DNA of 64,000 nucleotides, from the sequence record NC_028780.1; one strand, written 5' to 3'. The notes under the pieces were generated by a model. The model ran no database searches and was not told the DNA's origin. It worked only from the letters and a program-made list of their open reading frames with translations. The position numbers and the translations under genes were made by a program. Positions 1-64,000 of the stretch are shown in pieces; positions within the stretch are counted from its first letter, which is position 1, and the number at the start of each line of letters is the position of its first letter. The stretch is from Escherichia phage slur07.

Positions 1-14
1 TAGACGAAGAATAA

Positions 15-44
15 GTTTACAATCTATTAAAAACGTGATATTAT
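15..44 (+). promoter_or_regulatory. T4-type early promoter (-35 GTTTAC, -10 TATTAT)
   Basis: GTTTAC 15-20, 18-nt spacer, TATTAT 39-44, upstream of ATG at 72. Confidence 0.5.
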
Positions 45-71
45 CTAATTGTATCAACCTAAGGAAATACT

Positions 72-665
72 ATGAACACACTGAAGAAAATTGTTGAGTT
101 TATTCGCACTAAACTTGGTTCTGCTATGGCTAAAAATTTATCTGTCGAAGAACAGTATACTGCTGCAGCAGCAAAACTACTTGATAAAATTAAAGATCTA
201 AAAACTGCTTCTGTTAAATCTATTAATGAAGAAAAACGTATTCGTGAACTTATTGTCGAAAAGAATCGACAAGCCGAATCAAAAGAGCGTGAAATTCGTA
301 AACTTCTTTCCGAAGGTCAAGATGTAACAATGCATGCTAAACTCGGTTTACTATATCGTCGAACGGCTGAGCAGTTGACTACTAAAGCTGACGGTTATGC
401 TGAAATGCGAATTGAAATCGCCAAGAAAGTAGTTGAGTTAGATGATGCTCGTCAAGAACTTGCAGTTAAATTGGAATATATCCGTGAAACTCGTGCAGCA
501 AATGCCCTTGGAATTAGTACTGCAGATGATGTAGTTGAAATTGCAGCGCTGACTAAGGTTGATATTGAAGATACCCTTGCTCGAGTTGAAACCTTTAACG
601 GTAATATTTCCGGGGTTGAAACTACCTCTGCCGATGTTCAGGAATACATTAATTCTCTGAAATAA
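72..665 (+). CDS. hypothetical coiled-coil protein (e.x region)
   Basis: 197-aa ORF, heptad-rich; promoter upstream, UUCG hairpin downstream. Confidence 0.6.
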
Positions 666-671
666 TGATAA

Positions 672-685
672 GGGGCTTCGGCCCC
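672..685 (+). terminator. GC stem-loop GGGGC-TTCG-GCCCC (mRNA 3' stabiliser/terminator-like, no U-run)
   Basis: perfect 5-bp stem with UUCG tetraloop right after stop at 665. Confidence 0.45.
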
Positions 686-706
686 TATTACTTGGAGTAA
701 ATAGGA

Positions 707-1312
707 ATGAAAATGCAAAGTGATTTCAATTCAATGTTTGAAGAGTTCCAAAGACAAGTTGATGTTCCAGACCAATTACTAAATGCTCTTAAACGCATGG
801 CAGAAGGACGTAATTACTATTGGAGCTCTTCATATGAAACTGATGAAAGTCTTTCTGGATTTTATAAAGGTAAAAAGTCTTTAATACGTCCTGGAATACT
901 CATTAAAAGTATTGAATCAATTCATTCATTGACATGTGATTTTGATGTTGAATTTACTGATTTCATTTCTCCTGAATGGACAGTTTGTTATTTAAATGAC
1001 GATTATGATTATCTTGGCGTTTATAGTTTAAGTGACGCATGGTTTAAACGTAATTTACAAAAGTCAAATTTGTTCTATATTGATACTACGGTAAAATTTC
1101 AGGGAAAGAAATATTTCTTTACTCTTATAGTTGATTCTGAAACAAAACATGAAAATAAACGTATTCTTAGTAAAAAGAATATCTTGACTATTGTTGATGA
1201 TCTTTTTGATAAATTCGTGGAAAATCCCAATTTTGAAAGCGATTTATTATTAGAAAAATTTGTTAAGGAATGTAGAGAATATGTTAAAGCCATCACTATA
1301 CCTTCCAAGTAA
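707..1312 (+). CDS. hypothetical protein, member of tandem paralogue set with conserved C-terminal tail
   Basis: 201-aa ORF; C-terminus KFVKECREY resembles tails of next three ORFs. Confidence 0.6.
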   Translation: MKMQSDFNSMFEEFQRQVDVPDQLLNALKRMAEGRNYYWSSSYETDESLSGFYKGKKSLIRPGILIKSIESIHSLTCDFDVEFTDFISPEWTVCYLNDDYDYLGVYSLSDAWFKRNLQKSNLFYIDTTVKFQGKKYFFTLIVDSETKHENKRILSKKNILTIVDDLFDKFVENPNFESDLLLEKFVKECREYVKAITIPSK

Positions 1313-1673
1313 ACCTGTGAAGTATGAATTAAAGCGCCAGCTAATTCCTACTGATGTATTAATAGGTCCTGTGACAGCTATATCATTTGTAATTCTATTG
1401 ATTGTTGGAATGGTTATAGACTTTATGACTGATATTGAATCTGGCGTAATATTTTTGTTAGTATTAATTCTTCCATTAGTAGTTCCATTTTTATTGGTAC
1501 CTGTAAATTGGGTAGGATATTGGTATCAAGGAAGGCATTATCGTAAACGTGTACGTGAATGGAAAGCTCAGTGTAAAAAGATCAAAAAGGAACACCAGCT
1601 TAAACTAAATATGTATGAATTTAATGAAATTATGAAATTTGTTAAGGAATCACGATGCAAAAGCCAAAACTAA
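1281..1673 (+). CDS. small membrane protein (paralogue set)
   Basis: ATG at 1281 after AAGGAA; hydrophobic segments; tail FVKESRCK; track ORF starts at TTG 1260. Confidence 0.55.
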   Translation: MLKPSLYLPSKPVKYELKRQLIPTDVLIGPVTAISFVILLIVGMVIDFMTDIESGVIFLLVLILPLVVPFLLVPVNWVGYWYQGRHYRKRVREWKAQCKKIKKEHQLKLNMYEFNEIMKFVKESRCKSQN

Positions 1674-2029
1674 ATAAAGTCAAATATTCTTTTTCTGAGT
1701 CATTTTTAATTTTTGCTGTGGCGTTGGCTGCAGCTCTTGCTGGTAGTCTTATTGGATTAACGATTGACTGTATTATTTTAAACATCCGCAGTAACGTCAG
1801 CGGTATAGTAGATATAATAGAAGTTTGGAGTGAACTTCATTATACTATAGCAATTTCATTATTTTCATTCTTTGGTATTATTTTATATTTTCATTATGAT
1901 AATTTTAAAATAAATTGGCAAAGAAAAAAGGATTACAAAATACAATTAAAAGAATATAATAACTACATATCTTATATTGAAAATGAATCAATGAAAGAGT
2001 TTGTGAGTGATTGCAGGAAAATCAAATGA
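1655..2029 (+). CDS. small membrane protein (paralogue set)
   Basis: 124-aa ORF, AAGGAA RBS, TM helices, tail EFVSDCRKIK. Confidence 0.6.
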   Translation: MQKPKLNKVKYSFSESFLIFAVALAAALAGSLIGLTIDCIILNIRSNVSGIVDIIEVWSELHYTIAISLFSFFGIILYFHYDNFKINWQRKKDYKIQLKEYNNYISYIENESMKEFVSDCRKIK

Positions 2030-2510
2030 TTTTAAAAACTCGCTGGTATGATTTAGATGATGGGGACGATGGCATTTCAGTCGATAGAGTTGACTGGAGC
2101 GGCTGTTCTGAAGATACAAAGAAACGATTAATTAGGGAGTTTAGAATGGGATATCAAGCAGTTAAGCCATCTACTGTAACAGATGATAAATTCGTGTGTA
2201 TTCAAAATGGTCGTGCTAAGTTAACGAACGCTGATTGGTTCACAGATAAGAAGGTTATTCTGTGGTATATTATTAGTTTTCCTGTGACATCATTTGTATT
2301 TTGCTTCTTTGGAGAAAGTCCAGTAGGCAGAACGGAAGATTGGATTCTTTTAATTATACTTGTTAATATTTTTACAGCAGCAGTACTATCAGGAATATGG
2401 TGCGTGTTCATTGAAATGCCATGGCGTTTACGCAGACAGCAAAAGATTTATGATGAAAAGAAATATGCTCAAAATTTAAATAGCTTTATCACTGAATGCA
2501 GGAAATTAAA

Positions 2511-2514
<4 letters not shown>
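2026..2514 (+). CDS. membrane protein (paralogue set)
   Basis: ATG 2026 overlaps upstream stop (ATGA); TM segments; tail SFITECRKLK. Confidence 0.6.
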
Positions 2515-3755
<1,241 letters not shown>

Positions 3756-3756
3756 T

Positions 3757-3786
3757 GTTTACTTCCTCCAAGGACTTTGATACTAT
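3757..3786 (+). promoter_or_regulatory. T4-type early promoter
   Basis: GTTTAC 3757-3762, 18-nt spacer, TACTAT 3781-3786. Confidence 0.5.
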
Positions 3787-3813
3787 ACATTCATCAACTA
3801 CTTGGAGGAAATT

Positions 3814-4230
3814 ATGACTCGTATCAATTTAACACTTGTTTCTGAACTGACCGACCAACATCTTATGGCTGAGTATCGTGAATTGCCGCGTGTTTTTGGT
3901 ATAGTTCGTAAACATGCGGCAAATGGTAAGCGGGTTAAAGATTTTAAAATATCTTCCGAGTTTATTTTAGGCTCTGGTCATGTTACGTTCTTTTACGATA
4001 AGTTAGAATTTTTGCGAAAGCGTCAATCAGACATTATAACGGAATGCTTAAAACGTGGGTTTAGTATAAAAGATACTGAAGTTCCTGACATCAGCGATAT
4101 TCCAGCAGAATGGAAAAATGATTATAATCCATGCAAATCAGCTATTAAATTGAGTCAACAACGACTCGATGAAAAAATTTTAATGAAGCCACACTGGTAC
4201 AAGTATTACGGCAAAAATATTTACATTTAA
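3814..4230 (+). CDS. denV: endonuclease V (pyrimidine-dimer DNA glycosylase)
   Basis: 138 aa starting [12 protein letters not shown]...; matches T4 DenV length and sequence as recalled. Confidence 0.9.
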
Positions 4231-4239
4231 AGGAAACAT

Positions 4240-4713
4240 ATGAAAACATATCAAGAATTTATTACTGAAGCAGCTATTAATTCTCAAATTATTGCTGAAT
4301 CTTTTACTGATCTTTTGAAATTTAAAAAAGGTCAAAAAATCACTGCTGTATTGGATGATGGTACAGAAGTTGAGATGGATGTACAGGGATATAATTATGC
4401 AGTAGATGGAAAACTGTATAATAAATCTCATGCTAAATTTGATTCATTTGACGACTTTGTTAATACAGTTGAAGATGAAAAAACTCGTAGATCCATTGCA
4501 ACTGGTGATGCTAAGGTTCTTATGGCACACGGCCATGAACGCATTCGCGCTAAGCAGAATAAAATGGGCGAAGATAATTTCGCATTAGTTGGTTATCAAT
4601 CTGGTAAACAAACTTATGGTTATCAGCGTACTGCTACCATGTATAACAAAAATGGTAAAATCGCTTTCGTGAATAGTAAAGGTTCTGTTCAGTACGTCAA
4701 ATCATTCAAATAA
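4240..4713 (+). CDS. internal protein with capsid-targeting sequence
   Basis: 157 aa, N-terminus MKTYQEFITEAAINSQ (T4 IP-type CTS, ITE cleavage motif). Confidence 0.75.
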   Translation: MKTYQEFITEAAINSQIIAESFTDLLKFKKGQKITAVLDDGTEVEMDVQGYNYAVDGKLYNKSHAKFDSFDDFVNTVEDEKTRRSIATGDAKVLMAHGHERIRAKQNKMGEDNFALVGYQSGKQTYGYQRTATMYNKNGKIAFVNSKGSVQYVKSFK

Positions 4714-4866
4714 GCAAATAAGAAATATGGGAACAAGCTGGACCTCATGATTCTATGAGGGATTCCCGCCAACCTGTAATAAGGTCGAGCCCAAGTGCGG
4801 TAATGGGTAAATACAGAAATGGAAAATTCATGCGCCATGGAATGGCCCAAATTTAGAGAGAATAAA

Positions 4867-5406
4867 ATGAGAACATTTTTAACTGGTCCTTATCTATCCC
4901 TGATGAATGCTTTTACACACCATTCTGATGCTAGAGTAGAAGAAATTTGTAAAAACGATTATATCCCACCATTTGAAGACTTACTCAAGCAGTATTGCAC
5001 ACTTCGATTAGATGGTGGCAGACAATCCGGTAAATCAACTGCTGTGACTAACTTTGCTGCTAATTGGCTGTATGATGGTGGAACAGTTATTGTTCTTTCT
5101 AATACTTCAGCTTACGCTAAAATTTCTGCGGGCCACATTAAAAAAGAATTTTCTCGTTATTCTAGCGATGATATTCGATTCCGCTTATTTACCGATTCTG
5201 TCCGTAGTTTTATCGGTAATAAAGGAAGCAAGTTCAGAGGTTTATCGCTTTCGCGGATTTTGTATATAATCGATGAGCCTGTTAAATCTCCTGATATGGA
5301 TAAAATTTACGATATTCATATTGAAACTGTGCACCACTGTTGCAATAGTAAATGCTGCATTGGTGGTATTACTCGTCCACAGTTTTTCATAATCGGAATA
5401 CAATGA
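4867..5406 (+). CDS. P-loop NTPase, function unknown
   Basis: Walker A GGRQSGKST and Walker B-like IIDEP; ATG 4867 (track ORF starts 4819). Confidence 0.55.
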   Translation: MRTFLTGPYLSLMNAFTHHSDARVEEICKNDYIPPFEDLLKQYCTLRLDGGRQSGKSTAVTNFAANWLYDGGTVIVLSNTSAYAKISAGHIKKEFSRYSSDDIRFRLFTDSVRSFIGNKGSKFRGLSLSRILYIIDEPVKSPDMDKIYDIHIETVHHCCNSKCCIGGITRPQFFIIGIQ

Positions 5407-5732
5407 TGACAGACACACAGCTTTTCGAATATCTTTATTTTTCGCCAAAAACTATTAAAAATAAATTGGTGAATCATTTTGAAATTTTGGCAAATAATAA
5501 CGTCTTGAGCGAATTTTATCCTAAGCAATACAAATTACAAAAAGGCGTATTCAAAGGATGCAGAGTTTTGTGCACTGCTCCTAATGCAAGATTAATGAAT
5601 AAAATTCCATATTTTACCATGGAATTTATTGATGGACCTTTTAAAGGACTAATCACCCAAAGTTTAATGGCATATGATTCTGAGCCATTTTTAATTAAAG
5701 AACAATCTTGGATAAATTTATTTTCTAATTGA
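5403..5732 (+). CDS. hypothetical protein
   Basis: 109-aa ORF, ATGA overlap with upstream gene. Confidence 0.5.
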   Translation: MMTDTQLFEYLYFSPKTIKNKLVNHFEILANNNVLSEFYPKQYKLQKGVFKGCRVLCTAPNARLMNKIPYFTMEFIDGPFKGLITQSLMAYDSEPFLIKEQSWINLFSN

Positions 5733-5738
5733 GGTTAT

Positions 5739-6101
5739 ATGAAAGCATATCAAATTCTTGAAGGCACACATAAAGGTACTATTTATTTTGAAGATGGTAT
5801 TCAAGCACGAATTATTGTTTCTAAAACCTTTAAAGAGGACTCTTTTGTAGACCCAGAAATTTTCTACGGTTTGCATGCCCGTGAAATTGAAATTGAGCCA
5901 CAACCTACAGTTAAAATTGAAGGTGGTCAACACCTGAACGTTAACGTTTTGCGTCGTGAAACTCTGGAAGATGCAGTTAAGCATCCGGAAAAATATCCGC
6001 AGCTGACCATCCGTGTATCCGGTTATGCAGTTCGCTTTAACTCTCTGACTCCGGAACAGCAGCGCGACGTTATCGCTCGTACCTTCACCGAGAGTTTGTA
6101 A
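5739..6101 (+). CDS. autonomous glycyl-radical cofactor (GrcA/YfiD-like; T4 Y06I-type)
   Basis: C-terminal 60 aa [60 protein letters not shown] matches E. coli GrcA as recalled; includes glycyl-radical motif RVSGY. Confidence 0.85.
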
Positions 6102-6322
6102 TGGCAAAGATAATTATTGAAGGTTCTAAAGATGTGCTAAATGCTTTCGCCGAGTGGTTTAGTAATTCAGGCGAACAGCAATTTAATGAAGCGTGGACCA
6201 TGGGTGATATTGATGGAATTTATCCTACGACAGAAATTTCTGTTCAAGGATATGGCATTCATGAACCCATTCGTTTAGTTGAATATGATTTATGTACTGG
6301 TGAGGAAGTCAAATATGATTGA
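6101..6322 (+). CDS. hypothetical small protein
   Basis: 73-aa ORF, TAATG overlap. Confidence 0.5.
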   Translation: MAKIIIEGSKDVLNAFAEWFSNSGEQQFNEAWTMGDIDGIYPTTEISVQGYGIHEPIRLVEYDLCTGEEVKYD

Positions 6323-6581
6323 AGATATTAAGGGTTATAAACCACATACTGAAGAGAAAATCGGTAAAGTGAATGCTATCAAAGACGCTGAAGTTCGTTT
6401 AGGACTTATCTTTGACGCTTTATACGATGAATTCTGGGAAGCATTTGATAGCTGTGAAGATGATGAACTCGCGAAGAATTATGCTGAAAGCCTCGATCAG
6501 TTAACTATTGCTAAAACGAAACTCAAAGAAGCCAGTATGTGGGCTTGCCGTGCTGTGTTCCAACCAGAGGAAAAATACTAA
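6315..6581 (+). CDS. hypothetical small protein
   Basis: 88 aa from ATG 6315 (GAGGAAG RBS). Confidence 0.5.
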
Positions 6582-6859
6582 TGGCTCAATTAAGTGCAGG
6601 GTTTGGTTATGAGTATTATACTGCCCCTCGTCGTGTATCTGCCGCTCCTAAGAAAATTCAAAGTCTTGATGACTTCCAGGAAGTAGTCCGTAAAGCTTTC
6701 CAGGACTATGCACGCTATCTTAAAGAAGATTCACAGGACTGTCTCGAAGAAGATGAAATTGCTTACTATGAACAGCGTCTTGAACAGCTTAAAAATCTAC
6801 ATGAGGTTCGTGCAGAAGTTTCAAAGTCTATGAATAAATTGATTAGATTTAAAGAATAA
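6581..6859 (+). CDS. hypothetical small protein
   Basis: 92 aa from ATG 6581, TAATG overlap. Confidence 0.5.
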
Positions 6860-6861
6860 CT

Positions 6862-6891
6862 GTTTACTTTTCCTCTTGACTGTGGTATAAT
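6862..6891 (+). promoter_or_regulatory. T4-type early promoter
   Basis: GTTTAC 6862-6867, 18-nt spacer, TATAAT 6886-6891 with TGTGG upstream. Confidence 0.6.
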
Positions 6892-6918
6892 TTTTCTATC
6901 AGTTAAGAGGAGAACAAC

Positions 6919-7380
6919 ATGACTATCAATACAGAAGTTTTTATCCGTCGAAATAAGCTTCGTCGTCACTTTGAGTCGGAGTTTCGTCAAATTAACAATG
7001 AGATTCGTGAGGCATCAAAAGCAGCAGGGGTCTCATCGTTTCATCTAAAATATTCTCAACATCTTCTTGATCGTGCAATTCAACGGGAGATTGATGAGAC
7101 ATATGTTTTTGAATTATTCCATAAAATAAAAGACCATGTTTTAGAAGTTAATGAATTCCTGAGTATGCCTCCGCGTCCTGACATTGACGAGGATTTTATT
7201 GATGGGGTTGAATATCGTCCTGGACGTTTAGAAATCACAGATGGAAATCTTTGGCTTGGATTTACAGTTTGTAAACCTAACGAGAAGTTCAAAGACCCGT
7301 CACTTCAATGTAGGATGGCAATTATCAACAGTCGTCGTTTACCAGGAAAGGCTTCTAAAGCAGTAATTAAAACTCAATGA
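6919..7380 (+). CDS. regB: sequence-specific endoribonuclease RegB
   Basis: 153 aa; start MTINTEVFIRRNKL... and size match T4 RegB as recalled; early promoter upstream. Confidence 0.85.
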   Translation: MTINTEVFIRRNKLRRHFESEFRQINNEIREASKAAGVSSFHLKYSQHLLDRAIQREIDETYVFELFHKIKDHVLEVNEFLSMPPRPDIDEDFIDGVEYRPGRLEITDGNLWLGFTVCKPNEKFKDPSLQCRMAIINSRRLPGKASKAVIKTQ

Positions 7381-7387
7381 GGTAAGC

Positions 7388-7933
7388 ATGAGAAAAGCAC
7401 TACTCGCTGGTCTATTGGCCATTTCAATGATGGCACATAGCTCCGAGCATACTTTCAGTAATGTCCAACTCGATAACATGCGTTACGCGTATCAATTCGG
7501 GGAACAATTTTCTAAGGATGGAAAATATAAAACACATAAAAATATCCACAAGAGCGGATTAGGTCATATAATGGCAGCCATTTTATGGCAAGAAAGCTCT
7601 GGCGGAGTTAATTTAAAATCTAAACCAAAGCATCACGCTTATGGAATGTTCCAAAATTATTTGCCTACTATGCGAGCGAGAGTTAAGGAACTTGGTTATA
7701 ATATGACCGATGCTGAAATAAAAAGAATGTTGAATAAACGGTCCAATTCAGCTTCCTGGGCGTACATTGAACTTTCTTATTGGTTAAATATACATAAGGG
7801 CGATATAAGAAAAGCAATATCCTCTTATAATTCGGGATGGAATGTTAAAGCAGGTTCTAGATATGCTTCTGAAGTCCTAGAAAAGGCTAATTACCTTAAA
7901 AATAATAAACTTTTGGAAATAGTAAATGACTAA
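7388..7933 (+). CDS. secreted lysozyme-like / lytic transglycosylase-like protein
   Basis: signal peptide; ESSGG and YGMFQ motifs typical of SLT/lysozyme-like fold. Confidence 0.55.
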   Translation: MRKALLAGLLAISMMAHSSEHTFSNVQLDNMRYAYQFGEQFSKDGKYKTHKNIHKSGLGHIMAAILWQESSGGVNLKSKPKHHAYGMFQNYLPTMRARVKELGYNMTDAEIKRMLNKRSNSASWAYIELSYWLNIHKGDIRKAISSYNSGWNVKAGSRYASEVLEKANYLKNNKLLEIVND

Positions 7934-8267
7934 AATTTTGGTTTTATGTATAGGATTAATTTCATTTTCTGCGTTAGCAGATACATCATATACTGAAATT
8001 AGAGAGTATGTAAACCGTACTGCAGCGGATTATTGCGGGAAAAATAAAGCATGTCAAGCTGAATTTGCACAGAAATTAATATATGCATATAAAGACGGAG
8101 AAAGAGATAAATCAAGTAGATACAAAAACGATACATTATTAAAACGATATGCTAAAAAGTGGAATACCTTAGAATGTTCAGTTGCGGAGGAGAAAGATAA
8201 AGCCGCTTGTCATTCAATGGTTGACCGTTTGGTAGATTCTTATAATCGAGGATTGAGTACTAGATGA
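7926..8267 (+). CDS. small secreted protein (position of T4 vs)
   Basis: 113 aa with N-terminal signal peptide ending ALA-DT. Confidence 0.45.
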   Translation: MTKILVLCIGLISFSALADTSYTEIREYVNRTAADYCGKNKACQAEFAQKLIYAYKDGERDKSSRYKNDTLLKRYAKKWNTLECSVAEEKDKAACHSMVDRLVDSYNRGLSTR

Positions 8268-8731
8268 TTGTAAAATATATCAAGGGCGATATTGTCGCCC
8301 TTTTCGCTGAAGGTAAAAATATTGCGCATGGATGCAATTGTTTTCATACTATGGGTTCAGGCGTAGCGGGTCAATTAACCAAAGCTTTCCCTAAAATTTT
8401 GGAAGCTGATAAATTACAGACTGAATGGGGTGATGTAACTAAACTCGGTTCTTACTCAGTCTATGAAAAATACTTTAGGACTCATAAAGCGTATTGCTTT
8501 AATCTTTATACTCAATTTCAACCAGGGCCAAATTTTGAGTATTCCGCTTTAATGAATTGTATGTTAGAATTAAATGAGTTTGGTGAAAATAAACTGATTA
8601 AACCTACAATCTATATGCCTAGGATTGGTGCAGGCATAGGTAAAGGGAACTGGGATATTATTGAGGGGATTTTAGATACATATTCCTCTAAATTAGAAAT
8701 TGTGATTGTTGATTGGGAACCGTTATTATGA
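8264..8731 (+). CDS. macro-domain protein (putative ADP-ribose binding/hydrolase)
   Basis: KGDIVALFAEG...IAHGCNCFHTMGSGVAGQL and PRIGAGIGKGNWD glycine loops resemble macro-domain phosphate-binding loops. Confidence 0.55.
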   Translation: MIVKYIKGDIVALFAEGKNIAHGCNCFHTMGSGVAGQLTKAFPKILEADKLQTEWGDVTKLGSYSVYEKYFRTHKAYCFNLYTQFQPGPNFEYSALMNCMLELNEFGENKLIKPTIYMPRIGAGIGKGNWDIIEGILDTYSSKLEIVIVDWEPLL

Positions 8732-8940
8732 ATATACATTATCCACATCCGTATGACCCAAAGAATAAGGCAGTAATTATTCGTCAATGGGAACGCATTT
8801 GTCGTACTAAATGTCCAATTAATAGTCCACATGATGTAGATAAAGACTACATTGGAACATTCGTTGAATATACCTTTATTGATAAGAAAGGTCGTAAACA
8901 GCATGTAGAAGAATACTGCTTAAAGGTGACATGGTTATGA
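8728..8940 (+). CDS. hypothetical small protein
   Basis: 70 aa, ATGA overlap. Confidence 0.45.
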   Translation: MNIHYPHPYDPKNKAVIIRQWERICRTKCPINSPHDVDKDYIGTFVEYTFIDKKGRKQHVEEYCLKVTWL

Positions 8941-9143
8941 GCCAAACTAGTATTCTTAAAAATGCCCACTGTGAAAAGTGTAAATGGCCGGTTGTTTTTG
9001 CTTTATGCAACGATGAAATGGCTTGTGATTTCGATTATTGGTGCTATTGTTCTAATAAAGGATGCATCAATCATAAAGGTGAAGGATTTTATTCGGGATT
9101 TTATCCTTATCCAGATTTCGTTAAAGAAGGTAAACCGAAATGA
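8937..9143 (+). CDS. cysteine-rich small protein (putative zinc binding)
   Basis: 68 aa with 9 Cys (CEKC...CNDEMAC...WCYC...C). Confidence 0.45.
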   Translation: MSQTSILKNAHCEKCKWPVVFALCNDEMACDFDYWCYCSNKGCINHKGEGFYSGFYPYPDFVKEGKPK

Positions 9144-9313
9144 ATAGTTCTGAGTTACAATATGAAGTGTTACGTGAACTTGATAATTTAATTGAACTCG
9201 CTGTTAATAAAGGTTTTGCCATTGGAATTGGTCAAAAAGATACTGATCATTTAACTGTGGAAATATTTAAGCAAAAGCGAATTATTTTAAAACTTTTGGA
9301 AATTAATATATGA
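9140..9313 (+). CDS. hypothetical small protein
   Basis: 57 codons, ATGA overlaps at both ends. Confidence 0.4.
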   Translation: MNSSELQYEVLRELDNLIELAVNKGFAIGIGQKDTDHLTVEIFKQKRIILKLLEINI

Positions 9314-9495
9314 GTTTAAGCAAAGAACAAAAAGACAAACTCTTTTCTCTTATCCACGAAGTTATGGATAAAAACAGTGAATTGGAAAAAGTTTGTGATG
9401 AATGCGGTCCTTTTAATGCAAATGAATACGAAGAACTTTCTAAAGAATTCGATAATAAAGAACAAGAACTTATTAATTATATAAATTCCTTATGA
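9310..9495 (+). CDS. small helical protein (EQK-family paralogue)
   Basis: 61 aa MSLSKEQKDKLFSL...; resembles 9492, 11491, 11697 ORFs. Confidence 0.45.
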   Translation: MSLSKEQKDKLFSLIHEVMDKNSELEKVCDECGPFNANEYEELSKEFDNKEQELINYINSL

Positions 9496-9680
9496 TTACT
9501 CGCGAACAAAAGAACGAAATATTATTTTTAGTTGGTGAAATTATTAGTTTAGAAAAGGATTTGTCTTTTGAAATATCTTCTGAATATGGAGATGCCGAAA
9601 CATATTACGAATTAGTAAAATCTATCGATAAAGTTGAAAATGATTTAGAAACATATTTAGAAAATTTAACTAAGGACTAA
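9492..9680 (+). CDS. small helical protein (EQK-family paralogue)
   Basis: 62 aa MITREQKNEILFLV... Confidence 0.45.
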   Translation: MITREQKNEILFLVGEIISLEKDLSFEISSEYGDAETYYELVKSIDKVENDLETYLENLTKD

Positions 9681-9681
9681 G

Positions 9682-10263
9682 ATGGCGAGTTTAATTTTTA
9701 CTTATGCAGCAATGAATGCTGGAAAATCTGCTTCTCTTTTGACTGCTGCACATAATTATAAAGAACGTGGAATGAGTGTATTAGTTCTTAAGCCTGCTAT
9801 TGATACTCGCGATTCTGTCTGTGAAGTCGTTTCTCGCATTGGAATTAAGCAGGAAGCGAATATTATTACAGATGATATGGATATTTTCGAGTTCTATAAA
9901 TGGGCTGAAGCACAAAAAGATATTCATTGCGTATTTGTAGATGAAGCTCAGTTTTTAAAAACTGAACAGGCGCATCAATTGAGCCGAATTGTTGATACAT
10001 ATAATGTTCCTGTTATGGCTTATGGGCTAAGGACTGATTTCGCTGGAAAATTATTTGAAGGTTCTAAAGAACTTTTAGCGATTGCAGATAAACTTATTGA
10101 ACTAAAGGCAGTTTGTCATTGTGGTAAAAAAGCGATTATGACAGCTCGATTAATGGAAGATGGATCACCAGTTAAAGAAGGTAATCAAATCTGTATTGGT
10201 GATGAAATTTATGTTTCTTTGTGTAGAAAACATTGGAATGAATTAACTAAAAAGCTCGGTTAG
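9682..10263 (+). CDS. tk: thymidine kinase
   Basis: 193 aa; P-loop AMNAGKSASL, zinc ribbon CHCGKKA...C; matches T4 Tk. Confidence 0.93.
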   Translation: MASLIFTYAAMNAGKSASLLTAAHNYKERGMSVLVLKPAIDTRDSVCEVVSRIGIKQEANIITDDMDIFEFYKWAEAQKDIHCVFVDEAQFLKTEQAHQLSRIVDTYNVPVMAYGLRTDFAGKLFEGSKELLAIADKLIELKAVCHCGKKAIMTARLMEDGSPVKEGNQICIGDEIYVSLCRKHWNELTKKLG

Positions 10264-10272
10264 TGCAAAAGT

Positions 10273-10280
10273 TATAAATA
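10273..10280 (+). promoter_or_regulatory. T4 late promoter box TATAAATA
   Basis: perfect TATAAATA 25 nt upstream of ATG 10306. Confidence 0.5.
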
Positions 10281-10305
10281 GGTTTATCTAACTAAAGGGG
10301 TATAT

Positions 10306-10518
10306 ATGCTACAATTAACTGAAAAGCAACTTCGCAATCTTACTGTTCTTCAATTAGATGAAATTCGTAGGGAAGTTGGAAATATCATTTCAGCTTTGCG
10401 TCGAGAAGTATCACTCAACCAATCTCCGGCAGACTATACTAGATTGCGAAATTTTGAAAAATACCTTGATAAAGTTAAGGCCGTGCATCGGCATAAAGTA
10501 AATACAGGACAAAAATGA
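10306..10518 (+). CDS. hypothetical small protein
   Basis: 70-aa ORF after late promoter. Confidence 0.5.
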
Positions 10519-10530
10519 TAGGAGGCCTTT

Positions 10531-10824
10531 ATGGCCTTAAAAGCAACGGCACTTTTTGCCATGCTAGGATTGTCATTTGTTTTATCTCCATCGATTGAAG
10601 CGAATGTCGATCCTCATTTTGATAAATTTATGGAATCTGGTATTAGGCACGTTTATATGCTTTTTGAAAATAAAAGCGTAGAATCGTCTGAACAATTCTA
10701 TAGTTTTATGAGAACGACCTATAAAAATGACCCGTGCTCTTCTGATTTTGAATGTATAGAACGAGGCGCGGAGATGGCACAATCATACGCTAGAATTATG
10801 AACATTAAATTGGAGACTGAATGA
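10531..10824 (+). CDS. rI: lysis-inhibition regulator RI
   Basis: 97 aa with signal-anchor MALKATALFAMLGLSFVL...; matches T4 RI length and N-terminus as recalled. Confidence 0.85.
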   Translation: MALKATALFAMLGLSFVLSPSIEANVDPHFDKFMESGIRHVYMLFENKSVESSEQFYSFMRTTYKNDPCSSDFECIERGAEMAQSYARIMNIKLETE

Positions 10825-11207
10825 AATTCAGCGACTTTTCACAAAGTGGAAAACCTTCAAAGGCAGATGAATACTTAGGTTTATTAATGGCTGCACAAGC
10901 TTATTTTCATTCTGCACATTTTGAAACTAAAAGTTATGCTAGACACAAAGCATACGATTTTATTTTCTCCGAGTTGCCAGATTTGATTGATAAATTTGGT
11001 GAGCAATATTTGGGGTATTCTGGTAGAAAATACACACCTTCAATTCCAGATGCCAGTAAACTTCCTACCGACACAATTAAAATGATTGATCACATACTAG
11101 ACCAATCTAACAGCATTTATAAAGAAATGCCTCCAGCCATCCAAAGCACGATAGATGATATTACTGGAATGTTTTACCAGAGTAAGTATCTTCTTTCCCT
11201 CGAATAA
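10821..11207 (+). CDS. hypothetical protein (rI.1 position)
   Basis: 128-aa ORF overlapping rI stop. Confidence 0.55.
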
Positions 11208-11211
11208 CATT

Positions 11212-11236
11212 AGTCTCCTTCGGGAGACTTTTTTCA
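11212..11236 (+). terminator. rho-independent terminator-like hairpin
   Basis: AGTCTCC-TTCG-GGAGACT followed by TTTTTT. Confidence 0.55.
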
Positions 11237-11244
11237 TTTTACCG

Positions 11245-11275
11245 GTTTACTTTCCGTTTGAGCTGTGGTACTATA
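11245..11275 (+). promoter_or_regulatory. T4-type early promoter
   Basis: GTTTAC 11245-11250, TACTAT near 11270. Confidence 0.55.
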
Positions 11276-11302
11276 CAACTATCGGATAAAGAGGAGAACA
11301 TC

Positions 11303-11491
11303 ATGAAAATTGAAGCACTTAATCAAGAAGGAAATATCTACGTCATCATTAATGGTGATTTTTTCGTCGACATGGATGAAGTTACTAGTGAAGAACTTGT
11401 AGAATTTCTTAAGAAACGTTATAATATGTGTGATGAAGTTGCAACTCACATGGCGTGTGCAATATTCTCTCTTTCATATGTGGTGGAATAA
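11303..11491 (+). CDS. hypothetical small protein
   Basis: 62 aa, GAGGAG RBS. Confidence 0.45.
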
Positions 11492-11694
11492 TGATTAGTA
11501 TCGAACAAGCGGATAAAATTAAGGAATTGGTAGCTTTAATTCGTAAAGCAGATGAGGAACTTAGTGACTTTGCTTGGTTTTCGTCAGGCATTGCAAATAA
11601 AAGTATTGAAGAACTTGAAGATAAAGTTAATAATGCTGTAGAAGCGTTAGATATGTTTCTTGATGAAATTATCGATCATAATACGAGAGTTTAA
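11491..11694 (+). CDS. small helical protein (EQK-family paralogue)
   Basis: 67 aa [14 protein letters not shown]... Confidence 0.45.
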   Translation: MISIEQADKIKELVALIRKADEELSDFAWFSSGIANKSIEELEDKVNNAVEALDMFLDEIIDHNTRV

Positions 11695-11696
11695 GT

Positions 11697-11891
11697 ATGC
11701 TAACACGCGAACAGTTTGAAAAAATCATTAAATTAGCACGTGATATTGAAATAGATTCATATCAATTAGCAGTTGAGCATTGTGAAGGATATTCATACGA
11801 CGGTATAGAAGCAGCTAAAAAGGATTTGGATAAATCCAAAGCTAAGTTAGTTCAATATCTTGAAATGATTAGGTGGAATAATGAAAACTGA
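11697..11891 (+). CDS. small helical protein (EQK-family paralogue)
   Basis: 64 aa MLTREQFEKIIKLA... Confidence 0.45.
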   Translation: MLTREQFEKIIKLARDIEIDSYQLAVEHCEGYSYDGIEAAKKDLDKSKAKLVQYLEMIRWNNEN

Positions 11892-12054
11892 AAAGCAGAT
11901 GTTTTTAATGAAGCTAATTGAAGAATATGCTAATGCAGTTTCTGACTATGAATGTTCTTCTCGTGAAAGAGGTACAGCTTTCGCAAAGGAAGAAATGAAA
12001 ATCATGGTTGATGCTCATACAAAGCTTCAGAATTTTATCGAAAACGTCATTTAA
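11881..12054 (+). CDS. small helical protein (possible EQK-family member)
   Basis: 57 codons MKTEKQMFLMKLIEE... Confidence 0.4.
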   Translation: MKTEKQMFLMKLIEEYANAVSDYECSSRERGTAFAKEEMKIMVDAHTKLQNFIENVI

Positions 12055-12056
12055 TG

Positions 12057-12086
12057 GTTTACAAGTTGGCAAGGTTATGGTATAGT
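12057..12086 (+). promoter_or_regulatory. T4-type early promoter
   Basis: GTTTAC 12057-12062, TATAGT 12081-12086. Confidence 0.5.
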
Positions 12087-12218
12087 AATCTTGTCAACTG
12101 CCAAGGAGAAGAGAATGAAAGTTTTGTTTGTTGTGTATGTGGTGATTCAATATAATTACCCAATGTTTACTTATAATCTGGTGAACAACATTATTGATAT
12201 GATTCAGAGGAGTATGTA

Positions 12219-12764
12219 ATGACGGTAGCGGCGAAACGATTAGTATTAGAAGTTAGTTCACTTTTTGGTGAATTGGCTATAGAAAAAGTAAATAATATGT
12301 ATCGTTTGACACAAGAAGACGATATGCTATATTTTACGCCTAGTGAAATCATTCATTTAACCCAAATTGAAAATCCTTATACTGATAAAATTGTAAGCAT
12401 TAATGATGAGCATAAAATTCATTTTTATTCTTCATGCCCAGGATTTAATATTGAAAGCGAGTCAATATGCTTATCAGTTATCCATTGGGATAGTTTTATA
12501 GATAAGATTAAATATTTTTATTATTCTAATGAAAGAAAACACAGTTTAAAATGGTTTAAAAATTGCAATGCTATTATTACTAACGCTTGCAATCAGAATG
12601 ATGAAACTGTTTTAAACGTATCAAAATGTTATGAAGATGGAGATGTCTTAACTATTCGTCAAATTGATGATTTTCGAGCACATATTGTCACATTTACCAA
12701 AGACGAAGCTATTGCACTAAAGACTTATCTTGATTCTGTTATTCCAACTATGATTTCAAAGTGA
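12219..12764 (+). CDS. hypothetical protein (paralogue pair with 12771)
   Basis: 181 aa; C-terminus KTYLDSVIPTMISK vs IKYLTTITPSMKG of next ORF. Confidence 0.55.
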   Translation: MTVAAKRLVLEVSSLFGELAIEKVNNMYRLTQEDDMLYFTPSEIIHLTQIENPYTDKIVSINDEHKIHFYSSCPGFNIESESICLSVIHWDSFIDKIKYFYYSNERKHSLKWFKNCNAIITNACNQNDETVLNVSKCYEDGDVLTIRQIDDFRAHIVTFTKDEAIALKTYLDSVIPTMISK

Positions 12765-12770
12765 GGAAAT

Positions 12771-13292
12771 ATGTTTATTTCAAGTGAAAGTGGTTTAATT
12801 CGTGTTGAATTTAAAAATGACATCTTCCTTAGTCAAGGAGATGATATTATTAAAATGAGTTATGACGAAATCAAGAAAATTTGTCATACTCTTGAAAGCC
12901 GTGGAAAAGTAAATGCTGTTATTGACATCGGTGATTTATGGGTAACGCTTTATGAAGTATCCGAAGGATTTAACATTGAAGATGAAAATAACATTTTAGC
13001 TATTGATAAAAGAACTGATTTGTTTGATGTATTAAAAGCCTATGAACAGTCAAATGGTGGAAGAAAAGCTGCATTGATTTATCAAAAACCACATTCATGT
13101 GGAACTGCTTCAATCATTTCAAATATTGAAGGTGAAGTTGATACTTATATGTGTGTTTTAAAAGCTGGTGGTGACCGTCATCCGGATTTTATTTCTATTC
13201 GTCAAAACAATGGAGAAATTTCATTATCAAAATCAGAAGCTGAAGCTATGATTAAGTATTTAACAACCATTACGCCTTCAATGAAAGGATAA
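12771..13292 (+). CDS. hypothetical protein (paralogue pair with 12219)
   Basis: 173-aa ORF. Confidence 0.55.
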   Translation: MFISSESGLIRVEFKNDIFLSQGDDIIKMSYDEIKKICHTLESRGKVNAVIDIGDLWVTLYEVSEGFNIEDENNILAIDKRTDLFDVLKAYEQSNGGRKAALIYQKPHSCGTASIISNIEGEVDTYMCVLKAGGDRHPDFISIRQNNGEISLSKSEAEAMIKYLTTITPSMKG

Positions 13293-13294
13293 TT

Positions 13295-13756
13295 ATGATT
13301 ATTAATGAAAACTCTTGGCACTATAAATTATTCAAATTGTTTAACGATGAATGGCAACGACCTAAGACATTATGCGCATATTTTTGGTCTATTGCCATTC
13401 CTACATTTTTCGTTTCTATTTTTGGGTGTGCTATACTCGTAGGGTTAACAATTATTTGTGCAGAAAGCCTACAACGTTGGCTTATTTTCGGTAGTTTATG
13501 GACTCTTCTTCCATCGGCATTTATACTTGCACTTTTGGTTGTTTTACTTATTATCGGTTCATTTGTTATTCCTGCACATTTGCGTGAAAAATATAAAGAT
13601 TATAAATGGAAAAAGGATTATGCTTTACACGTAGAAAATATTGATAGAGCGTATAAAGGTTTACCTCCTATTCAACCCAAGAAATCGATTATCGTCGAAT
13701 TTTTAAAAGCTCGTAAAGCTAAAGTATGTCCTGTTATTGAATATAAGGCTGAATGA
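13295..13756 (+). CDS. membrane protein
   Basis: 153 aa, two to three hydrophobic helices. Confidence 0.55.
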   Translation: MIINENSWHYKLFKLFNDEWQRPKTLCAYFWSIAIPTFFVSIFGCAILVGLTIICAESLQRWLIFGSLWTLLPSAFILALLVVLLIIGSFVIPAHLREKYKDYKWKKDYALHVENIDRAYKGLPPIQPKKSIIVEFLKARKAKVCPVIEYKAE

Positions 13757-14765
13757 TGAAAACAGTAATGAAAAGCTATTTTGGTAGTCATCTTTATGGA
13801 ACTTCTACCCCAGAATCTGATGTAGATTTTAAAGAAATTTTTGTTCCTCCTGCTCGCGATATTCTTATCGGAAATGTCAAAGAGCACATGAGTAAAAACA
13901 CTAACAACACATCATCTAAAACACTAAAGATGATATTGACCATGAACTATACAGTCTTAAATATTTCTTTAAATTAGCAGCAGATGGTGAAACTGTAGCA
14001 TTGGATATGCTTCACACTCCACCTGAACTAGTGGTTAAATCTGATTTGCCTGATGTGTGGAAGTTTATTCAAGACAACCGTTCTCGTTTTTATACGACTA
14101 ACATGAAATCCTATTTAGGATATGTCCGCAAGCAAGCTTCTAAATACGGCGTCAAGGGTTCTCGTTTGGCTGCATTACGTGATGTATTGAAAGTAGTTAA
14201 TCAAATCCCTGAGCAATGGGTTGATTACCAAGAAGACGGTTCCATTAAGCAGCGTCGTACTAAAGTTGAAGATATTAAGCATCGTCTTCCAGAAAACGAA
14301 TTCTGTGAATGGGTGTTCCATAATCATGAGAAAACAGGTCCACAAACGTTCTATACAGTGCTGGGTCGTAAATATCAGACAACGCTTTCTCTTATTGAGC
14401 TTAAGCAGTCACTGAACAAATTAGATGCTGAATATGGTGAACGTGCTCGTAAGGCCGAAGCTAATGAAGGTATTGATTGGAAAGCACTAAGTCATGCTTG
14501 TCGTGGTGGACTTCAACTATTGGAAATTTACAAAACTGGCGACTTGATTTATCCACTCCAAGATGCTCCATTTATTCTCGACGTGAAGTTGGGTAAACAT
14601 CCATTTAAAACAGTTCAAGAGTTTTTGGAAGATGTGGTCGATCAAGTAGAAGCAGCATCTACTGAAGCTTCTAAGAATGGTATGCCTAAAACAGTAGACA
14701 TGAGTTTCTGGGATGACTTCCTTGAGAAGGTCTATCTTGAAAACCACCGAAGTTATTATAAATGA
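13753..14765 (+). pseudogene. nucleotidyltransferase-fold gene split by a frameshift (two ORFs 13753-13977 and 13920/14001-14765)
   Basis: N-terminal ORF carries GS...SDVD NTase motif (FGSHLYGTSTPESDVDF); second frame opens at 13920 and overlaps end of first. Confidence 0.5.
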
Positions 14766-14767
14766 TA

Positions 14768-14792
14768 GGGAGCCTTCGGGCTCCCTTTTTTA
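14768..14792 (+). terminator. rho-independent terminator
   Basis: GGGAGCC-TTCG-GGCTCCC followed by TTTTTT. Confidence 0.6.
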
Positions 14793-14815
14793 TTTCAAAA
14801 ATTTTTCACAAAACT

Positions 14816-14845
14816 GTTTACAAGCATAAAGCTTTATGGTACTAT
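14816..14845 (+). promoter_or_regulatory. T4-type early promoter with A/T UP element
   Basis: GTTTAC 14816-14821, TACTAT 14840-14845; upstream AAAAATTTTTCACAAAACT. Confidence 0.6.
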
Positions 14846-14889
14846 ACAACTATCAACTGATACGGATTTGGAGAATAAAATGAAAACTG
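14837..14889 (+). repeat. promoter-leader-start cassette, near-identical copy at 42058-42110
   Basis: 53 nt identical except 2 positions, runs from -10 through RBS into first 3 codons. Confidence 0.8.
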
Positions 14890-15848
14890 TAACTATCAAT
14901 AAGGGTATCTACTTCGGTAAAGAAATCTCTGGAACTTTTGAGCTCTTAGGTGAATGGTTCCCAGATAATGCTCCGGTAGATGCGCAAGGAGATGGTAAAG
15001 TTTTTGTTGAAATTGACGGTAAACGTCGCGGTGTTTGGGTTTACAAATCAGACATTTCATATGATGGTGTAAAAGTTGAAGAAGTTAAAGAATCGTATGA
15101 AGATATGAAAACCCGCATTAATAAAAGATTTAATGTTATGGGAATGATGACGAATGGTATTATTAATGGAAATATTCGTTCATTAATTATCTCTGGTGCG
15201 GCGGGTATTGGTAAAACGTATTCTTTAGATAAAGCTTTAAATAAAGCAAATGATATTGGATACATTGAATATAAAAGCATTAACGGTAAAATCTCCGGTA
15301 TCGGTCTTTATGAACAGCTTTGGAATAATCGTGAAGAGAATTCTGTCCTTTTGATTGATGATGTGGATGTTTTCTCTGATATGGACATTCTTAATCTTCT
15401 GAAAGCTGCTCTGGACACTGGAGAGACCCGTAAAGTCTGCTGGAGCACCGCATCTTCTTACTTAGAAGAAAAAGGCATTGAGCGTGAGTTTGAATTTAAA
15501 GGAACGATTGTTTTTATCACAAACGTTGACATTGACCGCGAATTAGACCGTGGTACTAAACTTGCTCCACATTTACAAGCATTAGTGTCCCGCTCAGTTT
15601 ATTTGGATTTGGGTGTTCACACTAATGAAGAAATTATGGTCAGGGTTGAAGATGTTATTCTTTCAACTGACATGATGCAAAAGCGCGGTCTTTCTGATGA
15701 AGAAACTTATAAAGCATTATCATGGATGAAAGTCAATGTTAATCGTTTACGCAATGTTTCACTGCGTACTGCTCTTTATCTTGCTGACTTTATTATGACC
15801 GACAAAAATGGTTGGGAAGAAATTGCTGAGGTTACTCTTCTGAAATAA
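14880..15848 (+). CDS. AAA+/P-loop ATPase, function unknown
   Basis: Walker A GAAGIGKT, Walker B LLIDDVD; 322 aa. Confidence 0.65.
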   Translation: MKTVTINKGIYFGKEISGTFELLGEWFPDNAPVDAQGDGKVFVEIDGKRRGVWVYKSDISYDGVKVEEVKESYEDMKTRINKRFNVMGMMTNGIINGNIRSLIISGAAGIGKTYSLDKALNKANDIGYIEYKSINGKISGIGLYEQLWNNREENSVLLIDDVDVFSDMDILNLLKAALDTGETRKVCWSTASSYLEEKGIEREFEFKGTIVFITNVDIDRELDRGTKLAPHLQALVSRSVYLDLGVHTNEEIMVRVEDVILSTDMMQKRGLSDEETYKALSWMKVNVNRLRNVSLRTALYLADFIMTDKNGWEEIAEVTLLK

Positions 15849-15946
15849 TTCATAAGAGGCCTTCTATGACAAAAAGGCAGTTCAGAAATAGATTATATGG
15901 ACTGCCATCAAAAAGATGACTAGAATTAAACTGGTAAATGGAGGTA

Positions 15947-16252
15947 ATGATGTTATACTCAAAGGCTCGTGAAATTTATGAAACTAAAATTAAAGAAGCA
16001 GTATTTCAGTTCGCAACAACGATGCGATGGACAAATGATTGGGAGTATTCAAAAAATCATAAGAAGTCCTTGGTGACAAGAAAGGCTCATATGTTAGTGT
16101 TAATAGACCGTGAGCAGATTAAAGCCCGAGAAGCCCTCCAGAATCATAAAAAGGCTGCCTTTGAATGGTTTATGGATAACACTGCTCCTGAGACTAAGAA
16201 AGCAGTGAGCGCGTGGTTCAGTGGAAAAAATTGTGAAAGAAGTTTCTTTTAG
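15947..16252 (+). CDS. hypothetical protein
   Basis: about 100 aa; GGAGG RBS; start could be ATG 15950. Confidence 0.5.
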   Translation: MMLYSKAREIYETKIKEAVFQFATTMRWTNDWEYSKNHKKSLVTRKAHMLVLIDREQIKAREALQNHKKAAFEWFMDNTAPETKKAVSAWFSGKNCERSFF

Positions 16253-16254
16253 TT

Positions 16255-16298
16255 GTTTACAAGACCGTTCCTCTGTGGTACTATACAACTATCAACTA
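16255..16298 (+). repeat. early-promoter core cassette, 43/44 identical to 42037-42080
   Basis: GTTTACAAGAC(C/T)GTTCCTCTGTGGTACTATACAACTATCAACTA; includes -35 and -10. Confidence 0.8.
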
Positions 16299-16312
16299 CG
16301 GAGGAACAGAAA

Positions 16313-16840
16313 ATGAATGCTAAAGATATTTTCAACTTGGTAAACTACAATGATGGTAAATTTAAATCTGAAGCTCAAAGCAAGTTCTTTAATGACATCT
16401 CAATTGGAGGTGAAATCACTGTTGATGGAGGACAAATTTACAAATCACGTTGGAATTGGATCGTTATTATTGATGAGATTGGTATTGTAGAAATTTACAA
16501 AAATACGAATAAAAATCGTACATTACACTGGTCTCGTGATACTAACGAACAGTACAAAAAGGATAAAGCATCTAAATTATCTCGTGTAACTCAAGAAGAT
16601 ATTGAGTTCATCAAGAAAGATATTTTGATGTATGATAACTTAATTGCTGAAGAGCAAGCTGTTATTGATAAATTTGATGAGATTAAAGCTTCTCGTGAAA
16701 TTCCTGATTTTATGAAAGAATCAGTAAATGAACGATACACTCTCATTTCAGAGCGTATTGAAACTTACAAAAAGCAAAGAGCTGAACGCCAGAATACTCT
16801 TCGGAAGTTTGAAGAACGGTTAAAGACGGTACTCGCATAA
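16313..16840 (+). CDS. hypothetical protein
   Basis: 176 aa from ATG 16313 (GGAGGAA RBS). Confidence 0.55.
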   Translation: MNAKDIFNLVNYNDGKFKSEAQSKFFNDISIGGEITVDGGQIYKSRWNWIVIIDEIGIVEIYKNTNKNRTLHWSRDTNEQYKKDKASKLSRVTQEDIEFIKKDILMYDNLIAEEQAVIDKFDEIKASREIPDFMKESVNERYTLISERIETYKKQRAERQNTLRKFEERLKTVLA

Positions 16841-16841
16841 C

Positions 16842-16866
16842 CGCTTTATACCAAGGATGGTATAAT
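16842..16866 (+). promoter_or_regulatory. MotA-dependent middle promoter-like element
   Basis: MotA-box-like CGCTTTA 16842-16848, 12-nt spacer, TATAAT 16861-16866. Confidence 0.4.
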
Positions 16867-16895
16867 GGTTCTAAGCCCTTTTAATTGAGATTATT

Positions 16896-17303
16896 ATGAA
16901 ACAGTTGATAATTAAAAGATTGAATTTATTGATATGTTGTTTATGTATAGTAATTGCATATGGTTATTACGCAATTAATGATTATATGCATTATAAAGAT
17001 TATGATGTTACTGTAGTTAATACCTTTACAGGAACTCAAGGAAAGGGGTCTAGTTTATCGTTTATTGCCGTATATGAACTAAATGACGGTTATAGATTTA
17101 GCGAATATATTTCACTGGAGATGTATTCTTCAATAGAAAAAGGTGATAATATTACTGTAAGTTTACGTCCTTTCGACGTAAAACAGACATTGTTTGATAA
17201 TATTGTTTGGTTCTTTGGAATGGTATTAGTTCAATCTGTGTGTGGTGCTTATATAGTCTGTTCCATCTTATTCTGTATATTTAGTAAAATTGAAATTGAG
17301 TGA
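16896..17303 (+). CDS. membrane protein
   Basis: 135 aa, N- and C-terminal TM helices. Confidence 0.55.
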   Translation: MKQLIIKRLNLLICCLCIVIAYGYYAINDYMHYKDYDVTVVNTFTGTQGKGSSLSFIAVYELNDGYRFSEYISLEMYSSIEKGDNITVSLRPFDVKQTLFDNIVWFFGMVLVQSVCGAYIVCSILFCIFSKIEIE

Positions 17304-17310
17304 GGAAAAT

Positions 17311-18198
17311 ATGTCAGTAGTAATTAATAATGTCAATGCAGTAATTAAATCTTTAGTTAATAAAAAATTGAATGAATGGACTGTACTTCGTCGTGGAGAG
17401 CCAGATAAATTTTTTCATAGATTTAACCCAACTTTGGATTTGAATGTTATTGACAGAGATGTTCATGCTGAAATATTAGATAAGTTTAAAGTTGATATTG
17501 GGTTTGGATTAGATAAACATTTACAACGAACAAACGGGTCTGGAATGGGTTTATCTAATCGCATCATGAAAGCCCTTAATAAAATTGGAGCGTTGTCTCG
17601 TATTAATGCGAGTGAAATCCTTCGCAATTATAATAAAGGATATGACCTTTATGGTCGACTAATGCCGAAATTATCATTCGATCAAATGATTGCGGATTTG
17701 TGGGAAAATCAACGACGATTATTAGCATTAGGCGCTCGATTAGCTAAAGGTCTAGATAAACAAATGATTTTTAAGACCAATAATACAGAAGACCTTAAAT
17801 GCTTTAAATTTAGTATTCGCGGCGATGATTATTATATCAGAGCTCGCTCTACAGATTATGTTAATATGGGGCATCATCTCTGTTTAGCTTTTGAAGTTTT
17901 AAAAGAAGCTGGAACGTTAGAATATTCATCTGGTGCTAAATGCCCGATTGGTTCAAATTGCATTTTAATTTATCGCCCGGATGAATCCAGTTTAACTAAA
18001 TTTCCTACAAAACCTGTACCAGTTCGTAGTAATGAAAAACATTCTGAGCAAATTGATTATTTTAATAAGCAAATTGAAGAGCTGAATATTTCTATTCAAC
18101 AATATGACGATGAAATTTTCAGACTATCTGGACTGAGTAGTAAAGCTAAATCTGAACGTGAAAAATTAATTAAAATTGTTGATTTACTTAAATCTTAA
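17311..18198 (+). CDS. hypothetical protein with C-terminal coiled coil (array member A)
   Basis: 295 aa from ATG 17311 (GAGGAAA RBS); C-terminal heptads. Confidence 0.55.
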   Translation: MSVVINNVNAVIKSLVNKKLNEWTVLRRGEPDKFFHRFNPTLDLNVIDRDVHAEILDKFKVDIGFGLDKHLQRTNGSGMGLSNRIMKALNKIGALSRINASEILRNYNKGYDLYGRLMPKLSFDQMIADLWENQRRLLALGARLAKGLDKQMIFKTNNTEDLKCFKFSIRGDDYYIRARSTDYVNMGHHLCLAFEVLKEAGTLEYSSGAKCPIGSNCILIYRPDESSLTKFPTKPVPVRSNEKHSEQIDYFNKQIEELNISIQQYDDEIFRLSGLSSKAKSEREKLIKIVDLLKS

Positions 18199-18206
18199 GG
18201 AACACC

Positions 18207-19226
18207 ATGAAAACTCGTTCTCAAATTGAAGATATGGTTCGTAATGCCAGCTATACTCGTGATGTTATGACATTTTTGTGCCAAAATAATTTAGACCCTG
18301 ATAAAGTTAATCGTGATATTCACTTTAAATATATGAATAGCAGTGAATGGTTACGTCATTTTAGTAAAGCGGGGTATATTACACAAATGACTGCTCGTGA
18401 GCAGCTCACCGATTTCTGTAAAACTATTGATTATAAAAATCCTCTATTTGTTCAAGGTGTTGGTCAGAGTAAGGTCGATTTATCATCTGGATTTTTCAAT
18501 CCAAATCATTATCGTATTGAATGGAGATTTATTGCTCTATTCCGTAAACAATTAAAGCAAATTTTGTCGACGGCTAGTCGATTAAAAGGTTCTGATATTA
18601 ACTTAAAGAATCTGAAATTTGATGGTTATACTCTTCAGATGGAAGTAAGACCATTAAAAGAAAATAATAGAACTGCACGAATTAGCTTTAAACCTAATAC
18701 AAAAAATTCTCTTTCAATTTGTGAATGCCTTAAATCACAGTTGACAGAAGCATTTAAGTATATGGATGTTGTTGCTGCTGTTCAATCTAAGATTTTACCT
18801 CGTTTTGAACGATTTAAGTTAGATACAACATCATATGAACTTGATATGATCGTTTCATTTAAATACGATTTTTTGAGAAAGGACGAAGTCCCGCAAGAGA
18901 AAAAGCAGGAAGTGCAAGATAACTTAAATTTATCCAATTACTTATCAAACGATCCTAAATTTTGGATGTATAGTTCAGGTAATAATGATGCATGGAAATT
19001 CAATAAAGTGAATTTTCTTCCTGTTGAAAATCCGAGTCTTAAACCTGTTGAAAAATGGCACGCGGATGCGATTGAGAAGTCTATCAAGGCAGTAGATGAT
19101 GAACTCGTTAAAGCGACCAATGAAGTGCTAGAAGCTGAAAAGGCGTTAGAACAAGCTCAAGAAAAAGTAAAAAATCTCACGAAGCAACGTTCTAAACTGA
19201 ACAATGCACTAAATGCACTGAACTAG
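18207..19226 (+). CDS. hypothetical protein with C-terminal coiled coil (array member B)
   Basis: 339 aa, starts MKTR like member D. Confidence 0.6.
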   Translation: MKTRSQIEDMVRNASYTRDVMTFLCQNNLDPDKVNRDIHFKYMNSSEWLRHFSKAGYITQMTAREQLTDFCKTIDYKNPLFVQGVGQSKVDLSSGFFNPNHYRIEWRFIALFRKQLKQILSTASRLKGSDINLKNLKFDGYTLQMEVRPLKENNRTARISFKPNTKNSLSICECLKSQLTEAFKYMDVVAAVQSKILPRFERFKLDTTSYELDMIVSFKYDFLRKDEVPQEKKQEVQDNLNLSNYLSNDPKFWMYSSGNNDAWKFNKVNFLPVENPSLKPVEKWHADAIEKSIKAVDDELVKATNEVLEAEKALEQAQEKVKNLTKQRSKLNNALNALN

Positions 19227-19255
19227 TTTACTTTGCCACAAGGATGTGGTATAAT
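19226..19255 (+). promoter_or_regulatory. T4-type early promoter
   Basis: GTTTAC 19226-19231, TATAAT 19250-19255. Confidence 0.55.
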
Positions 19256-19283
19256 GTTCTTACTTTCTACTGAGGAGATTATT

Positions 19284-20285
19284 ATGACTCGTAACGAATA
19301 TATCAAATCATTCAATAGCGTTATTGATGATAAAGCTATACCGATGTTTGGTCAAAATATCGTTCTTTCTATTATCAATCAATGGCTCAATAGTGTTGAT
19401 GCAAGTATTGTTTCTTCTACTAAATTTATTCATGAAATTCGTAAAATTTCTAGCCGTGTAGATAAAGATGTTATCAAGAAAACTTTTAAAGAGTCTCGTC
19501 TTCTTTCATATTTGGTTAATCGGGATATTCTTGGTAATTTTGGGAAAGAAATTAAACGAACCAAAGATGTAGTAGGATATAATTGGTTCGGTGATGTTAA
19601 TTCTTATCATCTTAATAATAAAGAAGACCCTGAGAATATTTTTACTCGTCGTTGGATTAGTAATTTCAGACTTTTCAAAGGACAAATTCTAAAATCAGCT
19701 TCTAAATTATGTTATGGCGATTATCGTCAAATTCATCCTTTGGCTTCTGATATGATTATCGTAAAAGAATATGAGCTTGATGAAAATAAAGTAGCTATTT
19801 TTGTGAATTATGGATTTTTTACACCAAACGCTAACCAAAAGAATATTAATAAATTTTTCTCAATTGCTAGCACTATAACTCGTCAGTTAGAGACTGCATT
19901 ACTTTGTATGGAAACAGTAGAAAATATTCATACATATCCTTTTAAGAATATATGCGGATGGGAAGGATATAAAATTGTAATTAGTCTTCGTGAAGTGAAA
20001 TGTGCTTATTCACCGACTGATAAAGAAATTTACCAACAAAAATGTGAAGAAATTGTGAATACTCCTAAAGAAGAAACTACACTTGAGGAACTAATGGATA
20101 ATCTTGATGATTCGCCTGAATCGGTAGAAATTCGTCCAGAAGTTATTGCATTAGAAAAAGCTTATAAAGAAGCTCTAGAAATTTCTAATAAAGCGCAGAA
20201 AGAATATGAGCAGGCTAAAAAGATTTGGGAAGAATCCGTTAATCGTCTTGATCGTCTTGAACAAGCTTTACAGTTAATTAAGTAA
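19284..20285 (+). CDS. hypothetical protein with C-terminal coiled coil (array member C)
   Basis: 333 aa from ATG 19284. Confidence 0.6.
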   Translation: MTRNEYIKSFNSVIDDKAIPMFGQNIVLSIINQWLNSVDASIVSSTKFIHEIRKISSRVDKDVIKKTFKESRLLSYLVNRDILGNFGKEIKRTKDVVGYNWFGDVNSYHLNNKEDPENIFTRRWISNFRLFKGQILKSASKLCYGDYRQIHPLASDMIIVKEYELDENKVAIFVNYGFFTPNANQKNINKFFSIASTITRQLETALLCMETVENIHTYPFKNICGWEGYKIVISLREVKCAYSPTDKEIYQQKCEEIVNTPKEETTLEELMDNLDDSPESVEIRPEVIALEKAYKEALEISNKAQKEYEQAKKIWEESVNRLDRLEQALQLIK

Positions 20286-20337
20286 TTTAAAGCCAAGGAT
20301 GGCTCGGAGTATAAACCATTAACCAAGTGAGAAGAAT

Positions 20338-21267
20338 ATGAAAACTCGTAAACATTATATTGATTATTTTGACAGTCTTATTACTAAACATCGTAATTAT
20401 CAGATAGGACACAGAGCAGTAATCAATAATATTCTTCGTGATTTCCTTCAATATGTTGGTCAGGAAAATCATATCTGTAAAGATACTCAAACCGCTTATT
20501 CTCATTCGTTAGGCAATTTGCTTGAATGGTTTAAACGTTCTCGTATGTTATCTTCTACTGTAGCTCATGAGAACATTAAAAACTTTATGAAGCCGAGCTT
20601 CATTAAATCTGAGACATCTATAACCGATTTGGTTGAATTTACTATTGTTAATGATGTTAAAAAGACTCATTTGGCTGATTGGTTTTCTACCATTCCTGAA
20701 ACTAAATTTGCTGATAAATTTGCTTGTCAATTCAATGACCAAGTGAATATGCTTTTTAAGCATGCTCGCAAACTATTTACCGCGGGCGATGACCGTACAA
20801 ATACAGTTCATGTTAAGGACTGGGTTATTGCTGATGAAGTAACACACAAGCCAGGTGGTTCATCAGTATTAATTAATATCCAGGTTCCTTATTATTACTC
20901 ACGTAATCTTGGCACCATGACAGCTAAAGAAATTAATAAGCACAACAAAACTATTCGTTCGTTGTCTTATAAACTCCGCATGATGTTAAAAATTATGGAC
21001 GTAGTGGAAATGTATGACGAAACCGAAGATAATGGTTCAATGTTATACAGTTCACGCATTCTAATTAAACTGAAGAACCCTAATACATATAAGACAGTTG
21101 TAAAAGAGCCTAAAGTAGAAAAGGTTGATAATCTGAGTGAAGAACGTGAATATCTCAATGCCCGTTTGATTGAAGTTGAAGCCCAAATTACAGAACACGC
21201 CAAATTGTTAAAAGCTCTTAATGCAAAAGCAAATGGTTTACGTAATGCTATTGAGGTATTGAAATGA
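20338..21267 (+). CDS. hypothetical protein with C-terminal coiled coil (array member D)
   Basis: 309-aa ORF. Confidence 0.6.
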   Translation: MKTRKHYIDYFDSLITKHRNYQIGHRAVINNILRDFLQYVGQENHICKDTQTAYSHSLGNLLEWFKRSRMLSSTVAHENIKNFMKPSFIKSETSITDLVEFTIVNDVKKTHLADWFSTIPETKFADKFACQFNDQVNMLFKHARKLFTAGDDRTNTVHVKDWVIADEVTHKPGGSSVLINIQVPYYYSRNLGTMTAKEINKHNKTIRSLSYKLRMMLKIMDVVEMYDETEDNGSMLYSSRILIKLKNPNTYKTVVKEPKVEKVDNLSEEREYLNARLIEVEAQITEHAKLLKALNAKANGLRNAIEVLK

Positions 21268-21653
21268 AAAAGCGTTTATTAGAAGACATTGCAGCTTCAA
21301 GTAATTCCAGTTTAATTAAAATTATTATGGCTGGTGAGGAAGATGATATGGAAATGCGTGGAAAGATTCATGGCTGCGACGATTTAGATTTTAAACCTCC
21401 AGCATGGGATGCTATTATGGCTATGGTTGAACGACGTGAAAGAGCTTCTAAAAACGTTCCTAATTGCCCTGAATGCGGTACTGAACAAGTTCAATTGATT
21501 AACTGGCGTAAACCAGAGCTTGAATATAAATGCCGTCAATGTAAACATAAATTCAGTAAGCATGCTCCGGAAATGGTTAAATTGCCTGACTCTACTGAGT
21601 TCTTTAAAGAACTTGTGAGTGTTCAACCAATGCCTAATAATATTTTGGATTAA
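21264..21653 (+). CDS. zinc-ribbon protein
   Basis: CPECG...CRQC motif; 129 aa. Confidence 0.55.
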
Positions 21654-21655
21654 AA

Positions 21656-21898
21656 ATGACCAAGCGTAAAGAATATATGGAGGCTGCTGAAAAGGCAGTC
21701 CGTGAATTAGCAATAGCTTATTATAATGAACATGGTAAATTTCCTGATAGATACAGCGTGCTTAAATCTGCTTTAACTCGTTCATATAAAAATATGCTAT
21801 CAGAAGTAAGTGATATTATATACAAACATAAAGAACAAACGGGCCAAAGTCTTGATTACGACGAGACTTTTAAACAAGTACTAGGAATTAAGGAATAA
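21656..21898 (+). CDS. hypothetical protein
   Basis: 80-aa ORF. Confidence 0.5.
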
Positions 21899-21900
21899 AT

Positions 21901-22164
21901 ATGTTTAAAGTATATGGTTATGATAGCAACATTCATAAATGTGTGTATTGCGATAATGCAAAACGTCTTTTGACCGTGAAGAAACAGCCGTTTGAATTTA
22001 TCAACATTATGCCGGAAAAAGGTGTTTTTGATGATGAGAAAATCGCTGAGCTTCTGACTAAACTAGGTCGTGATACTCAAATCGGCTTGACAATGCCCCA
22101 GGTATTTGCTCCCGATGGAAGTCATATTGGTGGATTTGACCAACTGCGAGAATATTTTAAATGA
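21901..22164 (+). CDS. nrdC: thioredoxin/glutaredoxin (T4 NrdC)
   Basis: 87 aa, active site CVYC; matches T4 thioredoxin as recalled. Confidence 0.9.
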   Translation: MFKVYGYDSNIHKCVYCDNAKRLLTVKKQPFEFINIMPEKGVFDDEKIAELLTKLGRDTQIGLTMPQVFAPDGSHIGGFDQLREYFK

Positions 22165-22376
22165 TGCTCGAAGGAACTGACTATATTCATGATTACCGCG
22201 GAAGCGCGGTATATGTAGGTGATGAAGTTGCAGTTTATTATGGGTATGGAACTTTGATGACAGCCAAGGTTATTCAAATTAAAAATAATCGTGCTAAACT
22301 CGAAGTTTATTATTCTAATGGTGAAAAGTCTATTTCTAAGTGGAAATACGGCGATTGTATGGTTAAATTGGGGTAA
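22161..22376 (+). CDS. hypothetical small protein
   Basis: 71-aa ORF, ATGA overlap. Confidence 0.5.
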   Translation: MMLEGTDYIHDYRGSAVYVGDEVAVYYGYGTLMTAKVIQIKNNRAKLEVYYSNGEKSISKWKYGDCMVKLG

Positions 22377-22378
22377 AT

Positions 22379-22549
22379 ATGATTTACGATATTAATGTAT
22401 CACGAGCTCCGTCAATGGTTACTATTCCAGCCGAAGAACTAGATCGTCTTCAGAAAATTGAAGAACTTCTTTGGGAAATTGAATGTGACCTGCCATCAGG
22501 ACTAGAATCCTGGATTGATGATGAAGAACTTAATAAATTGCGAAATTAA
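22379..22549 (+). CDS. hypothetical small protein
   Basis: 56 codons directly after upstream stop. Confidence 0.35.
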   Translation: MIYDINVSRAPSMVTIPAEELDRLQKIEELLWEIECDLPSGLESWIDDEELNKLRN

Positions 22550-22559
22550 TTGGTGAAAA

Positions 22560-22880
22560 ATGACTATTGAAAATAAATTAGATGTTGATGCAGTTCTGAG
22601 CGAAATCATTGAAGACCATGATGCATTTTCGGAAAACTATGATTTCGATTTTTCCGATTATCTTAAACCTGTCGAAATAGAAGACTGGGTGCAAGATGGT
22701 AAATGTCAATATCGTCAGTGTGTTTACTTTAGTCCAAAACATAATGTACATGTGGCTGTAAATGAATCTCGGTCAGGTTCTTATCATTCTGACTGGTATT
22801 ATGCAGTTCCGACTGTTGAACTAGTCGAGCCCCATGAACGTGTAGTAACTCAGACAGTACGAGAATGGATTACGCTATAA
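22560..22880 (+). CDS. hypothetical protein
   Basis: 106-aa ORF. Confidence 0.5.
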   Translation: MTIENKLDVDAVLSEIIEDHDAFSENYDFDFSDYLKPVEIEDWVQDGKCQYRQCVYFSPKHNVHVAVNESRSGSYHSDWYYAVPTVELVEPHERVVTQTVREWITL

Positions 22881-23003
22881 AACCTTGGTGGGCGGCTAGA
22901 TGGGAAACTGTAGAGCCAGAGCCGGAAGAACCGGTTTACACTGATGAAGAAACGGTGTATAATGAACCTACAATAAATGACATAATTGATATGGAGATGG
23001 GAC

Positions 23004-23423
23004 ATGATTACAGTAGATAAGTGGTTTAGAATTAATCGTGCTGATACAGGGCTGTGTAATTACTGGCCGGAACTTAGTGCAGGTAATGTCTTTAAAGTTC
23101 GTGAACTTGCAAAAGAATGTGAAGATGATATAGAGCCTGATACTGGAATTATTGAAATTGAACTTTCTGATGGAAAGATTATTAACATCTACGATAAGCC
23201 AATTACGTATTGGTGCTTGTGGAATACTGAATCAGTAGAAAATGGCGAAATTGAAGAAGTTGTAGAGCGAACTAATCAAGTTGTTCAGAAGCCTAAAGCC
23301 GATTTTCAAGGTGAACGTATTTCATATGCATTAGCTAAATTAGCTGCACAAGAAAATAACGATGGCTATGAAGGAAATTTGATGCAAGCTGCGGCAGAAT
23401 ATATTGAATGGCTTGAAACCTAA
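23004..23423 (+). CDS. hypothetical protein (49-nrdC interval)
   Basis: 139 aa from ATG 23004; track ORF starts at TTG 22986. Confidence 0.45.
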   Translation: MITVDKWFRINRADTGLCNYWPELSAGNVFKVRELAKECEDDIEPDTGIIEIELSDGKIINIYDKPITYWCLWNTESVENGEIEEVVERTNQVVQKPKADFQGERISYALAKLAAQENNDGYEGNLMQAAAEYIEWLET

Positions 23424-23500
23424 ATTTCTTTTTCTGACCAAAAGATTCGGCAATATAAGCGATTGAATCAAATGTTTTACAATACTTGAAAATAATAAAT

Positions 23501-23525
23501 ACCCTTATCTATTTAAGGTAAGGGT
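23501..23525 (+). promoter_or_regulatory. stem-loop sequestering the gene 49 ribosome-binding region
   Basis: ACCCTTA...TAAGGGT inverted repeat, 5 nt before ATG 23531. Confidence 0.5.
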
Positions 23526-23530
23526 TTATT

Positions 23531-24004
23531 ATGTTATTGACTGGCAAATTATACAAAGAAGAAAAACAGAAATTTTATGATGCACAAAACGGTAAATGCT
23601 TAATTTGCCAACGAGAACTAAATCCTGATGTTCAAGCTAATCATCTTGATCATGACCATGAATTAAATGGACCAAAAGCAGGAAAGGTACGTGGATTGCT
23701 TTGTAATCTCTGCAATGCCGCAGAAGGTCAAATGAAACATAAATTTAATCGCTCTGGTTTAAAGGGACAAGGCGTTGATTATCTTGAATGGTTAGAAAAT
23801 TTACTTACTTATTTAAAATCCGATTACACCCAAAATAATATTCACCCTAACTTTGTTGGAGATAAATCAAAGGAATTTTCTCGTTTAGGAAAAGAGGAAA
23901 TGATGGCCGAGATGCTTCAAAGAGGATTTGAATATAATGAATCTGACACCAAAACACAGTTAATAGCTTCATTTAAGAAGCAGCTTAGAAAGAGTTTAAA
24001 ATGA
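23531..24004 (+). CDS. 49: recombination endonuclease VII (Holliday junction resolvase)
   Basis: 157 aa, zinc-binding CLIC...CNLC, histidine motif DHDHE; matches T4 gp49. Confidence 0.9.
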   Translation: MLLTGKLYKEEKQKFYDAQNGKCLICQRELNPDVQANHLDHDHELNGPKAGKVRGLLCNLCNAAEGQMKHKFNRSGLKGQGVDYLEWLENLLTYLKSDYTQNNIHPNFVGDKSKEFSRLGKEEMMAEMLQRGFEYNESDTKTQLIASFKKQLRKSLK

Positions 24005-25818
24005 CAATTGAAAAAGAAATTGAAGGATTGATTCATAAAACTAATAAAGACCTTTTAAACGAGAATGCTAATAAAGATTCTCGTGTTTTTCCAACTCAAC
24101 GGGACCTTATGGCTGGTATTGTGTCTAAACACATTGCCAAAAATATGGTCCCGTCTTTTATTATGAAAGCGCATGAAAGCGGAATTATCCATTTCCACGA
24201 TATTGATTATTCCCCTGCTCTTCCATTTACTAATTGCTGTTTAGTAGATTTAAAAGGAATGCTTGAAAACGGATTTAAGCTAGGTAATGCACAGATTGAA
24301 ACTCCTAAATCAATTGGCGTTGCTACTGCAATTATGGCACAAATTACTGCACAGGTTGCTTCTCACCAATACGGCGGAACGACTTTTGCGAATGTAGATA
24401 AAGTACTTTCTCCTTATGTTAAACGCACCTATGCAAAACATATTGAGGATGCAGAAAAATGGCAAATCGCCGATGCGTTGAATTATGCTCAATCTAAAAC
24501 AGAAAAAGACGTATACGATGCATTCCAAGCTTATGAATATGAAGTAAATACTCTCTTTAGTTCAAACGGACAGACTCCTTTTGTAACAATTACATTTGGT
24601 ACGGGAACTGACTGGACTGAACGAATGATTCAGAAAGCAATTCTGAAAAATCGTATTAAAGGTCTTGGTCGTGATGGGATAACTCCTATTTTCCCTAAGC
24701 TTGTTATGTTCGTTGAAGAAGGTGTTAATCTTTATAAAGACGATCCGAACTATGATATTAAGCAGCTTGCTCTAGAGTGCGCAAGCAAAAGGATGTATCC
24801 TGATATTATTTCAGCTAAGAACAATAAAGCTATCACTGGTTCATCTGTTCCTGTTTCTCCAATGGGTTGCCGTAGTTTCTTGAGCGTATGGAAAGATTCG
24901 ACTGGTAATGAAATTCTTGATGGACGTAATAATCTTGGTGTTGTAACATTGAATCTTCCTCGCATCGCGTTAGATTCTTATATTGGAACACAGTTCAATG
25001 AACAGAAATTTGTTGAATTGTTCAATGAACGAATGGATTTGTGTTTTGAAGCTTTGATGTGTAGAATTAGTTCCTTAAAAGGAGTTAAAGCGACTGTTGC
25101 TCCTATTCTTTACCAAGAAGGTGCATTCGGGGTTCGTCTTAAACCTGATGACGACATAATTGAGTTATTTAAAAACGGTAGAAGTTCAGTGTCTTTAGGA
25201 TACATTGGTATTCACGAATTGAATATTCTTGTCGGTCGTGATATTGGACGAGAAATTTTAACTAAAATGAATGCTCATCTTAAACAGTGGACTGAAAGAA
25301 CCGGATTTGCTTTTAGTTTATATTCGACTCCTGCTGAAAACCTTTGTTATCGCTTCTGTAAACTCGATACAGAAAAATATGGAAGCGTAAAAGATGTTAC
25401 CGATAAAGGTTGGTACACTAACAGTTTCCATGTTTCAGTAGAAGAAAATATTACTCCGTTTGAAAAGATTTCCCGTGAAGCGCCATATCATTTCATTGCG
25501 ACAGGTGGTCACATTTCTTATGTTGAACTTCCTGATATGAAAAATAACTTAAAAGGTCTTGAGGCCGTGTGGGATTATGCTGCACAACATTTAGATTATT
25601 TTGGTGTTAATATGCCAGTAGATAAATGTTTTACATGCGGAAGTACCCATGAAATGACTCCTACTGAAAACGGATTTGTTTGTTCTATTTGTGGAGAAAC
25701 TGATCCTAAAAAGATGAATACCATAAGAAGAACATGTGGTTATTTGGGAAATCCGAACGAACGCGGATTTAATCTCGGTAAAAATAAAGAAATCATGCAT
25801 AGGGTTAAACACCAATGA
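24001..25818 (+). CDS. nrdD: anaerobic ribonucleoside-triphosphate reductase, uninterrupted
   Basis: 605 aa; C-terminal zinc ribbon CFTCGS...CSICG and glycyl-radical region RTCGYLG. Confidence 0.95.
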   Translation: MTIEKEIEGLIHKTNKDLLNENANKDSRVFPTQRDLMAGIVSKHIAKNMVPSFIMKAHESGIIHFHDIDYSPALPFTNCCLVDLKGMLENGFKLGNAQIETPKSIGVATAIMAQITAQVASHQYGGTTFANVDKVLSPYVKRTYAKHIEDAEKWQIADALNYAQSKTEKDVYDAFQAYEYEVNTLFSSNGQTPFVTITFGTGTDWTERMIQKAILKNRIKGLGRDGITPIFPKLVMFVEEGVNLYKDDPNYDIKQLALECASKRMYPDIISAKNNKAITGSSVPVSPMGCRSFLSVWKDSTGNEILDGRNNLGVVTLNLPRIALDSYIGTQFNEQKFVELFNERMDLCFEALMCRISSLKGVKATVAPILYQEGAFGVRLKPDDDIIELFKNGRSSVSLGYIGIHELNILVGRDIGREILTKMNAHLKQWTERTGFAFSLYSTPAENLCYRFCKLDTEKYGSVKDVTDKGWYTNSFHVSVEENITPFEKISREAPYHFIATGGHISYVELPDMKNNLKGLEAVWDYAAQHLDYFGVNMPVDKCFTCGSTHEMTPTENGFVCSICGETDPKKMNTIRRTCGYLGNPNERGFNLGKNKEIMHRVKHQ

Positions 25819-26285
25819 ATTATGATAGATTTTATCCTTGCGATTTTGTTAATGGCCCTGGTTGCAGGGTTGTTCTTTTCGTTACAGGTTGTTTGCATAA
25901 ATGCGAAGGGTGTTATAATAAATCAACATGGAATGCTAGAAATGGTATTCCATTTACTGGTGAAACACTAGAACAATTGATTGAATGTTTGAATAATGAT
26001 TATATAGAAGGATTAACTATAACCGGAGGTGACCCTCTTTATCCTGATAACAGAGACGTGATTCACTCTGTGGTTCAAACAGTAAAAAATCTTTATCCCA
26101 ATAAAAGCATTTGGTTGTGGACAGGATATAAGTTTGAAGATATTAAACAACTAGAAATGCTTAAATATGTTGATGTTATTATTGATGGGAAGTATGAGAA
26201 AAATCTTCCGACTAAAAAGCTGTGGCGAGGATCAGATAATCAGCGACTTTGGTCAAATACCGATGGGGTGTGGAAACATGATTAA
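25815..26285 (+). CDS. nrdG: anaerobic RNR activating enzyme (radical SAM)
   Basis: CLHKCEGC radical-SAM CxxxCxxC motif; 156 aa. Confidence 0.9.
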   Translation: MNYDRFYPCDFVNGPGCRVVLFVTGCLHKCEGCYNKSTWNARNGIPFTGETLEQLIECLNNDYIEGLTITGGDPLYPDNRDVIHSVVQTVKNLYPNKSIWLWTGYKFEDIKQLEMLKYVDVIIDGKYEKNLPTKKLWRGSDNQRLWSNTDGVWKHD

Positions 26286-26400
26286 ATTGAATTATATTAT
26301 GGACACTATAAATGATATGATTTTTCATTTTGGTCCAGAATTTTATTCGCAATATAGTTTAGTGCTTATCAATGCTTGGTTAATCAATTAAGGGTAAAAT

Positions 26401-26613
26401 ATGTATAAATTTCGTAAAGGTTTAGCTGATTTTCTTACAACTGTAACGTTCTTTCTGTTTATGGCAGTTGGAGCTATTTTTCTTATTCCTTTTATTGTTG
26501 TATTTTTCGTGATTAGTTTAATTTCTCCAGAAAAGGGCTTATCTTCTAGTGAGTTCAATGAGCGTCTGGATAAAATTACTAACAAGCTGAATGCTGCTCT
26601 TAGTAAGGAATAG
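26401..26613 (+). CDS. small membrane protein
   Basis: 70 aa with long hydrophobic core. Confidence 0.5.
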   Translation: MYKFRKGLADFLTTVTFFLFMAVGAIFLIPFIVVFFVISLISPEKGLSSSEFNERLDKITNKLNAALSKE

Positions 26614-26615
26614 TT

Positions 26616-26924
26616 GTGAAACAAAATAAGATTGAAGTCTATGGAATTCCAGATGAAGTAGGTCGTTGTCCTGGATGTCAATCAGTTACAAAACTTCTAA
26701 AGGAGCTCAATGCTCCTTTTACTTTCTATAAAGTTCTTACAAATAATGGTAAGATTGAGTATGATCGTCCACTGATTGTATCTCTTGCTAAACGCGCTGG
26801 ATTCACATCTCTTAACATTCGTTATCCAGTCATTTTCATTAATGATTCTAGACAAAAGAACATTAAACACTTCAAAGAAACTCTCATTTCACTTGGATAT
26901 GATAGAGATATCATAGAAGATTAA
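26616..26924 (+). CDS. nrdH: glutaredoxin/thioredoxin-fold protein (NrdH-like)
   Basis: CPGC active site; GTG start with AAGGAA RBS. Confidence 0.6.
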   Translation: MKQNKIEVYGIPDEVGRCPGCQSVTKLLKELNAPFTFYKVLTNNGKIEYDRPLIVSLAKRAGFTSLNIRYPVIFINDSRQKNIKHFKETLISLGYDRDIIED

Positions 26925-26928
26925 GACG

Positions 26929-26950
26929 GGCCCTCTGGGCCTTTCTTTCT
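26929..26950 (+). terminator. GC hairpin followed by T-rich tract
   Basis: GGCCC-TCT-GGGCC then TTTCTTTCT. Confidence 0.4.
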
Positions 26951-27022
26951 CACATTCTGTATATTACCATTCTAAGCTATCGTTCCTTTCTTATCATTCC
27001 CTAAAATATTTTTCACAAAGTT

Positions 27023-27052
27023 GTTTACAACAAGTTCAAACCGTGGTATTAT
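27023..27052 (+). promoter_or_regulatory. T4-type early promoter
   Basis: GTTTAC 27023-27028, TATTAT 27047-27052, upstream TTTTTCACAAAG UP-like element. Confidence 0.55.
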
Positions 27053-27082
27053 TAACATATGAATTGCCTTTGAGGAATTGAT

Positions 27083-27265
27083 ATGGTTATGATTGATAAA
27101 GAAATTAAAAGGGGACAGTATTATCTTATTAATGGTAATGCTGTTCGCGTTACTCATGTAAATAGTTTTGAAGTTTGCTATATTATACTCAAGTTACATA
27201 AACGCATGATTTGCGATCGTGCTGCATTTAGTTCAGTTGCTAAGGAAATTAAACTCCATGGGTAA
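27083..27265 (+). CDS. hypothetical small protein
   Basis: 60-aa ORF after GAGGAA. Confidence 0.4.
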   Translation: MVMIDKEIKRGQYYLINGNAVRVTHVNSFEVCYIILKLHKRMICDRAAFSSVAKEIKLHG

Positions 27266-27551
27266 AACGTATCGTCGTAAAGACTTGAAAGTGCGTGATT
27301 ATGACTATTTCGGAAAGCGTAAAGCTCCTGACGGTGTAAGTCATAAAGATATGGTTGAAAACATTTTTCGCTCAGATAAATGGCGTAGAATGAAAGGTAT
27401 TGATTCAGAAGTTAAAGATGAGTTAAATCGTCAATTACGCGGTGAAGTAAGAAAGTTGAAAAAATCAGTTTACATTGACGATGATTTTGATTATAATACT
27501 TCTCAACGAGTTGCTAAACGTAAATCAAACGAGTGTTATCGTTACAGCTGA
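27258..27551 (+). CDS. basic small protein
   Basis: 97 aa, Lys/Arg-rich. Confidence 0.45.
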   Translation: MGKTYRRKDLKVRDYDYFGKRKAPDGVSHKDMVENIFRSDKWRRMKGIDSEVKDELNRQLRGEVRKLKKSVYIDDDFDYNTSQRVAKRKSNECYRYS

Positions 27552-27558
27552 GGAAAAT

Positions 27559-27690
27559 ATGAATATCAAACGCATGCTTTTTAAGCAAGGGCTATACACT
27601 TTAAATGTTACTCCAAAGGGTGATACAACTAAGTGGTCAGTAAATGACTGGATTAAATTTATTGATGAAAACGGTAATTGGGAAATTTAA
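27559..27690 (+). CDS. hypothetical small protein
   Basis: 43 codons, AGGAAAA RBS. Confidence 0.35.
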   Translation: MNIKRMLFKQGLYTLNVTPKGDTTKWSVNDWIKFIDENGNWEI

Positions 27691-27891
27691 ATGAATCCTG
27701 AATCTAAATTATCGCAGCGAATTGCCGAAGCTCGTCGTCAGTTCTTTGAAAATATGATAGCACAAGGTATTGATGACGAAGTTTTTCTAAACTGGTTTTG
27801 GAATCACAAATATTCAAGTTGCTCAGGAGCAATATTAATATCAGCCGCAATGATGTATGAAGGCTGGAAGGGTGCCAAAAAGTTTAGCTAA
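27691..27891 (+). CDS. hypothetical small protein
   Basis: 66-aa ORF. Confidence 0.45.
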   Translation: MNPESKLSQRIAEARRQFFENMIAQGIDDEVFLNWFWNHKYSSCSGAILISAAMMYEGWKGAKKFS

Positions 27892-27909
27892 GGGCTTCGG
27901 CCCTTTTTG
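27891..27909 (+). terminator. rho-independent terminator
   Basis: AGGGC-TTCG-GCCCT followed by TTTTT. Confidence 0.55.
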
Positions 27910-27943
27910 GATAATAAAATTTTAACGTAATTGAGGATAATGT

Positions 27944-28270
27944 ATGACTATTCAAATTAAAAACGTCATTAATTCTTACGCATATGATAAAGTAGTTTCT
28001 TTGCTAGAAAAAGGCGATATTGTAACTCCTCAAATTTTGGATAAATGGGAAAAAGAGCTTCATCAGACGATGAAACAGAATGATCAGAAGATTGGACGCA
28101 ATACTGTCCGTGAATTGTTGGTTCAATATATCTTGTCAGAATTTGATGTTAAAGCTTTTGGTGTAGAATCTAAAGCTTATCAAAAGCATGAAATTTCCGA
28201 TAAAACTATTCGTCGCATGAAAAATCAACGCAAGAAAAAATTTGCAGACCTGAAAATTACTAAGGTATAA
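27944..28270 (+). CDS. hypothetical protein
   Basis: 108-aa ORF. Confidence 0.5.
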   Translation: MTIQIKNVINSYAYDKVVSLLEKGDIVTPQILDKWEKELHQTMKQNDQKIGRNTVRELLVQYILSEFDVKAFGVESKAYQKHEISDKTIRRMKNQRKKKFADLKITKV

Positions 28271-28272
28271 TT

Positions 28273-28488
28273 ATGAACGAAGCTCTTATTAACGATTTGC
28301 GTCTTGCCGGATATGAAGTAAATACAAACGGCAATGGTTTAACTCAAATTGAAGGAAATGGATTCATCCTTGAGTATGAATTTAGCCAATGGTGGTTATA
28401 TGGCAATTATGGCGAATTGATTGAATATGTTGACCAATTTGATTCACTAGATGCAGCTCTTGAAGCGGCTAAGTTGATGAATGTATGA
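28273..28488 (+). CDS. hypothetical small protein
   Basis: 71-aa ORF. Confidence 0.45.
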   Translation: MNEALINDLRLAGYEVNTNGNGLTQIEGNGFILEYEFSQWWLYGNYGELIEYVDQFDSLDAALEAAKLMNV

Positions 28489-28754
28489 AATTTATTAATA
28501 TTTCTATTACTATTGAAAATTATGGCATTTTCTATGTTGACCAATACATGAAAATTTCATTTTTCCCAAATAAAACTGGTGTTGGATATTGGGAAAGTCA
28601 TGTTTCTGAATTAAATGAAAGTGAATATGTTAGTACACATGAAAAGTTTTTAGACTTTTTATATCATGCTGATTTAACTAGTCATTATATAGATATTCAT
28701 GAATTTAAAAAGATGATGGAAAAAGTATTCCAAGCATACTGTTTACTTAGATAA
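28485..28754 (+). CDS. hypothetical small protein
   Basis: 89-aa ORF. Confidence 0.45.
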   Translation: MKFINISITIENYGIFYVDQYMKISFFPNKTGVGYWESHVSELNESEYVSTHEKFLDFLYHADLTSHYIDIHEFKKMMEKVFQAYCLLR

Positions 28755-28832
28755 CTGATATCCTCTATGCTTTAAGATAGATCTTCAAATATTATGATAT
28801 AATAGATCTATGAATTGAGCTAAGAGGTGAAA

Positions 28833-29390
28833 ATGTCAGAAACTAAGCCTAAATATAATTACGTAAACAATAAAGAGCTTTTACAAGCTATTATTGATTG
28901 GAAAACAGAATTAGCAAATAATAAAGACCCAAATAAAGTAGTTCGTCAGAATGATACTATCGGATTAGCCATTATGCTTATTGCAGAAGGCTTATCTAAA
29001 CGTTTCAACTTTTCAGGATACACCCAGTCTTGGAAACAAGAAATGATTGCAGATGGTATAGAAGCTTCTATTAAGGGGCTTCACAATTTTGATGAAACGA
29101 AATATAAAAACCCGCATGCGTATATAACTCAAGCTTGTTTTAATGCATTCGTCCAACGTATTAAAAAAGAACGTAAGGAAGTTGCAAAGAAATATAGTTA
29201 CTTCGTTCACAATGTCTATGACAGTCGTGACGACGATATGGTTGCGTTAGTAGATGAAACTTTTATTCAAGACATCTACGATAAAATGACGCATTACGAA
29301 GAATCAACCTATAGAACACCGGGGGCTGAAAAGAAAAGTGTTGTAGACGATTCTCCTAGTTTGGATTTTTTATATGAGGCTAACGATTAA
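28833..29390 (+). CDS. 55: late-transcription sigma factor gp55
   Basis: 185 aa starting [17 protein letters not shown]...; size and sequence match T4 gp55 as recalled. Confidence 0.9.
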
Positions 29391-29592
29391 CCTCTCCGGA
29401 TTCTTGGAAGAAATACCTGAAGTTGAAGCTATTCCCTATTTACTTAAAATGTATCTCAGGGAAGTTTTAGCTCTTGACATTGATATTGATCCAGAAAATC
29501 CGTATGATACCGCTTTTAAATCTAATGGTGTAGAATTAAATTACAGGTATCATTTAACAGATGATGATTTTTATTTTATATTAGAGAAATAA
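29374..29592 (+). CDS. hypothetical small protein
   Basis: 72-aa ORF. Confidence 0.45.
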
Positions 29593-29593
29593 T

Positions 29594-29911
29594 ATGACTG
29601 ATAAACCCGAAATTAATGATGAAGTGGAAAAGCTTATTTCTTCTATTGAAGAAAAGAACCGTCTTGAAGCAGAAAGAAAAGCAAATAAGTTATTGTCTAA
29701 AAACAAACGCGAACTGAATCGTCTTTATAAGCACGCTCAGACTGCAGCTGAAAACAATAATTTTGCTCAATACGAATATGCTATCAAGAAAAGTCGGGAT
29801 ATTCTAAAACAGCCATATAACGATGAACTCATCAGTATTCTTTGGAAGACTACTAGATCGCAAATTGAGGATATGATTGATGCTTACACACGTAAAATTC
29901 AAGCGTCTTAA
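29594..29911 (+). CDS. hypothetical protein
   Basis: 105-aa ORF. Confidence 0.5.
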   Translation: MTDKPEINDEVEKLISSIEEKNRLEAERKANKLLSKNKRELNRLYKHAQTAAENNNFAQYEYAIKKSRDILKQPYNDELISILWKTTRSQIEDMIDAYTRKIQAS

Positions 29912-30083
29912 AATTAATGCAGGATTTACTGAATCTTTGAATGGTCATCTTTGTGTGAAAATTTCTGAAAAAGAATACCATGATAGTTCAATTAAAGAAG
30001 TTAATCCTCCTATTGTAAGAGCAGACCCTAATATGAAAGTGTGGGTTGATTCTTATCAAGTCAAAAAATGGTGGCAGTTATGA
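29880..30083 (+). CDS. hypothetical small protein
   Basis: 67 aa from ATG 29880 (GAGGA RBS). Confidence 0.4.
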   Translation: MLTHVKFKRLKINAGFTESLNGHLCVKISEKEYHDSSIKEVNPPIVRADPNMKVWVDSYQVKKWWQL

Positions 30084-30259
30084 AAGATGAACACCCAGAC
30101 TTCTGAAATAGATTATAATAAAATTCGTTCCTCTAAAGAGGAAATGATGAGACTCTTTAAAGCGTCTCATGATAAAGCTAAAGCAGAAGGAACTATAAAA
30201 TATAAGCGCATAAAATTTAAAAGTTCTAACGAGCCTCTGTATGGCGTATTATGTGGATA

Positions 30260-30302
30260 GGAGCTTCGGCTCCTATATTGCTTTATAAATTTTTGGTAAA
30301 AT
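30260..30302 (+). promoter_or_regulatory. UUCG hairpin followed by MotA-box middle promoter
   Basis: GGAGC-TTCG-GCTCC 30260-30273; TGCTTTA 30279-30285; 11-nt spacer; TAAAAT 30297-30302. Confidence 0.45.
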
Positions 30303-30326
30303 AAACCAAAACAAAGAGGATATTAA

Positions 30327-31529
30327 ATGAAAGTATGTATTTTTATGGCTCGAGGTCTTGAAGGTTGTGGTGTAACTAAATTTTCTCTTGAGCAACGTGA
30401 TTGGTTTATTAAGAATGGTCATGAAGTAACTTTGGTTTATGCTAAAGATAAATCATTTACTCGTAATTGCGCGCATGATTATAAATCATTTTCAATTCCG
30501 GTTTTATTGGCAAAAGAATATGATAAAACACTTAAGCTGGTAAATGATTGTGATATTCTAATTATCAATTCAGTTCCTGCTACTTCGGTTGAAGAAGACA
30601 CTATTAATAACTATAAAAAAATTATTGATAACATTAAACCTTCTGTTCGTGTTGTAGTTTATCAACATGACCATTCTTCTCTTTCTTTGCGCCGAAATTT
30701 GGGATTAGAAGAAACTGTTCGTCGAGCTGATGTTATTTTTAGCCATTCTGATAATGGTGATTTTAATAAAGTTCTGATGAAAGAATGGTATCCTGAAACA
30801 GTTTCTCTGTTTGATGATATTGAAGAAGCACCGACAGTATATAACTTTCAGCCTCCTATGGATATTGCGAAGGTTCGGTCAACCTACTGGAAAGATGTTT
30901 CTGAAATTAACATGAATATCAACCGTTGGATTGGTCGTACGACTACATGGAAAGGTTTTTATCAGATGTTTGATTTTCATGAAAAACATCTTAAACCTGC
31001 AGGACTAAGTACTATTATGGAAGGTCTGGAACGTTCTCCAGCGTTCATTCCTATTAAAGAAAAAGGAATTCCATACGAGTATTATCGTCTTCATCAAGTA
31101 GACCAAATTAAAATTGCTCCTAATTTGCCAACGCAAATTCTTGACCGTTATGTAAATAGCGAAATGCTTGAACGTATGAGTAAATCCGGTTTTGGTTATC
31201 AGTTGAGTAAGTTGGATAAAAAATATCTACAACGTTCTTTAGAATATACTCATCTCGAGCTTGGTGCATGTGGAACAATTCCGGTATTTTGGAAATCTAC
31301 TGGCGAAAATTTAAAATTCCGTGTTGATAATACTCCTTTGACCTCGCATGATAGCGGTATCATTTGGTTTGATGAAAATGACATGGAATCAACATTTGAA
31401 CGTATTAAAGAACTGTCATCTGACCGAACTCTTTATGACCGCGAACGCGAAAAAGCTTATGAATTTTTGTATCAGCATCAAGATTCAAGCTTCTGCTTTA
31501 AAGAACAGTTTGACATTATTACAAAATAA
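30327..31529 (+). CDS. a-gt: DNA alpha-glucosyltransferase
   Basis: 400 aa; size and order (between 55 and 47) match T4 alpha-gt. Confidence 0.85.
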   Translation: MKVCIFMARGLEGCGVTKFSLEQRDWFIKNGHEVTLVYAKDKSFTRNCAHDYKSFSIPVLLAKEYDKTLKLVNDCDILIINSVPATSVEEDTINNYKKIIDNIKPSVRVVVYQHDHSSLSLRRNLGLEETVRRADVIFSHSDNGDFNKVLMKEWYPETVSLFDDIEEAPTVYNFQPPMDIAKVRSTYWKDVSEINMNINRWIGRTTTWKGFYQMFDFHEKHLKPAGLSTIMEGLERSPAFIPIKEKGIPYEYYRLHQVDQIKIAPNLPTQILDRYVNSEMLERMSKSGFGYQLSKLDKKYLQRSLEYTHLELGACGTIPVFWKSTGENLKFRVDNTPLTSHDSGIIWFDENDMESTFERIKELSSDRTLYDREREKAYEFLYQHQDSSFCFKEQFDIITK

Positions 31530-31570
31530 AGGGCTTCGGCCCTTTAGCTTTATACGGAGTTTGATATAAT
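31529..31570 (+). promoter_or_regulatory. UUCG hairpin plus MotA-box-like middle promoter
   Basis: AGGGC-TTCG-GCCCT 31529-31544; AGCTTTA 31546-31552; 12-nt spacer; TATAAT 31565-31570. Confidence 0.45.
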
Positions 31571-31709
31571 GATATTTCTTGGATATGTGATACTTTTTCT
31601 TGCATTTTATCTATTCACTAGAGCATGTTGGATTGGGTTCTTTAGCACGCCAGATGGGTTTATTTCAATAATTTTATTTTGCATTTCAATGACGGTTCTT
31701 GATATATGA
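31569..31709 (+). CDS. small membrane protein
   Basis: 46 codons, hydrophobic; ATGA overlap with gene 47. Confidence 0.35.
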   Translation: MIFLGYVILFLAFYLFTRACWIGFFSTPDGFISIILFCISMTVLDI

Positions 31710-32725
31710 AAATTTTAAATTTAGGTGATTGGCATTTAGGCGTTAAAGCCGATGATGAGTGGGTTCAATCCATTCAGTTGGATGGAATTAAACAAGCAAT
31801 AGAATATTCTAAGAAAAATGGAATTACTACATGGATTCAATACGGCGATATTTTTGATGTGCGAAAAGCAATCACGCATAAAACTATGGAGTTCGCTCGT
31901 GAAATAGTTCAAATGCTTGATGATGCTGGTATTACCCTACATACTGTTGTAGGAAACCATGATATGCACTTTAAAAATACTTTAACTCCAAATGCCTCTA
32001 CTGAGCTTTTGGCTAAATATCCTAATGTTAAAGTATATGATAAGCCTACTACAGTAGATTTTGACGGATGTTTAATTGATTTAATTCCTTGGATGTGTGA
32101 AGAAAATACTGGTGAAATTCTTGAGCACATCAAAACTTCATCTGCTTCTTTTTGTGTTGGTCACTGGGAACTGAATGGATTTTATTTTTATAAAGGAATG
32201 AAATCTCACGGTCTTGAACCTGATTTCCTTAAGACTTATAAAGAAGTGTGGTCTGGTCACTTCCATACTATCTCTGAGGCTGCTAACGTCAGATATATTG
32301 GGACACCATGGACACTAACTGCAGGTGACGAGAATGACCCTCGCGGGTTCTGGATGTTTGATACAGAAACAGAACGAATGGAATTTATTCCAAACAATAC
32401 TACCTGGCATCGTAGAATTCATTATCCATTTAAAGGAAAAATTGACTATAAAGATTTTACAAATCTATCAGTACGTGTTATAGTAACTGAAGTAGACAAA
32501 AATCTAACGAAGTTCGAATCTGAACTAGAAAAAGTTGTGCATTCATTACGAGTTGTGTCAAAAATTGATAACTCTGTCGAGTCAGATGAAAGTGAAGAAG
32601 TTGAAGTTCAATCTCTTCAGACGTTGATGGAAGAATACATTAATGCAATTCCAGACATCACTGATTCTGACCGTGAAGCACTTATTCAATATGCGAATCA
32701 GCTATATGTAGAGGCAACACAATGA
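31706..32725 (+). CDS. 47: recombination nuclease subunit (Mre11-like)
   Basis: 339 aa; phosphoesterase motifs DWHLG, GDIFD, GNHD, GHWE. Confidence 0.9.
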   Translation: MKILNLGDWHLGVKADDEWVQSIQLDGIKQAIEYSKKNGITTWIQYGDIFDVRKAITHKTMEFAREIVQMLDDAGITLHTVVGNHDMHFKNTLTPNASTELLAKYPNVKVYDKPTTVDFDGCLIDLIPWMCEENTGEILEHIKTSSASFCVGHWELNGFYFYKGMKSHGLEPDFLKTYKEVWSGHFHTISEAANVRYIGTPWTLTAGDENDPRGFWMFDTETERMEFIPNNTTWHRRIHYPFKGKIDYKDFTNLSVRVIVTEVDKNLTKFESELEKVVHSLRVVSKIDNSVESDESEEVEVQSLQTLMEEYINAIPDITDSDREALIQYANQLYVEATQ

Positions 32726-32985
32726 CTTTTGATGAATTTAAAAATGTTATGATGAGTCAGCATTTTGAATGCGAAGTAAAAGATGATATTGGGCATAAAG
32801 AAATTATTGAATATTGGTTTGAACCGTTAGAGGTTGAAGATAATTGTATTAAAAAGGTTACAGTCTGCACTGACTGGGCTGTATCTTTTAACTTCAACAT
32901 TTTAGATAATGACACACCTAAATCATTACAAGATATGGCTGTATCTTGTATTAAGGATGCATACTGTGAAGTTTTCGACATTTGA
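32722..32985 (+). CDS. hypothetical small protein
   Basis: 87-aa ORF. Confidence 0.45.
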   Translation: MTFDEFKNVMMSQHFECEVKDDIGHKEIIEYWFEPLEVEDNCIKKVTVCTDWAVSFNFNILDNDTPKSLQDMAVSCIKDAYCEVFDI

Positions 32986-33172
32986 CATTAATGATGAATT
33001 CATAGCAAACATTGATTATACCGAAGAAGATTCTAGATATGTTGGAATAATTTACATTACATCAAAAACAGCACAAGGCGTTGTTTGCATGGCTGAATTT
33101 GACGAATACTTTTTAGATTATGATGATATGATAGAATGGTCTAAAAGATACATTAAAAGGAATCTTTTGTGA
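32966..33172 (+). CDS. hypothetical small protein
   Basis: GTG start after AAGGA. Confidence 0.4.
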   Translation: MKFSTFDINDEFIANIDYTEEDSRYVGIIYITSKTAQGVVCMAEFDEYFLDYDDMIEWSKRYIKRNLL

Positions 33173-34857
33173 AGAATTTTAAACTAAATCGAGTTAGGTA
33201 TCAAAATATAATGTCAGTAGGTGGAAATCCTATTGACATTCAATTAGATAAGGTTCAAAAAACTCTTATTACTGGACGAAATGGCGGTGGTAAGTCTACT
33301 ATGCTAGAAGCCATCACATTTGGGCTTTTTGGCAAGCCATTTCGTGATGTAAAGAAAGGTCAATTAATAAACAGCACAAATAAGAAAGAACTTTTAGTTG
33401 AACTGTGGATGGAATATGATGAGAAAAAGTACTATATCAAAAGAGGACAAAAACCGAACGTTTTCGAAATCACCGTTAACGGTACACGTCTTAATGAATC
33501 TGCCAGCAGTAAAGATTTCCAAGCAGAATTTGAACAGCTTATCGGAATGTCATATGCCAGTTTCAAGCAGATTGTTGTCCTTGGTACAGCAGGGTATACC
33601 CCTTTCATGGGTTTGTCGACCCCTGCACGAAGAAAGCTTGTGGAAGACCTGCTTGAGGTAGGAACATTAGCTGAAATGGATAAGCTTAATAAAGCACTAA
33701 TACGTGAATTAAATTCACAAAACCAAGTGCTTGATGTTAAAAAAGATAGTATTATCCAACAAATTAAAATATATAATGATAACGTTGAACGCCAGAAAAA
33801 ATTAACGGGTGACAACCTTACTCGTCTGCAAAATATGTACGATGATTTGGCAAAAGAAGCTAGAACGCTAAAATCGGAAATAGAAGAAGCTAATGAAAGA
33901 TTAGTTAATATTGTTTTGGATGAAGACCCGACTGATGCATTTAATAAAATCGGTCAAGAAGCAGTTTTAATTAAATCAAAAATTGACTCATATAATAAAG
34001 TCATTAATATGTATCACGAAGGTGGATTATGTCCAACCTGTTTGTCGCAATTAAGTTCCGGTGATAAAGTTGTTTCTAAAATTAAAGATAAAGTTTCTGA
34101 ATGCACGCATTCGTTTGAACAGCTTTCAACACATCGTGATAATTTAAAAGTTCTTGTTGATGAATACCGAGATAATATTAAAACCCAACAGTCGTTGGCA
34201 AATGATATTCGCAATAAAAAGCAATCTCTAATCACGACGGTAGATAAAGCTAAAAAAGTTAAAGCGGCTATAGAAAAAGCATCTTCTGAGTTTATTGACC
34301 ATGCTGATGAAATAGCACTGCTTCAAGAAGAACTTGATAAAATTGTTAAGACAAAAACTAATTTAGTAATGGAAAAATACCACCGAGGAATTTTGACTGA
34401 TATGCTCAAAGATTCTGGTATTAAAGGTGCTATTATTAAAAAGTACATTCCATTATTTAATAAGCAGATTAACCATTATCTTAAAATAATGGAAGCGGAT
34501 TATGTGTTTACATTAGATGAAGAATTTAATGAGACAATTAAATCCCGTGGTCGTGAAGATTTTAGTTATGCTTCATTCAGTCAAGGTGAAAAAGCACGAA
34601 TTGATATTGCTCTTTTATTTACTTGGCGTGATATTGCTGAAAAAGTTTCAGGTGTTAAAATAAGTTGTTTATTTCTTGATGAAGTGTATGACGGTGCATT
34701 TGATGCTGAAGGTATTAAAAATGTAGCTAAAATTTTAGATGGTTTGAAGGATACCAACTTCTTCATAATTTCGCATAAAGACCATGACCCACAAGAATAT
34801 GGTCAGCATATTCAGATGGAAAAAGTTGGTAGATTTAGTTTAGCTAAGATTAGCTAA
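33169..34857 (+). CDS. 46: recombination ATPase subunit (Rad50/SbcC-like)
   Basis: 562 aa, GTG start; Walker A GRNGGGKST, central coiled coil with CPTC zinc hook, signature SQGE, Walker B LFLDE. Confidence 0.92.
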   Translation: MKNFKLNRVRYQNIMSVGGNPIDIQLDKVQKTLITGRNGGGKSTMLEAITFGLFGKPFRDVKKGQLINSTNKKELLVELWMEYDEKKYYIKRGQKPNVFEITVNGTRLNESASSKDFQAEFEQLIGMSYASFKQIVVLGTAGYTPFMGLSTPARRKLVEDLLEVGTLAEMDKLNKALIRELNSQNQVLDVKKDSIIQQIKIYNDNVERQKKLTGDNLTRLQNMYDDLAKEARTLKSEIEEANERLVNIVLDEDPTDAFNKIGQEAVLIKSKIDSYNKVINMYHEGGLCPTCLSQLSSGDKVVSKIKDKVSECTHSFEQLSTHRDNLKVLVDEYRDNIKTQQSLANDIRNKKQSLITTVDKAKKVKAAIEKASSEFIDHADEIALLQEELDKIVKTKTNLVMEKYHRGILTDMLKDSGIKGAIIKKYIPLFNKQINHYLKIMEADYVFTLDEEFNETIKSRGREDFSYASFSQGEKARIDIALLFTWRDIAEKVSGVKISCLFLDEVYDGAFDAEGIKNVAKILDGLKDTNFFIISHKDHDPQEYGQHIQMEKVGRFSLAKIS

Positions 34858-35566
34858 GTTTATATTTACAGTTATCATTATGCCACCTTGATAAATTTCC
34901 GAAAGTGGTAACTTTACCGCAATGGACGCAAGTACCAGTCTTTTCAGTTTTCTTGCGTCCATTTGGATTTTTCTTGCAGAAATTTCTATGCGCTGCGATA
35001 ACGCATTTCTTGCCTATCATTCCGCAGAATTCGCAGGATGTTTCTTCAAGAACGATTGCTTTAAGCCCGTTTGAGATATTATTTCTGTGTTCTTTAGACA
35101 TTGGTGGTCTAACTTTAGGATTGGGGTGATTTGGGCAGTTATCAAAATGCCAACGATTCATATTCCCGCTTAATCCAGACTTACCGCAATGAGGACAAGT
35201 TAGTCTTGCTTTATTAGCTACTGCATCAGACATTTTCTTTCGTGTCTCCTGGGAGAATTCTTTATTCTTTTCTATTTCCCAGAGTTTACGACGAATCCAA
35301 CCGAAAGTTTTATTGTTGCGTTTAGCGTATTTTGTGGAAACTGTCATCATGTTAGCAGCATAGACTAATTTTGGTTCAGAAGGATAAATTTTTACTAAAA
35401 GTTGATGAGCTACATAGTGCTCTTCTGGTGTTAAATCTACTAAGTTTGAGGCATCATCGCTGCCATTTAAACAGCGTGGTATAATGTGATGAGATTCAGT
35501 ATAGCAATCAAGTTTTCGAGATTTAGCATTAGAGATTAACTTTTCATAAATTAGTTTATAATTCAT
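34850..35566 (-). CDS. free-standing HNH homing endonuclease with three C-terminal zinc-finger repeats
   Basis: HNH motif ESHHIIPR...NLVDLTPEEHYVAH; repeats CPHCG..WHFDNC, CEFCG..HRNFC, CVHCG..WHNDNC; AAGGA RBS. Confidence 0.8.
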   Translation of the reverse strand: MNYKLIYEKLISNAKSRKLDCYTESHHIIPRCLNGSDDASNLVDLTPEEHYVAHQLLVKIYPSEPKLVYAANMMTVSTKYAKRNNKTFGWIRRKLWEIEKNKEFSQETRKKMSDAVANKARLTCPHCGKSGLSGNMNRWHFDNCPNHPNPKVRPPMSKEHRNNISNGLKAIVLEETSCEFCGMIGKKCVIAAHRNFCKKNPNGRKKTEKTGTCVHCGKVTTFGNLSRWHNDNCKYKLS

Positions 35567-35599
35567 AACATATCCTTTTGATACAGCGAGTGATAAACA

Positions 35600-35607
35600 T
35601 ATTTATA
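35600..35607 (-). promoter_or_regulatory. late promoter box TATAAATA on minus strand
   Basis: forward TATTTATA is the reverse complement; about 33 nt upstream of minus-strand ATG at 35566. Confidence 0.5.
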
Positions 35608-35617
35608 CGGAGGAACT

Positions 35618-35809
35618 GTGGCAGAATATTCAACTGGACAGCATCTATTAACTATTCCTGAAATAAAACGATATATTCTGAGAAATAATTTTTCTAATGA
35701 AGAGCATATAGTTACTGAATCTATGCTTAGGAATGCATTTAAATCAGAATATACAAAAATAATGTCCAATAGAAATGAAGCTTGGACTGTTACTGATTAT
35801 TATGACTAA
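35618..35809 (+). CDS. hypothetical small protein
   Basis: 63 aa, GTG start after GGAGG. Confidence 0.45.
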   Translation: MAEYSTGQHLLTIPEIKRYILRNNFSNEEHIVTESMLRNAFKSEYTKIMSNRNEAWTVTDYYD

Positions 35810-35818
35810 AGGTGTATT

Positions 35819-36208
35819 ATGACTAAAATTACTGTGAATTATACTGTTGACGTAAAAGATATTCAGCCAAAACACGTGCGTTCTGAATCAAATCCACAAA
35901 ACCAAAATAAAATTCGTCGAGCATGGGTTTTGTCTCTTTCTGATAACGCAATGGAAGTTATTCAGAACAAAATTAAATCTGCACCTGCTCGTCATGCGTA
36001 TTATGAAGCTATCGATCGTGAAGTAAGTAATAAATGGATTGAACTAATGCGCAAACATACTACAGAATCCCTAAACGCCGGTGCTAAATTTATTATGACT
36101 TCATGTGGTGAACGCCTTGAAGATGATTATTGTGGTAATGCAGATGAACGTCTAATTGTTGCTGCTCAAATTGTTGCGGAAACAATTGCGGCTGATTTTA
36201 ATCGTTAA
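35819..36208 (+). CDS. rpbA: RNA polymerase-binding protein RpbA
   Basis: 129 aa; size and position upstream of gene 45 as in T4. Confidence 0.75.
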
Positions 36209-36263
36209 TTGCTTTATTAAATTAGTTATAAAATTAAATCTCATTTGAATTGAAGGAAATTAC

Positions 36264-36950
36264 ATGAAACTGTCTAAAGATACTACTGCTCTGCTTAAAA
36301 ATTTCGCTACTATTAACTCCGGTATTATGCTTAAATCCGGTCAATTTATTATGACTCGCGCAGTTAATGGTACAACTTATGCGGAAGCAAATATTTCTGA
36401 CGTTATTGATTTTGATGTAGCAATTTACGATTTGAACGGTTTTCTCGGTATTCTGTCTCTAGTTAATGATGATGCAGAAATTTCCCAGTCAGAAGATGGA
36501 AATATTAAAATTGCTGATGCTCGTTCAACAATTTTTTGGCCAGCAGCCGATCCGAGTACAGTAGTTGCTCCTAATAAACCAATTCCATTCCCGGTAGCAT
36601 CTGTTGTTACTGAAATTAAAGCTGAAGACCTTCAACAACTGTTGCGTGTATCTCGTGGTCTGCAAATTGATACAATTGCTATCACGGTAAAAGAAGGTAA
36701 AATCGTAATTAACGGTTTTAATAAAGTAGAAGATTCTGCTCTGACCCGTGTTAAATATTCTTTGACTCTTGGTGATTATGATGGTGAAAATACATTTAAT
36801 TTCATTATCAATATGGCAAATATGAAAATGCAACCAGGAAATTATAAACTTCTGCTCTGGGCAAAAGGTAAACAAGGTGCTGCTAAATTTGAAGGTGAAC
36901 ATGCGAATTATGTAGTAGCTCTTGAAGCTGATTCCACCCACGATTTTTAA
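36264..36950 (+). CDS. 45: sliding clamp
   Basis: 228 aa; matches T4 gp45 size and position. Confidence 0.95.
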   Translation: MKLSKDTTALLKNFATINSGIMLKSGQFIMTRAVNGTTYAEANISDVIDFDVAIYDLNGFLGILSLVNDDAEISQSEDGNIKIADARSTIFWPAADPSTVVAPNKPIPFPVASVVTEIKAEDLQQLLRVSRGLQIDTIAITVKEGKIVINGFNKVEDSALTRVKYSLTLGDYDGENTFNFIINMANMKMQPGNYKLLLWAKGKQGAAKFEGEHANYVVALEADSTHDF

Positions 36951-36954
36951 TAGA

Positions 36955-36966
36955 GGGCTTCGGCCC
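36955..36966 (+). terminator. UUCG hairpin GGGC-TTCG-GCCC
   Basis: immediately after gene 45 stop. Confidence 0.45.
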
Positions 36967-37001
36967 TTTATAATTTACACTAAAACTTGAATGAGGAAAT
37001 T

Positions 37002-37961
37002 ATGATTACCGTAAATGAAAAAGAACACATTCTTGAACAGAAATATCGTCCATCTACTATCGATGAATGTATTCTTCCCGCCTTTGATAAAGAAACCTTT
37101 AAATCTATTACAAGTAAAGGTAAGATTCCACATATTATTCTTCATTCTCCTTCTCCAGGAACAGGTAAAACAACTGTAGCAAAAGCATTGTGTCATGATG
37201 TAAATGCTGATATGATGTTTGTGAATGGGTCAGATTGTAAAATTGATTTCGTTCGTGGTCCTTTAACTAATTTTGCCAGCGCCGCTTCATTTGATGGTCG
37301 TCAAAAAGTAATCGTTATTGATGAATTTGACCGCTCAGGTTTAGCAGAATCTCAGCGACATCTTCGTTCCTTTATGGAAGCTTACAGCTCAAACTGTAGT
37401 ATTATTATTACTGCTAACAATATTGATGGTATTATTAAACCGCTTCAGTCACGCTGCCGAGTTATCACATTCGGTCAACCGACCGATGAAGATAAAATTG
37501 AAATGATGAAGCAGATGATTCGTCGGTTGACCGAAATCTGTAAACATGAAGGTATTGCTATAGCTGATATGAAAGTTGTAGCAGCTTTGGTTAAAAAGAA
37601 TTTTCCTGATTTTCGTAAAACTATTGGCGAGCTCGATAGTTATTCATCTAAAGGTGTTTTGGATGCTGGTATTTTATCACTGGTTACTAACGATCGTGGT
37701 GCTATTGATGATGTTCTTGAGTCTCTCAAAAATAAAAATGTTAAACAACTCAGAGCTTTAGCACCAAAATATGCAGCCGATTATTCGTGGTTCGTGGGTA
37801 AACTTGCCGAAGAAATCTATTCACGTGTAACTCCACAAAGTATTATTCGTATGTACGAAATTGTCGGCGAAAATAATCAGTATCATGGTATTGCAGCTAA
37901 TACTGAATTGCATTTAGCTTATCTTTTCATTCAATTAGCATGCGAAATGCAGTGGAAGTGA
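37002..37961 (+). CDS. 44: clamp-loader large subunit (AAA+)
   Basis: 319 aa starting [17 protein letters not shown]; Walker A SPGTGKTT. Confidence 0.95.
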
Positions 37962-37962
37962 T

Positions 37963-38526
37963 ATGAGCTTATTTGAAGATGATATTCAATTAAACGAGCA
38001 TCAAATTGCTTGGTATTCAAAAGATTGGACAGCTGTCCAATCCGCTGCTGATTCTTTTAAAGAAAAAGCTGAAAATGAATTTTTTGAAATAATTGGAGCT
38101 ATCAATAATAAAACTAAATGCTCAATTGCTCAAAAAGATTATTCAAAATTCATGGTCGAAAATGCATTATCACAATTTCCAGAGTGCATGCCAGCTGTAT
38201 ATGCTATGAATTTAATTGGATCAGGCTTAAGTGATGAAGCTCATTTTAATTATCTAATGGCTGCAGTTCCTCGTGGTAAAAGATATGGTAAATGGGCAAA
38301 ACTGGTTGAAGATTCCACCGAAGTATTGATTATTAAGTTACTTGCTAAGCGGTATCAAGTTAATACAAATGATGCAATTAACTATAAATCAATTCTTACT
38401 AAAAATGGAAAACTACCTTTAGTATTAAAAGAACTTAAAGGATTAGTCACGGATGATTTTTTGAAAGAAGTGACTAAGAACGTAAAAGAACAGAAACAAC
38501 TCAAAAAACTAGCATTGGAATGGTAA
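37963..38526 (+). CDS. 62: clamp-loader small subunit
   Basis: 187 aa, position between 44 and regA. Confidence 0.9.
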
Positions 38527-38527
38527 A

Positions 38528-38896
38528 ATGATTGAAATTACTCTTAAAAAACCTGAAGATTTTCTGAAAGTAAAAGAAACTTTGACTCGTATGGGAATTG
38601 CTAATAATAAAGATAAAGTTCTGTATCAGTCCTGTCATATTCTTCAGAAAAAAGGACTATACTATATCGTTCATTTTAAAGAAATGCTTCGTATGGATGG
38701 CCGTCAAGTTGAAATGACAGAAGAAGATGAAGTTCGTCGTGATTCGATTGCATGGCTATTAGAAGATTGGGGACTGATTGAAATCGTTCCTGGTCAAAGA
38801 ACTTTTATGAAAGATTTAACTAATAACTTCCGAGTTATTTCTTTTAAACAAAAACATGAATGGAAACTCGTTCCTAAATATACGATTGGTAATTAA
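38528..38896 (+). CDS. regA: translational repressor RegA
   Basis: 122 aa; size and position match T4 RegA. Confidence 0.9.
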   Translation: MIEITLKKPEDFLKVKETLTRMGIANNKDKVLYQSCHILQKKGLYYIVHFKEMLRMDGRQVEMTEEDEVRRDSIAWLLEDWGLIEIVPGQRTFMKDLTNNFRVISFKQKHEWKLVPKYTIGN

Positions 38897-38906
38897 GGTA
38901 AATTAT

Positions 38907-39143
38907 ATGACACAATCAGAGATTCAGTTTACCGAAGCTTTTCTAATATTCGAAAATCTAAAACAAACATATGGTCTGTCTTCTACCCAACTGGTTTTTG
39001 ACCTCCCGGAAGATAAACAAATAGAATTCCAAAAAGAATTCCAACGATTAGTTTACCCACGCCAACGCGCATTTCATGCGATTATCAAAACCACAAATAC
39101 AGATGGCAAGTCCGTTATATCGCGTCGTACAATAGAAATTTAA
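38907..39143 (+). CDS. hypothetical small protein
   Basis: 78 aa from ATG 38907. Confidence 0.45.
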   Translation: MTQSEIQFTEAFLIFENLKQTYGLSSTQLVFDLPEDKQIEFQKEFQRLVYPRQRAFHAIIKTTNTDGKSVISRRTIEI

Positions 39144-39149
39144 AGCAAA

Positions 39150-39163
39150 GGGGCTTCGGCCCC
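39150..39163 (+). terminator. UUCG hairpin GGGGC-TTCG-GCCCC
   Basis: same motif as 672-685. Confidence 0.45.
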
Positions 39164-39187
39164 TTATTTGGAGTATAATATATCAAG

Positions 39188-39226
39188 AGCCTAATAACTC
39201 GGGCTATAAACTAAGGAATATCTATG
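39188..39226 (+). promoter_or_regulatory. gp43 translational operator hairpin with SD and start codon
   Basis: AGCCT-AATAACTC-GGGCT 39188-39205 (5-bp stem, 8-nt loop) followed by AAGGAA and ATG 39224. Confidence 0.7.
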
Positions 39227-41920
39227 AAAGAATTTTATATCTCTATTGAAACAGTCGGAAATAATATTGTTGAACGTTATATTGATGAAAATGGAAAGGA
39301 ACGTACTCGTGAAGTAGAATATCTTCCAACTATGTTTAGGCATTGTAAGGAAGAGTCAAAGTACAAAGACATCTATGGTAAAAACTGCGCTCCTCAAAAA
39401 TTTCCATCAATGAAAGATGCTCGAGATTGGATGAAACGAATGGAAGACATCGGTCTCGAAGCTCTCGGTATGAACGATTTTAAACTCGCTTATATCAGTG
39501 ATACATACGGTTCAGAAATTGTTTATGACCGAAAATTTGTTCGTGTAGCTAACTGTGACATTGAGGTTACTGGTGATAAATTTCCTGACCCAATGAAAGC
39601 TGAATATGAAATTGATGCTATCACTCATTACGATTCAATTGATGATCGTTTTTATGTTTTCGACCTTTTGAATTCAATGTATGGTTCAGTATCAAAATGG
39701 GATGCAAAGTTAGCTGCTAAGCTTGACTGTGAAGGTGGTGATGAAGTTCCTCAAGAAATTCTTGACCGAGTAATTTATATGCCATTCGATAATGAGCGTG
39801 ATATGCTCATGGAATATATCAATCTCTGGGAACAGAAACGACCTGCTATTTTTACTGGTTGGAATATTGAGGGATTTGACGTTCCGTATATCATGAATCG
39901 CGTTAAAATGGTTCTCGGTGAACGTAGTATGAAACGCTTCTCTCCAATCGGTCGAGTAAAATCTAAACTTATCCAAAATATGTACGGTAGCAAAGAAATT
40001 TATTCTATTGATGGCGTATCTATTCTTGATTATTTAGATTTGTATAAGAAATTCGCATTTACTAATTTGCCGTCATTCTCTTTGGAATCAGTTGCTCAGC
40101 ATGAAACCAAAAAAGGTAAATTACCATACGACGGTCCTATTAATAAACTTCGTGAGACTAATCATCAACGATACATTAGTTATAACATCATTGACGTAGA
40201 ATCAGTTCAAGCAATTGATAAAATTCGCGGGTTTATCGATCTAGTTTTAAGTATGTCTTATTACGCTAAAATGCCTTTTTCCGGTGTAATGAGTCCTATT
40301 AAAACTTGGGATGCTATTATTTTTAACTCATTGAAAGGTGAACATAAGGTTATTCCTCAACAAGGTTCGCACGTTAAACAAAGTTTTCCGGGTGCATTTG
40401 TATTTGAACCTAAACCAATTGCTCGTCGATATATTATGAGTTTTGACTTGACGTCTCTGTATCCGAGCATTATTCGTCAGGTTAACATTAGTCCTGAGAC
40501 TATTCGCGGACAGTTTAAAGTTCATCCAATTCATGAATATATCGCAGGAACAGCTCCTAAACCGAGCGATGAATATTCTTGTTCTCCGAATGGATGGATG
40601 TATGATAAGCATCAAGAAGGTATCATTCCAAAGGAAATCGCTAAAGTATTTTTCCAGCGTAAAGATTGGAAAAAGAAAATGTTCGCTGAAGAAATGAATG
40701 CCGAAGCTATTAAAAAGATTATTATGAAAGGCGCAGGGTCCTGTTCAACTAAACCAGAAGTTGAACGATATGTTAAGTTCAGTGATGATTTCTTAAATGA
40801 ACTATCGAATTATACTGAATCTGTTCTCAATAGTTTGATTGAGGAATGTGAAAAAGCAGCTACACTTGCTAATACAAATCAGCTGAACCGTAAAATTCTT
40901 ATTAACAGTCTTTATGGTGCTCTTGGTAATATTCATTTCCGTTACTATGATTTGCGAAATGCTACTGCTATCACAATTTTCGGCCAAGTTGGTATTCAGT
41001 GGATTGCTCGTAAAATTAATGAATATCTGAATAAAGTATGCGGAACTAATGGTGAAGATTTCATTGCAGCAGGTGATACTGATTCGGTATATGTTTGTGT
41101 AGATAAAGTTATTGAAAAAGTTGGTCTTGACCGATTCAAAGAGCAGAACGATTTGGTTGAATTCATGAATCAGTTCGGTAAGAAAAAGATGGAACCTATG
41201 ATTGATGTTGCATATCGTGAGTTATGTGATTATATGAATAACCGCGAGCATCTGATGCATATGGACCGTGAAGCTATTTCTTGCCCTCCACTTGGTTCAA
41301 AGGGCATTGGCGGATTTTGGAAAGCGAAAAAGCGTTATGCTCTGAACGTTTATGATATGGAAGATAAGCGATTTGCTGAACCACATCTAAAAATCATGGG
41401 TATGGAAACTCAGCAGAGTTCAACACCAAAGGCAGTGCAAGAAGCTCTCGAAGAAAGTATTCGTCGTATTCTTCAGGAAGGTGAAGAGTCTGTCCAAGAA
41501 TATTACAAAAACTTCGAGAAAGAATATCGTCAACTTGACTATAAAGTTATTGCTGAAGTAAAAACTGCGAACGATATAGCGAAATATGATGATAAAGGTT
41601 GGCCAGGATTTAAATGTCCGTTCCATATTCGTGGTGTGCTAACTTATCGTCGAGCTGTTAGTGGTCTGGGTGTAGCTCCAATTTTGGATGGAAATAAAGT
41701 AATGGTTCTTCCATTGCGTGAAGGAAATCCATTTGGTGACAAGTGCATTGCTTGGCCGTCGGGCACAGAACTTCCAAAAGAAATTCGTTCTGATGTACTA
41801 TCTTGGATTGACTACTCAACTTTGTTCCAAAAATCGTTTGTTAAACCGCTTGCGGGTATGTGTGAATCGGCAGGTATGGACTATGAGGAAAAAGCTTCGT
41901 TAGACTTCCTGTTTGGCTGA
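39224..41920 (+). CDS. 43: DNA polymerase (family B)
   Basis: 898 aa; exonuclease and polymerase motifs (SLYPS, YGALG, DTDS); matches T4 gp43. Confidence 0.97.
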   Translation: MKEFYISIETVGNNIVERYIDENGKERTREVEYLPTMFRHCKEESKYKDIYGKNCAPQKFPSMKDARDWMKRMEDIGLEALGMNDFKLAYISDTYGSEIVYDRKFVRVANCDIEVTGDKFPDPMKAEYEIDAITHYDSIDDRFYVFDLLNSMYGSVSKWDAKLAAKLDCEGGDEVPQEILDRVIYMPFDNERDMLMEYINLWEQKRPAIFTGWNIEGFDVPYIMNRVKMVLGERSMKRFSPIGRVKSKLIQNMYGSKEIYSIDGVSILDYLDLYKKFAFTNLPSFSLESVAQHETKKGKLPYDGPINKLRETNHQRYISYNIIDVESVQAIDKIRGFIDLVLSMSYYAKMPFSGVMSPIKTWDAIIFNSLKGEHKVIPQQGSHVKQSFPGAFVFEPKPIARRYIMSFDLTSLYPSIIRQVNISPETIRGQFKVHPIHEYIAGTAPKPSDEYSCSPNGWMYDKHQEGIIPKEIAKVFFQRKDWKKKMFAEEMNAEAIKKIIMKGAGSCSTKPEVERYVKFSDDFLNELSNYTESVLNSLIEECEKAATLANTNQLNRKILINSLYGALGNIHFRYYDLRNATAITIFGQVGIQWIARKINEYLNKVCGTNGEDFIAAGDTDSVYVCVDKVIEKVGLDRFKEQNDLVEFMNQFGKKKMEPMIDVAYRELCDYMNNREHLMHMDREAISCPPLGSKGIGGFWKAKKRYALNVYDMEDKRFAEPHLKIMGMETQQSSTPKAVQEALEESIRRILQEGEESVQEYYKNFEKEYRQLDYKVIAEVKTANDIAKYDDKGWPGFKCPFHIRGVLTYRRAVSGLGVAPILDGNKVMVLPLREGNPFGDKCIAWPSGTELPKEIRSDVLSWIDYSTLFQKSFVKPLAGMCESAGMDYEEKASLDFLFG

Positions 41921-41932
41921 TAGAATAAATCT

Positions 41933-41955
41933 AGGGACCTCCGGGTCCCTTTTTC
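41933..41955 (+). terminator. rho-independent terminator
   Basis: AGGGACC-TCCG-GGTCCCT followed by TTTTT. Confidence 0.55.
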
Positions 41956-42036
41956 ATACAAGTAATATAAATCTATACTTATGAAAAACAGATGATTCTG
42001 GACCTTTAGAATTCCCTAAAAAATTTTCACAAAACT

Positions 42037-42066
42037 GTTTACAAGACTGTTCCTCTGTGGTACTAT
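42037..42066 (+). promoter_or_regulatory. T4-type early promoter (cassette shared with 14816 and 16255)
   Basis: GTTTAC 42037-42042, TACTAT 42061-42066. Confidence 0.6.
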
Positions 42067-42110
42067 ACAACTATCAACTAATACGGATTTGGAGAATAAA
42101 ATGAAAATTG
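42058..42110 (+). repeat. promoter-leader-start cassette, copy of 14837-14889
   Basis: 51/53 identical. Confidence 0.8.
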
Positions 42111-42337
42111 TTTATGGTTGCTTAGCAGTGTGTTTAGTTGCATTAGCCGCTGTTCCATTTATTGATATTGAAAATGATACTCAGAATGTGATTGAATCTA
42201 ATACTGTTATTCACATGAATGGTAAAGTATCAACAAAAATTGATGATAATCTTCATATGAATACTAATGGAACGCTGGGTGTTCAATTAGGTAATACCTG
42301 TGTAAGCACTACTGGAGTAATTACTACTTGTATTTGA
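42101..42337 (+). CDS. small secreted/membrane protein
   Basis: 78 aa with signal peptide. Confidence 0.5.
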   Translation: MKIVYGCLAVCLVALAAVPFIDIENDTQNVIESNTVIHMNGKVSTKIDDNLHMNTNGTLGVQLGNTCVSTTGVITTCI

Positions 42338-42347
42338 GGAAATTATT

Positions 42348-42728
42348 ATGAAAATCGCTATTTTGATTATTGCATTAGGTCTTACTGGCTGTGTAGCTCA
42401 AGGACCAGTAGTAAATCAGTCTGATGCAGGAAAAATTGTAAACTGTTCAAGCAAGTTTTATAATCCTAATGTCAAGTGTTATAAAGAAGCTCCAAAACAG
42501 ACAGTAGAACAAATGCAGGCGAATTTTGACGAAGCTATTCGTCCAGATGAATCTGCTCAAGCATATCGTAATTCGGATGTAATTACACGCGAAGAAAAAA
42601 TTGAAAACTACTGCGCCGAAATTTGGGCTAATTGGGCTAATAATTACCAATGGCGTACTGGTAAAAATGCTCCGATGGAGTATGTAGTGAATTCTTATAA
42701 TTCATGCGTAAAAAATTTGACTAAGTGA
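42348..42728 (+). CDS. lipoprotein
   Basis: signal peptide with lipobox LTGC. Confidence 0.55.
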   Translation: MKIAILIIALGLTGCVAQGPVVNQSDAGKIVNCSSKFYNPNVKCYKEAPKQTVEQMQANFDEAIRPDESAQAYRNSDVITREEKIENYCAEIWANWANNYQWRTGKNAPMEYVVNSYNSCVKNLTK

Positions 42729-42735
42729 GGAAAAG

Positions 42736-42987
42736 ATGGAAACTTTAGTAGCAGGTTCAATTTTTATGGTTTTAGTTTCAGGCGTGTTGGCTATTATTAT
42801 ATACATGCTTCCATGGTTCATTGCCTTGATGCGTGGGTCAAAATCAACAGTAGGAATCTTTTTCACGTCTTTACTGTTTAACTGGTCAATTATTGGTTGG
42901 TTTATTACATTTATTTGGTCAATTGCGGGTGAAACCAAAAAGTCTGCACAGCCAAATCAGGTAATTATCATCAGAGAGAAGGAATGA
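42736..42987 (+). CDS. imm: superinfection-immunity membrane protein (Imm-like)
   Basis: 83 aa, two TM helices, location between 43 and 42 as in T4. Confidence 0.6.
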   Translation: METLVAGSIFMVLVSGVLAIIIYMLPWFIALMRGSKSTVGIFFTSLLFNWSIIGWFITFIWSIAGETKKSAQPNQVIIIREKE

Positions 42988-43133
42988 AAAGCAAAATTAT
43001 AGCAGCATTGCTTTTAATCTTGATGGTTATAATAAGTATATACTATAGTGTAACGGTTCCTCTTATGATTCCAACTATTATTTTAGGTTGGGGTTTATTA
43101 CTGTTACAAGTTAAATATGAATGTATCAATTGA
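42984..43133 (+). CDS. small membrane protein
   Basis: 49 codons, hydrophobic, ATGA overlap. Confidence 0.4.
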   Translation: MKSKIIAALLLILMVIISIYYSVTVPLMIPTIILGWGLLLLQVKYECIN

Positions 43134-43140
43134 GGTTTAA

Positions 43141-43881
43141 ATGATTAGTGACTCTATGACAGTTGAAGAAATCCGTCTTCATTTGGGGCTTGCATTAAAG
43201 GAAAAAGATTTCGTAGTTGATAAAACTGGCGTTAAAACTATTGAAATTATTGGCGCATCATTTGTAGCAGATGAACCGTTTATTTTTGGCGCTCTTAATG
43301 ATGAATACATTCAGCGTGAACTTGAATGGTATAAATCTAAGAGCTTGTTCGTTAAAGATATTCCGGGTGAAACACCGAAGATTTGGCAACAAGTAGCATC
43401 TTCTAAAGGTGAAATTAACTCGAATTATGGTTGGGCTATCTGGTCAGAAGATAACTATGCCCAGTATGATATGTGTTTAGCTGAACTTGGTCAAAATCCT
43501 GATTCTCGGCGCGGTATCATGATTTATACTCGTCCATCTATGCAGTTTGACTACAATAAAGATGGTATGTCAGATTTCATGTGTACGAATACAGTACAAT
43601 ACCTGATTCGTGATAAGAAAGTCAATGCAGTAGTAAGCATGCGCTCAAATGACGTGGTCTTCGGATTCCGTAATGATTATGCATGGCAAAAATACGTATT
43701 AGATAAATTAGTATCTGATTTGAATGCAGGCGATTCAACTCGTCAATATAAAGCAGGTTTTATTATATGGAATGTTGGAAGTCTTCATGTATATTCTCGT
43801 CATTTTTATTTGGTTGATCATTGGTGGAATACTGGCGAAACTCATATTGTGAAAAAAGACTATAAAGGTGAGTGGAAATGA
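43141..43881 (+). CDS. 42: dCMP hydroxymethylase
   Basis: 246 aa; thymidylate-synthase-like; size and position match T4 gp42. Confidence 0.93.
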   Translation: MISDSMTVEEIRLHLGLALKEKDFVVDKTGVKTIEIIGASFVADEPFIFGALNDEYIQRELEWYKSKSLFVKDIPGETPKIWQQVASSKGEINSNYGWAIWSEDNYAQYDMCLAELGQNPDSRRGIMIYTRPSMQFDYNKDGMSDFMCTNTVQYLIRDKKVNAVVSMRSNDVVFGFRNDYAWQKYVLDKLVSDLNAGDSTRQYKAGFIIWNVGSLHVYSRHFYLVDHWWNTGETHIVKKDYKGEWK

Positions 43882-44720
43882 TTCAATTCGTAATTCCAAG
43901 TTATCAGCGTGTAGGGGCAGTTTCTGCCCTTGATATGTTTCCGACTGATTATGAACCGCATATTGTAGTGCGTGAACACGAAGAAAAAGCTTATTATGAT
44001 GCCTATGGGTCTAGAGCTAAAATTATAACTATTCCTGATGATGTAAACGGAATTGCCGGTACTCGTAAAGCAATTACTGATATGTATGCAGGTCAACGAA
44101 TCTGGATGATTGACGATGATACTACTATTCGTATGAGTTCAATGCGAAAAAGAGATGACCGTCGTTGTGTAGATAAAGTCAATCAATTAACCCGTGAACA
44201 GTTCTATGAATTGATTCAATACGTCGAAGATGCCATGGATTGTGGGTATTATCATGGTCATGCTCGTCTACCTATTTTTAAAATTACTTCATCTTGGGGT
44301 AATTATCGTGAAAATTCATATGGATTCACGAATACATGGTATGACCTTGGAAAACTTACAACAGAACAAATTGGGTATGGAAAAATTGATTTATGCGAAG
44401 ATATGTATGCATTTCTCAATTTAATTAATCAAGGTTATCCGCATTTGGCCTTGTTCAAATATCTGGTTGTATCTGGAAAAGCACAAGCTCCTGGCGGATG
44501 TAGTTCAATTCGTAGTAATTCTAAACATAATAGAGCGCTTGAACAAATCAATAGAGAGTTTCCAGAGCAAGCTCGTTGGAAAACTTCTAATATTGAAAAA
44601 CGAAAATCGTTGGGTGAAGAAGACGAGCCATTAAAGGTTCTTCGCATGTGTGTTTCTCGTAAAGAAAAATCAGAAGCATTTCATAAGTTTAATGCTATTC
44701 ATCCAATAGCAGTTGATTAA
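43878..44720 (+). CDS. GT-A type glycosyltransferase in the T4 beta-gt position
   Basis: DxD motif IWMIDDDTTI; 280 aa; not the T4 beta-glucosyltransferase sequence as recalled. Confidence 0.65.
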   Translation: MIQFVIPSYQRVGAVSALDMFPTDYEPHIVVREHEEKAYYDAYGSRAKIITIPDDVNGIAGTRKAITDMYAGQRIWMIDDDTTIRMSSMRKRDDRRCVDKVNQLTREQFYELIQYVEDAMDCGYYHGHARLPIFKITSSWGNYRENSYGFTNTWYDLGKLTTEQIGYGKIDLCEDMYAFLNLINQGYPHLALFKYLVVSGKAQAPGGCSSIRSNSKHNRALEQINREFPEQARWKTSNIEKRKSLGEEDEPLKVLRMCVSRKEKSEAFHKFNAIHPIAVD

Positions 44721-44797
44721 TGCCTAAATTTATTGTGTTATAATTACTCTATCTTTAACCAGTGAGGAAAATATAATGATGCCTATGGAAAAAATGA

Positions 44798-45979
44798 ATG
44801 TCTATTGCAGATTTAAAATCCCGTTTGATTAAAGCTTCCACTTCTAAAATGACTGCTGAACTGACTACATCTAAATTCTTTAATGAAAAGGATGTAATCC
44901 GTACAAAAATCCCAATGCTTAATATTGCTATTTCTGGTGCGATTGATGGCGGTATGCAGTCTGGTTTAACTATTTTCGCAGGGCCTTCTAAACACTTTAA
45001 ATCAAATATGTCTTTGACTATGGTTGCGGCATATTTGAACAAATATCCTGACGCGGTTTGTCTATTCTATGATAGCGAATTTGGTATTACTCCAGCTTAT
45101 TTGCGATCCATGGGAGTTGACCCGGAACGAGTAATTCATACGCCAATTCAGTCAGTTGAACAGCTGAAAATTGATATGGTGAACCAGCTTGAAGCTATTG
45201 AGCGTGGTGAAAAGGTTATTGTATTCATCGACTCAATCGGTAATATGGCTTCTAAGAAAGAAACTGAAGATGCCTTGAATGAAAAATCTGTGGCAGATAT
45301 GACTCGTGCTAAATCACTGAAGTCATTATTCCGTATTGTTACTCCTTATTTTAGCATTAAAAATATTCCGTGCGTTGCGGTTAACCATACAATTGAAACC
45401 ATTGAAATGTTTAGTAAAACCGTGATGACAGGTGGTACAGGCGTAATGTATTCGGCTGATACTGTATTCATTATCGGTAAGCGTCAGATTAAAGATGGTT
45501 CTGATCTTCAGGGGTATCAATTTGTTCTAAATGTAGAAAAATCTCGTACCGTTAAAGAAAAAAGTAAATTCTTTATTGATGTTAAATTTGACGGTGGTAT
45601 CGATCCTTATTCTGGATTGTTAGATATGGCTCTAGAATTAGGATTTGTAGTAAAACCTAAAAATGGCTGGTATGCTCGTGAATTTCTTGACGAAGAAACC
45701 GGCGAGATGATTCGCGAAGAAAAATCTTGGCGTGCAAAAGATACCAACTGCACTACATTCTGGGGTCCTTTATTTAAGCATCAACCATTCCGAGATGCTA
45801 TTAAACGTGCTTATCAGTTAGGTGCTATTGATAGTAATGAAATTGTTGAAGCTGAAGTTGATGAATTGATTAACTCAAAGGTTGAAAAATTTAAATCTCC
45901 AGAAAGTAAAAGTAAATCAGCAGCTGATTTAGAAACTGACCTCGAACAGTTAAGTGATATGGAAGAATTTAATGAATAA
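44798..45979 (+). CDS. uvsX: RecA-like recombinase UvsX
   Basis: 393 aa; matches T4 UvsX throughout. Confidence 0.95.
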   Translation: MSIADLKSRLIKASTSKMTAELTTSKFFNEKDVIRTKIPMLNIAISGAIDGGMQSGLTIFAGPSKHFKSNMSLTMVAAYLNKYPDAVCLFYDSEFGITPAYLRSMGVDPERVIHTPIQSVEQLKIDMVNQLEAIERGEKVIVFIDSIGNMASKKETEDALNEKSVADMTRAKSLKSLFRIVTPYFSIKNIPCVAVNHTIETIEMFSKTVMTGGTGVMYSADTVFIIGKRQIKDGSDLQGYQFVLNVEKSRTVKEKSKFFIDVKFDGGIDPYSGLLDMALELGFVVKPKNGWYAREFLDEETGEMIREEKSWRAKDTNCTTFWGPLFKHQPFRDAIKRAYQLGAIDSNEIVEAEVDELINSKVEKFKSPESKSKSAADLETDLEQLSDMEEFNE

Positions 45980-46316
45980 AGATGATTTAGATTTAGATCT
46001 AGAAATTATCGATGAATCCCCCTCTTCGGAGGGGGAAGAAGAAAGAAAAGAACGTCTTTTTAATGAATCTCTTAAGATAATTAAATCTGCCATGGAAAAT
46101 GTTATCCAGGAGATTGTCATTAAACTAGAAGATGGTTCTACACATATAGTGTATGTAACTAAACTGGATTGGGTTGATGGAAAGGTTGTAATGGACTTTG
46201 CTGTTCTTGACCAAGAAAGAAAAGCTGAGTTAGCTCCTCATGTAGAAAAATGTATTACAATGCAACTGCAAGATGCATTTAATAAAAGGTCAAAGAAAAA
46301 ATTTAAATTCTTTTAA
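45972..46316 (+). CDS. 40: head vertex assembly chaperone gp40
   Basis: 114 aa from ATG 45972; position between uvsX and 41. Confidence 0.7.
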   Translation: MNKDDLDLDLEIIDESPSSEGEEERKERLFNESLKIIKSAMENVIQEIVIKLEDGSTHIVYVTKLDWVDGKVVMDFAVLDQERKAELAPHVEKCITMQLQDAFNKRSKKKFKFF

Positions 46317-46325
46317 GGAGTAAGT

Positions 46326-47753
46326 GTGGTAGAAATTATTCTTTCTCATCTCATATTTGATCAAGCTTATTTTTCAAAAGTTTGGCCATATATGGATTCA
46401 GAATATTTTGAAAGTGGTCCAGCTAAAAATACATTCAAATTAATTAAATCTCATGTTAATGAGTACCATAGCGTTCCATCTATTAATGCGTTAAATGTTG
46501 CATTAGAAAATAGTTCATTTACTGAAACAGAATATTCTGGTGTAAAAACACTTATTTCAAAACTGGCTGATTCTCCGGAAGACCACAGCTGGTTAGTAAA
46601 AGAAACAGAAAAATATGTTCAGCAAAGGGCGATGTTTAATGCTACGTCTAAAATAATCGAAATTCAAACTAATGCTGAGCTTCCTCCGGAAAAACGAAAT
46701 AAGAAAATGCCGGACGTTGGTGCTATTCCTGACATTATGCGACAAGCATTATCAATTTCATTTGATAGTTACGTTGGTCATGATTGGATGGATGACTACG
46801 AAGCACGTTGGCTATCTTATATGAATAAAGCTCGTAAGGTTCCATTTAAACTCAGAATTCTAAACAAAATTACTAAAGGCGGAGCTGAGACTGGAACACT
46901 GAACGTTTTAATGGCTGGAGTTAACGTTGGTAAGTCATTAGGATTGTGTTCATTGGCAGCAGATTATTTGCAGCTCGGACATAATGTTCTTTACATTTCC
47001 ATGGAAATGGCAGAAGAAGTCTGTGCTAAGCGTATTGATGCTAATATGCTTGATGTTTCTCTTGATGATATTGATGATGGGCATATTTCTTACGCTGAAT
47101 ATAAAGGAAAAATGGAAAAATGGCGTGAGAAATCTACCCTTGGTCGTTTAATCGTTAAGCAATATCCTACTGGTGGAGCAGACGCTAATACATTTCGATC
47201 ACTTTTAAATGAATTAAAGCTCAAGAAGAATTTTGTTCCAACAATCATTATTGTCGACTATCTAGGTATTTGTAAATCTTGCCGCATCAGAGTTTACTCA
47301 GAAAATAGTTACACAACTGTTAAAGCTATCGCAGAGGAATTGCGTGCTCTGGCTGTTGAAACCGAAACTGTTCTTTGGACTGCAGCACAGGTCGGTAAAC
47401 AAGCTTGGGACTCTTCCGATGTTAACATGAGCGATATTGCAGAATCTGCTGGTCTTCCAGCAACAGCTGATTTTATGCTTGCGGTCATTGAAACCGAGGA
47501 GCTAGCAGCTGCTGAACAACAACTCATTAAGCAAATCAAATCACGATATGGCGATAAGAATAAGTGGAATAAGTTTTTAATGGGTGTTCAAAAGGGAAAT
47601 CAGAAATGGGTAGAAATTGAACAAGATTCTACTCCAACTGAAGTGAGTGAAGTAGCAGGTTCACAACAGATTCAGGCTGAACAGAATCGCTATCAAAGAA
47701 ACGAATCAGCTCGAGCTCAGTTAGATGCTTTGGCAAATGAATTAAAATTTTAG
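46326..47753 (+). CDS. 41: replicative DNA helicase
   Basis: 475 aa, GTG start; Walker A GVNVGKS; matches T4 gp41. Confidence 0.95.
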   Translation: MVEIILSHLIFDQAYFSKVWPYMDSEYFESGPAKNTFKLIKSHVNEYHSVPSINALNVALENSSFTETEYSGVKTLISKLADSPEDHSWLVKETEKYVQQRAMFNATSKIIEIQTNAELPPEKRNKKMPDVGAIPDIMRQALSISFDSYVGHDWMDDYEARWLSYMNKARKVPFKLRILNKITKGGAETGTLNVLMAGVNVGKSLGLCSLAADYLQLGHNVLYISMEMAEEVCAKRIDANMLDVSLDDIDDGHISYAEYKGKMEKWREKSTLGRLIVKQYPTGGADANTFRSLLNELKLKKNFVPTIIIVDYLGICKSCRIRVYSENSYTTVKAIAEELRALAVETETVLWTAAQVGKQAWDSSDVNMSDIAESAGLPATADFMLAVIETEELAAAEQQLIKQIKSRYGDKNKWNKFLMGVQKGNQKWVEIEQDSTPTEVSEVAGSQQIQAEQNRYQRNESARAQLDALANELKF

Positions 47754-47782
47754 TTTACAAGCTGACAAGACTATGGTATAGT
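47753..47782 (+). promoter_or_regulatory. T4-type early promoter
   Basis: GTTTAC 47753-47758 overlapping gene 41 stop, TATAGT 47777-47782. Confidence 0.55.
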
Positions 47783-47811
47783 AGTCTTGTTGGTTAAATG
47801 AGGAGATTGTT

Positions 47812-47994
47812 ATGGAATTGGTAAAGGTAGTTTTTATGGGGTGGTTTAAGAATGAAAGCATGTTTACTAAAGAAATCACAATGATGAAAGATGACGTTCA
47901 ATGGGCTACTACTCAATATGCTGAAGTTAATAAAGCATTAGTTGAAGCTTTCATTGATGACAAGAAAGTATGTGAAGTGGATTGCCGAGGATAA
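47812..47994 (+). CDS. dmd: Dmd antitoxin (inhibitor of RnlA/LsoA)
   Basis: 60 aa; size and position next to 41 match T4 Dmd. Confidence 0.8.
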   Translation: MELVKVVFMGWFKNESMFTKEITMMKDDVQWATTQYAEVNKALVEAFIDDKKVCEVDCRG

Positions 47995-47995
47995 T

Positions 47996-48253
47996 ATGCA
48001 TATTGTTTTATTTAAACCTACTCCGTATAACGTCAGGAAAAATACACAATTTAAAGCACTTATTGCAGATACGTGGGAATTGGTGTTAGATATTCCAGCA
48101 GAAGAAAGTCCTCCATTTGGTCGAGTGGAATTTATTAAGTTTGCTGTACGTCCTACGAAGCGACAGATTCGTCAGTGTAAAAGGTATTTTCGTAAGATCG
48201 TTAAGCTAGAGAAACAGTTTGTAACATGTGATTACGCAGAAGTTTTAAAATAA
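47996..48253 (+). CDS. hypothetical small protein (T4 61.4 position)
   Basis: 85 aa from ATG 47996. Confidence 0.5.
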   Translation: MHIVLFKPTPYNVRKNTQFKALIADTWELVLDIPAEESPPFGRVEFIKFAVRPTKRQIRQCKRYFRKIVKLEKQFVTCDYAEVLK

Positions 48254-48255
48254 CT

Positions 48256-48285
48256 GTTTACTTTTGTTGGAAATTGAGATACTAT
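48256..48285 (+). promoter_or_regulatory. T4-type early promoter
   Basis: GTTTAC 48256-48261, TACTAT 48280-48285. Confidence 0.55.
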
Positions 48286-48313
48286 ATAAACATAAACTAC
48301 TGAGGAGATTATC

Positions 48314-48607
48314 ATGAAAAAATTTATCTTTGCCACAATTTTTGCTTTAGCTTCTTGTGCTGCTCAGCCTGCTATGGCAGGTTATGATAAAGATTTGTGC
48401 GAATGGTCTATGACTGCTGATCAGACTGAGGTTGAAACTCAAATTGAAGCAGATATTATGAATATCGTTGAGCGCGATCGCCCTGAAATGAAAGCTGAAG
48501 TGCAAAAACAGCTTAAGTCTGGTGGTGTAATGCAGTATAATTATGTTCTGTATTGCGATAAAAACTTTAATAATAAAAATATCATCGCTGAAGTGGTAGG
48601 TGAGTAA
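48314..48607 (+). CDS. sp: spackle periplasmic protein
   Basis: 97 aa with signal peptide; size and position match T4 Sp. Confidence 0.75.
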   Translation: MKKFIFATIFALASCAAQPAMAGYDKDLCEWSMTADQTEVETQIEADIMNIVERDRPEMKAEVQKQLKSGGVMQYNYVLYCDKNFNNKNIIAEVVGE

Positions 48608-48619
48608 TTAGAGGTTAAT

Positions 48620-48976
48620 ATGTATAGTTCTGAATTTTCATATTTAAAAATGGAAAAAATTTCATACGATTTTATAGATGAAAAGGTTTATTACAGTTTC
48701 CATGAACCACGTTTTAATAGTGAGGTTGGGTTTATTGTAGTAAAAGATAATTTTATTTTAAAAATATATTCAGCATTAAAGGATTTTCATTACGAAAATA
48801 TTAACCTAAAATTTAATAAAGAAAACGTTCGTAATTGCGCAGTAACAATTACAGGAAATAAAGGTACATGTGTTATGCTATCTGATGAAATTAATGATTT
48901 GCTAAATGATGCAGAAAATATTACTGCACCATCTATTGATGACCAAATTTTTAATGCTTTTATGAATAGAGGTTAA
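48620..48976 (+). CDS. hypothetical protein (T4 61.2 position)
   Basis: 118-aa ORF. Confidence 0.5.
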   Translation: MYSSEFSYLKMEKISYDFIDEKVYYSFHEPRFNSEVGFIVVKDNFILKIYSALKDFHYENINLKFNKENVRNCAVTITGNKGTCVMLSDEINDLLNDAENITAPSIDDQIFNAFMNRG

Positions 48977-48977
48977 T

Positions 48978-49142
48978 ATGAAAACATATAAAGAATTTAT
49001 CAAAGAAGATATGGTAGCTGGAGATTCAGGTGGTAATCCTGAAAATATCTCTACTGGAACAACGTCAGGCGCTGTAGTAAATAAAGGTCCTGAACAGATT
49101 CCTAAAAAGAAAAAAGAGGAATCTAAAGAAAAAGAAGAGTAA
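48978..49142 (+). CDS. small protein with internal-protein-type capsid-targeting sequence
   Basis: MKTYKEFIKE N-terminus (IKE cleavage motif), Gly/Ser-rich middle, Lys/Glu-rich tail. Confidence 0.45.
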   Translation: MKTYKEFIKEDMVAGDSGGNPENISTGTTSGAVVNKGPEQIPKKKKEESKEKEE

Positions 49143-49144
49143 AA

Positions 49145-50173
49145 ATGTCATCAATACCTTGGATTGATAATGAGTTTGCATACCGTGCATTAGCTCATTT
49201 ACCTAAATTCACACAAGTAAATAATAGTTCAACTTTTAAATTACGGTTTAGATGTCCTGTTTGTGGAGATTCAAAAACCGACCAGAATAAAGCTCGTGGA
49301 TGGTATTATGGTGATAATAATGAAGGAAATATTCATTGTTATAACTGTAACTATCATGCACCAATCGGAATATATTTAAAGGAGTTTGAACCTGATTTAT
49401 ATCGTGAGTATATCTTTGAAATAAGAAAAGAAAAAGGTAAAAGTCGTCCAGTAGAAAAACCTAAAGAACTTCCTAAACAACCTGAGAAGAAAATAATTAA
49501 ATCTCTTCCGTCATGTGTTAGATTAGATAAACTGGCGGAAGACCATCCAATTATAAAATATGTAAAAGCTCGTTGTATTCCAAAGGATAAATGGAAATAT
49601 CTTTGGTTTACAACCGAATGGCCTAAATTAGTTAATAGTATAGCACCCGGAACATATAAAAAGGAAATACCTGAGCCTCGTCTTGTTATTCCAATTTATA
49701 ATGCTAATGGAAAAGCTGAGTCTTTTCAAGGACGTGCATTAAAGAAAGATGCTCCTCAAAAATATATAACCATCAAAGCTTATCCTGAGGCAACAAAAAT
49801 CTATGGAGTCGAACGAGTTAAAGATGGTGATGTATATGTTCTAGAAGGACCTATAGATTCACTTTTTATTGAAAATGGTATAGCTATTACGGGTGGTCAA
49901 TTAGACCTAGAAGTTGTTCCATTTAAAGATAGACGTGTGTGGGTTTTAGATAATGAACCTCGTCATCCTGACACTATTAAGCGAATGACTAAATTAGTTG
50001 ATGCAGGAGAAAGGGTTATGTTTTGGGATAAATCTCCCTGGAAATCAAAAGATGTTAATGATATGATTAGAAAGGAAGGTGCAACCCCTGAACAAATTAT
50101 GGAATATATGAAAAATAATATTGCCCAGGGGTTGATGGCTAAAATGCGGTTATCTAAATATGCTAAGATTTAA
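49145..50173 (+). CDS. 61: DNA primase
   Basis: 342 aa; zinc ribbon CPVCGDS...CYNCNYH; matches T4 gp61. Confidence 0.93.
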   Translation: MSSIPWIDNEFAYRALAHLPKFTQVNNSSTFKLRFRCPVCGDSKTDQNKARGWYYGDNNEGNIHCYNCNYHAPIGIYLKEFEPDLYREYIFEIRKEKGKSRPVEKPKELPKQPEKKIIKSLPSCVRLDKLAEDHPIIKYVKARCIPKDKWKYLWFTTEWPKLVNSIAPGTYKKEIPEPRLVIPIYNANGKAESFQGRALKKDAPQKYITIKAYPEATKIYGVERVKDGDVYVLEGPIDSLFIENGIAITGGQLDLEVVPFKDRRVWVLDNEPRHPDTIKRMTKLVDAGERVMFWDKSPWKSKDVNDMIRKEGATPEQIMEYMKNNIAQGLMAKMRLSKYAKI

Positions 50174-50370
50174 ATTAACCCAACTAAAGCAAATGCTAAA
50201 TCTACGAATGTATCAAGAGTAACTACTGGAATATTAATACCATGTGCAATTGCAACAGGTGATAAAATAAAGTTCCAGAGTAAAATTCCTACCATAGCAG
50301 AAATAGTAAAAGCTATACGTTTCTTATTACCTTTTATGGCATTAACAAGTGCCATTAATTTTTGTACCAT
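50170..50370 (-). CDS. antisense small membrane protein
   Basis: 66 aa, two hydrophobic helices; AGGAGG SD 4 nt before minus-strand ATG; stop overlaps gene 61 stop. Confidence 0.45.
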   Translation of the reverse strand: MVQKLMALVNAIKGNKKRIAFTISAMVGILLWNFILSPVAIAHGINIPVVTLDTFVDLAFALVGLI

Positions 50371-50383
50371 ATGTCCTCCTTAT

Positions 50384-50407
50384 TGCTTTATATATTTATT
50401 GTATAAT
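50384..50407 (+). promoter_or_regulatory. MotA-box middle promoter
   Basis: TGCTTTA 50384-50390, 11-nt spacer, TATAAT 50402-50407. Confidence 0.5.
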
Positions 50408-50441
50408 TAATCTACTAACCCATGAATTGAAAGGAAAAATA

Positions 50442-50960
50442 ATGGCTCACTTTAATGAATGTGCTCATTTGATCGAAGGTGTTGATAAAGCAAATCGTGC
50501 ATATGCTGAGTATATTATGCACAGTATTGACCCATTGCAGGTTATGCTTGACATGCAGCGGCATTTACAGATTCGTTTGGCTAATGATAAACCAGAAACA
50601 AATCGTCATCCTGATTCACTTGAAACTGCAGGAGAAGTTCTTGCTTGGCTGCGAAACCAAGACGATTATATCGCAGATGAAACTCGCGAGCTATATACTT
50701 CTCTTGGTGGTATGAGTAATGGTGAAAAAGAAGCTTCTGCCGTATGGAAACCTTGGAAGAAACGTTATTCTGAAATGCAATCCAAGAAAATTCAAGACTT
50801 ATCTCCTGAAGATCAACTTGAAATTAAATTTGAACTGATTGATCAATTTCACTTTTTCATGAATAAATTCATTGCTCTTGGAATGTCAGCTGAAGAAATA
50901 TTTAAACTTTATTATCTGAAAAATGCTGAAAACTTCGCTCGTCAAGACAGAGGCTATTAA
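50442..50960 (+). CDS. 56: dCTPase/dUTPase (dCTP pyrophosphatase)
   Basis: 172 aa starting MAHFNECAHLIEG; size and position match T4 gp56. Confidence 0.8.
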   Translation: MAHFNECAHLIEGVDKANRAYAEYIMHSIDPLQVMLDMQRHLQIRLANDKPETNRHPDSLETAGEVLAWLRNQDDYIADETRELYTSLGGMSNGEKEASAVWKPWKKRYSEMQSKKIQDLSPEDQLEIKFELIDQFHFFMNKFIALGMSAEEIFKLYYLKNAENFARQDRGY

Positions 50961-51163
50961 TGGCTCGTTTAAATAAACGTCAGCTTAAGAAAGCCCGCAA
51001 GAAACGTATTGACCAGCTATTTAAAGATTATGACAAGGAGCTCGTATGTGAGTTCTTATCTAATCAGCTTCGCAAAGCTTACACAATTAAAACTGGGCAT
51101 ATACCATTAGGCAAGTGGGTACATGAAGAAGCCTTAAAATTAATTATAGAGCATTCAAAATGA
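50960..51163 (+). CDS. basic small protein
   Basis: 67 aa, Lys/Arg-rich N-terminus. Confidence 0.45.
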   Translation: MARLNKRQLKKARKKRIDQLFKDYDKELVCEFLSNQLRKAYTIKTGHIPLGKWVHEEALKLIIEHSK

Positions 51164-51369
51164 AATTTAATTTTTATGCATGGCAAAAAGCCGGGAGACC
51201 GGCTAGTCGAGCATTTGGTTCTGATGGATATAATATTAGAGCCCATTGGAAATTTAATGCTCCAGACGATTATTCTCCGGTAATTATTAACGGCGATGTT
51301 GTTATATTAACTAAAATTGGATATTTTACCGTTCCGCGAGAATTTATTATAAATAATCATGTAATTTAA
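51160..51369 (+). CDS. hypothetical small protein
   Basis: 69-aa ORF. Confidence 0.45.
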   Translation: MKFNFYAWQKAGRPASRAFGSDGYNIRAHWKFNAPDDYSPVIINGDVVILTKIGYFTVPREFIINNHVI

Positions 51370-51385
51370 ATAAAAGGAGAATTAC

Positions 51386-51631
51386 ATGGCTAGTACTCGC
51401 GGTTATGTTAATATCAAAACATTTGAGCAGAAATTAGATGGAAATAAGAAAATTGAAGGAAAGGAAATTTCCGTAGCTTTCCCTCTTTATTCTGACGTTC
51501 ACAAAATTTCTGGCGCTCATTACCAGACATTCCCTTCAGAAAAAGCAGCATATTCTACAGTATATGAAGAAAATCAACGTACTGAATGGATTGCTGCAAA
51601 TGAAGATTTGTGGAAAGTAACTGGTGAATAA
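51386..51631 (+). CDS. soc: small outer capsid protein
   Basis: 81 codons starting MASTRGYVNIKTFEQKLDGNKK; matches T4 Soc. Confidence 0.85.
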   Translation: MASTRGYVNIKTFEQKLDGNKKIEGKEISVAFPLYSDVHKISGAHYQTFPSEKAAYSTVYEENQRTEWIAANEDLWKVTGE

Positions 51632-51635
51632 ATTC

Positions 51636-51662
51636 AAGGACTCCTTCGGGAGTCCTTTTTTC
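51636..51662 (+). terminator. rho-independent terminator
   Basis: AAGGACTCC-TTCG-GGAGTCCTT followed by TTTTTT. Confidence 0.6.
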
Positions 51663-51671
51663 ATTTAAACG

Positions 51672-51701
51672 GTTTACTTTCCAAAATGAGTATGGTATAA
51701 T
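51672..51701 (+). promoter_or_regulatory. T4-type early promoter
   Basis: GTTTAC 51672-51677, TATAAT 51696-51701. Confidence 0.6.
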
Positions 51702-51727
51702 AGAATTATCTTATAGAGGAGAGCACT

Positions 51728-51934
51728 ATGTTAAATCGTTGGATTAAACCAAATGAAGATTTAGATATTATCATTTCACGGCATGTAATGAAGAAATATG
51801 AACTGCAACCATGGTCTACAGAAGTTGTTGTTCATTCATTTATGATGTACGCAGATGGTTCTGTCGAATTTAATGCAGAAATTCGATATGATTATGGCGA
51901 AAAGCAAGTCGAATTCAAGAGAGGCTTTTTGTAA
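51728..51934 (+). CDS. hypothetical small protein
   Basis: 68-aa ORF. Confidence 0.45.
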   Translation: MLNRWIKPNEDLDIIISRHVMKKYELQPWSTEVVVHSFMMYADGSVEFNAEIRYDYGEKQVEFKRGFL

Positions 51935-52275
51935 TGTTTATCTTTAATTGGTTTAAAAGTTTCTTTACAGATTTTTTCTCTACAACTCCGGGAGAAGGTG
52001 TAGTTCCTATTTCAAATGACTATCTTCCTTTAACTGTAGTTGAATATGTTTATATGGGAGATGGAACAGTAGAAGCAGTTACTATGACTTATGAAGAAGC
52101 CCAAGAATATTATAAAAATCCTTGGCGCTGGTCAGTACCTACTACATCATCTAATGCACAGAATACACAGTCTAGTTCTGATTCATATGACACCAATGTT
52201 CCTGTTCATGTATGGGCAGGTGATTCATGTGGAAGTTCTTGTGATTCTAGTTGTTCATCTACATCTTGTGATTGA
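51934..52275 (+). CDS. hypothetical protein with Cys/Ser-rich C-terminal tail
   Basis: 113 aa ending [18 protein letters not shown]. Confidence 0.45.
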
Positions 52276-52283
52276 GGAAAATT

Positions 52284-52769
52284 ATGGAAGCGATTTTGTT
52301 TGAAATGTATATTAGCAGTAATAGCATGTCGTTTGCTAAAGATGTTCCAATTACTGTAGCCGTAGTGATTGATAAGGGTTATTGTAACCCTATGTATCTC
52401 GTAGAAAATTTCGTTTCAATGCCAGTTCCAGAAGATGTTGAAATAAAACTTAAAAAGATCGGAATTATTGAAACTGTGCCAAATAGTCCGTTTAGAGCAA
52501 TTGAAGCATTTACTAAATCCGAATACATTAATGTTAGCGCAGAACAATATAATGGTAATCCTTTATCTTTTTATTCGTACGATTCAGTATATGACTGGAA
52601 AATAAATGAAGGAAATAAATTTATAATTGCGAGTGAAGATGCTTTATCATACTTTATTTATTATGTATGGAATAATTTAAATCCAAAATTGCTAAAAATT
52701 CATGAATTTGACGATGCTCCTACTATTGTTTTAGGTAAAACAAATGAAAGTTCTGAAGAAAATGCTTGA
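52284..52769 (+). CDS. hypothetical protein
   Basis: 161 aa from ATG 52284 (GAGGAAA RBS). Confidence 0.5.
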
Positions 52770-52947
52770 ATGGTTCAATAGACCAAACTCAATGTATATT
52801 GACGATGGTTGGGTTGAACAGGCAAATAAAGAAATGCAGAACGAATCGGAAGAATGGATGAAATCTATGATTAAAGCTGAGCAAGAAAAGAAATTAGAAC
52901 GCTCAGCGCTTAAATTGATGAGAGATATCTATGGGGATAAATCATGA
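52744..52947 (+). CDS. hypothetical small protein
   Basis: 67-aa ORF. Confidence 0.4.
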
Positions 52948-53088
52948 ACAGAGATATGACGCTAGAAGAGGCCAAGGCTAAAGCAAATGAAGCACTGGAT
53001 TTGCTTCTTAAAATGATGGAAGAAAATGAGAAATATATCCAGGAAAACAAAATTCCTGACGGCCCATTAGTAGGCAAGAGGAAATCAC

Positions 53089-53559
53089 ATGATTGAAGTA
53101 GCAAAACATTATTCAATAGAATTTATGTCTAAAGAAGGTAAATCAGTAAATACACTTGATAAAAAGTGCTCATTAATTATTCCTTTAGCAGAAAATCCGG
53201 ATATTTTAATTAAAGATATAAAAGAAAGAAAATATCCAGAAAATGTTATTCTAATTATAAAGCATACTGAAGATATTTTGCAGAATACTGATTCACCTTT
53301 TTCTTCTTCTGAAGCTTTAACTATTAAAGGCTATAAAAGAGCCCATGAATATGGTCTTTTTGACCTGTTTGAAGACGATAAAGTTAAATTAGCGAGTCAA
53401 CCTTCTAAAAGTAAATCATTCATTATTGAAGATATTAAAGATATAAATGCATTTGTTAAGATGGTCTGGGCTCATTTTGATGTTGGACTACGCTGGAGAA
53501 TGTCCGAAGAAGAAAGAAAGATTATTGAAGCTAATCGTCAATTTGGTTTTTATCGCTAG
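53089..53559 (+). CDS. hypothetical protein
   Basis: 156-aa ORF. Confidence 0.5.
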
Positions 53560-53567
53560 GAATTAAT

Positions 53568-53750
53568 ATGGATTTATTTGAGATGTTAGAAGATAATCAT
53601 TTTACGAATAACCAGAATGATTCCAGTGATTATAAGAAAGAGTACCGTATAGTATTACAGAATTATGGAATTGAAGCCCCAGATGCTCTTCTAGAAGAAC
53701 TAGCTTCATACCATCTTGACCCTCCGCCCTGGGCTCCCTGGGCAAAATAA
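53568..53750 (+). CDS. hypothetical small protein
   Basis: 60-aa ORF. Confidence 0.4.
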   Translation: MDLFEMLEDNHFTNNQNDSSDYKKEYRIVLQNYGIEAPDALLEELASYHLDPPPWAPWAK

Positions 53751-53761
53751 TTCAAAAAGTT

Positions 53762-53791
53762 GTTTACTTTCCTTTCTAACGATGATATGAT
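53762..53791 (+). promoter_or_regulatory. T4-type early promoter
   Basis: GTTTAC 53762-53767, TATGAT 53786-53791. Confidence 0.5.
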
Positions 53792-53817
53792 AGCTTCTGA
53801 AGTATACGGAGGCTATC

Positions 53818-54441
53818 ATGATTATTAATCTTGCAGATGTTGAACAGTTATCTATAAAAGCTGAAAGCGTTGATTTTCAATATGATATGTATAAAAAGGT
53901 CTGTGAAAAATTTACTGACTTTGAACAATCCGTTCTTTGGCAATGTATGGAAGCCAAAAAGAATGAAGCTCTTCATAGGCAGTTGAATAAAATCATTAAA
54001 AAGCATTTAACTAAATCACCTTATCAGTTATATCGTGGTATATCAAAATCAACAGAAGAACTCATTAAAGATTTACAAGTTGGAGAAGTGTTTTCAACGA
54101 ACAGAGTAGATTCATTTACTACTAGTTTGCACACAGCATGTGGTTTTTCTTATGTTGAGTATTTCACTGAAATAATATTTCGCTTAAAAACTGATAAAGC
54201 TTTTAATTATTCTGACCATATCAGCGATATTATACTTTCTTCTCCTAATACTGAGTTTAAGTACACGTATGAAGATACTGATGGGCTAGATTCAGAGCGT
54301 ACTGATAACTTAATGATGATTGTGCGTGAACAAGAATGGATGATTCCAATTGGAAAGTATAGAATAACTTCTATTTCAAAAGAAAAATTACACAATTCAT
54401 TTGGAACATTTAAAGTTTATGATATTGAGGTAGTTGAATGA
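53818..54441 (+). CDS. modB: ADP-ribosyltransferase (ModB-like)
   Basis: 207 aa; R-S-E motifs (YRGIS, SxTTS, EQEWMIP); paralogue of next ORF. Confidence 0.7.
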   Translation: MIINLADVEQLSIKAESVDFQYDMYKKVCEKFTDFEQSVLWQCMEAKKNEALHRQLNKIIKKHLTKSPYQLYRGISKSTEELIKDLQVGEVFSTNRVDSFTTSLHTACGFSYVEYFTEIIFRLKTDKAFNYSDHISDIILSSPNTEFKYTYEDTDGLDSERTDNLMMIVREQEWMIPIGKYRITSISKEKLHNSFGTFKVYDIEVVE

Positions 54442-55040
54442 AATACTCAGTAATGCAACTAAAAGATTTTAAAATAAAATCAATGGATGCATCGGTGCGT
54501 GCTTCTATTCGTGAAGAATTACTTTCTGAAGGGTTTAATTTATCTGAAATTGAACTTTTAATTCATTGTATTACTAATAAACCAGATGACCATACTTGGT
54601 TAAATGAAATAATCAAATCTCGTTTGGTTCCAAACGATAAACCTCTTTGGAGAGGTGTTCCAGCTGAGACTAAACAAGTATTAAATCAAGGAATTGATAT
54701 TATTACATTTGATAAAGTCGTATCAGCTTCATATGATAAAAATGTAGCTCTACATTTTGCTTCCGGTTTAGAGTATAACACACAAGTTATTTTTGAATTC
54801 AAAGCTCCTATGGTATTCAATTTCCAGGAGTATGCTATAAAAGCTCTACGCTGTAAAGAATACAATCCAAACTTTAAGTTTCCGGATAGTCATCGTTATC
54901 GTAATATGGAATTAGTTTCAGATGAACAAGAAGTAATGATACCAGCTGGAAGTGTATTTAGAATTGCAGATAGATATGAGTATAAAAAGTATTCAACATA
55001 CACTATCTATACTCTTGATTTTGAAGGATTTAATCTATAA
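54438..55040 (+). CDS. modA: ADP-ribosyltransferase (ModA-like)
   Basis: 200 aa; WRGVP, SASY, EQEVMIP. Confidence 0.7.
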   Translation: MKYSVMQLKDFKIKSMDASVRASIREELLSEGFNLSEIELLIHCITNKPDDHTWLNEIIKSRLVPNDKPLWRGVPAETKQVLNQGIDIITFDKVVSASYDKNVALHFASGLEYNTQVIFEFKAPMVFNFQEYAIKALRCKEYNPNFKFPDSHRYRNMELVSDEQEVMIPAGSVFRIADRYEYKKYSTYTIYTLDFEGFNL

Positions 55041-55096
55041 TGGAAGGACTTAGATTCATTATACCATGAAAGTTTTAAAGCATTTTTCATAAAATT

Positions 55097-55126
55097 GTTT
55101 ACAAGCCAAGGTAAAAATGTTATAGT
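55097..55126 (+). promoter_or_regulatory. T4-type early promoter
   Basis: GTTTAC 55097-55102, TATAGT 55121-55126. Confidence 0.55.
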
Positions 55127-55161
55127 ATAGTAGTCAACCGTCCGTAAGATGTGAGAAAAAT

Positions 55162-55908
55162 ATGAAACTGTCTAATAATCAAATTCGTAAAATTAAACGT
55201 CGTCTAGAGCATACCCAGGCATCTGCAAAAAGACGTTCTAAAGATTTTAACTTAGACTTCAATTACATTAAGAACATTTTAGATCAGAAAGTTTGTGCTT
55301 ACTCAGGAGAACCTTTTGATAATCGTGTTGAAGGAGAGAAATTATCATTAGAACGTTTTGATAATAACGTTGGATACATTAAAGGGAATGTTATTGCAGT
55401 AAAGAAAAAGTATAATACATTTCGTTCTGATTATACTTTAGAAGAGTTGATTGAAAAGCGTGATTTATTTGCTTTGCGAATTGGTCGTTCATCTGCGAAA
55501 AAAGTTCATAAACTAAATTTAGATGAAAAGAAATGGGCTAAAATCAAAAAGACTTATAATCAAATTAAAGCTATACAGAAAAAACGTGAAAACCGAATTG
55601 AACACATTTCTCAGCTTTCTAAATCAAAACAGACCTCTGACATTAAGCTAAGGATTATAGCACTTAAAGCACGTATTGATGGTTCTCGCATAGCAGAAGG
55701 CGCTGAAGTTGTTAAATTGAACGTTCTTCTTAAAGGCTCGGATTGGAAAATTGTGAAAAAGCTGTCAGAAGCAGAAATGCAATATGATATGTGTGATAAA
55801 ATTATTCAAGGTGTAGAGCGGTATCAAAATTTGTCTTTTATTGATAAACTTAAACTGAAAAGAGGATACCCGCTAAATTGTTCAATTTTTAAACTTATCC
55901 GAGGATAA
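55162..55908 (+). CDS. hypothetical protein (position and size of T4 srd)
   Basis: 248 aa, basic; between modA and dda region. Confidence 0.5.
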   Translation: MKLSNNQIRKIKRRLEHTQASAKRRSKDFNLDFNYIKNILDQKVCAYSGEPFDNRVEGEKLSLERFDNNVGYIKGNVIAVKKKYNTFRSDYTLEELIEKRDLFALRIGRSSAKKVHKLNLDEKKWAKIKKTYNQIKAIQKKRENRIEHISQLSKSKQTSDIKLRIIALKARIDGSRIAEGAEVVKLNVLLKGSDWKIVKKLSEAEMQYDMCDKIIQGVERYQNLSFIDKLKLKRGYPLNCSIFKLIRG

Positions 55909-55909
55909 T

Positions 55910-56221
55910 ATGGTTTATGTATATGCGATAGTTTACCGAGACAAAGACGGATTTACAGCGCCAGTTCCACTTGATGAACATCGTCCTGCTGTATTTTTTG
56001 AATGGAATATTGCTGATAAAGTATTTACTACTCTTAAAGAGCAGTATCGACTAGCTTTAGGTAAGGGAATTCCAAGATTAGTTGAGACTCCACGTAAATT
56101 TTGGTTTAATAAAATAGAAGTTAAACATGTTAAGCCTGATGTAGACACACAAAGATTATATCAGCGAATTTTAGATACTGGGCGTATTGTTAGTATACCA
56201 ATTGCAGGGAATTTACGATGA
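55910..56221 (+). CDS. hypothetical protein
   Basis: 103-aa ORF directly upstream of dda. Confidence 0.5.
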   Translation: MVYVYAIVYRDKDGFTAPVPLDEHRPAVFFEWNIADKVFTTLKEQYRLALGKGIPRLVETPRKFWFNKIEVKHVKPDVDTQRLYQRILDTGRIVSIPIAGNLR

Positions 56222-57537
56222 CATTTGATGATTTGACCGAAGGCCAGAAAAATGCCTTTAACACTGTTATGAAGGCTATTAAAGAAAAGAAACACCATGT
56301 AACTATTAATGGACCTGCCGGTACCGGTAAGACTACTCTTACTAAGTTCATCATTGAAGCTTTAATATCTACGGGTGAAACTGGTATTATTTTAGCAGCT
56401 CCTACTCATGCAGCTAAAAAGATTCTTTCAAAACTATCAGGGAAAGAAGCAAGTACTATTCATAGTATTCTTAAAATTAACCCAGTTACGTATGAAGAAA
56501 ACGTTCTTTTTGAACAAAAAGAAGTACCAGATTTAGCTAAATGCAGGGTATTAATCTGCGACGAAGTGTCAATGTATGATAGAAAGCTCTTCAAAATTTT
56601 GCTTTCAACTATCCCACCATGGTGTACTATAATTGGAATAGGCGATAATAAGCAAATTAGACCTGTTGACCCAGGAGAAAATACTGCTTATATCAGTCCA
56701 TTCTTTACACACAAAGATTTTTATCAGTGTGAACTTACTGAAGTTAAACGCAGTAATGCTCCTATTATTGATGTAGCTACTGACGTTCGTAACGGTAAGT
56801 GGATTTATGATAAAGTTGTTGACGGTCATGGAGTACGTGGATTTACCGGTGATACCGCTTTACGCGATTTTATGGTAAATTATTTTTCAATCGTCAAATC
56901 ACTAGATGATTTGTTTGAAAATCGCGTAATGGCATTTACGAATAAATCTGTTGATAAGTTAAATAGCATCATTCGTAAAAAGATTTTTGAAACTGATAAA
57001 GATTTTATTGTCGGTGAAATTATTGTAATGCAGGAACCATTAATTAAAACATATAAAATTGATGGAAAGCCTGTGTCAGAAATTATTTTTAATAACGGAC
57101 AATTAGTTCGTATTATAGAAGCAGAGTATACATCGACGTTTGTTAAAGCTCGTGGTGTTCCTGGAGAATATCTAATTCGTCATTGGGATTTAACAGTAGA
57201 AACTTACGGCGATGATGAATATTATCGTGAAAAGATTAAAATAATTTCATCCGATGAAGAATTGTATAAGTTTAACCTATTTTTAGGTAAAACGGCAGAA
57301 ACTTATAAAAATTGGAACAAAGGCGGAAAAGCTCCGTGGAGTGATTTTTGGGATGCTAAATCACAGTTCAGTAAAGTGAAAGCACTTCCTGCATCAACAT
57401 TCCATAAAGCGCAGGGTATGTCTGTAGACCGTGCTTTCATTTATACGCCTTGTATTCATTATGCAGATGCTGAATTAGCTCAGCAGCTTCTTTATGTTGG
57501 TGTCACTCGTGGTCGTTATGATGTGTTTTATGTGTGA
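56218..57537 (+). CDS. dda: SF1 DNA helicase Dda
   Basis: 439 aa; Walker A GPAGTGKTT, Walker B CDEVSM. Confidence 0.93.
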   Translation: MTFDDLTEGQKNAFNTVMKAIKEKKHHVTINGPAGTGKTTLTKFIIEALISTGETGIILAAPTHAAKKILSKLSGKEASTIHSILKINPVTYEENVLFEQKEVPDLAKCRVLICDEVSMYDRKLFKILLSTIPPWCTIIGIGDNKQIRPVDPGENTAYISPFFTHKDFYQCELTEVKRSNAPIIDVATDVRNGKWIYDKVVDGHGVRGFTGDTALRDFMVNYFSIVKSLDDLFENRVMAFTNKSVDKLNSIIRKKIFETDKDFIVGEIIVMQEPLIKTYKIDGKPVSEIIFNNGQLVRIIEAEYTSTFVKARGVPGEYLIRHWDLTVETYGDDEYYREKIKIISSDEELYKFNLFLGKTAETYKNWNKGGKAPWSDFWDAKSQFSKVKALPASTFHKAQGMSVDRAFIYTPCIHYADAELAQQLLYVGVTRGRYDVFYV

Positions 57538-57543
57538 GGATAT

Positions 57544-57804
57544 ATGATTAACATCAATTCAAAATATTTAAATCGTCTAATAGATGGTATAAGGAAGCAT
57601 ACTAATAAGCAAGATAATCTTAATGTTATGGTAACAGGAGCTGAGCTCCTTCATAAGCTTTATCTTATAAGTGATACTATATTAGCAATTAAACGAATTG
57701 AAAAACAATCATATCACAGTAATACAGATACGGTAATTACACTAGATGAAAGTGTCTGTAAATTACTAATTAAATTTGAGGAAGCTATTCGTGGAAATAA
57801 CTAA
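57544..57804 (+). CDS. small protein (tandem paralogue 1 of 3)
   Basis: 86-aa ORF. Confidence 0.45.
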   Translation: MININSKYLNRLIDGIRKHTNKQDNLNVMVTGAELLHKLYLISDTILAIKRIEKQSYHSNTDTVITLDESVCKLLIKFEEAIRGNN

Positions 57805-58036
57805 AGATCAGTTTTATCTTCTTCAGGATAAAGTTAGCGAAATTTATGAAATTGCTCATGGTAAAAATCGTGAAACTGTAAAAATTGAATCTAGTAAGTT
57901 GATGCTTCAATTAGAAGAAATTGAACGAGATTTAATTGCGTTAGAATTCTTTTGCGGTGAAGTGAAAACTGTTACAATTAATGATTATGTTTTAGGCGAA
58001 ATTAGCTATCTTTATGAGGCGATTATTAATGATTGA
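57791..58036 (+). CDS. small protein (tandem paralogue 2 of 3)
   Basis: GTG start after GAGGAAG; LEEIERDL...INDYVLGEI shared with next ORF. Confidence 0.45.
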   Translation: MEITKDQFYLLQDKVSEIYEIAHGKNRETVKIESSKLMLQLEEIERDLIALEFFCGEVKTVTINDYVLGEISYLYEAIIND

Positions 58037-58271
58037 ATTAAGTTGGTACCAATTTAAATCTCTTATGACAAATGTTAAAGCTGTCATTAAAGAAAATCAG
58101 GGTCCTGAAAATATTACTATTCGCGAAAAAGCTTTAAAGATAGTATACAGTCTTGAAGAAATACAAAAAGACATTGAATCTATGGCAAAATTTATTGATG
58201 AGCCTATCAATAAAGTTTATATTCAAGACTATACTGTAGGTCAAATTCGTGATTTAGCGAGGAAAATTTAA
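58029..58271 (+). CDS. small protein (tandem paralogue 3 of 3)
   Basis: 80 aa; LEEIQKDI...IQDYTVGQI. Confidence 0.45.
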   Translation: MIELSWYQFKSLMTNVKAVIKENQGPENITIREKALKIVYSLEEIQKDIESMAKFIDEPINKVYIQDYTVGQIRDLARKI

Positions 58272-58954
58272 TGTTTGATTTTATTATAGATTTTGAAACA
58301 ATGGGAAGTGGTGAAAAAGCAGCGGTTATTGATTTAGCTGTAATTGCTTTTGACCCTAATCCAGAAGTGGTTGAAACATTTGATGAATTAGTTTCACGTG
58401 GCATTAAAATCAAATTTGATTTAAAAAGCCAAAAAGGACATCGTCTTTTTACTAAAAGTACTATCGAATGGTGGAAGAATCAATCTCCTGAAGCTCGAAA
58501 AAATATTGCACCATCCGATGAAGATGTAAGCACTATCGATGGTATTGCAAAATTTAATGATTACATCAATGCACATAACATCGATCCTTGGAAATCTCAA
58601 GGTTGGTGCCGTGGAATGTCGTTTGATTTTCCAATTTTAGTCGATCTCATTCGCGATATTCAACGTCTTAACGGCGTTTCCGAGAATGAGCTTGATACAT
58701 TTAAGTTAGAACCTTGTAAATTCTGGAATCAGCGTGATATTCGTACCAGAATTGAAGCACTTCTGCTTGTTCGTGATATGACCACGTGTCCTCTTCCAAA
58801 AGGAACTTTAGATGGATTCGTTGCACATGATTCTATTCATGACTGTGCGAAAGACATTCTGATGATGAAGTATGCTTTGCGATACGCTATGGGTCTTGAA
58901 GATGCTCCGTCAGAGGAAGAATGCGATCCTCTATCTCTTCCAACTAAACGATAA
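58271..58954 (+). CDS. dexA: 3'-5' exonuclease A (DEDD family)
   Basis: 227 aa; exo motif IIDFETMG; matches T4 DexA size and position. Confidence 0.85.
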   Translation: MFDFIIDFETMGSGEKAAVIDLAVIAFDPNPEVVETFDELVSRGIKIKFDLKSQKGHRLFTKSTIEWWKNQSPEARKNIAPSDEDVSTIDGIAKFNDYINAHNIDPWKSQGWCRGMSFDFPILVDLIRDIQRLNGVSENELDTFKLEPCKFWNQRDIRTRIEALLLVRDMTTCPLPKGTLDGFVAHDSIHDCAKDILMMKYALRYAMGLEDAPSEEECDPLSLPTKR

Positions 58955-58960
58955 AAAGTT

Positions 58961-58990
58961 GTTTACTTCCTCGGTTAGTTATGGTATTAT
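58961..58990 (+). promoter_or_regulatory. T4-type early promoter
   Basis: GTTTAC 58961-58966, TATTAT 58985-58990. Confidence 0.55.
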
Positions 58991-59017
58991 AACACCATAG
59001 CTACTGAGGATAATAAA

Positions 59018-59521
59018 ATGAAAATTTATCGTGTTGAATCATCATTTAGTATTCTTAATTATGAAGATGCTATAACAATACGTCGAGATCTTTGTGTTCA
59101 AATAACTCCGTACAGGAGTATAATAGATTCATGGAGTGAAGAGTGGTTATTACGCGTAGGTTATGACAGACCCAATTTTATGCATCATAGTAATGATAAT
59201 AAAAGAATTCCTGTGCCGCATGAAGACAAATTATTAGTTAAAAATGCTAATATAGCAATTAATACTAATTTTGAGAAAGAAGAATATGTAGGCGTAGATC
59301 ACTATATTCCAGGATGGTTTATAGCTCTTTATCATTTTGCTTTCGCTAGCGAATATGATATGATGAGATGGTTCACACGAGAAGAGCGTGAAGAATTAGC
59401 TTCTAAAGGATTTTATCTTGCTGTATACGAAGTTCCTGAAGATGAAGTTATCATTGGTGGGCACCAAGTAATGTTCCGCAAATCCCATGCCGAATTAAAA
59501 GGCTTTATTACCTTAGATTAA
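59018..59521 (+). CDS. hypothetical protein (motB region)
   Basis: 167-aa ORF. Confidence 0.5.
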   Translation: MKIYRVESSFSILNYEDAITIRRDLCVQITPYRSIIDSWSEEWLLRVGYDRPNFMHHSNDNKRIPVPHEDKLLVKNANIAINTNFEKEEYVGVDHYIPGWFIALYHFAFASEYDMMRWFTREEREELASKGFYLAVYEVPEDEVIIGGHQVMFRKSHAELKGFITLD

Positions 59522-59531
59522 AGAGAAAATT

Positions 59532-59969
59532 ATGATTAAAAATAATGCTGTTTATCAATTGAAAAAATTTGATGAAATTAAGAATTTTTCGGTACTGTCT
59601 AATACAGCTCATAATAAGTTTTGTGAACTTCTTGGTTTAACTGGCGGATATCCTTTTACTGTTATTAGTGTTAATAGCGGAATTCTTATCGGTATGATGT
59701 ATATTGAAATTAGAAACTATTATGGAATGGTATCACCGCTTATTATTTATGAAAAAGATTTTAGTCTATTGACAGAAATTGAAAAACCTGAAGACCCGAC
59801 TGATTTGTTGTGTAAGGCAGTTTATATTCGTCGTCCATTCGCGAATCCGATTGGCGGTTGGGTAACTGACCAGTGGATTGAAGATGGCGTTGAACTTCTT
59901 AATGTAGTTCATGCTGGAGAGTACTCCGTAGTTCCTCGCAGCGCAGTGATTAATGTTCGTGTAAGCTAG
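59532..59969 (+). CDS. hypothetical protein (paralogue pair with 60043)
   Basis: 145 aa; C-terminal VTDQWIEDGVELLNVVHAGEYSVVP shared with next gene. Confidence 0.5.
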   Translation: MIKNNAVYQLKKFDEIKNFSVLSNTAHNKFCELLGLTGGYPFTVISVNSGILIGMMYIEIRNYYGMVSPLIIYEKDFSLLTEIEKPEDPTDLLCKAVYIRRPFANPIGGWVTDQWIEDGVELLNVVHAGEYSVVPRSAVINVRVS

Positions 59970-59998
59970 TTTACAAACTCTTGGGACCAGAGTATAAT
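59969..59998 (+). promoter_or_regulatory. T4-type early promoter
   Basis: GTTTAC 59969-59974, TATAAT 59993-59998. Confidence 0.55.
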
Positions 59999-60042
59999 GG
60001 TCCCGCGGAGTATAAAATCTTTTTAACAAGTGAGAAATAACT

Positions 60043-60531
60043 ATGATTATTAATATTGGTGAATTAGCTCGTGTATCTGATAAATCCCGCTCTAAAGCAG
60101 CAGGAAAATTGGTCGAAATTGTAAGCATTCAGCTTAAACATGGCGTTAAAGATGAAGATTCTGAAGTAAAAGTGCGTATCATTCCTAAAGATGGAAAGTC
60201 TAAACCCCAGTTTGGCTATGTTCGTGCGAAATTTCTTGAATCTGCGTTTTTGAAAGCTGTTCCTGCTAAAGTAATTGAAACGATTGATACTTCACATGTA
60301 GGCGTAGACTTTAAGTGGAAACTCGGTCAAGCTATTAAGTTCATTGCTCCTTGCGAATTTAAATTTATCAAAGATGATGGAAAGGCTGCTTATACTCGTG
60401 CTATGTGTGGATATATTACCGATCAATGGGTAGAAGATGGCGTTAAGTTATACAATGTGGTATTTTTAGGAACATACAAAGTCATTCCTGAAAGTTGGAT
60501 TAAACACTATAGCAATGCTCTCTATGCATAA
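60043..60531 (+). CDS. hypothetical protein (paralogue pair with 59532)
   Basis: 162 aa; ITDQWVEDGVKLYNVVFLGTYKVIP. Confidence 0.5.
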   Translation: MIINIGELARVSDKSRSKAAGKLVEIVSIQLKHGVKDEDSEVKVRIIPKDGKSKPQFGYVRAKFLESAFLKAVPAKVIETIDTSHVGVDFKWKLGQAIKFIAPCEFKFIKDDGKAAYTRAMCGYITDQWVEDGVKLYNVVFLGTYKVIPESWIKHYSNALYA

Positions 60532-60555
60532 AGTTTAAAATTTTTTCATAAAACT

Positions 60556-60585
60556 ATATACATCAGTAGTTGATTATGGTACTAT
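60556..60585 (+). promoter_or_regulatory. early promoter-like element with degenerate -35
   Basis: TACTAT 60580-60585 inside 11-bp inverted repeat; upstream TTTTTTCATAAAACT. Confidence 0.35.
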
Positions 60586-60628
60586 ATCAATATCAACTAC
60601 TGATACAGAAAACAACTTGGAGAATAAA

Positions 60629-60898
60629 ATGGAAAACTTAATTATCATCGAGCAATCTTTCAACGATTATGGTATGGCTTACGGTTATCGTGCGATAATG
60701 GAAGATTCTCGTGGATGTGTTATCGATATTGCTGAATGTAAAGATTTACTGCAGCTTTTGAAGATTGTTCGCAAAAATTGGGATTGTGAAAACATTAAAG
60801 CTCGTGTTGTAACGGAAGAAGAAACTGTTTTTCATGATGTAAAATTTGCCAAAGGTGCTGCTACTCTTCTGAAACGCATCGCTCCACTGTTCAATTAA
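60629..60898 (+). CDS. hypothetical small protein
   Basis: 89 aa from ATG 60629; leader TTGGAGAATAAAATG as at 14880 and 42101. Confidence 0.45.
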   Translation: MENLIIIEQSFNDYGMAYGYRAIMEDSRGCVIDIAECKDLLQLLKIVRKNWDCENIKARVVTEEETVFHDVKFAKGAATLLKRIAPLFN

Positions 60899-60911
60899 TG
60901 AGGAAATTGTA

Positions 60912-61127
60912 ATGAAACGTAAAATTGTTCAGAATTGCACTAATGACGAATTTGAAGATGTATTATTTGATCCAGATTTGGTAGTAGTTCAAAAGGAACA
61001 CACCATCAAGTTTACTCACTTGACTTCGGTTTATGTGTATGAAAAGGTTGGTGATAAACAACCGATTTATGGTGTATTCCGTGAAATCACTGAAGACGGT
61101 ACAACTTACTGGAAGGAAATTTATTAA
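60912..61127 (+). CDS. hypothetical small protein (size and position of T4 cef)
   Basis: 71-aa ORF. Confidence 0.4.
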
Positions 61128-61546
61128 TGGCTATTAGATTTGAAGTTAATAAATGGTATCAATTTAAAAATAAACAAGCTCAAGAAGCTTTTATTAAAGA
61201 CCATACTGATAACGGAATCTACGCACGACGTTTAGGTATGGAACCTTTTAAAATTTTAGATGTTGACCATCTCAGTCGTCCTACTAAAATTGTGACATCT
61301 ACTGGCACGGTTGGATACGCAACAGGCGGTGATATCCTTGATGAAAACTTTATCTGGCTCTCCACGAATGAAGCAGAGTTCTTTGACGAAGTTGGAAATC
61401 CATATCAAGCGTCCGAAGAGCAAAAGCAGGAAGAGCAAGAACAAATAGAAGATTTCACAGAATTCCCGGTCATGAAAGTTACTATTGAAAATAATGAACA
61501 GGCATGGTCCTTGTATCAGATGTTGAAAGCACACTTTAAGGAATAA
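61127..61546 (+). CDS. hypothetical acidic protein (position of T4 goF)
   Basis: 139 aa, acidic C-terminus. Confidence 0.4.
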
Positions 61547-61548
61547 TT

Positions 61549-61725
61549 ATGCCAATGTATGATTATAAATGCCAATCCGAAGATTGCGGGCATGAATATG
61601 AAAAAATTAAAAAGATTTCTGAACGAGAAAATGATGTTTGTCCTAAATGTCATCGTCTGTCTACTCGTCGGCCTTCTGCTCCTAAGCATGTGAATGGCGG
61701 TTTTTACGACTTACTTAAAGGGTAA
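61549..61725 (+). CDS. FmdB-type zinc-ribbon small protein
   Basis: MPMYDYKCQSEDCGH...CPKCH. Confidence 0.5.
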   Translation: MPMYDYKCQSEDCGHEYEKIKKISERENDVCPKCHRLSTRRPSAPKHVNGGFYDLLKG

Positions 61726-61727
61726 TT

Positions 61728-62099
61728 ATGTTTAAAATCGGTAAGAAGTATCGCATTCGTGAAGGTGAAGAACAGAAATATCTATTTTCTGCTAGTAATA
61801 GGAATAGTTCTATTAATGCTGTAATATTGACTAGTGAATTTATCGTTGAAGATATGAAAGGTCATAATGTTACAATGATTAGTACAGCATCTGGAAATGA
61901 TGGAAAAATTCTTCATAGTTGTCAGAGTAATGTTCTAATTTATGATGAAGAATTTGACTTCTTCAAAGAAGTTTCCGAAGATTTTGATTTTGAATGTACT
62001 ATTACTATGAAATCTGGTGACCCTCTTTCTTTTACAGTTAAAGATGAAAGAAGTCGCTTGAGAATTATTAGTCTTCTTCAAGCCATTAAATTTGAGTGA
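61728..62099 (+). CDS. hypothetical protein
   Basis: 123-aa ORF. Confidence 0.5.
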   Translation: MFKIGKKYRIREGEEQKYLFSASNRNSSINAVILTSEFIVEDMKGHNVTMISTASGNDGKILHSCQSNVLIYDEEFDFFKEVSEDFDFECTITMKSGDPLSFTVKDERSRLRIISLLQAIKFE

Positions 62100-62365
62100 A
62101 AATTATGAAATATATTAATCGTTCTATCGCTGCATTAGTATTAGCAGTGTCTTTAGCAGGATGTACTGATGCTGATAATGCAACCAAAGTTTTATCTTCA
62201 AGTGGTTTTACTAATATTGAAATCACTGGATATAATTGGTTTGGTTGTTCTGAAAATGATTTCCAACATACTGGATTTCGTGCTATTGGACCTACTGGGC
62301 AGAAAGTAGAAGGAACAGTATGTTCTGGTCTATTCTTCAAAGATTCGACTATCCGTTTTAAATAA
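62096..62365 (+). CDS. lipoprotein
   Basis: signal peptide with lipobox LAGC. Confidence 0.5.
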   Translation: MKIMKYINRSIAALVLAVSLAGCTDADNATKVLSSSGFTNIEITGYNWFGCSENDFQHTGFRAIGPTGQKVEGTVCSGLFFKDSTIRFK

Positions 62366-62407
62366 AAGGCCTTCGGGCCTTTAGCTTTATGATTACCGGA
62401 GTATAAT
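62365..62407 (+). promoter_or_regulatory. UUCG hairpin plus MotA-box-like middle promoter
   Basis: GGCC-TTCG-GGCC 62368-62379; AGCTTTA 62383-62389; 12-nt spacer; TATAAT 62402-62407. Confidence 0.45.
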
Positions 62408-62434
62408 ATTCCCGAAACCAAACGAGGATAAGTG

Positions 62435-64000
62435 ATGATTAAGAATGAAATTAAAATTCTGAGCGATATTGAACACATCAAAAAGCGTAGTGGCATGTAC
62501 ATTGGTTCTTCAGCTAATGAAATGCATGAGCGCTTTCTGTTTGGTAAATGGGAAAGTGTTCAGTATGTACCTGGTCTTGTTAAGCTTATTGATGAAATTA
62601 TCGATAACTCAGTAGATGAAGGTATTCGTACTAAGTTTAAATTCGCAAATAAAATTAATGTTACTATTAAAAATAATCAGGTAACAGTTGAAGATAACGG
62701 TCGTGGTATTCCACAGGCTATGGTTAAAACACCTACTGGTGAAGAAATTCCTGGTCCTGTTGCTGCATGGACTATTCCAAAAGCAGGTGGTAACTTTGGT
62801 GATGATAAAGAACGCGTCACTGGCGGTATGAATGGTGTTGGTTCTAGTTTGACAAACATTTTTTCTGTGATGTTTGTCGGTGAAACTGGTGATGGTCAAA
62901 ATAATATTGTAGTTCGTTGTTCAAACGGCATGGAAAATAAATCATGGGAAGATATTCCTGGAAAATGGAAAGGAACTCGTGTTACTTTCATTCCTGATTT
63001 TATGTCATTTGAAACTAATGAGCTGTCCCAAGTTTATCTTGACATTACACTAGATCGTCTCCAGACACTTGCAGTAGTTTATCCTGATATTCAATTTACC
63101 TTTAATGGTAAAAAGGTTCAGGGCAATTTTAAGAAATATGCACGACAGTATGATGAACATGCTATTGTTCAAGAACAAGAAAATTGTTCTATTGCGGTTG
63201 GTCGTTCACCGGATGGTTTTCGTCAATTAACATACGTCAATAACATTCATACTAAGAATGGTGGCCATCACATTGACTGTGTTATGGATGATATTTGTGA
63301 AGACCTTATTCCACAAATCAAACGTAAGTTCAAAATTGATGTAACTAAAGCACGCGTTAAAGAATGTTTGACTATCGTTATGTTTGTTCGTGATATGAAA
63401 AACATGCGATTTGATTCTCAAACTAAAGAGCGTTTGACTTCTCCATTTGGTGAAATCCGTAGTCATATTCAGCTTGATGCTAAAAAGATTTCACGTGCTA
63501 TTCTAAATAATGAAGCAATTCTAATGCCGATTATTGAAGCTGCCTTGGCTCGTAAATTGGCAGCAGAAAAAGCAGCTGAAACTAAAGCAGCTAAAAAGGC
63601 CTCTAAGGCAAAGGTTCATAAACATATTAAAGCGAATCTTTGCGGTAAAGATGCTGACACTACTCTTTTCTTGACTGAGGGTGATTCTGCTATCGGATAT
63701 CTTATTGATGTTCGTGATAAAGAACTTCACGGTGGTTATCCATTGCGTGGTAAAGTTCTTAATAGCTGGGGTATGTCATATGCCGATATGCTTAAAAACA
63801 AAGAACTATTTGATATTTGCGCAATCACTGGTCTAGTTCTTGGTGAAAAAGCTGAAAACTTGAATTATCATAATATTGCTATTATGACTGATGCTGACCA
63901 TGATGGTCTAGGAAGCATTTATCCTTCTCTGCTCGGGTTTTTTAGTAATTGGCCAGAATTGTTTGAGCAAGGAAGAATTCGCTTTGTCAAAACTCCTGTA
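62435..64000 (+). CDS. 39: DNA topoisomerase II large (ATPase/toprim) subunit, 3'-truncated by window end
   Basis: GHKL ATPase motifs (DNGRGIP, GGMNGVGSS), toprim EGDSA and DADHDG; open to position 64000. Confidence 0.9.
   Translation, partial: MIKNEIKILSDIEHIKKRSGMYIGSSANEMHERFLFGKWESVQYVPGLVKLIDEIIDNSVDEGIRTKFKFANKINVTIKNNQVTVEDNGRGIPQAMVKTPTGEEIPGPVAAWTIPKAGGNFGDDKERVTGGMNGVGSSLTNIFSVMFVGETGDGQNNIVVRCSNGMENKSWEDIPGKWKGTRVTFIPDFMSFETNELSQVYLDITLDRLQTLAVVYPDIQFTFNGKKVQGNFKKYARQYDEHAIVQEQENCSIAVGRSPDGFRQLTYVNNIHTKNGGHHIDCVMDDICEDLIPQIKRKFKIDVTKARVKECLTIVMFVRDMKNMRFDSQTKERLTSPFGEIRSHIQLDAKKISRAILNNEAILMPIIEAALARKLAAEKAAETKAAKKASKAKVHKHIKANLCGKDADTTLFLTEGDSAIGYLIDVRDKELHGGYPLRGKVLNSWGMSYADMLKNKELFDICAITGLVLGEKAENLNYHNIAIMTDADHDGLGSIYPSLLGFFSNWPELFEQGRIRFVKTPV

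What the first reader, a model, noticed from the sequence alone, without database searches (positions are those of the whole stretch)
42101..43133. Four small secreted/membrane ORFs in the imm locus
Between 43 and 42 there are a signal-peptide protein (78 aa), a lipoprotein (126 aa, lipobox LTGC), an 83-aa two-TM Imm-like protein and a 49-aa TM peptide. The first is driven by a cassette promoter. The cluster looks like a superinfection-exclusion / envelope-modification module larger than a single imm gene.
Basis: partly seen in the sequence, partly recalled or inferred. Interest (0 to 1): 0.4.

Follow-up and report, generated by a model that had tools for sequence, protein, structure and literature searches.

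The report
Known small envelope genes around T-even imm
The four small membrane or secreted genes between DNA polymerase and dCMP hydroxymethylase are real, but they are already-catalogued T-even phage genes: a strain-variable secreted peptide, the imm.1 lipoprotein, the known immunity gene imm and the tiny Y02C membrane peptide; only the lipoprotein–imm pair looks like a conserved unit.

Summary
Window 42101-43133 holds four consecutive + strand ORFs with the described features. They sit behind a gene-43 terminator and a repeated early-promoter cassette.

None is new. ORF126 is T4 imm.1 (DUF5481). ORF83 is Imm (82/83 identical to T4). ORF49 is T4 Y02C (Pfam Phage_T4_Y02C); it is intact in T4 but not annotated in RefSeq. 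ORF78 is phrog_4189, present in about 320 T-even genomes.

Only ORF78 is missing from T4 and T6, as a clean 247-bp indel between two ATGAAAAT repeats.

The "one module" reading is only partly supported.
- ORF78 occupies a swap slot. The slot is empty in T4/T6 and holds an unrelated cytoplasmic ORF in T2-type phages. In Dhakavirus the ORF78 homolog lies far from imm.
- Y02C is translationally coupled to imm in two genera. In three other lineages sampled it sits downstream of gene 43 without imm.
- A small lipoprotein gene lies beside imm in seven T4-like genera. In Mosigvirus, imm.1 and imm have moved together to sit next to spackle.

A lipoprotein–Imm partnership is a plausible but untested lead. 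Overall the finding is ordinary.

The parts
41933..41955 (+). Intrinsic terminator after gene 43: the hairpin AGGGACC-TCCG-GGTCCCT followed by a T-run.
   Evidence: Terminator scan, 7 pairs with 5 G-C. The sequence is conserved in T4. The old T4 record M37159 annotates it as a potential termination signal.
42018..42107 (+). Repeated early-promoter cassette. The -35 element TTTACA and the extended -10 element TG-n-TACTAT lie at 42038-42066. They are followed by the leader, the GGAG Shine-Dalgarno sequence and ATGAAAA.
   Evidence: Promoter scan. Copies occur at 14797-14886, 16254-16298 and 11263-11283. The cassette is the 5' boundary of the variable gene slot.
42101..42337 (+). ORF78, a small secreted or N-terminally anchored protein (phrog_4189). 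It has a conserved C-terminal Cys67...Cys77 pair. It is a strain-variable slot gene.
   Evidence: Matches phrog_4189 at E 3e-28. Found in 324 phage records. Absent from T4 and T6 as a 247-bp indel. pN/pS is 0.38. Only 2 further 50%-identity clusters exist among 1.8 billion representatives. The AF2 model has pLDDT 55, with an N-terminal helix and short strands.
42348..42728 (+). imm.1, a lipoprotein of family DUF5481. The lipobox is LTGC and the residue after the lipid-modified Cys is Val.
   Evidence: Matches PF17578 at 235 bits against a cut-off of 27. It is the ortholog of T4 imm.1 NP_049661 / P18057. A PROSITE-like lipobox is present. pN/pS is 0.06.
42736..42987 (+). imm, the superinfection immunity inner-membrane protein.
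   Evidence: Matches PF14373 at 58 bits. It is 98.8% identical to T4 Imm. It has two hydrophobic stretches. pN/pS is 0.06.
42984..43133 (+). Y02C, a 49-aa hydrophobic peptide (Pfam PF26865 Phage_T4_Y02C; phrog_3610). Its start codon overlaps the imm stop codon (ATGA).
   Evidence: Matches phrog_3610 at E 7e-26. All homologs carry the precomputed label PF26865. It is 47/49 identical to an intact but unannotated ORF in T4. UniRef names the T4 protein. pN/pS is 0.33.
43141..43881 (+). Gene 42 (dCMP hydroxymethylase), shown for context. It starts 7 nt after the Y02C stop with no terminator between, so the four ORFs belong to a longer early transcript.
   Evidence: The scan found no terminator between 41950 and 43912.

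Best explanation
The interval is an ordinary T-even early-gene block made of parts with different evolutionary behaviour. It is not one dedicated four-gene device.

Shown:
- After the gene-43 terminator, a repeated sigma-70-type early-promoter cassette is positioned to start a transcript that runs through ORF78, imm.1, imm and Y02C into gene 42.
- Each ORF has its own Shine-Dalgarno sequence. Y02C also overlaps the imm stop codon.
- ORF78 sits in a promoter-proximal swap slot. The slot's contents change by recombination between the cassette on the 5' side and the imm.1 start on the 3' side (ATGAAAAT microhomology).
- imm.1 and imm are under strong purifying selection.
- A small lipoprotein gene lies next to imm in seven T4-like genera.
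- Y02C is an old resident of the region downstream of gene 43 and is found both with and without imm.

Inferred:
- ORF78 is exported by Sec. It is either cleaved after Ala16/17 or left N-terminally anchored, and it probably forms a periplasmic Cys67-Cys77 disulfide.
- Imm.1 is lipid-modified at Cys15. Because it lacks Asp at position +2, it is probably sorted by Lol to the inner leaflet of the outer membrane, facing the periplasm.
- Imm and Y02C insert into the inner membrane.
- Imm is the established effector that stops DNA of superinfecting T-even phages from crossing the inner membrane.

My committed guess (probability about 0.35): the Imm.1-type lipoprotein is an accessory on the periplasmic side of the same envelope-protection pathway, which covers superinfection exclusion and resistance to damage from secondary adsorption.

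Y02C may be a small membrane partner of Imm in T-evens (about 0.2). ORF78 is an unrelated accessory gene that merely uses the promoter.
For: Identity and arrangement.

Transcription signals and cassette repeats.

Slot variability:
- T4, T6 and CT01 have the cassette leader fused directly to the imm.1 ATG.
- Genomes with ORF78 or with the T2-type ORF share the same 3' junction, GAGGAAATTATT-ATGAAAATCGC.
- The T2-type 83-aa ORF occurs in 38 records.
- CT01 carries a rearranged copy of the locus with a duplicated cassette.
- The Dhakavirus ORF78 homolog lies near the nudix hydrolase and lysozyme genes, not near imm.

Purifying selection.

Lipoprotein-imm adjacency:
- Immediately upstream of imm in Tequatrovirus, Gelderlandvirus S16, Jiaodavirus Nispero and Muldoonvirus PS2.
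- Downstream of imm in Gaprivervirus SP18/VR20/MN01 and Dhakavirus IME08.
- In Mosigvirus, imm.1 and imm are inserted together between 61.4 and sp. The ancestral locus downstream of gene 43 keeps only Y02C there.
- None of the lipoproteins has Asp at +2.

Y02C homology across genera.
Against: There is no functional evidence for imm.1, Y02C or ORF78. Full-text searches found no paper on them.

The adjacency of lipoprotein and imm may be inherited synteny rather than functional coupling. Only the Mosigvirus relocation is an independent event.

Homology between the short imm.1 form and the long (148-178 aa) lipoproteins is not established. The hhalign probability of 96% falls to 5% (P = 0.008) once the signal peptide is removed. 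A reversed-sequence control gave P = 0.78.

Kosakonia phage 305 keeps a long-form lipoprotein downstream of gene 43, but no Imm homolog was found in the first 100 kb of its genome.

Imm homologs in non-T4-like phages have no adjacent lipoprotein.

From memory of Lu and Henning (1989), not checked here: cloned imm alone confers immunity. If so, imm.1 is not strictly required.

Both structure models are low-confidence (pLDDT about 55) and give no functional clue.
Confidence: 0.6

Rival explanations
1. All four products form one integrated superinfection-exclusion or envelope-modification module that works together and is inherited as a unit.
For: All four are envelope-targeted, adjacent and co-oriented behind one early promoter. 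This is the only run of four hydrophobic ORFs in the window. imm is a proven exclusion gene.
Against: ORF78 is absent from T4 and T6. It is replaced by an unrelated cytoplasmic ORF in T2-type phages, and its homolog lies elsewhere in the genome in Dhakavirus. Y02C is found without a neighbouring imm in three lineages. T4 excludes superinfecting phage without ORF78.
Confidence: 0.08
2. The genes are neighbours and nothing more. The region downstream of gene 43 is a plastic early region where small non-essential genes accumulate behind a strong promoter. Imm acts alone, and imm.1, Y02C and ORF78 have unrelated envelope functions, or none that matters in the laboratory.
For: Slot turnover and cassette-mediated rearrangements are documented. 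The lipoprotein is kept without a detectable imm in Kosakonia phage 305. Imm homologs stand alone in unrelated phages. Nothing in the literature links these genes.
Against: imm.1 and imm moved together to the sp locus in Mosigvirus. A lipoprotein is kept within one gene of imm in seven genera despite heavy flux around it. Both imm.1 and imm have a very low pN/pS of 0.06. imm and Y02C overlap as ATGA in two genera.
Confidence: 0.3
3. ORF49 and/or ORF78 are chance open frames in AT-rich DNA and are not genes.
For: They are short. T4 RefSeq does not annotate ORF49. The local Pfam library gives no hit for either.
Against: ORF49 is intact at the same length in 14 of 14 loci and has cross-genus homologs with 17 invariant columns. 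Both have pN/pS of about 0.35, both have Shine-Dalgarno sequences, and both belong to PHROG families. ORF78 has homologs at 61-68% identity that keep the same architecture.
Confidence: 0.02

Closest known systems
T4 imm / Imm_superinfect (PF14373)
   Same: ORF83 is 82/83 identical to T4 Imm. It lies in the same position between genes 43 and 42 and has the same two hydrophobic segments.
   Different: Nothing material. It is the same gene.
T4 imm.1 (DUF5481, UniProt P18057, 'uncharacterized 14.1 kDa protein in imm-Gp43 intergenic region')
   Same: ORF126 is the ortholog at about 97% identity, with the same lipobox and the same position upstream of imm.
   Different: It is 126 aa rather than 125 aa because of a 1-bp indel at the 3' end. 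In T4 it is driven directly by the cassette leader. Here it has its own Shine-Dalgarno sequence behind ORF78.
T4 Y02C (Pfam PF26865 Phage_T4_Y02C, 'uncharacterized 5.6 kDa protein in Gp42-imm intergenic region')
   Same: ORF49 is 47/49 identical, with the same ATGA overlap with imm and the same 7-nt gap before gene 42.
   Different: None. Note that the ORF is missing from the T4 RefSeq annotation.
Promoter-early stem-loop (PeSL) cassettes of T4-type phages.
   Same: A stem-loop terminator plus a strong early promoter is repeated around the genome and flanks a slot whose gene content differs between close relatives.
   Different: PeSLs were described in RB49/phi1. Sequence relatedness to those cassettes was not tested. 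Here the 3' recombination point is the start of imm.1 (ATGAAAAT), not a second cassette.
Phage superinfection-exclusion lipoproteins (T5 Llp, lambdoid Cor, Streptococcus Ltp)
   Same: They offer a functional analogy for Imm.1: a small phage-encoded lipoprotein, made early, that acts at the envelope.
   Different: No sequence similarity to any solved structure was found. Imm.1 is 96-99% conserved among T2, T4 and T6, which use different receptors (established knowledge of T-even phages, not tested here), so a receptor-blocking role like that of Llp is unlikely. The function is untested.
T4 Spackle (sp, 61.3)
   Same: It is a periplasmic early protein in the same exclusion pathway. In Mosigvirus, sp lies immediately downstream of imm.1-imm. 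The window's own sp is at 48314-48604.
   Different: It has no homology with any of the four ORFs. Sp inhibits the gp5 lysozyme (PMC7677548). No such activity is known for these ORFs.

Membership tests
Imm_superinfect (PF14373) / T4 Imm | Profile match above Pfam's gathering score. | tested here: met
   58.2 bits against a cut-off of 27.9, covering residues 22-63. Also matches phrog_1039 'immunity to superinfection' at E 4e-32.
Imm_superinfect (PF14373) / T4 Imm | Orthology to T4 imm: near-identity and a position between genes 43 and 42. | tested here: met
   98.8% identity to T4 Imm. The locus is colinear with T4.
Imm_superinfect (PF14373) / T4 Imm | Confers exclusion of superinfecting T-even phage. 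| not testable with these tools
   Requires infection assays.
DUF5481 / T4 imm.1 | Profile match above the gathering score, and orthology to T4 imm.1. | tested here: met
   235 bits against a cut-off of 27. Aligns with T4 NP_049661 across its whole length.
Bacterial lipoprotein (lipobox, SPase II substrate) | A [LVI][ASTVI][GAS]C lipobox after a positively charged N-terminus and a hydrophobic stretch. | tested here: met
   ORF126 reads MKIAILIIALGLTGC, with Cys15 matching a PROSITE-like pattern. The lipobox is invariant across the family alignment. Lipid modification itself was not tested.
Bacterial lipoprotein (lipobox, SPase II substrate) | The same feature, tested on ORF78. One UniRef cluster of the 85-aa variant is labelled 'Lipoprotein'. 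| tested here: not met
   No lipobox match in the window sequence. Cys7 and Cys11 are replaced by Ser or Val in homologs P0019, P0020 and the dhaeg protein.
Phage_T4_Y02C (PF26865) | Homology to the T4 5.6-kDa protein encoded between imm and gene 42. | tested here: met
   47/49 identity to the T4 ORF. All 18 homolog clusters carry the precomputed label PF26865. UniRef names the T4 protein. The model is absent from the local Pfam copy, so no direct score was obtained.
phrog_4189 (unknown function) | Profile match over the full length. | tested here: met
   E 3.2e-28, with residues 1-78 matching profile positions 1-71 of 71.
PeSL-type promoter/terminator cassette | Stem-loop terminator plus a sigma-70-like early promoter, repeated in the genome and flanking variable genes. 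| tested here: met
   Promoter activity and sequence kinship with the RB49 PeSLs were not tested.
Exclusion lipoproteins Llp / Cor / Ltp | Sequence or fold similarity to a characterised exclusion lipoprotein. | tested here: not met
   A profile search of PDB sequences gave no hit below E 0.03, and the listed hits are unrelated proteins. The structure model was too poor for a fold search.

The most novel reading that the evidence does not exclude
The Imm.1-type outer-membrane lipoprotein and the inner-membrane protein Imm, perhaps with Y02C as a third small subunit in T-evens, would form a two-membrane exclusion device. The lipoprotein would supply the periplasmic contact that lets an inner-membrane protein divert the DNA of superinfecting phage. 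This would explain why a lipoprotein gene stays beside imm across seven T4-like genera, and why the pair moved together to the spackle locus in Mosigvirus.
Probability: 0.2. Interest if true: 0.55.

Novelty: already known. Interest (0 to 1): 0.25.

Why it matters
How Imm blocks DNA entry is still not understood mechanistically; a 2019 review (PMC6832632) describes its action as less easily understood than Spackle's. If the conserved neighbouring lipoprotein, or the translationally coupled Y02C peptide, turned out to be a partner of Imm, that would give a concrete handle on the problem, and simple deletions could test it.

As it stands, the locus is a well-sampled piece of T-even genomes whose ORFs are already catalogued. 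The finding mainly restates existing annotation.

There is also a small practical point. T4 RefSeq omits Y02C and mislabels imm.1 as 'iduronate sulfatase'.

Tried and rejected
1. AlphaFold2 of imm.1 with a 17-sequence alignment gave mean pLDDT 55. Only a C-terminal helical hairpin (residues 81-125) reached about 80. AlphaFold2 of ORF78 with 3 sequences gave pLDDT 55. Both models are too poor for a fold search, so none was run.

2. PDB sequence searches gave nothing significant for the imm.1 family. A single-sequence hit of ORF78 to a baseplate central spike protein (E 0.38) disappeared when the family profile was used. I rejected it as noise.

3. Homology of short imm.1 to the long lipoproteins beside imm in other genera looked strong at first (hhalign 96%). 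It was driven by the signal peptide. Mature regions alone give P = 0.008 and probability 5%. I treat this as unproven.

4. PADLOC and NCBIfam gave no meaningful hits.

5. Literature searches for imm.1, DUF5481 and lipoprotein plus imm found nothing relevant. The T4 genome review (PMC150520) is not held in the library.

6. An IMG/VR scan with Imm returned only 5 loci, so the GenBank phage collection was used instead.

7. I considered a receptor-blocking role for Imm.1, like that of T5 Llp. I rejected it as unlikely because Imm.1 is nearly identical in T2, T4 and T6, which use different receptors (the receptor differences are from established knowledge, not tested here).

Full report
**What is there**

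The window comes from a T-even (Tequatrovirus) phage, and its + strand runs in the direction of early transcription.
- ORF78, 42101-42337.
- ORF126, 42348-42728.
- ORF83, 42736-42987.
- ORF49, 42984-43133.

Simple hydropathy and pattern tests confirm the described features.
- ORF78 has one N-terminal hydrophobic stretch and Ala-x-Ala-type cleavage candidates after residues 16 and 17.
- ORF126 has the lipobox GLTGC, with Cys15.
- ORF83 has two hydrophobic stretches.
- ORF49 has one long hydrophobic stretch.

Upstream lie a hairpin terminator (41933-41950) and a TTTACA-17-TACTAT site with an upstream TG (42038-42066). The 90-bp block that carries this promoter, its leader, the Shine-Dalgarno sequence and ATGAAAA recurs at three other places in the window. 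'Cassette promoter' is therefore an accurate description. No terminator follows ORF49, and gene 42 starts 7 nt later, so the four ORFs are the front end of a longer early transcription unit.

Among 124 non-overlapping ORFs in the window, 14 are strongly hydrophobic. This is the only run of four, with a rough chance expectation of about 0.02.

**Are they genes?**

Yes. Across 7-14 distinct alleles from related phages, pooled pN/pS is 0.06 for ORF126, 0.06 for ORF83, 0.38 for ORF78 and 0.33 for ORF49. ORF49 is intact at exactly 150 bp in all 14 Tequatrovirus loci examined. It also has 47-aa homologs in other genera, with 17 invariant columns in a five-sequence alignment, including I-Y, P-x-M-I-P-T, G-W, L-Q and Y-x-C-x-N.

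**What they are**

The region matches 508 phage records at 90-99% DNA identity.
- ORF83 is Imm itself: Pfam Imm_superinfect at 58 bits, and 98.8% identity to T4 Imm.
- ORF126 is T4 imm.1: DUF5481 at 235 bits, UniProt P18057, 'uncharacterized 14.1 kDa protein in imm-Gp43 intergenic region'.
- ORF49 is 47/49 identical to an intact ORF in T4 that RefSeq does not annotate. UniRef lists it as 'uncharacterized 5.6 kDa protein in Gp42-imm intergenic region', and Pfam has named a family after it, PF26865 Phage_T4_Y02C.
- ORF78 belongs to phrog_4189 and is found in 324 phage records. An exhaustive HMMER search of 1.8 billion representative proteins found only two further clusters, at 61-68% identity. 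These keep the signal sequence and the C-terminal C-x9-C motif but not the two N-terminal cysteines.

The alignment with T4 is colinear and near-identical except for one clean 247-bp indel that removes ORF78. In T4, T6 and CT01 the cassette leader GGAGAATGAA abuts the imm.1 ATG directly. In genomes with an occupied slot, imm.1 has its own leader, GAGGAAATTATT. ORF78 and imm.1 both begin with ATGAAAAT, which is the likely microhomology behind the indel.

It is met for three of the four ORFs.

**Is it one module?**

Comparison across genera splits the cluster into parts that behave differently.

(i) ORF78 occupies a swap slot.
- About 64% of roughly 500 Tequatrovirus records carry ORF78. There are two main alleles about 83% identical to each other, plus an 85-aa variant with a 7-residue duplication in the hydrophobic segment.
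- About 6% carry an unrelated 83-aa ORF with no hydrophobic segment. This is the T2 type, and it comes with the leader of a different cassette copy.
- The rest, including T4 and T6, were not examined record by record. The remainder examined (T4, T6, CT01) have an empty slot.
- CT01 shows a rearrangement scar with a duplicated cassette.
- In Dhakavirus the ORF78 homolog lies near the nudix hydrolase and lysozyme genes, far from imm.
- ORF78 is therefore an accessory gene that borrows the promoter, not a conserved partner of imm.

(ii) Y02C is separable from imm.
- It follows imm with the same ATGA overlap in Gaprivervirus.
- In Mosigvirus, Kanagawavirus and EcS1 it sits downstream of gene 43 behind a SIS-family sugar isomerase gene, inside a DNA-hypermodification cluster, with no imm beside it.

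(iii) A small lipoprotein gene stays with imm.
- It is immediately upstream of imm in Tequatrovirus, Gelderlandvirus S16, Jiaodavirus Nispero and Muldoonvirus PS2.
- It is downstream of imm in Gaprivervirus and Dhakavirus.
- In Mosigvirus, the imm.1 homolog (33% identity) and imm have moved together into the 41-61 region. They are inserted between 61.4 and sp, so the known exclusion genes lie side by side as imm.1-imm-sp. The old locus downstream of gene 43 keeps only Y02C there.
- None of these lipoproteins has Asp after the lipid-modified Cys. By the E. coli +2 rule (established knowledge) this predicts sorting to the outer membrane.

**Caveats on the lipoprotein-imm link**

- The short (122-126 aa) and long (138-178 aa) lipoproteins may not be homologous. 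The hhalign signal is carried mostly by the signal peptide: 96% probability with it, 5% (P = 0.008) without it, against P = 0.78 for a reversed-sequence control.
- Kosakonia phage 305 has the lipoprotein and Y02C downstream of gene 43, but no Imm homolog in the first 100 kb of its 175-kb genome.
- Imm homologs in unrelated phages stand alone.
- The adjacency could largely be inherited synteny. Only the Mosigvirus move is an independent event.

**Function**

Imm and Spackle are the two established T4 exclusion proteins (PMC7677548). A 2019 review describes Imm's action as less easily understood than Spackle's (PMC6832632). I found no paper dealing with imm.1, Y02C or ORF78.

Structure prediction gave low-confidence models. 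For imm.1, pLDDT was 55, with a C-terminal helical hairpin that would bring the conserved Cys89 and Cys120 together. For ORF78, pLDDT was 55, with a helix followed by short strands. PDB, PADLOC and NCBIfam searches were uninformative.

The most likely picture is as follows.
- Host RNA polymerase fires the cassette promoter early in infection.
- The four products go to the envelope. ORF78 reaches the periplasm or stays N-terminally anchored. Imm.1 becomes a lipoprotein facing the periplasm. Imm and Y02C insert into the inner membrane.
- Imm does the known exclusion job.
- Imm.1 is the best candidate for an accessory in the same pathway (my estimate about 0.35).
- Y02C is a possible small membrane partner (about 0.2).
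- ORF78 is unrelated.

**Verdict**

The single-module interpretation is only partly supported. The one lead worth a bench test is the conserved, co-relocating lipoprotein-imm pair.

Noticed in passing
L019 (Shigella phage CT01) 1209-2046: The locus is rearranged. It reads: cassette promoter plus about the first 37 codons of imm.1, then an internal ORF78 fragment, then a second copy of the cassette leader and a full imm.1. This looks like a recombination scar at the promoter-cassette/ATGAAAAT junction.
   Followed up: partly
L020 (phage T2) 849-1100; 38 phage records in all: T2-type phages carry an unrelated 83-aa ORF with no hydrophobic segment in the same slot between the promoter and imm.1. 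Its leader matches a different cassette copy, the one at window 16254-16298. Homologs at 54% identity occur elsewhere in Dhakavirus genomes.
   Followed up: partly
window 14797-14886, 16254-16298, 11263-11283: These are further copies of the early-promoter cassette (GTTTACA...TGGTACTATACAACTATCAAC plus leader). Two of the three visibly follow a GC-rich hairpin (copy14.8k, copy11.2k); none is evident upstream of the 16.2-kb copy. They drive other small early ORFs.
   Followed up: partly
L001 (T4 NC_000866) 3728-3877 and 4137-4514: There are two annotation problems in T4 RefSeq. The 49-aa Y02C ORF is not annotated although it is intact. imm.1 is named 'iduronate sulfatase', which nothing supports; its only family match is DUF5481. 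The label has spread to many E. coli and Salmonella records.
   Followed up: yes
L009 (Mosigvirus pEK20) 2071-3106: imm.1 homolog, imm and spackle lie side by side in the 41-61 region, so the known T-even exclusion genes and the lipoprotein form one cluster in RB69-like phages.
   Followed up: yes
L013, L014, L022 (Mosigvirus, Kanagawavirus, EcS1), about 2438-2581 / 3501-3644: The Y02C homolog is wedged, with overlapping stop and start codons, between a SIS sugar isomerase gene and a 559-561 aa ORF that carries an NTP-transferase domain in EcS1 (annotated only as hypothetical in the other two). This lies within a probable DNA-hypermodification gene cluster. It is an odd place for a tiny membrane peptide.
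   Followed up: no
L027 (Acinetobacter phage LZ35) 1486-1808: An Imm homolog in a non-T4-like phage is followed by an ATGA-overlapping 37-aa one-TM ORF with no evident similarity to Y02C by eye. This may be a recurring pattern of Imm plus a small coupled membrane peptide, but it is a single case.
   Followed up: no
window 43872-44720: The gene after gene 42 is a 280-282 aa glycosyltransferase of the TAGT family (beta-glucosyl-HMC-alpha-glucosyltransferase type, as in T2 and T6). It overlaps the end of gene 42. T4 has beta-gt and the segA homing endonuclease at this position.
   Followed up: no
window 41954-42070, - strand: A 38-aa antisense ORF covers the promoter cassette. It is annotated as a hypothetical protein in phage a48 and is almost certainly spurious.
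   Followed up: no
L016 / L007 (UGKSEcP2 and relatives), ORF78 variant: An 85-aa allele of ORF78 has a 7-residue tandem duplication (LVALAVV-LVALAAV) inside the hydrophobic N-terminal segment. This lengthens the segment to about 26 residues, which fits a membrane anchor better than a cleaved signal peptide.
   Followed up: no

Follow-up and report, generated by a model that had tools for sequence, protein, structure and literature searches.

The gene at positions 43878-44720 of the DNA stretch studied here (64,000 nucleotides of Escherichia phage slur07, sequence record NC_028780.1; referred to below as the window) encodes, with a probability of about 0.93, the T2/T6-type beta-glucosyl-HMC-alpha-glucosyltransferase (ba-gt), which makes gentiobiosyl-hmC with the product of the a-gt gene as its acceptor. 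The identity of the gene, its synteny, family, and fold class, as well as the presence of an alpha-gt gene and the absence of a beta-gt gene, were determined in the present analysis, and the reaction and its product are taken from the literature. An earlier sequence-only reading had noted a gene for a 280-amino-acid protein with the motif IWMIDDDTTI between gene 42 and uvsX, and had proposed that a beta-alpha-gt of the T2/T6 type replaces beta-gt at this place. Both the open reading frame and the motif, which comprises residues 75-84 of the protein, were recovered. The proposed replacement is supported by matches to PF20691 and phrog_842, by the presence of an alpha-gt gene in the window, and by the comparison with the T2/T6 enzymes that this reading had suggested, which gave 278 of 280 residues identical to T2 and three substitutions relative to T6.

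The protein matches PF20691 (TAGT, 'TET-associated glycosyltransferase') with 38.9 bits against a gathering cutoff of 27.5, and the match spans residues 3-207, corresponding to positions 2-205 of the 205 in the profile. It also matches phrog_842 ('beta-glucosyl-HMC-alpha-glucosyltransferase') with an E value of 6e-89; neither glucosyltransferase is represented by a model in NCBIfam. No residue differs from the orthologues of the Durham phage vB_Eco_Solly (Solly) and of the BASEL phage Bas39 (FriedrichMiescher), the latter annotated as 'hmC beta-alpha-glucosyltransferase ba-gt'. Two residues differ from the T2 orthologue (R11H and P251S in T2), three from the T6 orthologue of record MH550421, which in addition has a stop at codon 10, and seven from that of the Durham phage EL. 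Many of the DNA matches of the gene are annotated as beta-glucosyl-HMC-alpha-glucosyltransferase or beta-alpha-glucosyltransferase. Orthologues of about 65% identity are found in T4-like phages of Klebsiella, Enterobacter, and Salmonella, and in some of these relatives (CC31, S16, and Merlin) a T4-like b-gt adjoins TAGT. The T2 and T6 genes are as long as the window gene, lie in the slot bounded by gene 42 and uvsX, overlap the former by ATGA in the same way, and share the a-gt partner and the DDD motif. The a-gt alleles differ, however, as the window carries the '91% to T4' allele of the RB phages and Solly, whereas T6 carries a 99% T4-like allele (Thomas et al. table, PMC6024577). Bas39 and Solly have the same gene order as the window and an a-gt that differs by one residue, and their surrounding genomes are about 98%, not fully, identical to it.

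Both deposited T6 genomes contain a potentially disabling difference from the ba-gt consensus, although T6 is the reference for approximately 72% gentiobiosyl-hmC. In MH550421 (ba-gt at 4138-4980, minus strand) a CAG to TAG change is present at codon 10, and the gene is annotated from Met20 as a 261-amino-acid 'ggt', while in AP018814 (4135-4974, minus strand) one Asp codon of the DDD motif is missing (IWMIDDTTI, 279 amino acids). Mutations specific to the sequenced stocks, or else sequencing errors, account for these differences.

The locus comprises the following features.

43141..43881, plus strand: gene 42, dCMP hydroxymethylase, which makes hm-dCMP; 237 of 245 residues identical to T4 gp42 (97%), Pfam Thymidylat_synt.
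43878..43881, plus strand: ATGA overlap of the ba-gt start codon with the gene 42 stop codon (TGA), seen in the sequence; the annotations of Bas39, Solly, EL, and T2 contain an identical 4-nt overlap.
43878..44720, plus strand: ba-gt (also g-gt, ggt, or TAGT), assigned as beta-glucosyl-HMC-alpha-glucosyltransferase of 280 amino acids on the basis of its open reading frame, PF20691, phrog_842, and near-identity to T2.
44112..44120, plus strand: codons GAC GAT GAT for D79-D80-D81, a DxD-type motif at the end of a central beta-strand, according to sequence, alignment, and model.
44798..45979, plus strand: uvsX, the downstream flank of the variable slot; PF21134 (T4 UvsX C-terminal domain) and RecA domain.

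The ba-gt gene thus lies in a Tequatrovirus backbone with gene 42 on one side and uvsX on the other, the position that characterizes ba-gt/TAGT, and the genes in its surroundings are 91-97% identical to those of T4. Its open reading frame extends on the plus strand from the ATG at 43878 to the TAA at 44718-44720 (843 nt, 280 amino acids). The mechanical list of open reading frames contains a longer version of 282 amino acids that starts two codons upstream, with a GTG at 43872. This start was rejected, since the checked orthologues start at the ATG and the spacing of a Shine-Dalgarno-like GGTGAG, 6 nt upstream of the ATG, fits the latter; the 843-nt form is annotated in all four feature tables that were checked (Bas39, T2, Solly, and EL). 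The ATGA overlap suggests that translation of ba-gt may be coupled to that of gene 42. A scan of positions 42900-45000 revealed no excess of promoter-like matches (11 versus 8.8 in shuffled sequence) or terminator-like matches (2 versus 1.2). A hairpin-like match at 43912-43932 is situated within the ba-gt coding region, and no meaning is attached to it.

The fold of the protein is GT-A according to its predicted structure, with a conserved Asp-rich (DxD-type) motif. This assignment rests on a predicted model because a PDB sequence search with the protein retrieved only a chance match (best E = 1.6) and no relative of known structure. The homologue search yielded only 11 clusters, and the modeling alignment was consequently shallow, with nine sequences, and parts of the model are of low confidence: mean pLDDT is 72.5 and pTM 0.73, with values of 80-94 for the first 80 residues; residues 131-150, 203-211, and 244-251 are modeled weakly. 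In the model, a strand formed by residues 74-79 directly precedes the DDD motif, and D79, D80, and D81 are invariant in the nine-sequence alignment, down to 32% identity. By comparison with the GT-A/GT2 family, the motif most likely holds a divalent metal together with the diphosphate of the UDP-sugar, and the mechanism would be inverting, giving a beta product from UDP-alpha-glucose like GT2 enzymes. Cellular GT2-family GT-A enzymes (TarP, 6H1J; SpsA, 1H7L; and the cellulose synthase BcsA) share 6-16% sequence identity with the protein. Unlike these enzymes, ba-gt has a sugar on DNA as its acceptor, and nothing in them clearly corresponds to its last 80 residues.

Besides the dCMP hydroxymethylase gene, the window contains two further genes of the glucosylated hmC pathway.

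30327..31529, plus strand: a-gt, DNA alpha-glucosyltransferase, which makes alpha-glucosyl-hmC, the acceptor of ba-gt; PF11440 with 786 bits, 91% identical to T4 a-gt, 399 of 400 residues identical to Solly.
50442..50960, plus strand: gene 56, dCTPase/dCDPase, which prevents the incorporation of unmodified C into phage DNA; 170 of 172 residues shared with the protein annotated as dCTPase in Bas39.

Together, genes 42 and 56 cover the steps of the pathway that lead to hmC, and a first-step glucosyltransferase is encoded together with ba-gt, as is characteristic of this gene. In the proposed pathway, gp42 would produce hydroxymethyl-dCMP and gp56 would remove dCTP, so that the phage DNA polymerase would incorporate hmC. 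The alpha-gt, whose gene lies 12 kb upstream of ba-gt, would then add an alpha-linked glucose to hmC in duplex DNA, and the 280-amino-acid GT-A enzyme would use host UDP-glucose to attach a second glucose, beta-1,6 to the first, yielding gentiobiosyl-hmC. The DNA of this phage would accordingly be expected to contain naked hmC, gentiobiosyl-hmC, and little alpha-glucosyl-hmC; beta-glucosyl-hmC would be absent, as there is no beta-gt. The quantities in this pattern are predicted by analogy with characterized phages. The a-gt product of the window has 35 differences from T4 a-gt and nearly matches the alleles of Solly and Bas39.

The chemistry of the T2/T6-type enzyme has been described. T2 and T6 lack b-gt, and a second transferase places a beta-1,6 glucose on alpha-glucosyl-hmC to give gentiobiosyl-hmC, which makes up about 5% of hmC in T2 versus about 72% in T6, while about 25% stays unglucosylated (PMC6024577; PMC13160076; PMC13216743). 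T6 lacking ba-gt has DNA with only alpha-glucosyl-hmC, which Brig1 can now degrade and the glucosyl hydrolase BapA can use as a substrate (PMC11078745; PMC13160076). HPLC/MS of ten Durham Tequatrovirus phages, in which TAGT is described as 'at the position syntenic with' T4 beta-GT, detected hmdC, alpha-glucosyl-hmdC, and alpha-gentiobiosyl-hmdC, and no beta-glucosyl form; Solly and six others contained about one-third hmdC and two-thirds gentiobiosyl-hmdC with a low background of alpha-glucosyl-hmdC, and EL, BGP, and Geo displayed an intermediate 1:2:2 pattern (PMC13390438). With an identical ba-gt and an a-gt that is one residue off in Solly, the nucleoside analysis of phage DNA proposed earlier has therefore in effect been done, on Solly, and we infer by analogy that the modification pattern of the window phage is the same.

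The one alternative that is still alive is quantitative, namely that ba-gt contributes little, as in T2, and that the DNA contains mainly alpha-glucosyl-hmC with a few percent gentiobiosyl-hmC. The T2 enzyme is only two residues off (R11H and P251S), yet T2 has about 5% gentiobiosyl-hmC versus about 72% in T6 (PMC6024577; PMC13160076), so the extent of modification is not readable from the gene alone; moreover, the ba-gt proteins of EL, BGP, and Geo, with seven differing amino acids, go with the intermediate pattern (PMC13390438). Nevertheless, a small contribution is unlikely, as both transferases of the window match those of Solly (no difference in ba-gt and one in a-gt), a phage with about two-thirds gentiobiosyl-hmdC (PMC13390438), and phages of the Solly group share with the window both the upstream sequence and the ATGA junction with gene 42. 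The identity of both transferases to those of Solly thus favors a T6-like pattern.

It is conceivable, if still rather doubtful, that the gentiobiosylated fraction of hmC is set jointly by the a-gt allele and by small allele differences in ba-gt (R11H/P251S in T2, seven in EL). The EL a-gt allele is 33 residues off that of the window, and the glucosyl/gentiobiosyl ratio of EL differs in published LC-MS data (PMC13390438). If this idea were true, the allele pair of the window would represent one defined setting of the modification level, with relevance for the glycosylase defenses Brig1 and BapA/Brig3, and it would be a refinement of known biology rather than a new system.

A different donor or acceptor for ba-gt, such as another sugar, or action directly on hmC or beta-glucosyl-hmC, is highly improbable. 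The family is not uniform, as TAGT homologues also occur beside beta-GT or without any other GT (PMC13216743), and CC31, S16, and Merlin have both b-gt and TAGT, but the identity of these relatives does not exceed about 65%. On the other hand, chemical analysis of phages with identical proteins revealed only hmC, alpha-glucosyl-hmC, and alpha-gentiobiosyl-hmC (PMC13390438), and the protein is 99% identical to the T2 orthologue, while gentiobiosyl-forming activity has been assigned to the ba-gt of T2/T6 (PMC13160076; PMC6024577; PMC13216743). The notion that the gene is a diverged homologue of T4 beta-gt making beta-glucosyl-hmC is supported only by its position, which is syntenic with T4 b-gt, and is refuted by the lack of sequence similarity (best E = 2.2) and by a GT-A model here versus GT-B in T4 beta-GT (PMC13216743); it is also countered by the failure to detect beta-glucosyl-hmdC in phages carrying ba-gt (PMC13390438).

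The sequence-only reading had correctly described T4 beta-gt as a protein of 351 amino acids starting with MKIAIINMG, and its statement that the window protein does not resemble this enzyme holds, as BLASTP gave chance fragments only. The protein has no Pfam match to PF09198 (T4-type beta-glucosyltransferase), and in the predicted model the two-Rossmann-domain fold of GT-B does not appear, the fold reported for T4 beta-GT (PMC13216743). T4 b-gt (PF09198; PDB 1JG7) resembles ba-gt in its syntenic slot downstream of gene 42, in its UDP-glucose donor, and in forming a beta linkage on modified phage DNA, but its sequence is unrelated, its fold is GT-B versus GT-A, and its acceptor is hmC itself, in contrast to the alpha-linked glucose used by ba-gt. 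A tblastn search of the whole 64-kb window with T4 b-gt gave nothing better than E = 4, and a search of all 64 kb for remnants of T4 b-gt or segA gave nothing better than E = 1.4; the window is therefore without a beta-gt gene or remnant.

The boundaries of the slot were derived from a four-way DNA alignment. On the left, homology to T4 breaks off within the final few codons of gene 42 (about position 43865), and the gene 42 proteins end in KGEW in the window versus VGKY in T4. On the right, homology is back at approximately codon 5 of uvsX, at about position 44810. In T4 the slot comprises roughly 1.9 kb with b-gt and segA, a homing endonuclease gene, whereas in the window, T2, and T6 it consists solely of the 843-nt gene plus a spacer of 77 nt. 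The segA gene of T4 encodes a GIY-YIG homing endonuclease (T4 record 3571-4236). A homing endonuclease beside the swapped cassette suggests a possible route for the origin or spread of the T4 arrangement.

Two other loci of the window were also compared with related genomes. The first carries a single open reading frame on the strand opposite to all its neighbors.

34850-35566, minus strand: 238-amino-acid open reading frame just after gene 46, with an 8-nt overlap with its end.

Its product shares 44% identity over 126 amino acids with MobB, an HNH homing endonuclease of T4 (E value of 2e-26 in tblastn), and has a sub-threshold Pfam HNH match, and it is probably a mobile homing-endonuclease insertion; T4, Bas39, Solly, and EL have no counterpart at the same place. 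Secondly, no dam-like methyltransferase gene is present between the primase gene (gene 61) and gene 56 (50173-50442), while the corresponding region of EL (21909-23606) contains one along with a second, unannotated open reading frame. The missing dam-like gene groups the window with the Solly-type Durham phages, which matches the distinction made in PMC13390438.

The ba-gt arrangement is common. The gene is matched at the DNA level by 473 phage records with at least 90% nucleotide identity over its full length, and about 471 records encode the protein with at least 90% amino acid identity, versus about 29 for a T4-type b-gt at 90% or more. The surrounding 24 kb is found at 90% or more in about 515 records, and the closest database relatives over these 24 kb are AV120/AV119 and vB_Eco_NR1 (about 98%). 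In the NAR 2026 survey, alpha-GT and beta-GT occur together in only 6 of 753 GT-encoding phage genomes, and alpha-GT with TAGT is common (PMC13216743). With about 470 ba-gt versus about 29 b-gt genomes, T4 is therefore the exception and the window represents the normal state of the genus, as has already been stated for T4 in the same paper (PMC13216743). The ba-gt gene is accordingly a textbook gene in its usual place in T4-like coliphages, and earlier publications have described the gene and its product, assigned the fold class, and reported that it is more prevalent than the T4 arrangement.

For annotation, the window phage would be expected to have T6-type DNA, with hmC, gentiobiosyl-hmC, trace alpha-glucosyl-hmC, and no beta-glucosyl-hmC. 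The modification pattern predicts the fate of a phage against modification-dependent defenses: GmrSD/BrxU-type enzymes still cut gentiobiosyl-type DNA (PMC13390438; PMC13216743), gentiobiosyl-hmC DNA is not degraded by Brig1 in vitro (PMC11078745), and BapA is unable to take glucose off gentiobiosyl-hmC (PMC13160076). Moreover, it affects the behavior of the DNA with restriction enzymes and in sequencing.

Follow-up and report, generated by a model that had tools for sequence, protein, structure and literature searches.

A conserved gp61.1 of T4-type phages with a CTS-type start and a gp23-like junction, possibly a prohead-targeted substrate of the gp21 protease

Capsid Targeting, gp23 Maturation and the 41-61 Region of T4

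The capsid targeting sequence (CTS) of T4 has been experimentally defined as MKTYQEFIAE (PMC8442874). Mutagenesis of this decapeptide assigned positions 4 and 7 to targeting and positions 8 and 10 to processing (PMC9026906). The N-terminal region of gp23 is located inside the unexpanded head, where it probably touches the scaffolding core, and it forms the N-fist after expansion (PMC9546572; PMC9958956). The sorting of proteins into this core is still called mysterious (PMC9958956).

In the region of T4 located between the helicase gene 41 and the primase gene 61, gp61.4, which inhibits ToxN, has been renamed TifA and an early promoter was placed upstream of dmd-tifA (PMC9391042). In the same region, gp61.1 (NP_049649, UniProt P39228) is a 54-aa hypothetical protein encoded between 61.2 and gene 61. 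The literature on gp61.1 yielded nothing beyond "conserved hypothetical" listings, and 61.1 is absent from the core and quasicore gene lists.

The window analysed here is a stretch of 64,000 nucleotides from Escherichia phage slur07 (NC_028780.1). It carries a 54-aa ORF that is, almost beyond doubt, an orthologue of T4 gp61.1 with homology to gp23. On sequence grounds, gp61.1 is a free-standing miniature copy of the gp23 maturation cleavage junction, headed by a sequence matching the CTS. Its most likely role would be that of a prohead-targeted substrate of the gp21 protease.

Organization of the 41-61 Interval

The locus belongs to a T4-type (Tequatrovirus) genome. The interval runs from the stop codon of gene 41 to 2 nt upstream of gene 61. 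Its features and its two neighbours are as follows:

46326-47753, plus strand: helicase gene 41, left boundary of the interval
47754-47782, plus strand: sigma-70-type early promoter-like site preceding dmd, TTTACA-17-TATAGT with TG (10/12 consensus positions, consensus match only)
47812-47994, plus strand: dmd, 60 aa, RnlA toxin inhibitor (Pfam Dmd, E 9.3e-46; 59/60 identity to T4 Dmd)
47996-48253, plus strand: 61.4/tifA, 85 aa, ATG start (84/85 identity to T4 gp61.4; Pfam DUF7279)
48314-48607, plus strand: sp, spackle periplasmic protein, 97 aa (Pfam T4_Spackle, E 1.3e-44; 96/97 identity to T4)
48620-48976, plus strand: 118-aa paralogue of the C-terminal half of AdfA, phrog_4122 (partial Pfam AdfA match)
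48978-49142, plus strand: gene 61.1 orthologue, 54 aa and stop (52/54 identity to T4 gp61.1; phrog_1823, E 7e-34)
49145-50173, plus strand: gene 61, DNA primase, 342 aa, conserved downstream neighbour of 61.1

A previous sequence-only reading had placed the five ORFs from dmd to the 54-aa ORF at these same positions, and had correctly named dmd, TifA and spackle. These three proteins and the 54-aa protein share 96-99% identity with their T4 counterparts. The minus-strand ORFs of the interval reach 33-52 aa only and none has support.

The attribution of the 118-aa ORF to AdfA stands only in part. Its residues 22-118 match positions 113-211 of the 211 positions of the Pfam AdfA profile (32.2 bits for a cut-off of 27). 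It shares 34% identity with residues 109-208, the C-terminal 100, of the 208-aa T4 gp61.2/AdfA, the last 14 aa being identical. PhiZZ6, the closest relative, harbours a tandem pair made of a gene of the 118-aa type and a separate 208-aa gene, so that the window is devoid of full-length AdfA. The partial profile match, the low identity and the separate gene of PhiZZ6 led us to reject the 118-aa ORF as a full-length orthologue of AdfA/T4 gp61.2. Judged from its sequence, it is a short paralogue of the C-terminal half of AdfA, and the "61.2" gene of the window should not be taken as a working AdfA. The final codons of this ORF include the GAGG ribosome-binding site of 61.1.

Gene 61.1, an Old Neighbour of the Primase Gene

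The 54-aa ORF had been considered as an extra mini-protein. However, its identity with T4 gp61.1, which has an equal length and also lies 2 nt 5' of gene 61, makes it the orthologue of this protein rather than an extra gene. The only differences between the two proteins are Tyr4/Phe and Thr26/Ile; the window has at position 4 the canonical CTS residue, whereas T4 gp61.1 reads MKTFKEFIKE. The phrog_1823 profile is matched over its full length (residues 1-54 on profile positions 1-54). No meaningful Pfam family was obtained for the 54-aa protein, for 15 relatives or for three long forms. Chance, low complexity or a non-gene were also envisaged as explanations of the ORF and are ruled out by a shuffle test (see below) and by its deep conservation.

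Across the T4 superfamily, members of the gp61.1 family are encoded between genes 41 and 61, in short forms and in long forms of about 155 aa. The synteny 41-61.1-61 was found in Aeromonas, Acinetobacter, Vibrio, Krischvirus, Moonvirus and Mosigvirus phages, and the primase gene is located 3' of 61.1 in all relatives examined, directly or past one or two small ORFs. Phages that lack dmd, tifA, sp and adfA still carry 41-61.1-61, so that these island genes are insertions beside an older conserved gene and the 54-aa gene does not really belong to the proposed counter-defence island. Furthermore, a head-assembly gene already adjoins this block of replication genes in Aeromonas phage Aes012, where gene 40, with the annotation head-vertex assembly chaperone, is directly upstream of gene 41.

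A CTS-Type Start Joined to the gp23 Maturation Junction

Three parts can be distinguished in gp61.1:

48978-49007, plus strand: residues 1-10, MKTYKEFIKE, CTS-type decapeptide ending in a gp21-type I-x-E (8/10 identity to MKTYQEFIAE)
49008-49103, plus strand: residues 11-42, DMVAGDSGGNPENISTGTTSGAVVNKGPEQIP, homologue of the N-fist, the first residues of mature gp23* (BLASTP, profile, shuffle, hhalign)
49104-49139, plus strand: residues 43-54, KKKKEESKEKEE, Lys-rich charged tail, its purine-rich codons directly ahead of the gene 61 start codon

The first of these parts had been read as a full CTS with an IKE cleavage motif, and this reading is supported: Tyr4, Phe7, Ile8 and Glu10, the four key residues which mutagenesis found to be important, are all identical to those of the CTS, and I8-K9-E10 is present, as a motif only. 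Loss of the start in T4 and in relatives would have spoken against it, but the comparison with T4 61.1 reveals that T4 and more than 500 relatives keep a CTS-like start. Many divergent short forms also begin MK[TS]Fx[ED][FL]. With an expectation of 3.8e-5 occurrences over all six translated frames of the window, the pattern MKT[YFW]x[ED]F[ILVM]xE was observed three times, which greatly exceeds chance; the other two occurrences are genuine internal-protein genes:

3474-3755, plus strand: comparator internal head protein gene, 93 aa, directly after the lysozyme gene e (phrog_3499 "internal head protein", E 1.2e-46)
4240-4713, plus strand: comparator internal virion protein gene, 157 aa, MKTYQEFITE..., after denV (phrog_3155 "internal virion protein", E 1.1e-101)

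The first 30 nt of 61.1 are identical at 26/30 and 24/30 positions to these two genes, which share 23/30 with each other; at the codon level, the likeness of 61.1 to the window's own two internal-protein genes equals that between these genes. The T4 internal proteins of the IPI/IPII/IPIII type have an N-terminal targeting peptide of about 10 residues, with an aromatic residue at position 4, Phe at position 7 and an Ile/Leu-x-Glu motif at its end, and the start of gp61.1 matches this scheme. Beyond the CTS, the only match to an internal-protein family was phrog_5341 (E 0.076, residues 1-25 of gp61.1). Unlike the internal proteins, gp61.1 is encoded outside the loci next to e and denV.

The second part had been labelled low-complexity Gly/Ser, whereas it is the most conserved stretch of gp61.1 and shares homology with the N-terminal end of mature gp23. 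Residues 2-38 of gp61.1 align without gap with residues 57-93 of T4 gp23 (43% identity, E 1e-8, BLASTP). This alignment sets I-K-E/D of gp61.1 on the LTE65/A66 maturation cut (the slash marks the cut), with Glu10 on Glu65, whilst residues 11-38 fall on the N-fist of the mature protein. The family profile, searched against 177,635 PDB sequences, found gp23 as its sole match (E 1.3e-5), the observed score between gp61.1 and gp23 was reached by 0/20,000 shuffles and hhalign of the long-form profile with gp23 gave 96% probability (E 4e-9). The core of the peptide includes 18 columns that are invariant in the family, and gp61.1 and gp23 have in common the motif GDxGxNxxNIxxGxTSGAVxxxGP. Residues 56-65 of gp23, AQAFGSFLTE, have an aromatic residue, Phe, an aliphatic residue and Glu at the four key positions of the CTS. 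Glu precedes the [MV][VT]AGD core directly in 171/179 cluster representatives, 160 of which have I, L, V or M at P3, and this cut-site Glu is conserved although the part N-terminal to it varies from 10 to about 110 residues. Some relatives read IKE/AEVAGD or FLKE/AEVSGD, which resembles gp23 itself.

It should be emphasized that gp61.1 is not a capsid protein, its homology to gp23 being local and restricted to residues 57-93. It shares with gp23 (PDB 6uzc, 5vf3, 7vs5) the cleavage junction and the N-fist segment, whereas it lacks the HK97-fold body (P, A and I domains, E loop), has 54 aa instead of 521 and ends in a Lys-rich tail. The names "major capsid protein" and "major capsid domain-containing protein", automatically given to relatives in databases, are thus misleading and wrong. 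For the short form, AlphaFold2 gives a largely unstructured model, of mean pLDDT 61 and with short helices only, the best-supported at residues 4-11, and likely disorder. A comparison of 61.1 with the gp23 of the same phage in T4, Aes012, AbaSI3 and G2248 showed no excess for own pairs (14-20/37 everywhere) and hence gives no evidence for lineage-specific co-evolution or gene conversion.

Prohead Targeting and Other Possible Roles of gp61.1

Beyond the orthology, homology, motif conservation and synteny described above, we infer that the junction module would enable gp61.1 to bind, in the assembling prohead, the same partner as the N-terminus of gp23 and the CTS of internal proteins; this partner is presumably the scaffolding core. 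Cleavage of gp61.1 after Glu10 by the gp21 protease would then release a 44-residue peptide of 4.6 kDa, disordered on its own. This peptide would either be kept in the head and enter the next host with the DNA, or act in assembly only and leave with scaffold fragments. Taken as a whole, the explanation of a conserved gp61.1 with a CTS-type/N-fist junction module, bound to the prohead and cut by gp21, comes near to an even chance without reaching it; the mechanism of targeting and cleavage, considered separately, is tentative and stands somewhat below such a chance.

Several observations point away from a location in the head. The paper on T4 head mass spectrometry and the supplements examined with it do not mention gp61.1, and the protein is absent from the rows examined of the T4 infection proteome table. 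The T4 61.1 transcript is classed as early (PMC9697503 supplement) and no late promoter TATAAATA occurs near 61.1 on the coding strand, the nearest being at 10273 and 51348, whereas the true internal-protein genes of the window lie behind such motifs at 2955 and 2968; protein made early may persist. The mature peptide is predicted to be acidic (pI 5.0), in contrast to the highly basic character described for T4 internal proteins (PMC8442874), although the window's own 93-aa internal protein would likewise not be basic once cleaved (pI 6.3). Scaffold fragments of small size reportedly exit via openings of 14-17 A (PMC9546572), so that the gp61.1 peptide might not be retained. Furthermore, the long-form relatives lack an N-terminal CTS, and Asp at P1', as in gp61.1, is absent from the gp21 sites that could be documented here.

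All these points also weigh on the idea of gp61.1 as an internal-protein-like cargo, many copies of which would be loaded, remain in the mature head and pass into the host together with the DNA, to act there at once against host defence. The CTS match and the I-K-E motif would suit such a cargo, since the CTS alone is enough to load foreign proteins (PMC9026906, PMC8442874), and the Lys-rich tail could hold DNA. However, the high conservation of gp61.1 contrasts with the hypervariability of internal proteins (PMC9026906), the part of gp61.1 that is conserved looks like a structural capsid element and not like an enzyme inhibitor, and an acidic, disordered peptide of this size is a weak candidate for retention or for an effector role, which makes this cargo quite improbable. 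An early transcript with no late promoter nearby would fit a cytoplasmic protein, never packaged, that serves as a decoy to the factor recognising the gp23 N-terminal region or competes for this factor; candidates for the latter are a host capsid sensor (e.g., EF-Tu/Gol/Lit exclusion), the gp21 protease before assembly and a chaperone. The proximity of 61.1 to proven anti-toxin genes in T-even phages and its predicted disorder, expected for a peptide mimic, are consistent with this role. The same holds for the strong conservation of the gp23 segment that it copies, a segment which we take to end where the Gol region begins. Moreover, EF-Tu is bound more stably by a 100-residue N-terminal fragment of gp23 than by the 29-residue Gol peptide (PMC3014915). 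However, the family is kept in coliphages as well as in phages of Vibrio, Aeromonas and Acinetobacter, in a fixed place and whether or not the island genes are present. Such conservation is not usual for counter-defence genes, whose distribution is often patchy. A pure decoy would also leave the strict protease-type [ILVM]-x-E site unexplained, and no lineage-specific co-variation of 61.1 with the gp23 of its own phage was seen. We thus consider such a cytoplasmic role as rather unlikely.

A broader version, in which gp61.1 is an ancient mimic of the gp23 maturation junction and N-fist, present throughout the superfamily and competing with the gp23 N-terminus for its partner, seems improbable. 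If it were true, gp61.1 could blunt the sensing of nascent gp23 by the host (e.g., by the EF-Tu/Gol/Lit route) or, alternatively, take up N-fist docking sites or scaffold sites which gp23 is unable to fill, for example around the gp24 or portal vertices. The CTS of internal proteins would then itself reproduce the P-side of the cleavage site of gp23, and the long-unknown CTS receptor would be whatever binds residues 56-65 of gp23. Lastly, the 61.1 frame could mainly couple or tune the translation or expression of gene 61, its peptide having no function. Its stop codon lies 2 nt before the ATG of gene 61 with purine-rich tail codons directly upstream (junction GAAGAGTAAAAATG), and a middle promoter resembling a MotA box overlaps its start. 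The tail is Lys-rich in all relatives with a variable sequence, and even a frameshift is tolerated in T6-type variants. However, the 18 invariant core residues, and a conservation of the protein that extends to phages whose DNA has fully diverged, argue against a mere leader. In addition, the spacing between 61.1 and 61 is variable: Moon, PhAPEC2 and nt-1 have a gap of about 36-80 nt, and in Aes012 and G2248 the two genes are separated by one or two additional ORFs. This makes a leader very unlikely.

Returning to prohead targeting, gp61.1 combines a CTS-type peptide and the residues of gp23 that follow its cleavage site in one small, conserved and probably non-essential protein. It thereby links the tag of internal proteins with the maturation junction of the capsid protein, which are usually treated apart, and offers a simple object for testing the CTS binding partner and the recognition by gp21. 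If the peptide is loaded, it would be a new conserved head component missed by decades of T4 work; if not, gp61.1 would be an early, conserved protein that mimics a capsid segment, and its target would be worth finding.

Long Forms of gp61.1

The long form (phrog_2086) is encoded by RB69-type, Moon, Acinetobacter and Vibrio T4-like phages. It shares with the short form the location between 41 and 61 and the module made of the junction, the N-fist-like segment and the basic tail (...LPLFE/DMVAGD...), but in place of the 10-residue CTS-like start it has an N-terminal domain that is conserved, helical and about 100 residues long. The helical prediction comes from AlphaFold2 (pLDDT about 80-89 for residues 10-70). 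A Foldseek search of the PDB with the long-form model found nothing at E below 5. The BFVD structure search found only uncharacterised relatives, some of them of 387-913 aa, and a protein search with the long-form profile, aimed at fusions, found only forms of 144-180 aa among the best 120 of 225 matches. The N-terminal domain of the long form can also be paired with a different C-terminus, for example in phage Melnitz.

Gene order between helicase 41 and primase 61

The window, a T4-type (Tequatrovirus) genome, runs in the orientation opposite to that of the T4 map, and 508 phage records match its region 47700-49200 (megablast), identity being 95-99% for nearly all of them. The order of its genes matches that of T4, i.e., 41 - dmd - 61.4 - sp - 61.2 - 61.1 - 61.

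Genes from helicase 41 to primase 61
46326-47753, +, helicase gene 41, end (ORF list)
47812-47994, +, dmd (Pfam; 59/60 residues identical to T4 Dmd)
47996-48253, +, 61.4 (TifA), 85-aa ORF (84/85 identical to T4 gp61.4)
48314-48607, +, spackle, sp (Pfam; 96/97 identical to T4)
48620-48976, +, 118-aa ORF (AdfA profile, C-terminal half only)
48978-49142, +, 54-aa ORF, gene 61.1 (52/54 identical to T4 gp61.1)
49145-50173, +, primase gene 61, starting two bases after 61.1

The ORFs that a sequence-only reading had placed in 47753-49142 are thus all present, dmd, 61.4 and spackle being nearly identical to their T4 counterparts. TifA is the new name of gp61.4, an inhibitor of ToxN, and AdfA is the name given to gp61.2, an anti-DarT factor (PMC9391042). 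A mechanical ORF list also holds a 103-aa TTG-start variant of 61.4 (47942-48253) that overlaps the end of dmd, whereas the product matching T4 is that of the 85-aa ATG-start ORF at 47996.

A MotA-box-like middle-promoter match, AATGCTTTT with TAATAT 12 nt downstream (48953-48979; consensus match only), overlaps the start codon of 61.1. Transcription from there would begin within 61.1 and benefit only primase gene 61. MotA-type matches number six on the + strand of the window, including this one, versus two on the - strand.

The 118-aa ORF had also been read as AdfA. What stands is a homology with the C-terminal half of AdfA, since residues 22-118 match positions 113-211 of the Pfam profile (32.2 bits) and share 34% identity with residues 109-208 of T4 gp61.2, the final 14 residues being identical. 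In Citrobacter phage PhiZZ6, the closest relative (99.1%), a 208-aa and a 118-aa gene lie in tandem (1108-2092 of L016, the PhiZZ6 sequence compared with 48620-48976 of the window), while the window has the short 118-aa paralogue only. The half-profile match, the low identity and the tandem pair rule out that this ORF is the orthologue of the 208-aa T4 AdfA. With the short paralogue only, anti-DarT activity is not to be assumed. The two PhiZZ6 products have their last 14 residues, SIDDQIFNAFMNRG, in common, and this shared stretch is a likely joint for recombinational deletion of either copy. The GAGG ribosome-binding site of 61.1 also lies within its codons.

A capsid targeting-type start on gp61.1

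The 54-aa ORF had been considered as an extra gene of the island. It is instead the orthologue of T4 gp61.1 (MKTFKEFIKEDMVAGDSGGNPENISIGTTSGAVVNKGPEQIPKKKKEESKEKEE), and the ORF itself was therefore already known. The proposal that its start, MKTYKEFIKE, is a capsid targeting sequence (CTS) with an IKE cleavage motif is borne out as far as sequence goes. The T4 CTS is MKTYQEFIAE (PMC8442874), identical at 8 of 10 positions. According to amber suppression work, targeting depends mainly on residues 4 and 7 and processing on residues 8 and 10 (summarised in PMC9026906); all four are identical. A search for MKT[YFW]x[ED]F[ILVM]xE in the six-frame translation of the window gave three occurrences for 3.8e-5 expected, the other two being the starts of internal-protein genes.

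Internal-protein region of the window
2989-3477, e
3474-3755, 93-aa internal-protein gene with the CTS pattern (phrog_3499 'internal head protein', 1e-46)
About 3814-4230, denV
4240-4713, 157-aa internal-protein gene with the CTS pattern (phrog_3155 'internal virion protein', 1e-101)

This arrangement differs from that of T4 (e - ipIII - ipII - denV), and neither internal-protein allele is of the T4 ipII/ipIII families. At the DNA level, 61.1 agrees with the two internal-protein genes at 24 and 26 of its first 30 nt, comparable to the 23 that these two share with each other. Far from being absent from T4 or from relatives, the motif is found in T4 and in 500 phage records whose residues 1-42 are at least 95% identical (tblastn). 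Judged by sequence, the upstream side of T-even 61.1 is indistinguishable from a functional CTS.

Homology to the cleavage junction and N-fist of gp23

The Gly/Ser part that follows this start, first described as low-complexity, is in fact where the protein is best conserved (18 columns are invariant across 16 relatives), and it shows homology to the major capsid protein gp23. Residues 2-38 align without gap with residues 57-93 of T4 gp23 (43% identity, E 1e-8, BLASTP). In a shuffle test, the protein scores 80 versus 27.7 +/- 3.9 for shuffled versions of it (maximum 55; 0 of 20,000 shuffles reach 80). Among 177,635 distinct PDB sequences, the family profile retrieves gp23 (6uzc residues 58-94, E 1.3e-5) and nothing else up to E 10. 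Furthermore, the profile of the long forms of the family aligns with gp23 1-151 with 96% probability and E 4e-9 (hhalign). However, the homology concerns a 37-residue piece of gp23 only, and the window protein is not a capsid protein.

In this alignment (slashes mark cuts), I8-K9-E10/D11 falls exactly on L63-T64-E65/A66, the site at which gp23 loses its 65-residue propeptide to the prohead protease gp21 (PMC9546572). The protease-type cleavage site of gp61.1 thus has, on both flanks, the residues flanking the gp23 site. Residues 11-38 fall on residues 66-93 of mature gp23 (gp23*), the first 25 of which form the N-fist that touches four neighbouring subunits and helps to form the Soc site in the mature head (PMC9958956). 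Before expansion, this N-terminal region is disordered and sits within the shell, where it probably touches the scaffolding core (PMC9546572). At the four CTS-critical positions, residues 56-65 of gp23, AQAFGSFLTE, have an aromatic residue, Phe, an aliphatic one and Glu. This ten-residue match alone is not statistically significant; the inferred link between the CTS and gp23 56-65 comes from ungapped extension of the significant alignment.

The gp61.1 family

Relatives of gp61.1 are always encoded between helicase 41 and primase 61, including in phages devoid of dmd, tifA, sp and adfA (e.g., Aeromonas phage Aes012, Vibrio phage nt-1). Hence 61.1 has long been established in the replication-gene block, and the anti-toxin genes were inserted later alongside. 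The family has two architectures. The short one, of 50-90 aa, is that of Tequatrovirus, Krischvirus, Aeromonas phages and numerous marine contigs; the long one (phrog_2086), of about 155 aa, is found in Moon, RB69-type phages, and phages of Acinetobacter and Vibrio. In the long forms, ...LPLFE/DMVAGD... comes after about 100 residues that make up a conserved helical N-domain (pLDDT about 80-89 at residues 10-70 in the AlphaFold model), for which solved structures gave no match. Glu directly precedes the [MV][VT]AGD core in 171 of 179 cluster representatives, 160 of which have I, L, V or M two residues before it. Some relatives read IKE/AEVAGD or FLKE/AEVSGD, as does gp23. The part preceding the cleavage module varies from 10 to 110 residues while the module itself is conserved. 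Many divergent short forms also start with MK[TS]Fx[ED][FL], so the CTS-like start is not peculiar to T-even phages.

Several variants were observed. T6-type 61.1 (P0002, P0004; 62 aa) has a frameshift within the run of A that codes for KKKK, giving an altered Lys-rich tail, KKKKRNLKKKKSKNVINTLD, that must extend beyond the start of gene 61; the tail sequence is thus not tightly constrained. In RB69 (NC_004928, 17470-17783, the two-piece match H91), the long form is annotated as two ORFs (RB69ORF032c and gp61.1) while the RB69-type relatives matched alongside it have a single 155-aa ORF; the split may be a frameshift or a sequencing error in the reference. A 203-aa protein of Methylophilales phage Melnitz-2 (L015, 2992-3603) joins the long-form N-domain to an acidic C-terminus without N-fist-like module, hence this domain is separable. 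Viral proteins of 387-913 aa in BFVD, 29-35% identical to the long form (A0A411BBR2, A0A1B1IT15, A0A6J7WVK5, A0A7S5R3P1), could be fusions to larger cargo.

Putative role of gp61.1

gp61.1 would bear a CTS and a gp21 site, with a copy of the N-terminus of the capsid protein itself as its "cargo". Most economically, the junction module would be recognised by partners common to the gp23 N-terminus and the internal-protein tag, i.e., the scaffolding core, then gp21. Cleavage after Glu10 would give a 44-residue, 4.6-kDa peptide, modelled as unstructured alone, whose free N-terminus would be Asp11 (peptide DMVAGDSGGNPENISIGTTSGAVVNK). Several observations count against loading. The T4 61.1 transcript is classed as early (PMC9697503 supplement), and no late promoter TATAAATA lies near 61.1 on its strand, while two such motifs (2955 and 2968) precede the true internal-protein genes of the window. 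The predicted mature peptide is acidic (pI 5.0), unlike the T4 internal proteins, reported to be highly basic (PMC8442874). gp61.1 was not found in T4 head mass-spectrometry supplements or in part of the T4 infection proteome table. Given this evidence, prohead targeting plus gp21 cleavage is put forward tentatively, at somewhat below even chances. The further proposal of the sequence-only reading, retention in the head and injection with the DNA, appears unlikely; small scaffold fragments exit the prohead via 14-17 A pores (PMC9546572), which counts against retention of the peptide.

Early expression and gene neighbourhood would also fit a decoy or competitor in the cytoplasm, directed at a factor recognising the N-terminal region of gp23. 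This is conceivable with perhaps one chance in a few, but it fits poorly with the superfamily-wide conservation and the conserved protease site, and no co-variation of 61.1 with the gp23 of its own phage was seen. That 61.1 is a leader ORF for primase translation is quite improbable: the 2-nt spacing to gene 61 and the purine-rich tail codons would suit such a function, but the peptide core is invariant and the spacing varies in relatives.

If targeting and cleavage take place, gp61.1 would resemble T4 internal proteins in the way it works, although it differs from them in locus, variability, timing, type of cargo and family match beyond the tag. Databases have listed the gene since the sequencing of T4, and its proposed function is putative. 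The result is specific, statistically solid and easily tested, and it bears on the question of the CTS binding partner.

Annotation of the family

No paper discussing the resemblance between gp61.1 and gp23 was found, the literature mentioning gp61.1 only as "conserved hypothetical". The family member of phage Moon is annotated "gp23-like". Other members are labelled "major capsid protein", "major capsid domain-containing protein" or "capsid protein" in UniRef and GenBank (entries P0002, P0006, P0064 and P0119; hits H99, H104, H109 and H124), a spread annotation error due to the local similarity to the gp23 N-terminus.

Follow-up and report, generated by a model that had tools for sequence, protein, structure and literature searches.

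In T4-like phages, what occupies the interval between gene 61 (DNA primase) and gene 56 (dCTPase/dUTPase) when dam is missing from it? Escherichia phage slur07 raises this question. An earlier note on a 64,000-nt stretch of its genome (NC_028780.1, hereafter the window) suggested that the interval lacks dam and instead encodes, on the minus strand, a small hydrophobic protein with two helices. We therefore investigated whether this open reading frame (ORF) is a real gene, how it relates to dam, when it may be expressed and what its product may do.

The 61-56 interval and the position of dam

This region of the window corresponds to the early cluster of replication genes in a Tequatrovirus (T4-like) phage, and early transcription follows the + strand. 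The genes sp (48314-48607), 61.2, which is short here (48620-48976), and 61.1 (48978-49142) come immediately before gene 61 (49145-50173, + strand). Gene 56 (50443-50960, + strand) is followed by two small ORFs and then by soc (51386-51631). The top database match of the phage reaches 96.9% identity over 24 kb, indicating a new mosaic of known parts.

Between the two genes, a predicted small membrane protein of 66 amino acids, MVQKLMALVNAIKGNKKRIAFTISAMVGILLWNFILSPVAIAHGINIPVVTLDTFVDLAFALVGLI, is encoded on the minus strand (50170-50370, ATG start), with gene 61 as its convergent neighbour and gene 56 as its divergent one. The Shine-Dalgarno sequence TAAGGAGG (50382 to 50375, minus strand) is located 4 nt 5' of the ATG. 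At the other end, the stop codon TAA of gene 61 (50171-50173) and that of the ORF (complement of 50170-50172) are both contained in TTAA at 50170-50173, on opposite strands, and have two bases in common. The hydrophobic ORF with its strong Shine-Dalgarno sequence and its overlap with the gene 61 stop are thus as the earlier note had described them.

The claim that dam is missing from the interval and from the whole window was confirmed as well. A tblastn search of the whole window with T4 Dam revealed no homologue (best E = 0.32), and a scan of the six frames of the 64 kb for the motif [DN]PP[YFW] found none, the sole related match being one SPPF in a 103-aa ORF of no relevance here. With dam absent, slur07 DNA is predicted to be devoid of GATC N6-methyladenine, a modification that T6 DNA is not known to carry either.

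In T4, dam is found where the earlier note had placed it, between genes 61 and 56: the order in NC_000866 is gene 56 (16270-16785), dam (16846-17625) and gene 61 (17935-18963). However, the idea that the ORF is present instead of dam had to be abandoned. The 309-bp gap between dam and gene 61 of T4 (17626-17934) contains an unannotated copy of the ORF (17738-17938, + strand), with a 4-nt overlap at the gene 61 stop, and T2 and Bas37 also carry the ORF and dam together. The order is gene 61, 66-aa ORF (unannotated), 181-aa ORF, dam and gene 56 in T2, and gene 61, 66-aa ORF, short ORF, dam and gene 56 in Bas37. T6 has no dam; its order is gene 61, 66-aa ORF and gene 56, and it is collinear with the window, with 410 of 421 nt identical. 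When T2, T4 and T6 are compared, as the earlier note had proposed, the ORF is thus present in all three, and dam in T2 and T4 only. By gene order and alignment, the window carries the T6-type, dam-less version of a variable 61-56 interval.

The window and T4 are near-identical from gene 61 across the ORF, its Shine-Dalgarno sequence and the adjoining upstream ATAAATAT. Beyond this element, T4 contains about 0.9 kb of additional DNA, consisting of an endonuclease-gene remnant and dam, and homology comes back at the middle promoter with its MotA box and at the start of gene 56. The empty site of the dam cassette can be placed at 50382-50400, homology with the 61/ORF side of T4 extending to about 50399 and homology with the T4 dam-56 intergenic region starting from about 50382. 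A T4-type ORF-dam junction was observed in 155 of the 499 records that contain the 5' end of the ORF, and a Dam at least 90% identical to that of T4 is encoded in 182 records. The dam-less state is therefore that of the majority, about two thirds of Tequatrovirus records being without dam. The distance from the ORF to gene 56 varies, the site being empty or occupied by dam, by an endonuclease-like ORF plus dam, by a homing endonuclease or by hypothetical ORFs. In these alignments the 66-aa ORF is the part that stays constant; what varies is dam, a 0.9-kb cassette inserted past the predicted ORF promoter.

Two further elements were found in the interval. A middle-promoter-like element of gene 56 is present on the + strand (50384-50407), with the MotA box TGCTTTA at 50384-50390, an 11-nt spacer and TATAAT at 50402-50407; its T4 homologue is P(M)16.53, located upstream of gene 56 at oriA. 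The late-promoter-like box of the ORF, described below, sits within the spacer of this divergent promoter. The 61-56 interval can then be seen as a cassette site adjoining a fixed small gene, probably late, and an oriA-associated middle promoter. The second element is a hairpin on the early (+) strand, ATGGCATT-AACA-AGTGCCAT followed by TAATTTTTGT (50336-50365), located within codons 6-12 of the ORF. This hairpin and its T-run could act as a terminator for gene 61 transcripts. We rejected a conserved dual-function terminator, since the hairpin is confined to Tequatrovirus and missing in the other genera.

A conserved coding gene beside the primase gene

The ORF is an orthologue of RB69ORF029w and bas37_0144 and belongs to the family phrog_2024. 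The match to the profile is full-length (E = 1.4e-31, residues 2-66 on positions 1-65 of 65), and the known members, RB69ORF029w, RB32ORF030w, bas37_0144, VR26_031/032 and CPT_Marfa_028, share with it their length, strand, gene 61 neighbour and stop overlap; we noticed no difference that would set the window ORF apart.

By tblastn, 691 phage records contain the ORF, T4 included, 190 of them at less than 60% identity, and a protein at least 99% identical is encoded in 87 phage records. The sequences form two subfamilies, A and B, which are about 20% identical to one another; subfamily B accounts for 118 additional records and, like the Kosakonia member, also matches phrog_2024. Members of subfamily A occur in Tequatrovirus, Mosigvirus (RB69ORF029w) and Gaprivervirus, where there are two tandem copies and the first is of this type. 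The second Gaprivervirus copy is of subfamily B, which is otherwise present once each in Dhakavirus JS98, Marfavirus, Klebsiella phage Potts1, Kanagawavirus and Mosugukvirus.

In every genus examined (Tequatro-, Mosig-, Gapriver-, Dhaka-, Marfa-, Kanagawa- and Mosugukvirus) the ORF is positioned tail-to-tail with gene 61. Convergence with overlapping 3' ends was observed in T4, T2, T6, RB69, VR26, Marfa and JS98, and also in Q7622, PM2, Kosakonia phage 305 and Bas37; in most genera the two genes share 4 nt, and in PM2 and Q7622 they share 21-24 nt. What we add to the existing catalogue is, in part, this placement, which the alignments find fixed beside gene 61 across at least seven genera.

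When 1.8 billion representative proteins were scanned exhaustively with HMMER, credible matches were obtained only to proteins of T4-like phages. Three large proteins with good E-values (P0032, P0036 and P0037) were discarded as spurious, their matches being due to low-complexity tandem repeats. We found no family match to the ORF in Pfam, NCBIfam, PADLOC or the PDB; Foldseek against viral structures retrieved only the ORF's own family, and the profile search of the PDB gave noise. As far as these searches reach, the phrog_2024 family is confined to T-even-type phages.

Because this AT-rich window contains many spurious antisense ORFs (30-100 aa), the length of the ORF is by itself weak evidence. 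More informative are its spread over 691 phage records, the ATAAATA box described below, which is rare in front of window ORFs, and the substitution pattern. Pairwise dN/dS values range from 0.08 to 0.45, indicating purifying selection, and between genera codon positions 1, 2 and 3 differ at about 31, 11 and 40 sites, respectively, which is the signature expected of a hydrophobic coding sequence. The low dN/dS, together with the fact that codon position 2 is the least changed, argues that the ORF is protein-coding. Both the Shine-Dalgarno sequence and the ATG are conserved across all lineages. Judged by these comparisons, the minus strand at 50170-50370 contains a genuine gene under purifying selection.

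Data on the dispensability of this gene come from the orthologue in Bas37, whose protein is 94% identical to that of the window ORF. In the HIDEN-SEQ transposon study, bas37_0144 (91945-92145, + strand), which overlaps the primase gene by 4 nt, was hit at 20 of 24 TA sites and classed as 'Non-essential', with log2 fold changes of +0.33 and +0.20 in two host comparisons, neither of them significant (bioRxiv 10.1101/2025.11.20.689424). Since such a close relative tolerates transposon insertions, the gene is an accessory one, dispensable under laboratory conditions.

Predicted late expression of a membrane protein

Upstream of the ORF, every lineage has a box (N)ATAAATA that ends 13-22 nt from the ATG; it is the sole upstream element common to all of them. 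In the window the box is AATAAATA (50400 to 50393, minus strand), as in RB69 and JS98. It matches TATAAATA at 7 of 8 positions, being the A(-13) variant; the perfect TATAAATA is present in Marfa, Q7622 and Kosakonia phage 305, GATAAATA in T4 (about 17709-17716) and PM2, and CATAAATA in VR26 and TH40. The consensus of T4 late promoters is TATAAATA at -13 to -6 (PMC2988020, PMC1524935); the natural variant seen most often in T4 has A at -13, at 9 of 50 sites (PMC2988020), and position -13 is poorly conserved among T4 relatives (PMC1524935). Since the family-wide box fits this promoter, the ORF is probably a late gene.

The heptamer ATAAATA is rare in the window, with only 12 copies on both strands of the 64 kb. 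When we considered the 76 window ORFs of at least 50 aa having a Shine-Dalgarno sequence and an ATG, we observed it at -36 to -8 in only two cases, the 66-aa ORF and gene e. The latter is a known late gene. Nor was any sigma-70-type promoter found upstream of the 66-aa ORF on its strand. T4 late genes with the A(-13) variant of TATAAATA share with the ORF the AATAAATA box, a short AT-rich leader and a strong Shine-Dalgarno sequence, and T4 late genes lie mostly on the clockwise strand, which corresponds to the orientation of the ORF. Unlike them, the ORF stands alone within the early replication cluster, and its late promoter is a predicted one.

Some observations count against the late class. 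Position -13 of the box is G or C in T4, PM2 and Gaprivervirus. In RB69, none of the 31 late promoters predicted by an HMM (Nolan et al.) precedes RB69ORF029w, and the authors considered that novel ORFs go with the early genes (PMC1524935). In the literature on T4 ribosome profiling, unannotated ORFs, antisense and late transcripts, proteomics and RB69ORF029w, we found no expression or function evidence specific to the ORF. The protein offers a single convenient tryptic peptide, LMALVNAIK, and this may account for its absence from proteomic reports.

If the gene is indeed late, a gp55-dependent transcript would start near 50387, with a leader of about 17 nt containing TAAGGAGG. Because no terminator was found downstream of the ORF on its strand, this transcript would continue, as antisense RNA, into the final part of gene 61. 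For the opposite strand, we strongly infer that the early and middle transcripts running from gene 61 to gene 56 are antisense to the ORF.

The predicted product begins with a basic, amphipathic segment (residues 1-18, with 5 K/R and no acidic residue). By hydropathy, every member has a strong membrane helix at residues 19-42, in agreement with TMHMM, which predicts a single membrane helix at residues 21-41 of RB69ORF029w (PMC1524935, Additional file 2). The last 22 residues or so, past a His/Gln-Gly turn, are hydrophobic in subfamily A and weakly so in subfamily B and in the Kosakonia member. An AlphaFold2 model (19-sequence alignment, pLDDT 80) contains helices at 2-12, 16-42 and 52-63. The description of the protein as having two hydrophobic helices therefore stands for one robust membrane helix (about 19-42), but not fully for the C-terminal one, which is short and, in subfamily B, weakly hydrophobic.

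The protein ends in ...LAFALVGLI, and no K/R is present beyond residue 20. According to the positive-inside rule the N terminus would be in the cytoplasm, and the product is thus most likely an inner-membrane protein with a cytoplasmic N terminus. The short C-terminal helix, which contains Asp/Glu53, would fold back, either into the membrane or on its periplasmic face. Met1, Trp32, Asn33, Pro38 and Gly44 are invariant, and Pro48, Val50 and Gly64 nearly so. An acidic residue (Asp or Glu) occupies position 53 in every aligned member but VR26_032, the second Gaprivervirus copy, which has Gly. The presence of an invariant Asn in the middle of the membrane helix and of a conserved acidic residue suggests helix-helix contacts, either in self-association or with a partner.

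Candidate roles and annotation status

The explanation that best accounts for these data overall, to which we give a probability of about 0.75, is that the ORF is a real accessory gene, independent of dam, which is expressed late and whose product is located in the inner membrane; our confidence in any mechanism is low. Tentatively, the product would sit in the inner membrane late in infection and would act there via intramembrane polar contacts (Asn33, Asp/Glu53), by self-association or by contact with a partner membrane protein. It might in this way tune an envelope-linked late event, for example lysis timing or lysis inhibition. It would not be an essential structural or replication factor.

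A more specific version of this proposal is that of an overlooked T-even late gene whose inner-membrane product has a late regulatory role, in lysis timing through T/RI, in lysis inhibition or in the anchoring of assembly. We consider it unlikely. T4 Imm, Ac and RI are likewise small, non-essential T-even inner-membrane proteins, and the ORF has no Pfam match to any of them. No r-type (rapid-lysis) mutation is known to map in the gap between gene 61 and dam, which counts against a role in lysis. So does, for the mechanism as a whole, the lack of a fitness effect in the two host comparisons of the transposon study (bioRxiv 10.1101/2025.11.20.689424). If the gene is of this kind, its transcript might also silence the primase mRNA by convergent antisense transcription.

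The product could also be a lysis protein of the holin, pinholin or antiholin type, which would build up in the inner membrane late in infection and there make the membrane permeable or modulate the holin T. A small membrane protein encoded behind a late-promoter box, with conserved polar residues within its hydrophobic helices, would fit such a role, and the UniProt entry of a 91%-identical protein is named 'Holin'. However, we discarded this label, which was assigned automatically: no holin family match was found in Pfam, NCBIfam or the PDB, even at permissive E-values, and the protein is devoid of a charged hydrophilic C-terminal tail, its basic residues being all N-terminal and its C terminus hydrophobic. 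The class II holins and pinholins such as S21 of phage 21 have about 65-70 aa, membrane helices and late expression, and the window ORF resembles them in size, membrane helices and (predicted) late expression. It differs from S21-type pinholins in showing no sequence or HMM similarity and no charged C-terminal tail, in its short and weakly hydrophobic second helix, in its location outside a lysis cassette and in being dispensable. Its neighbours are genes 61 and 56, and gene e (start at about 2989) is 47 kb away, so that it is unlinked to the lysis genes. T-even phages already possess the holin T, RI, RIII and spanins, and the transposon data for bas37_0144 show that insertions are tolerated without fitness change in two comparisons. 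A holin-type function is thus, in our opinion, unlikely.

Another proposal is that of a peptide resembling a type I toxin, or of an exclusion peptide, whose early translation would be blocked by the complementary 61-to-56 RNA and which would act in superinfection exclusion or host killing. Its size and hydrophobicity are compatible with this, the early-strand transcripts are necessarily antisense to the whole ORF, and the hairpin with its T-run lies on the early strand within the ORF. As with the type I toxins Hok, TisB and Ldr, a small hydrophobic peptide is encoded by an mRNA under antisense transcription. The ORF differs from these toxins in showing no homology to them and no evident dedicated sRNA, in having its basic residues at the N terminus and not at the C terminus, in being phage-encoded and in its place behind a (predicted) late promoter. 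No sigma-70-like promoter that could serve a dedicated antisense sRNA was found at the locus, the hairpin is not conserved beyond Tequatrovirus, and no match was obtained in PADLOC (E ≤ 1) or in Pfam. Exclusion would call for earlier expression than a late promoter provides, Imm and Sp being early products; the gene for T4 Imm is early and lies on the early strand, and the window ORF is found on the other strand, downstream of its late-promoter-like box. The dispensability of bas37_0144 also argues against this proposal, which we regard as quite improbable. For the toxin, exclusion and holin ideas, which the earlier note had put forward, none of the family hallmarks that can be examined in a sequence was found.

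The conserved element could also be the RNA, the late transcript acting as an antisense to the 3' end of gene 61 so as to switch off primase in the late phase of infection; the peptide would have a secondary role. The tail-to-tail overlap with gene 61 is kept in all genera, no terminator was found beyond the ORF on its strand, and several T4 sites are transcribed on both strands at different times (PMC2988020). But substitutions follow a protein-level pattern, with dN/dS below 0.45 and codon position 2 the most conserved, residues are invariant between subfamilies that are only about 20% identical, and the Shine-Dalgarno sequence and the ATG are kept everywhere; moreover, the position beside gene 61 may be mere inheritance. 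We consequently attach very little probability to a role at the RNA level.

Finally, the possibilities that the ORF arose by chance in a non-coding spacer or took the place of dam, which the abundance of antisense ORFs of similar size and the missing annotation in the T4, T2 and JS98 reference records might have favoured, retain hardly any credit and are already refuted by the comparative data, namely the conservation of ORF, Shine-Dalgarno sequence and frame down to about 20% identity, dN/dS values below 1 and the coexistence of the ORF with dam in T4, T2 and Bas37.

The real, dam-independent accessory gene that we favour is an ordinary one, and hundreds of genomes already list its product as a hypothetical protein; in itself it will not surprise T4 specialists, to whom the question is a modest one and its omission from reference annotation may be of more interest. 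Besides its fixed position, we add that it is present though unannotated in T4 (NC_000866), T2 (LC348380) and JS98 (NC_010105), that a candidate late-promoter box accompanies the whole family and that, from the alignments, a cassette site lies past the predicted ORF promoter, with dam as one of its cassettes. The reference annotations of these three phages thus gain one conserved gene. Screens built on them miss it: in the T4 table of the HIDEN-SEQ study there is no entry between dam and gene 61 and the T4 copy is unscored (bioRxiv 10.1101/2025.11.20.689424).

In the T6 record the protein is called 'putative head morphogenesis protein', which we consider unreliable since the same record names Soc 'terminase small subunit' and gp56 'ferredoxin'. 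The ORF is unannotated in the 1984 record of this T4 region (X01416), and a pyrodigal-annotated T4 record does call it.

Overlapping promoters and a hairpin at the small gene

The small gene, which encodes the 66-aa membrane protein, has its late-promoter box at 50393-50400 on the minus strand of the window, within the spacer of the MotA-box middle promoter of gene 56 (50384-50407, plus strand), which diverges from the small gene. Phages that lack dam therefore have a middle and a late promoter that overlap back to back. The middle promoter of gene 56 corresponds to the oriA promoter in T4. We also observed a terminator-like hairpin with a T-run on the early (plus) strand at 50336-50365, within codons 6-12 of the small gene, at which gene 61 transcripts could terminate. 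This hairpin and T-run are found in T4 and in the window and are absent from the other genera compared.

ATAAATA elsewhere

When the whole 64-kb window was searched, ATAAATA was found 12 times on the two strands together, as compared with roughly 29 per strand expected by our own estimate from base composition; this scarcity suggests selection against stray late promoters. A perfect TATAAATA is present at position 35607, upstream of an HNH-type homing-endonuclease-like ORF of 238 aa (34850-35566, minus strand), which is another gene on the opposite strand, and probably a late one, within the early region. On the early strand, the gene 61.1 homologue has an ATAAATA at most 36 nt from its start in Marfa, JS98, Q7622 and Kosakonia phage 305 (at about 2908, 2926, 2931 and 2933 of the respective loci); no ATAAATA occurs within 36 nt of the 61.1 start in the window.

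Neighbouring ORFs

In T2 and many relatives, an ORF of 181-186 aa (phrog_8706) is situated between the small gene and dam, for instance at 1607-2152 of the T2 locus and at 1841-2401 of compared locus L010. It contains a PD-(D/E)XK-like FDIV...EIK motif and has a weak Pfam match to DpnII, an endonuclease specific for GATC, that falls below the threshold (16.8 bits where the cutoff is 23; E=0.0045). In T4, only its last ~20 codons remain (...NTYDEELYNSFFAAINERI), at about 3627-3700 of the T4 locus. The ORF and Dam could form an endonuclease and Dam pair, former or current, in the T-even phages.

The gene 61.2 homologue of the window (48620-48976, plus strand) encodes 118 aa, whereas gp61.2 of T4 has 208 aa, and the short form (357 bp) is common to Bas37 and the window. 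Only the C-terminal half of the Pfam AdfA profile (anti-DarT factor A) is matched, at positions 113-211 of 211.

Copies and labels of the small gene

In the T6 record AP018814.1, the small ORF is labelled 'putative head morphogenesis protein'. We rejected this label as evidence because product names in the record are wrong or shifted, Soc and gp56 being likewise mislabelled as 'terminase small subunit' and 'ferredoxin'.

Gaprivervirus carries two tandem paralogues of the small gene, subfamily A then B, with one late box ahead of both (2495-2901 of the VR26 locus). In another Gaprivervirus locus, L015, the usual start of the second copy (2690-2899) is gone (ATG TGA...); all that is left is a truncated frame from MGFLTLD....
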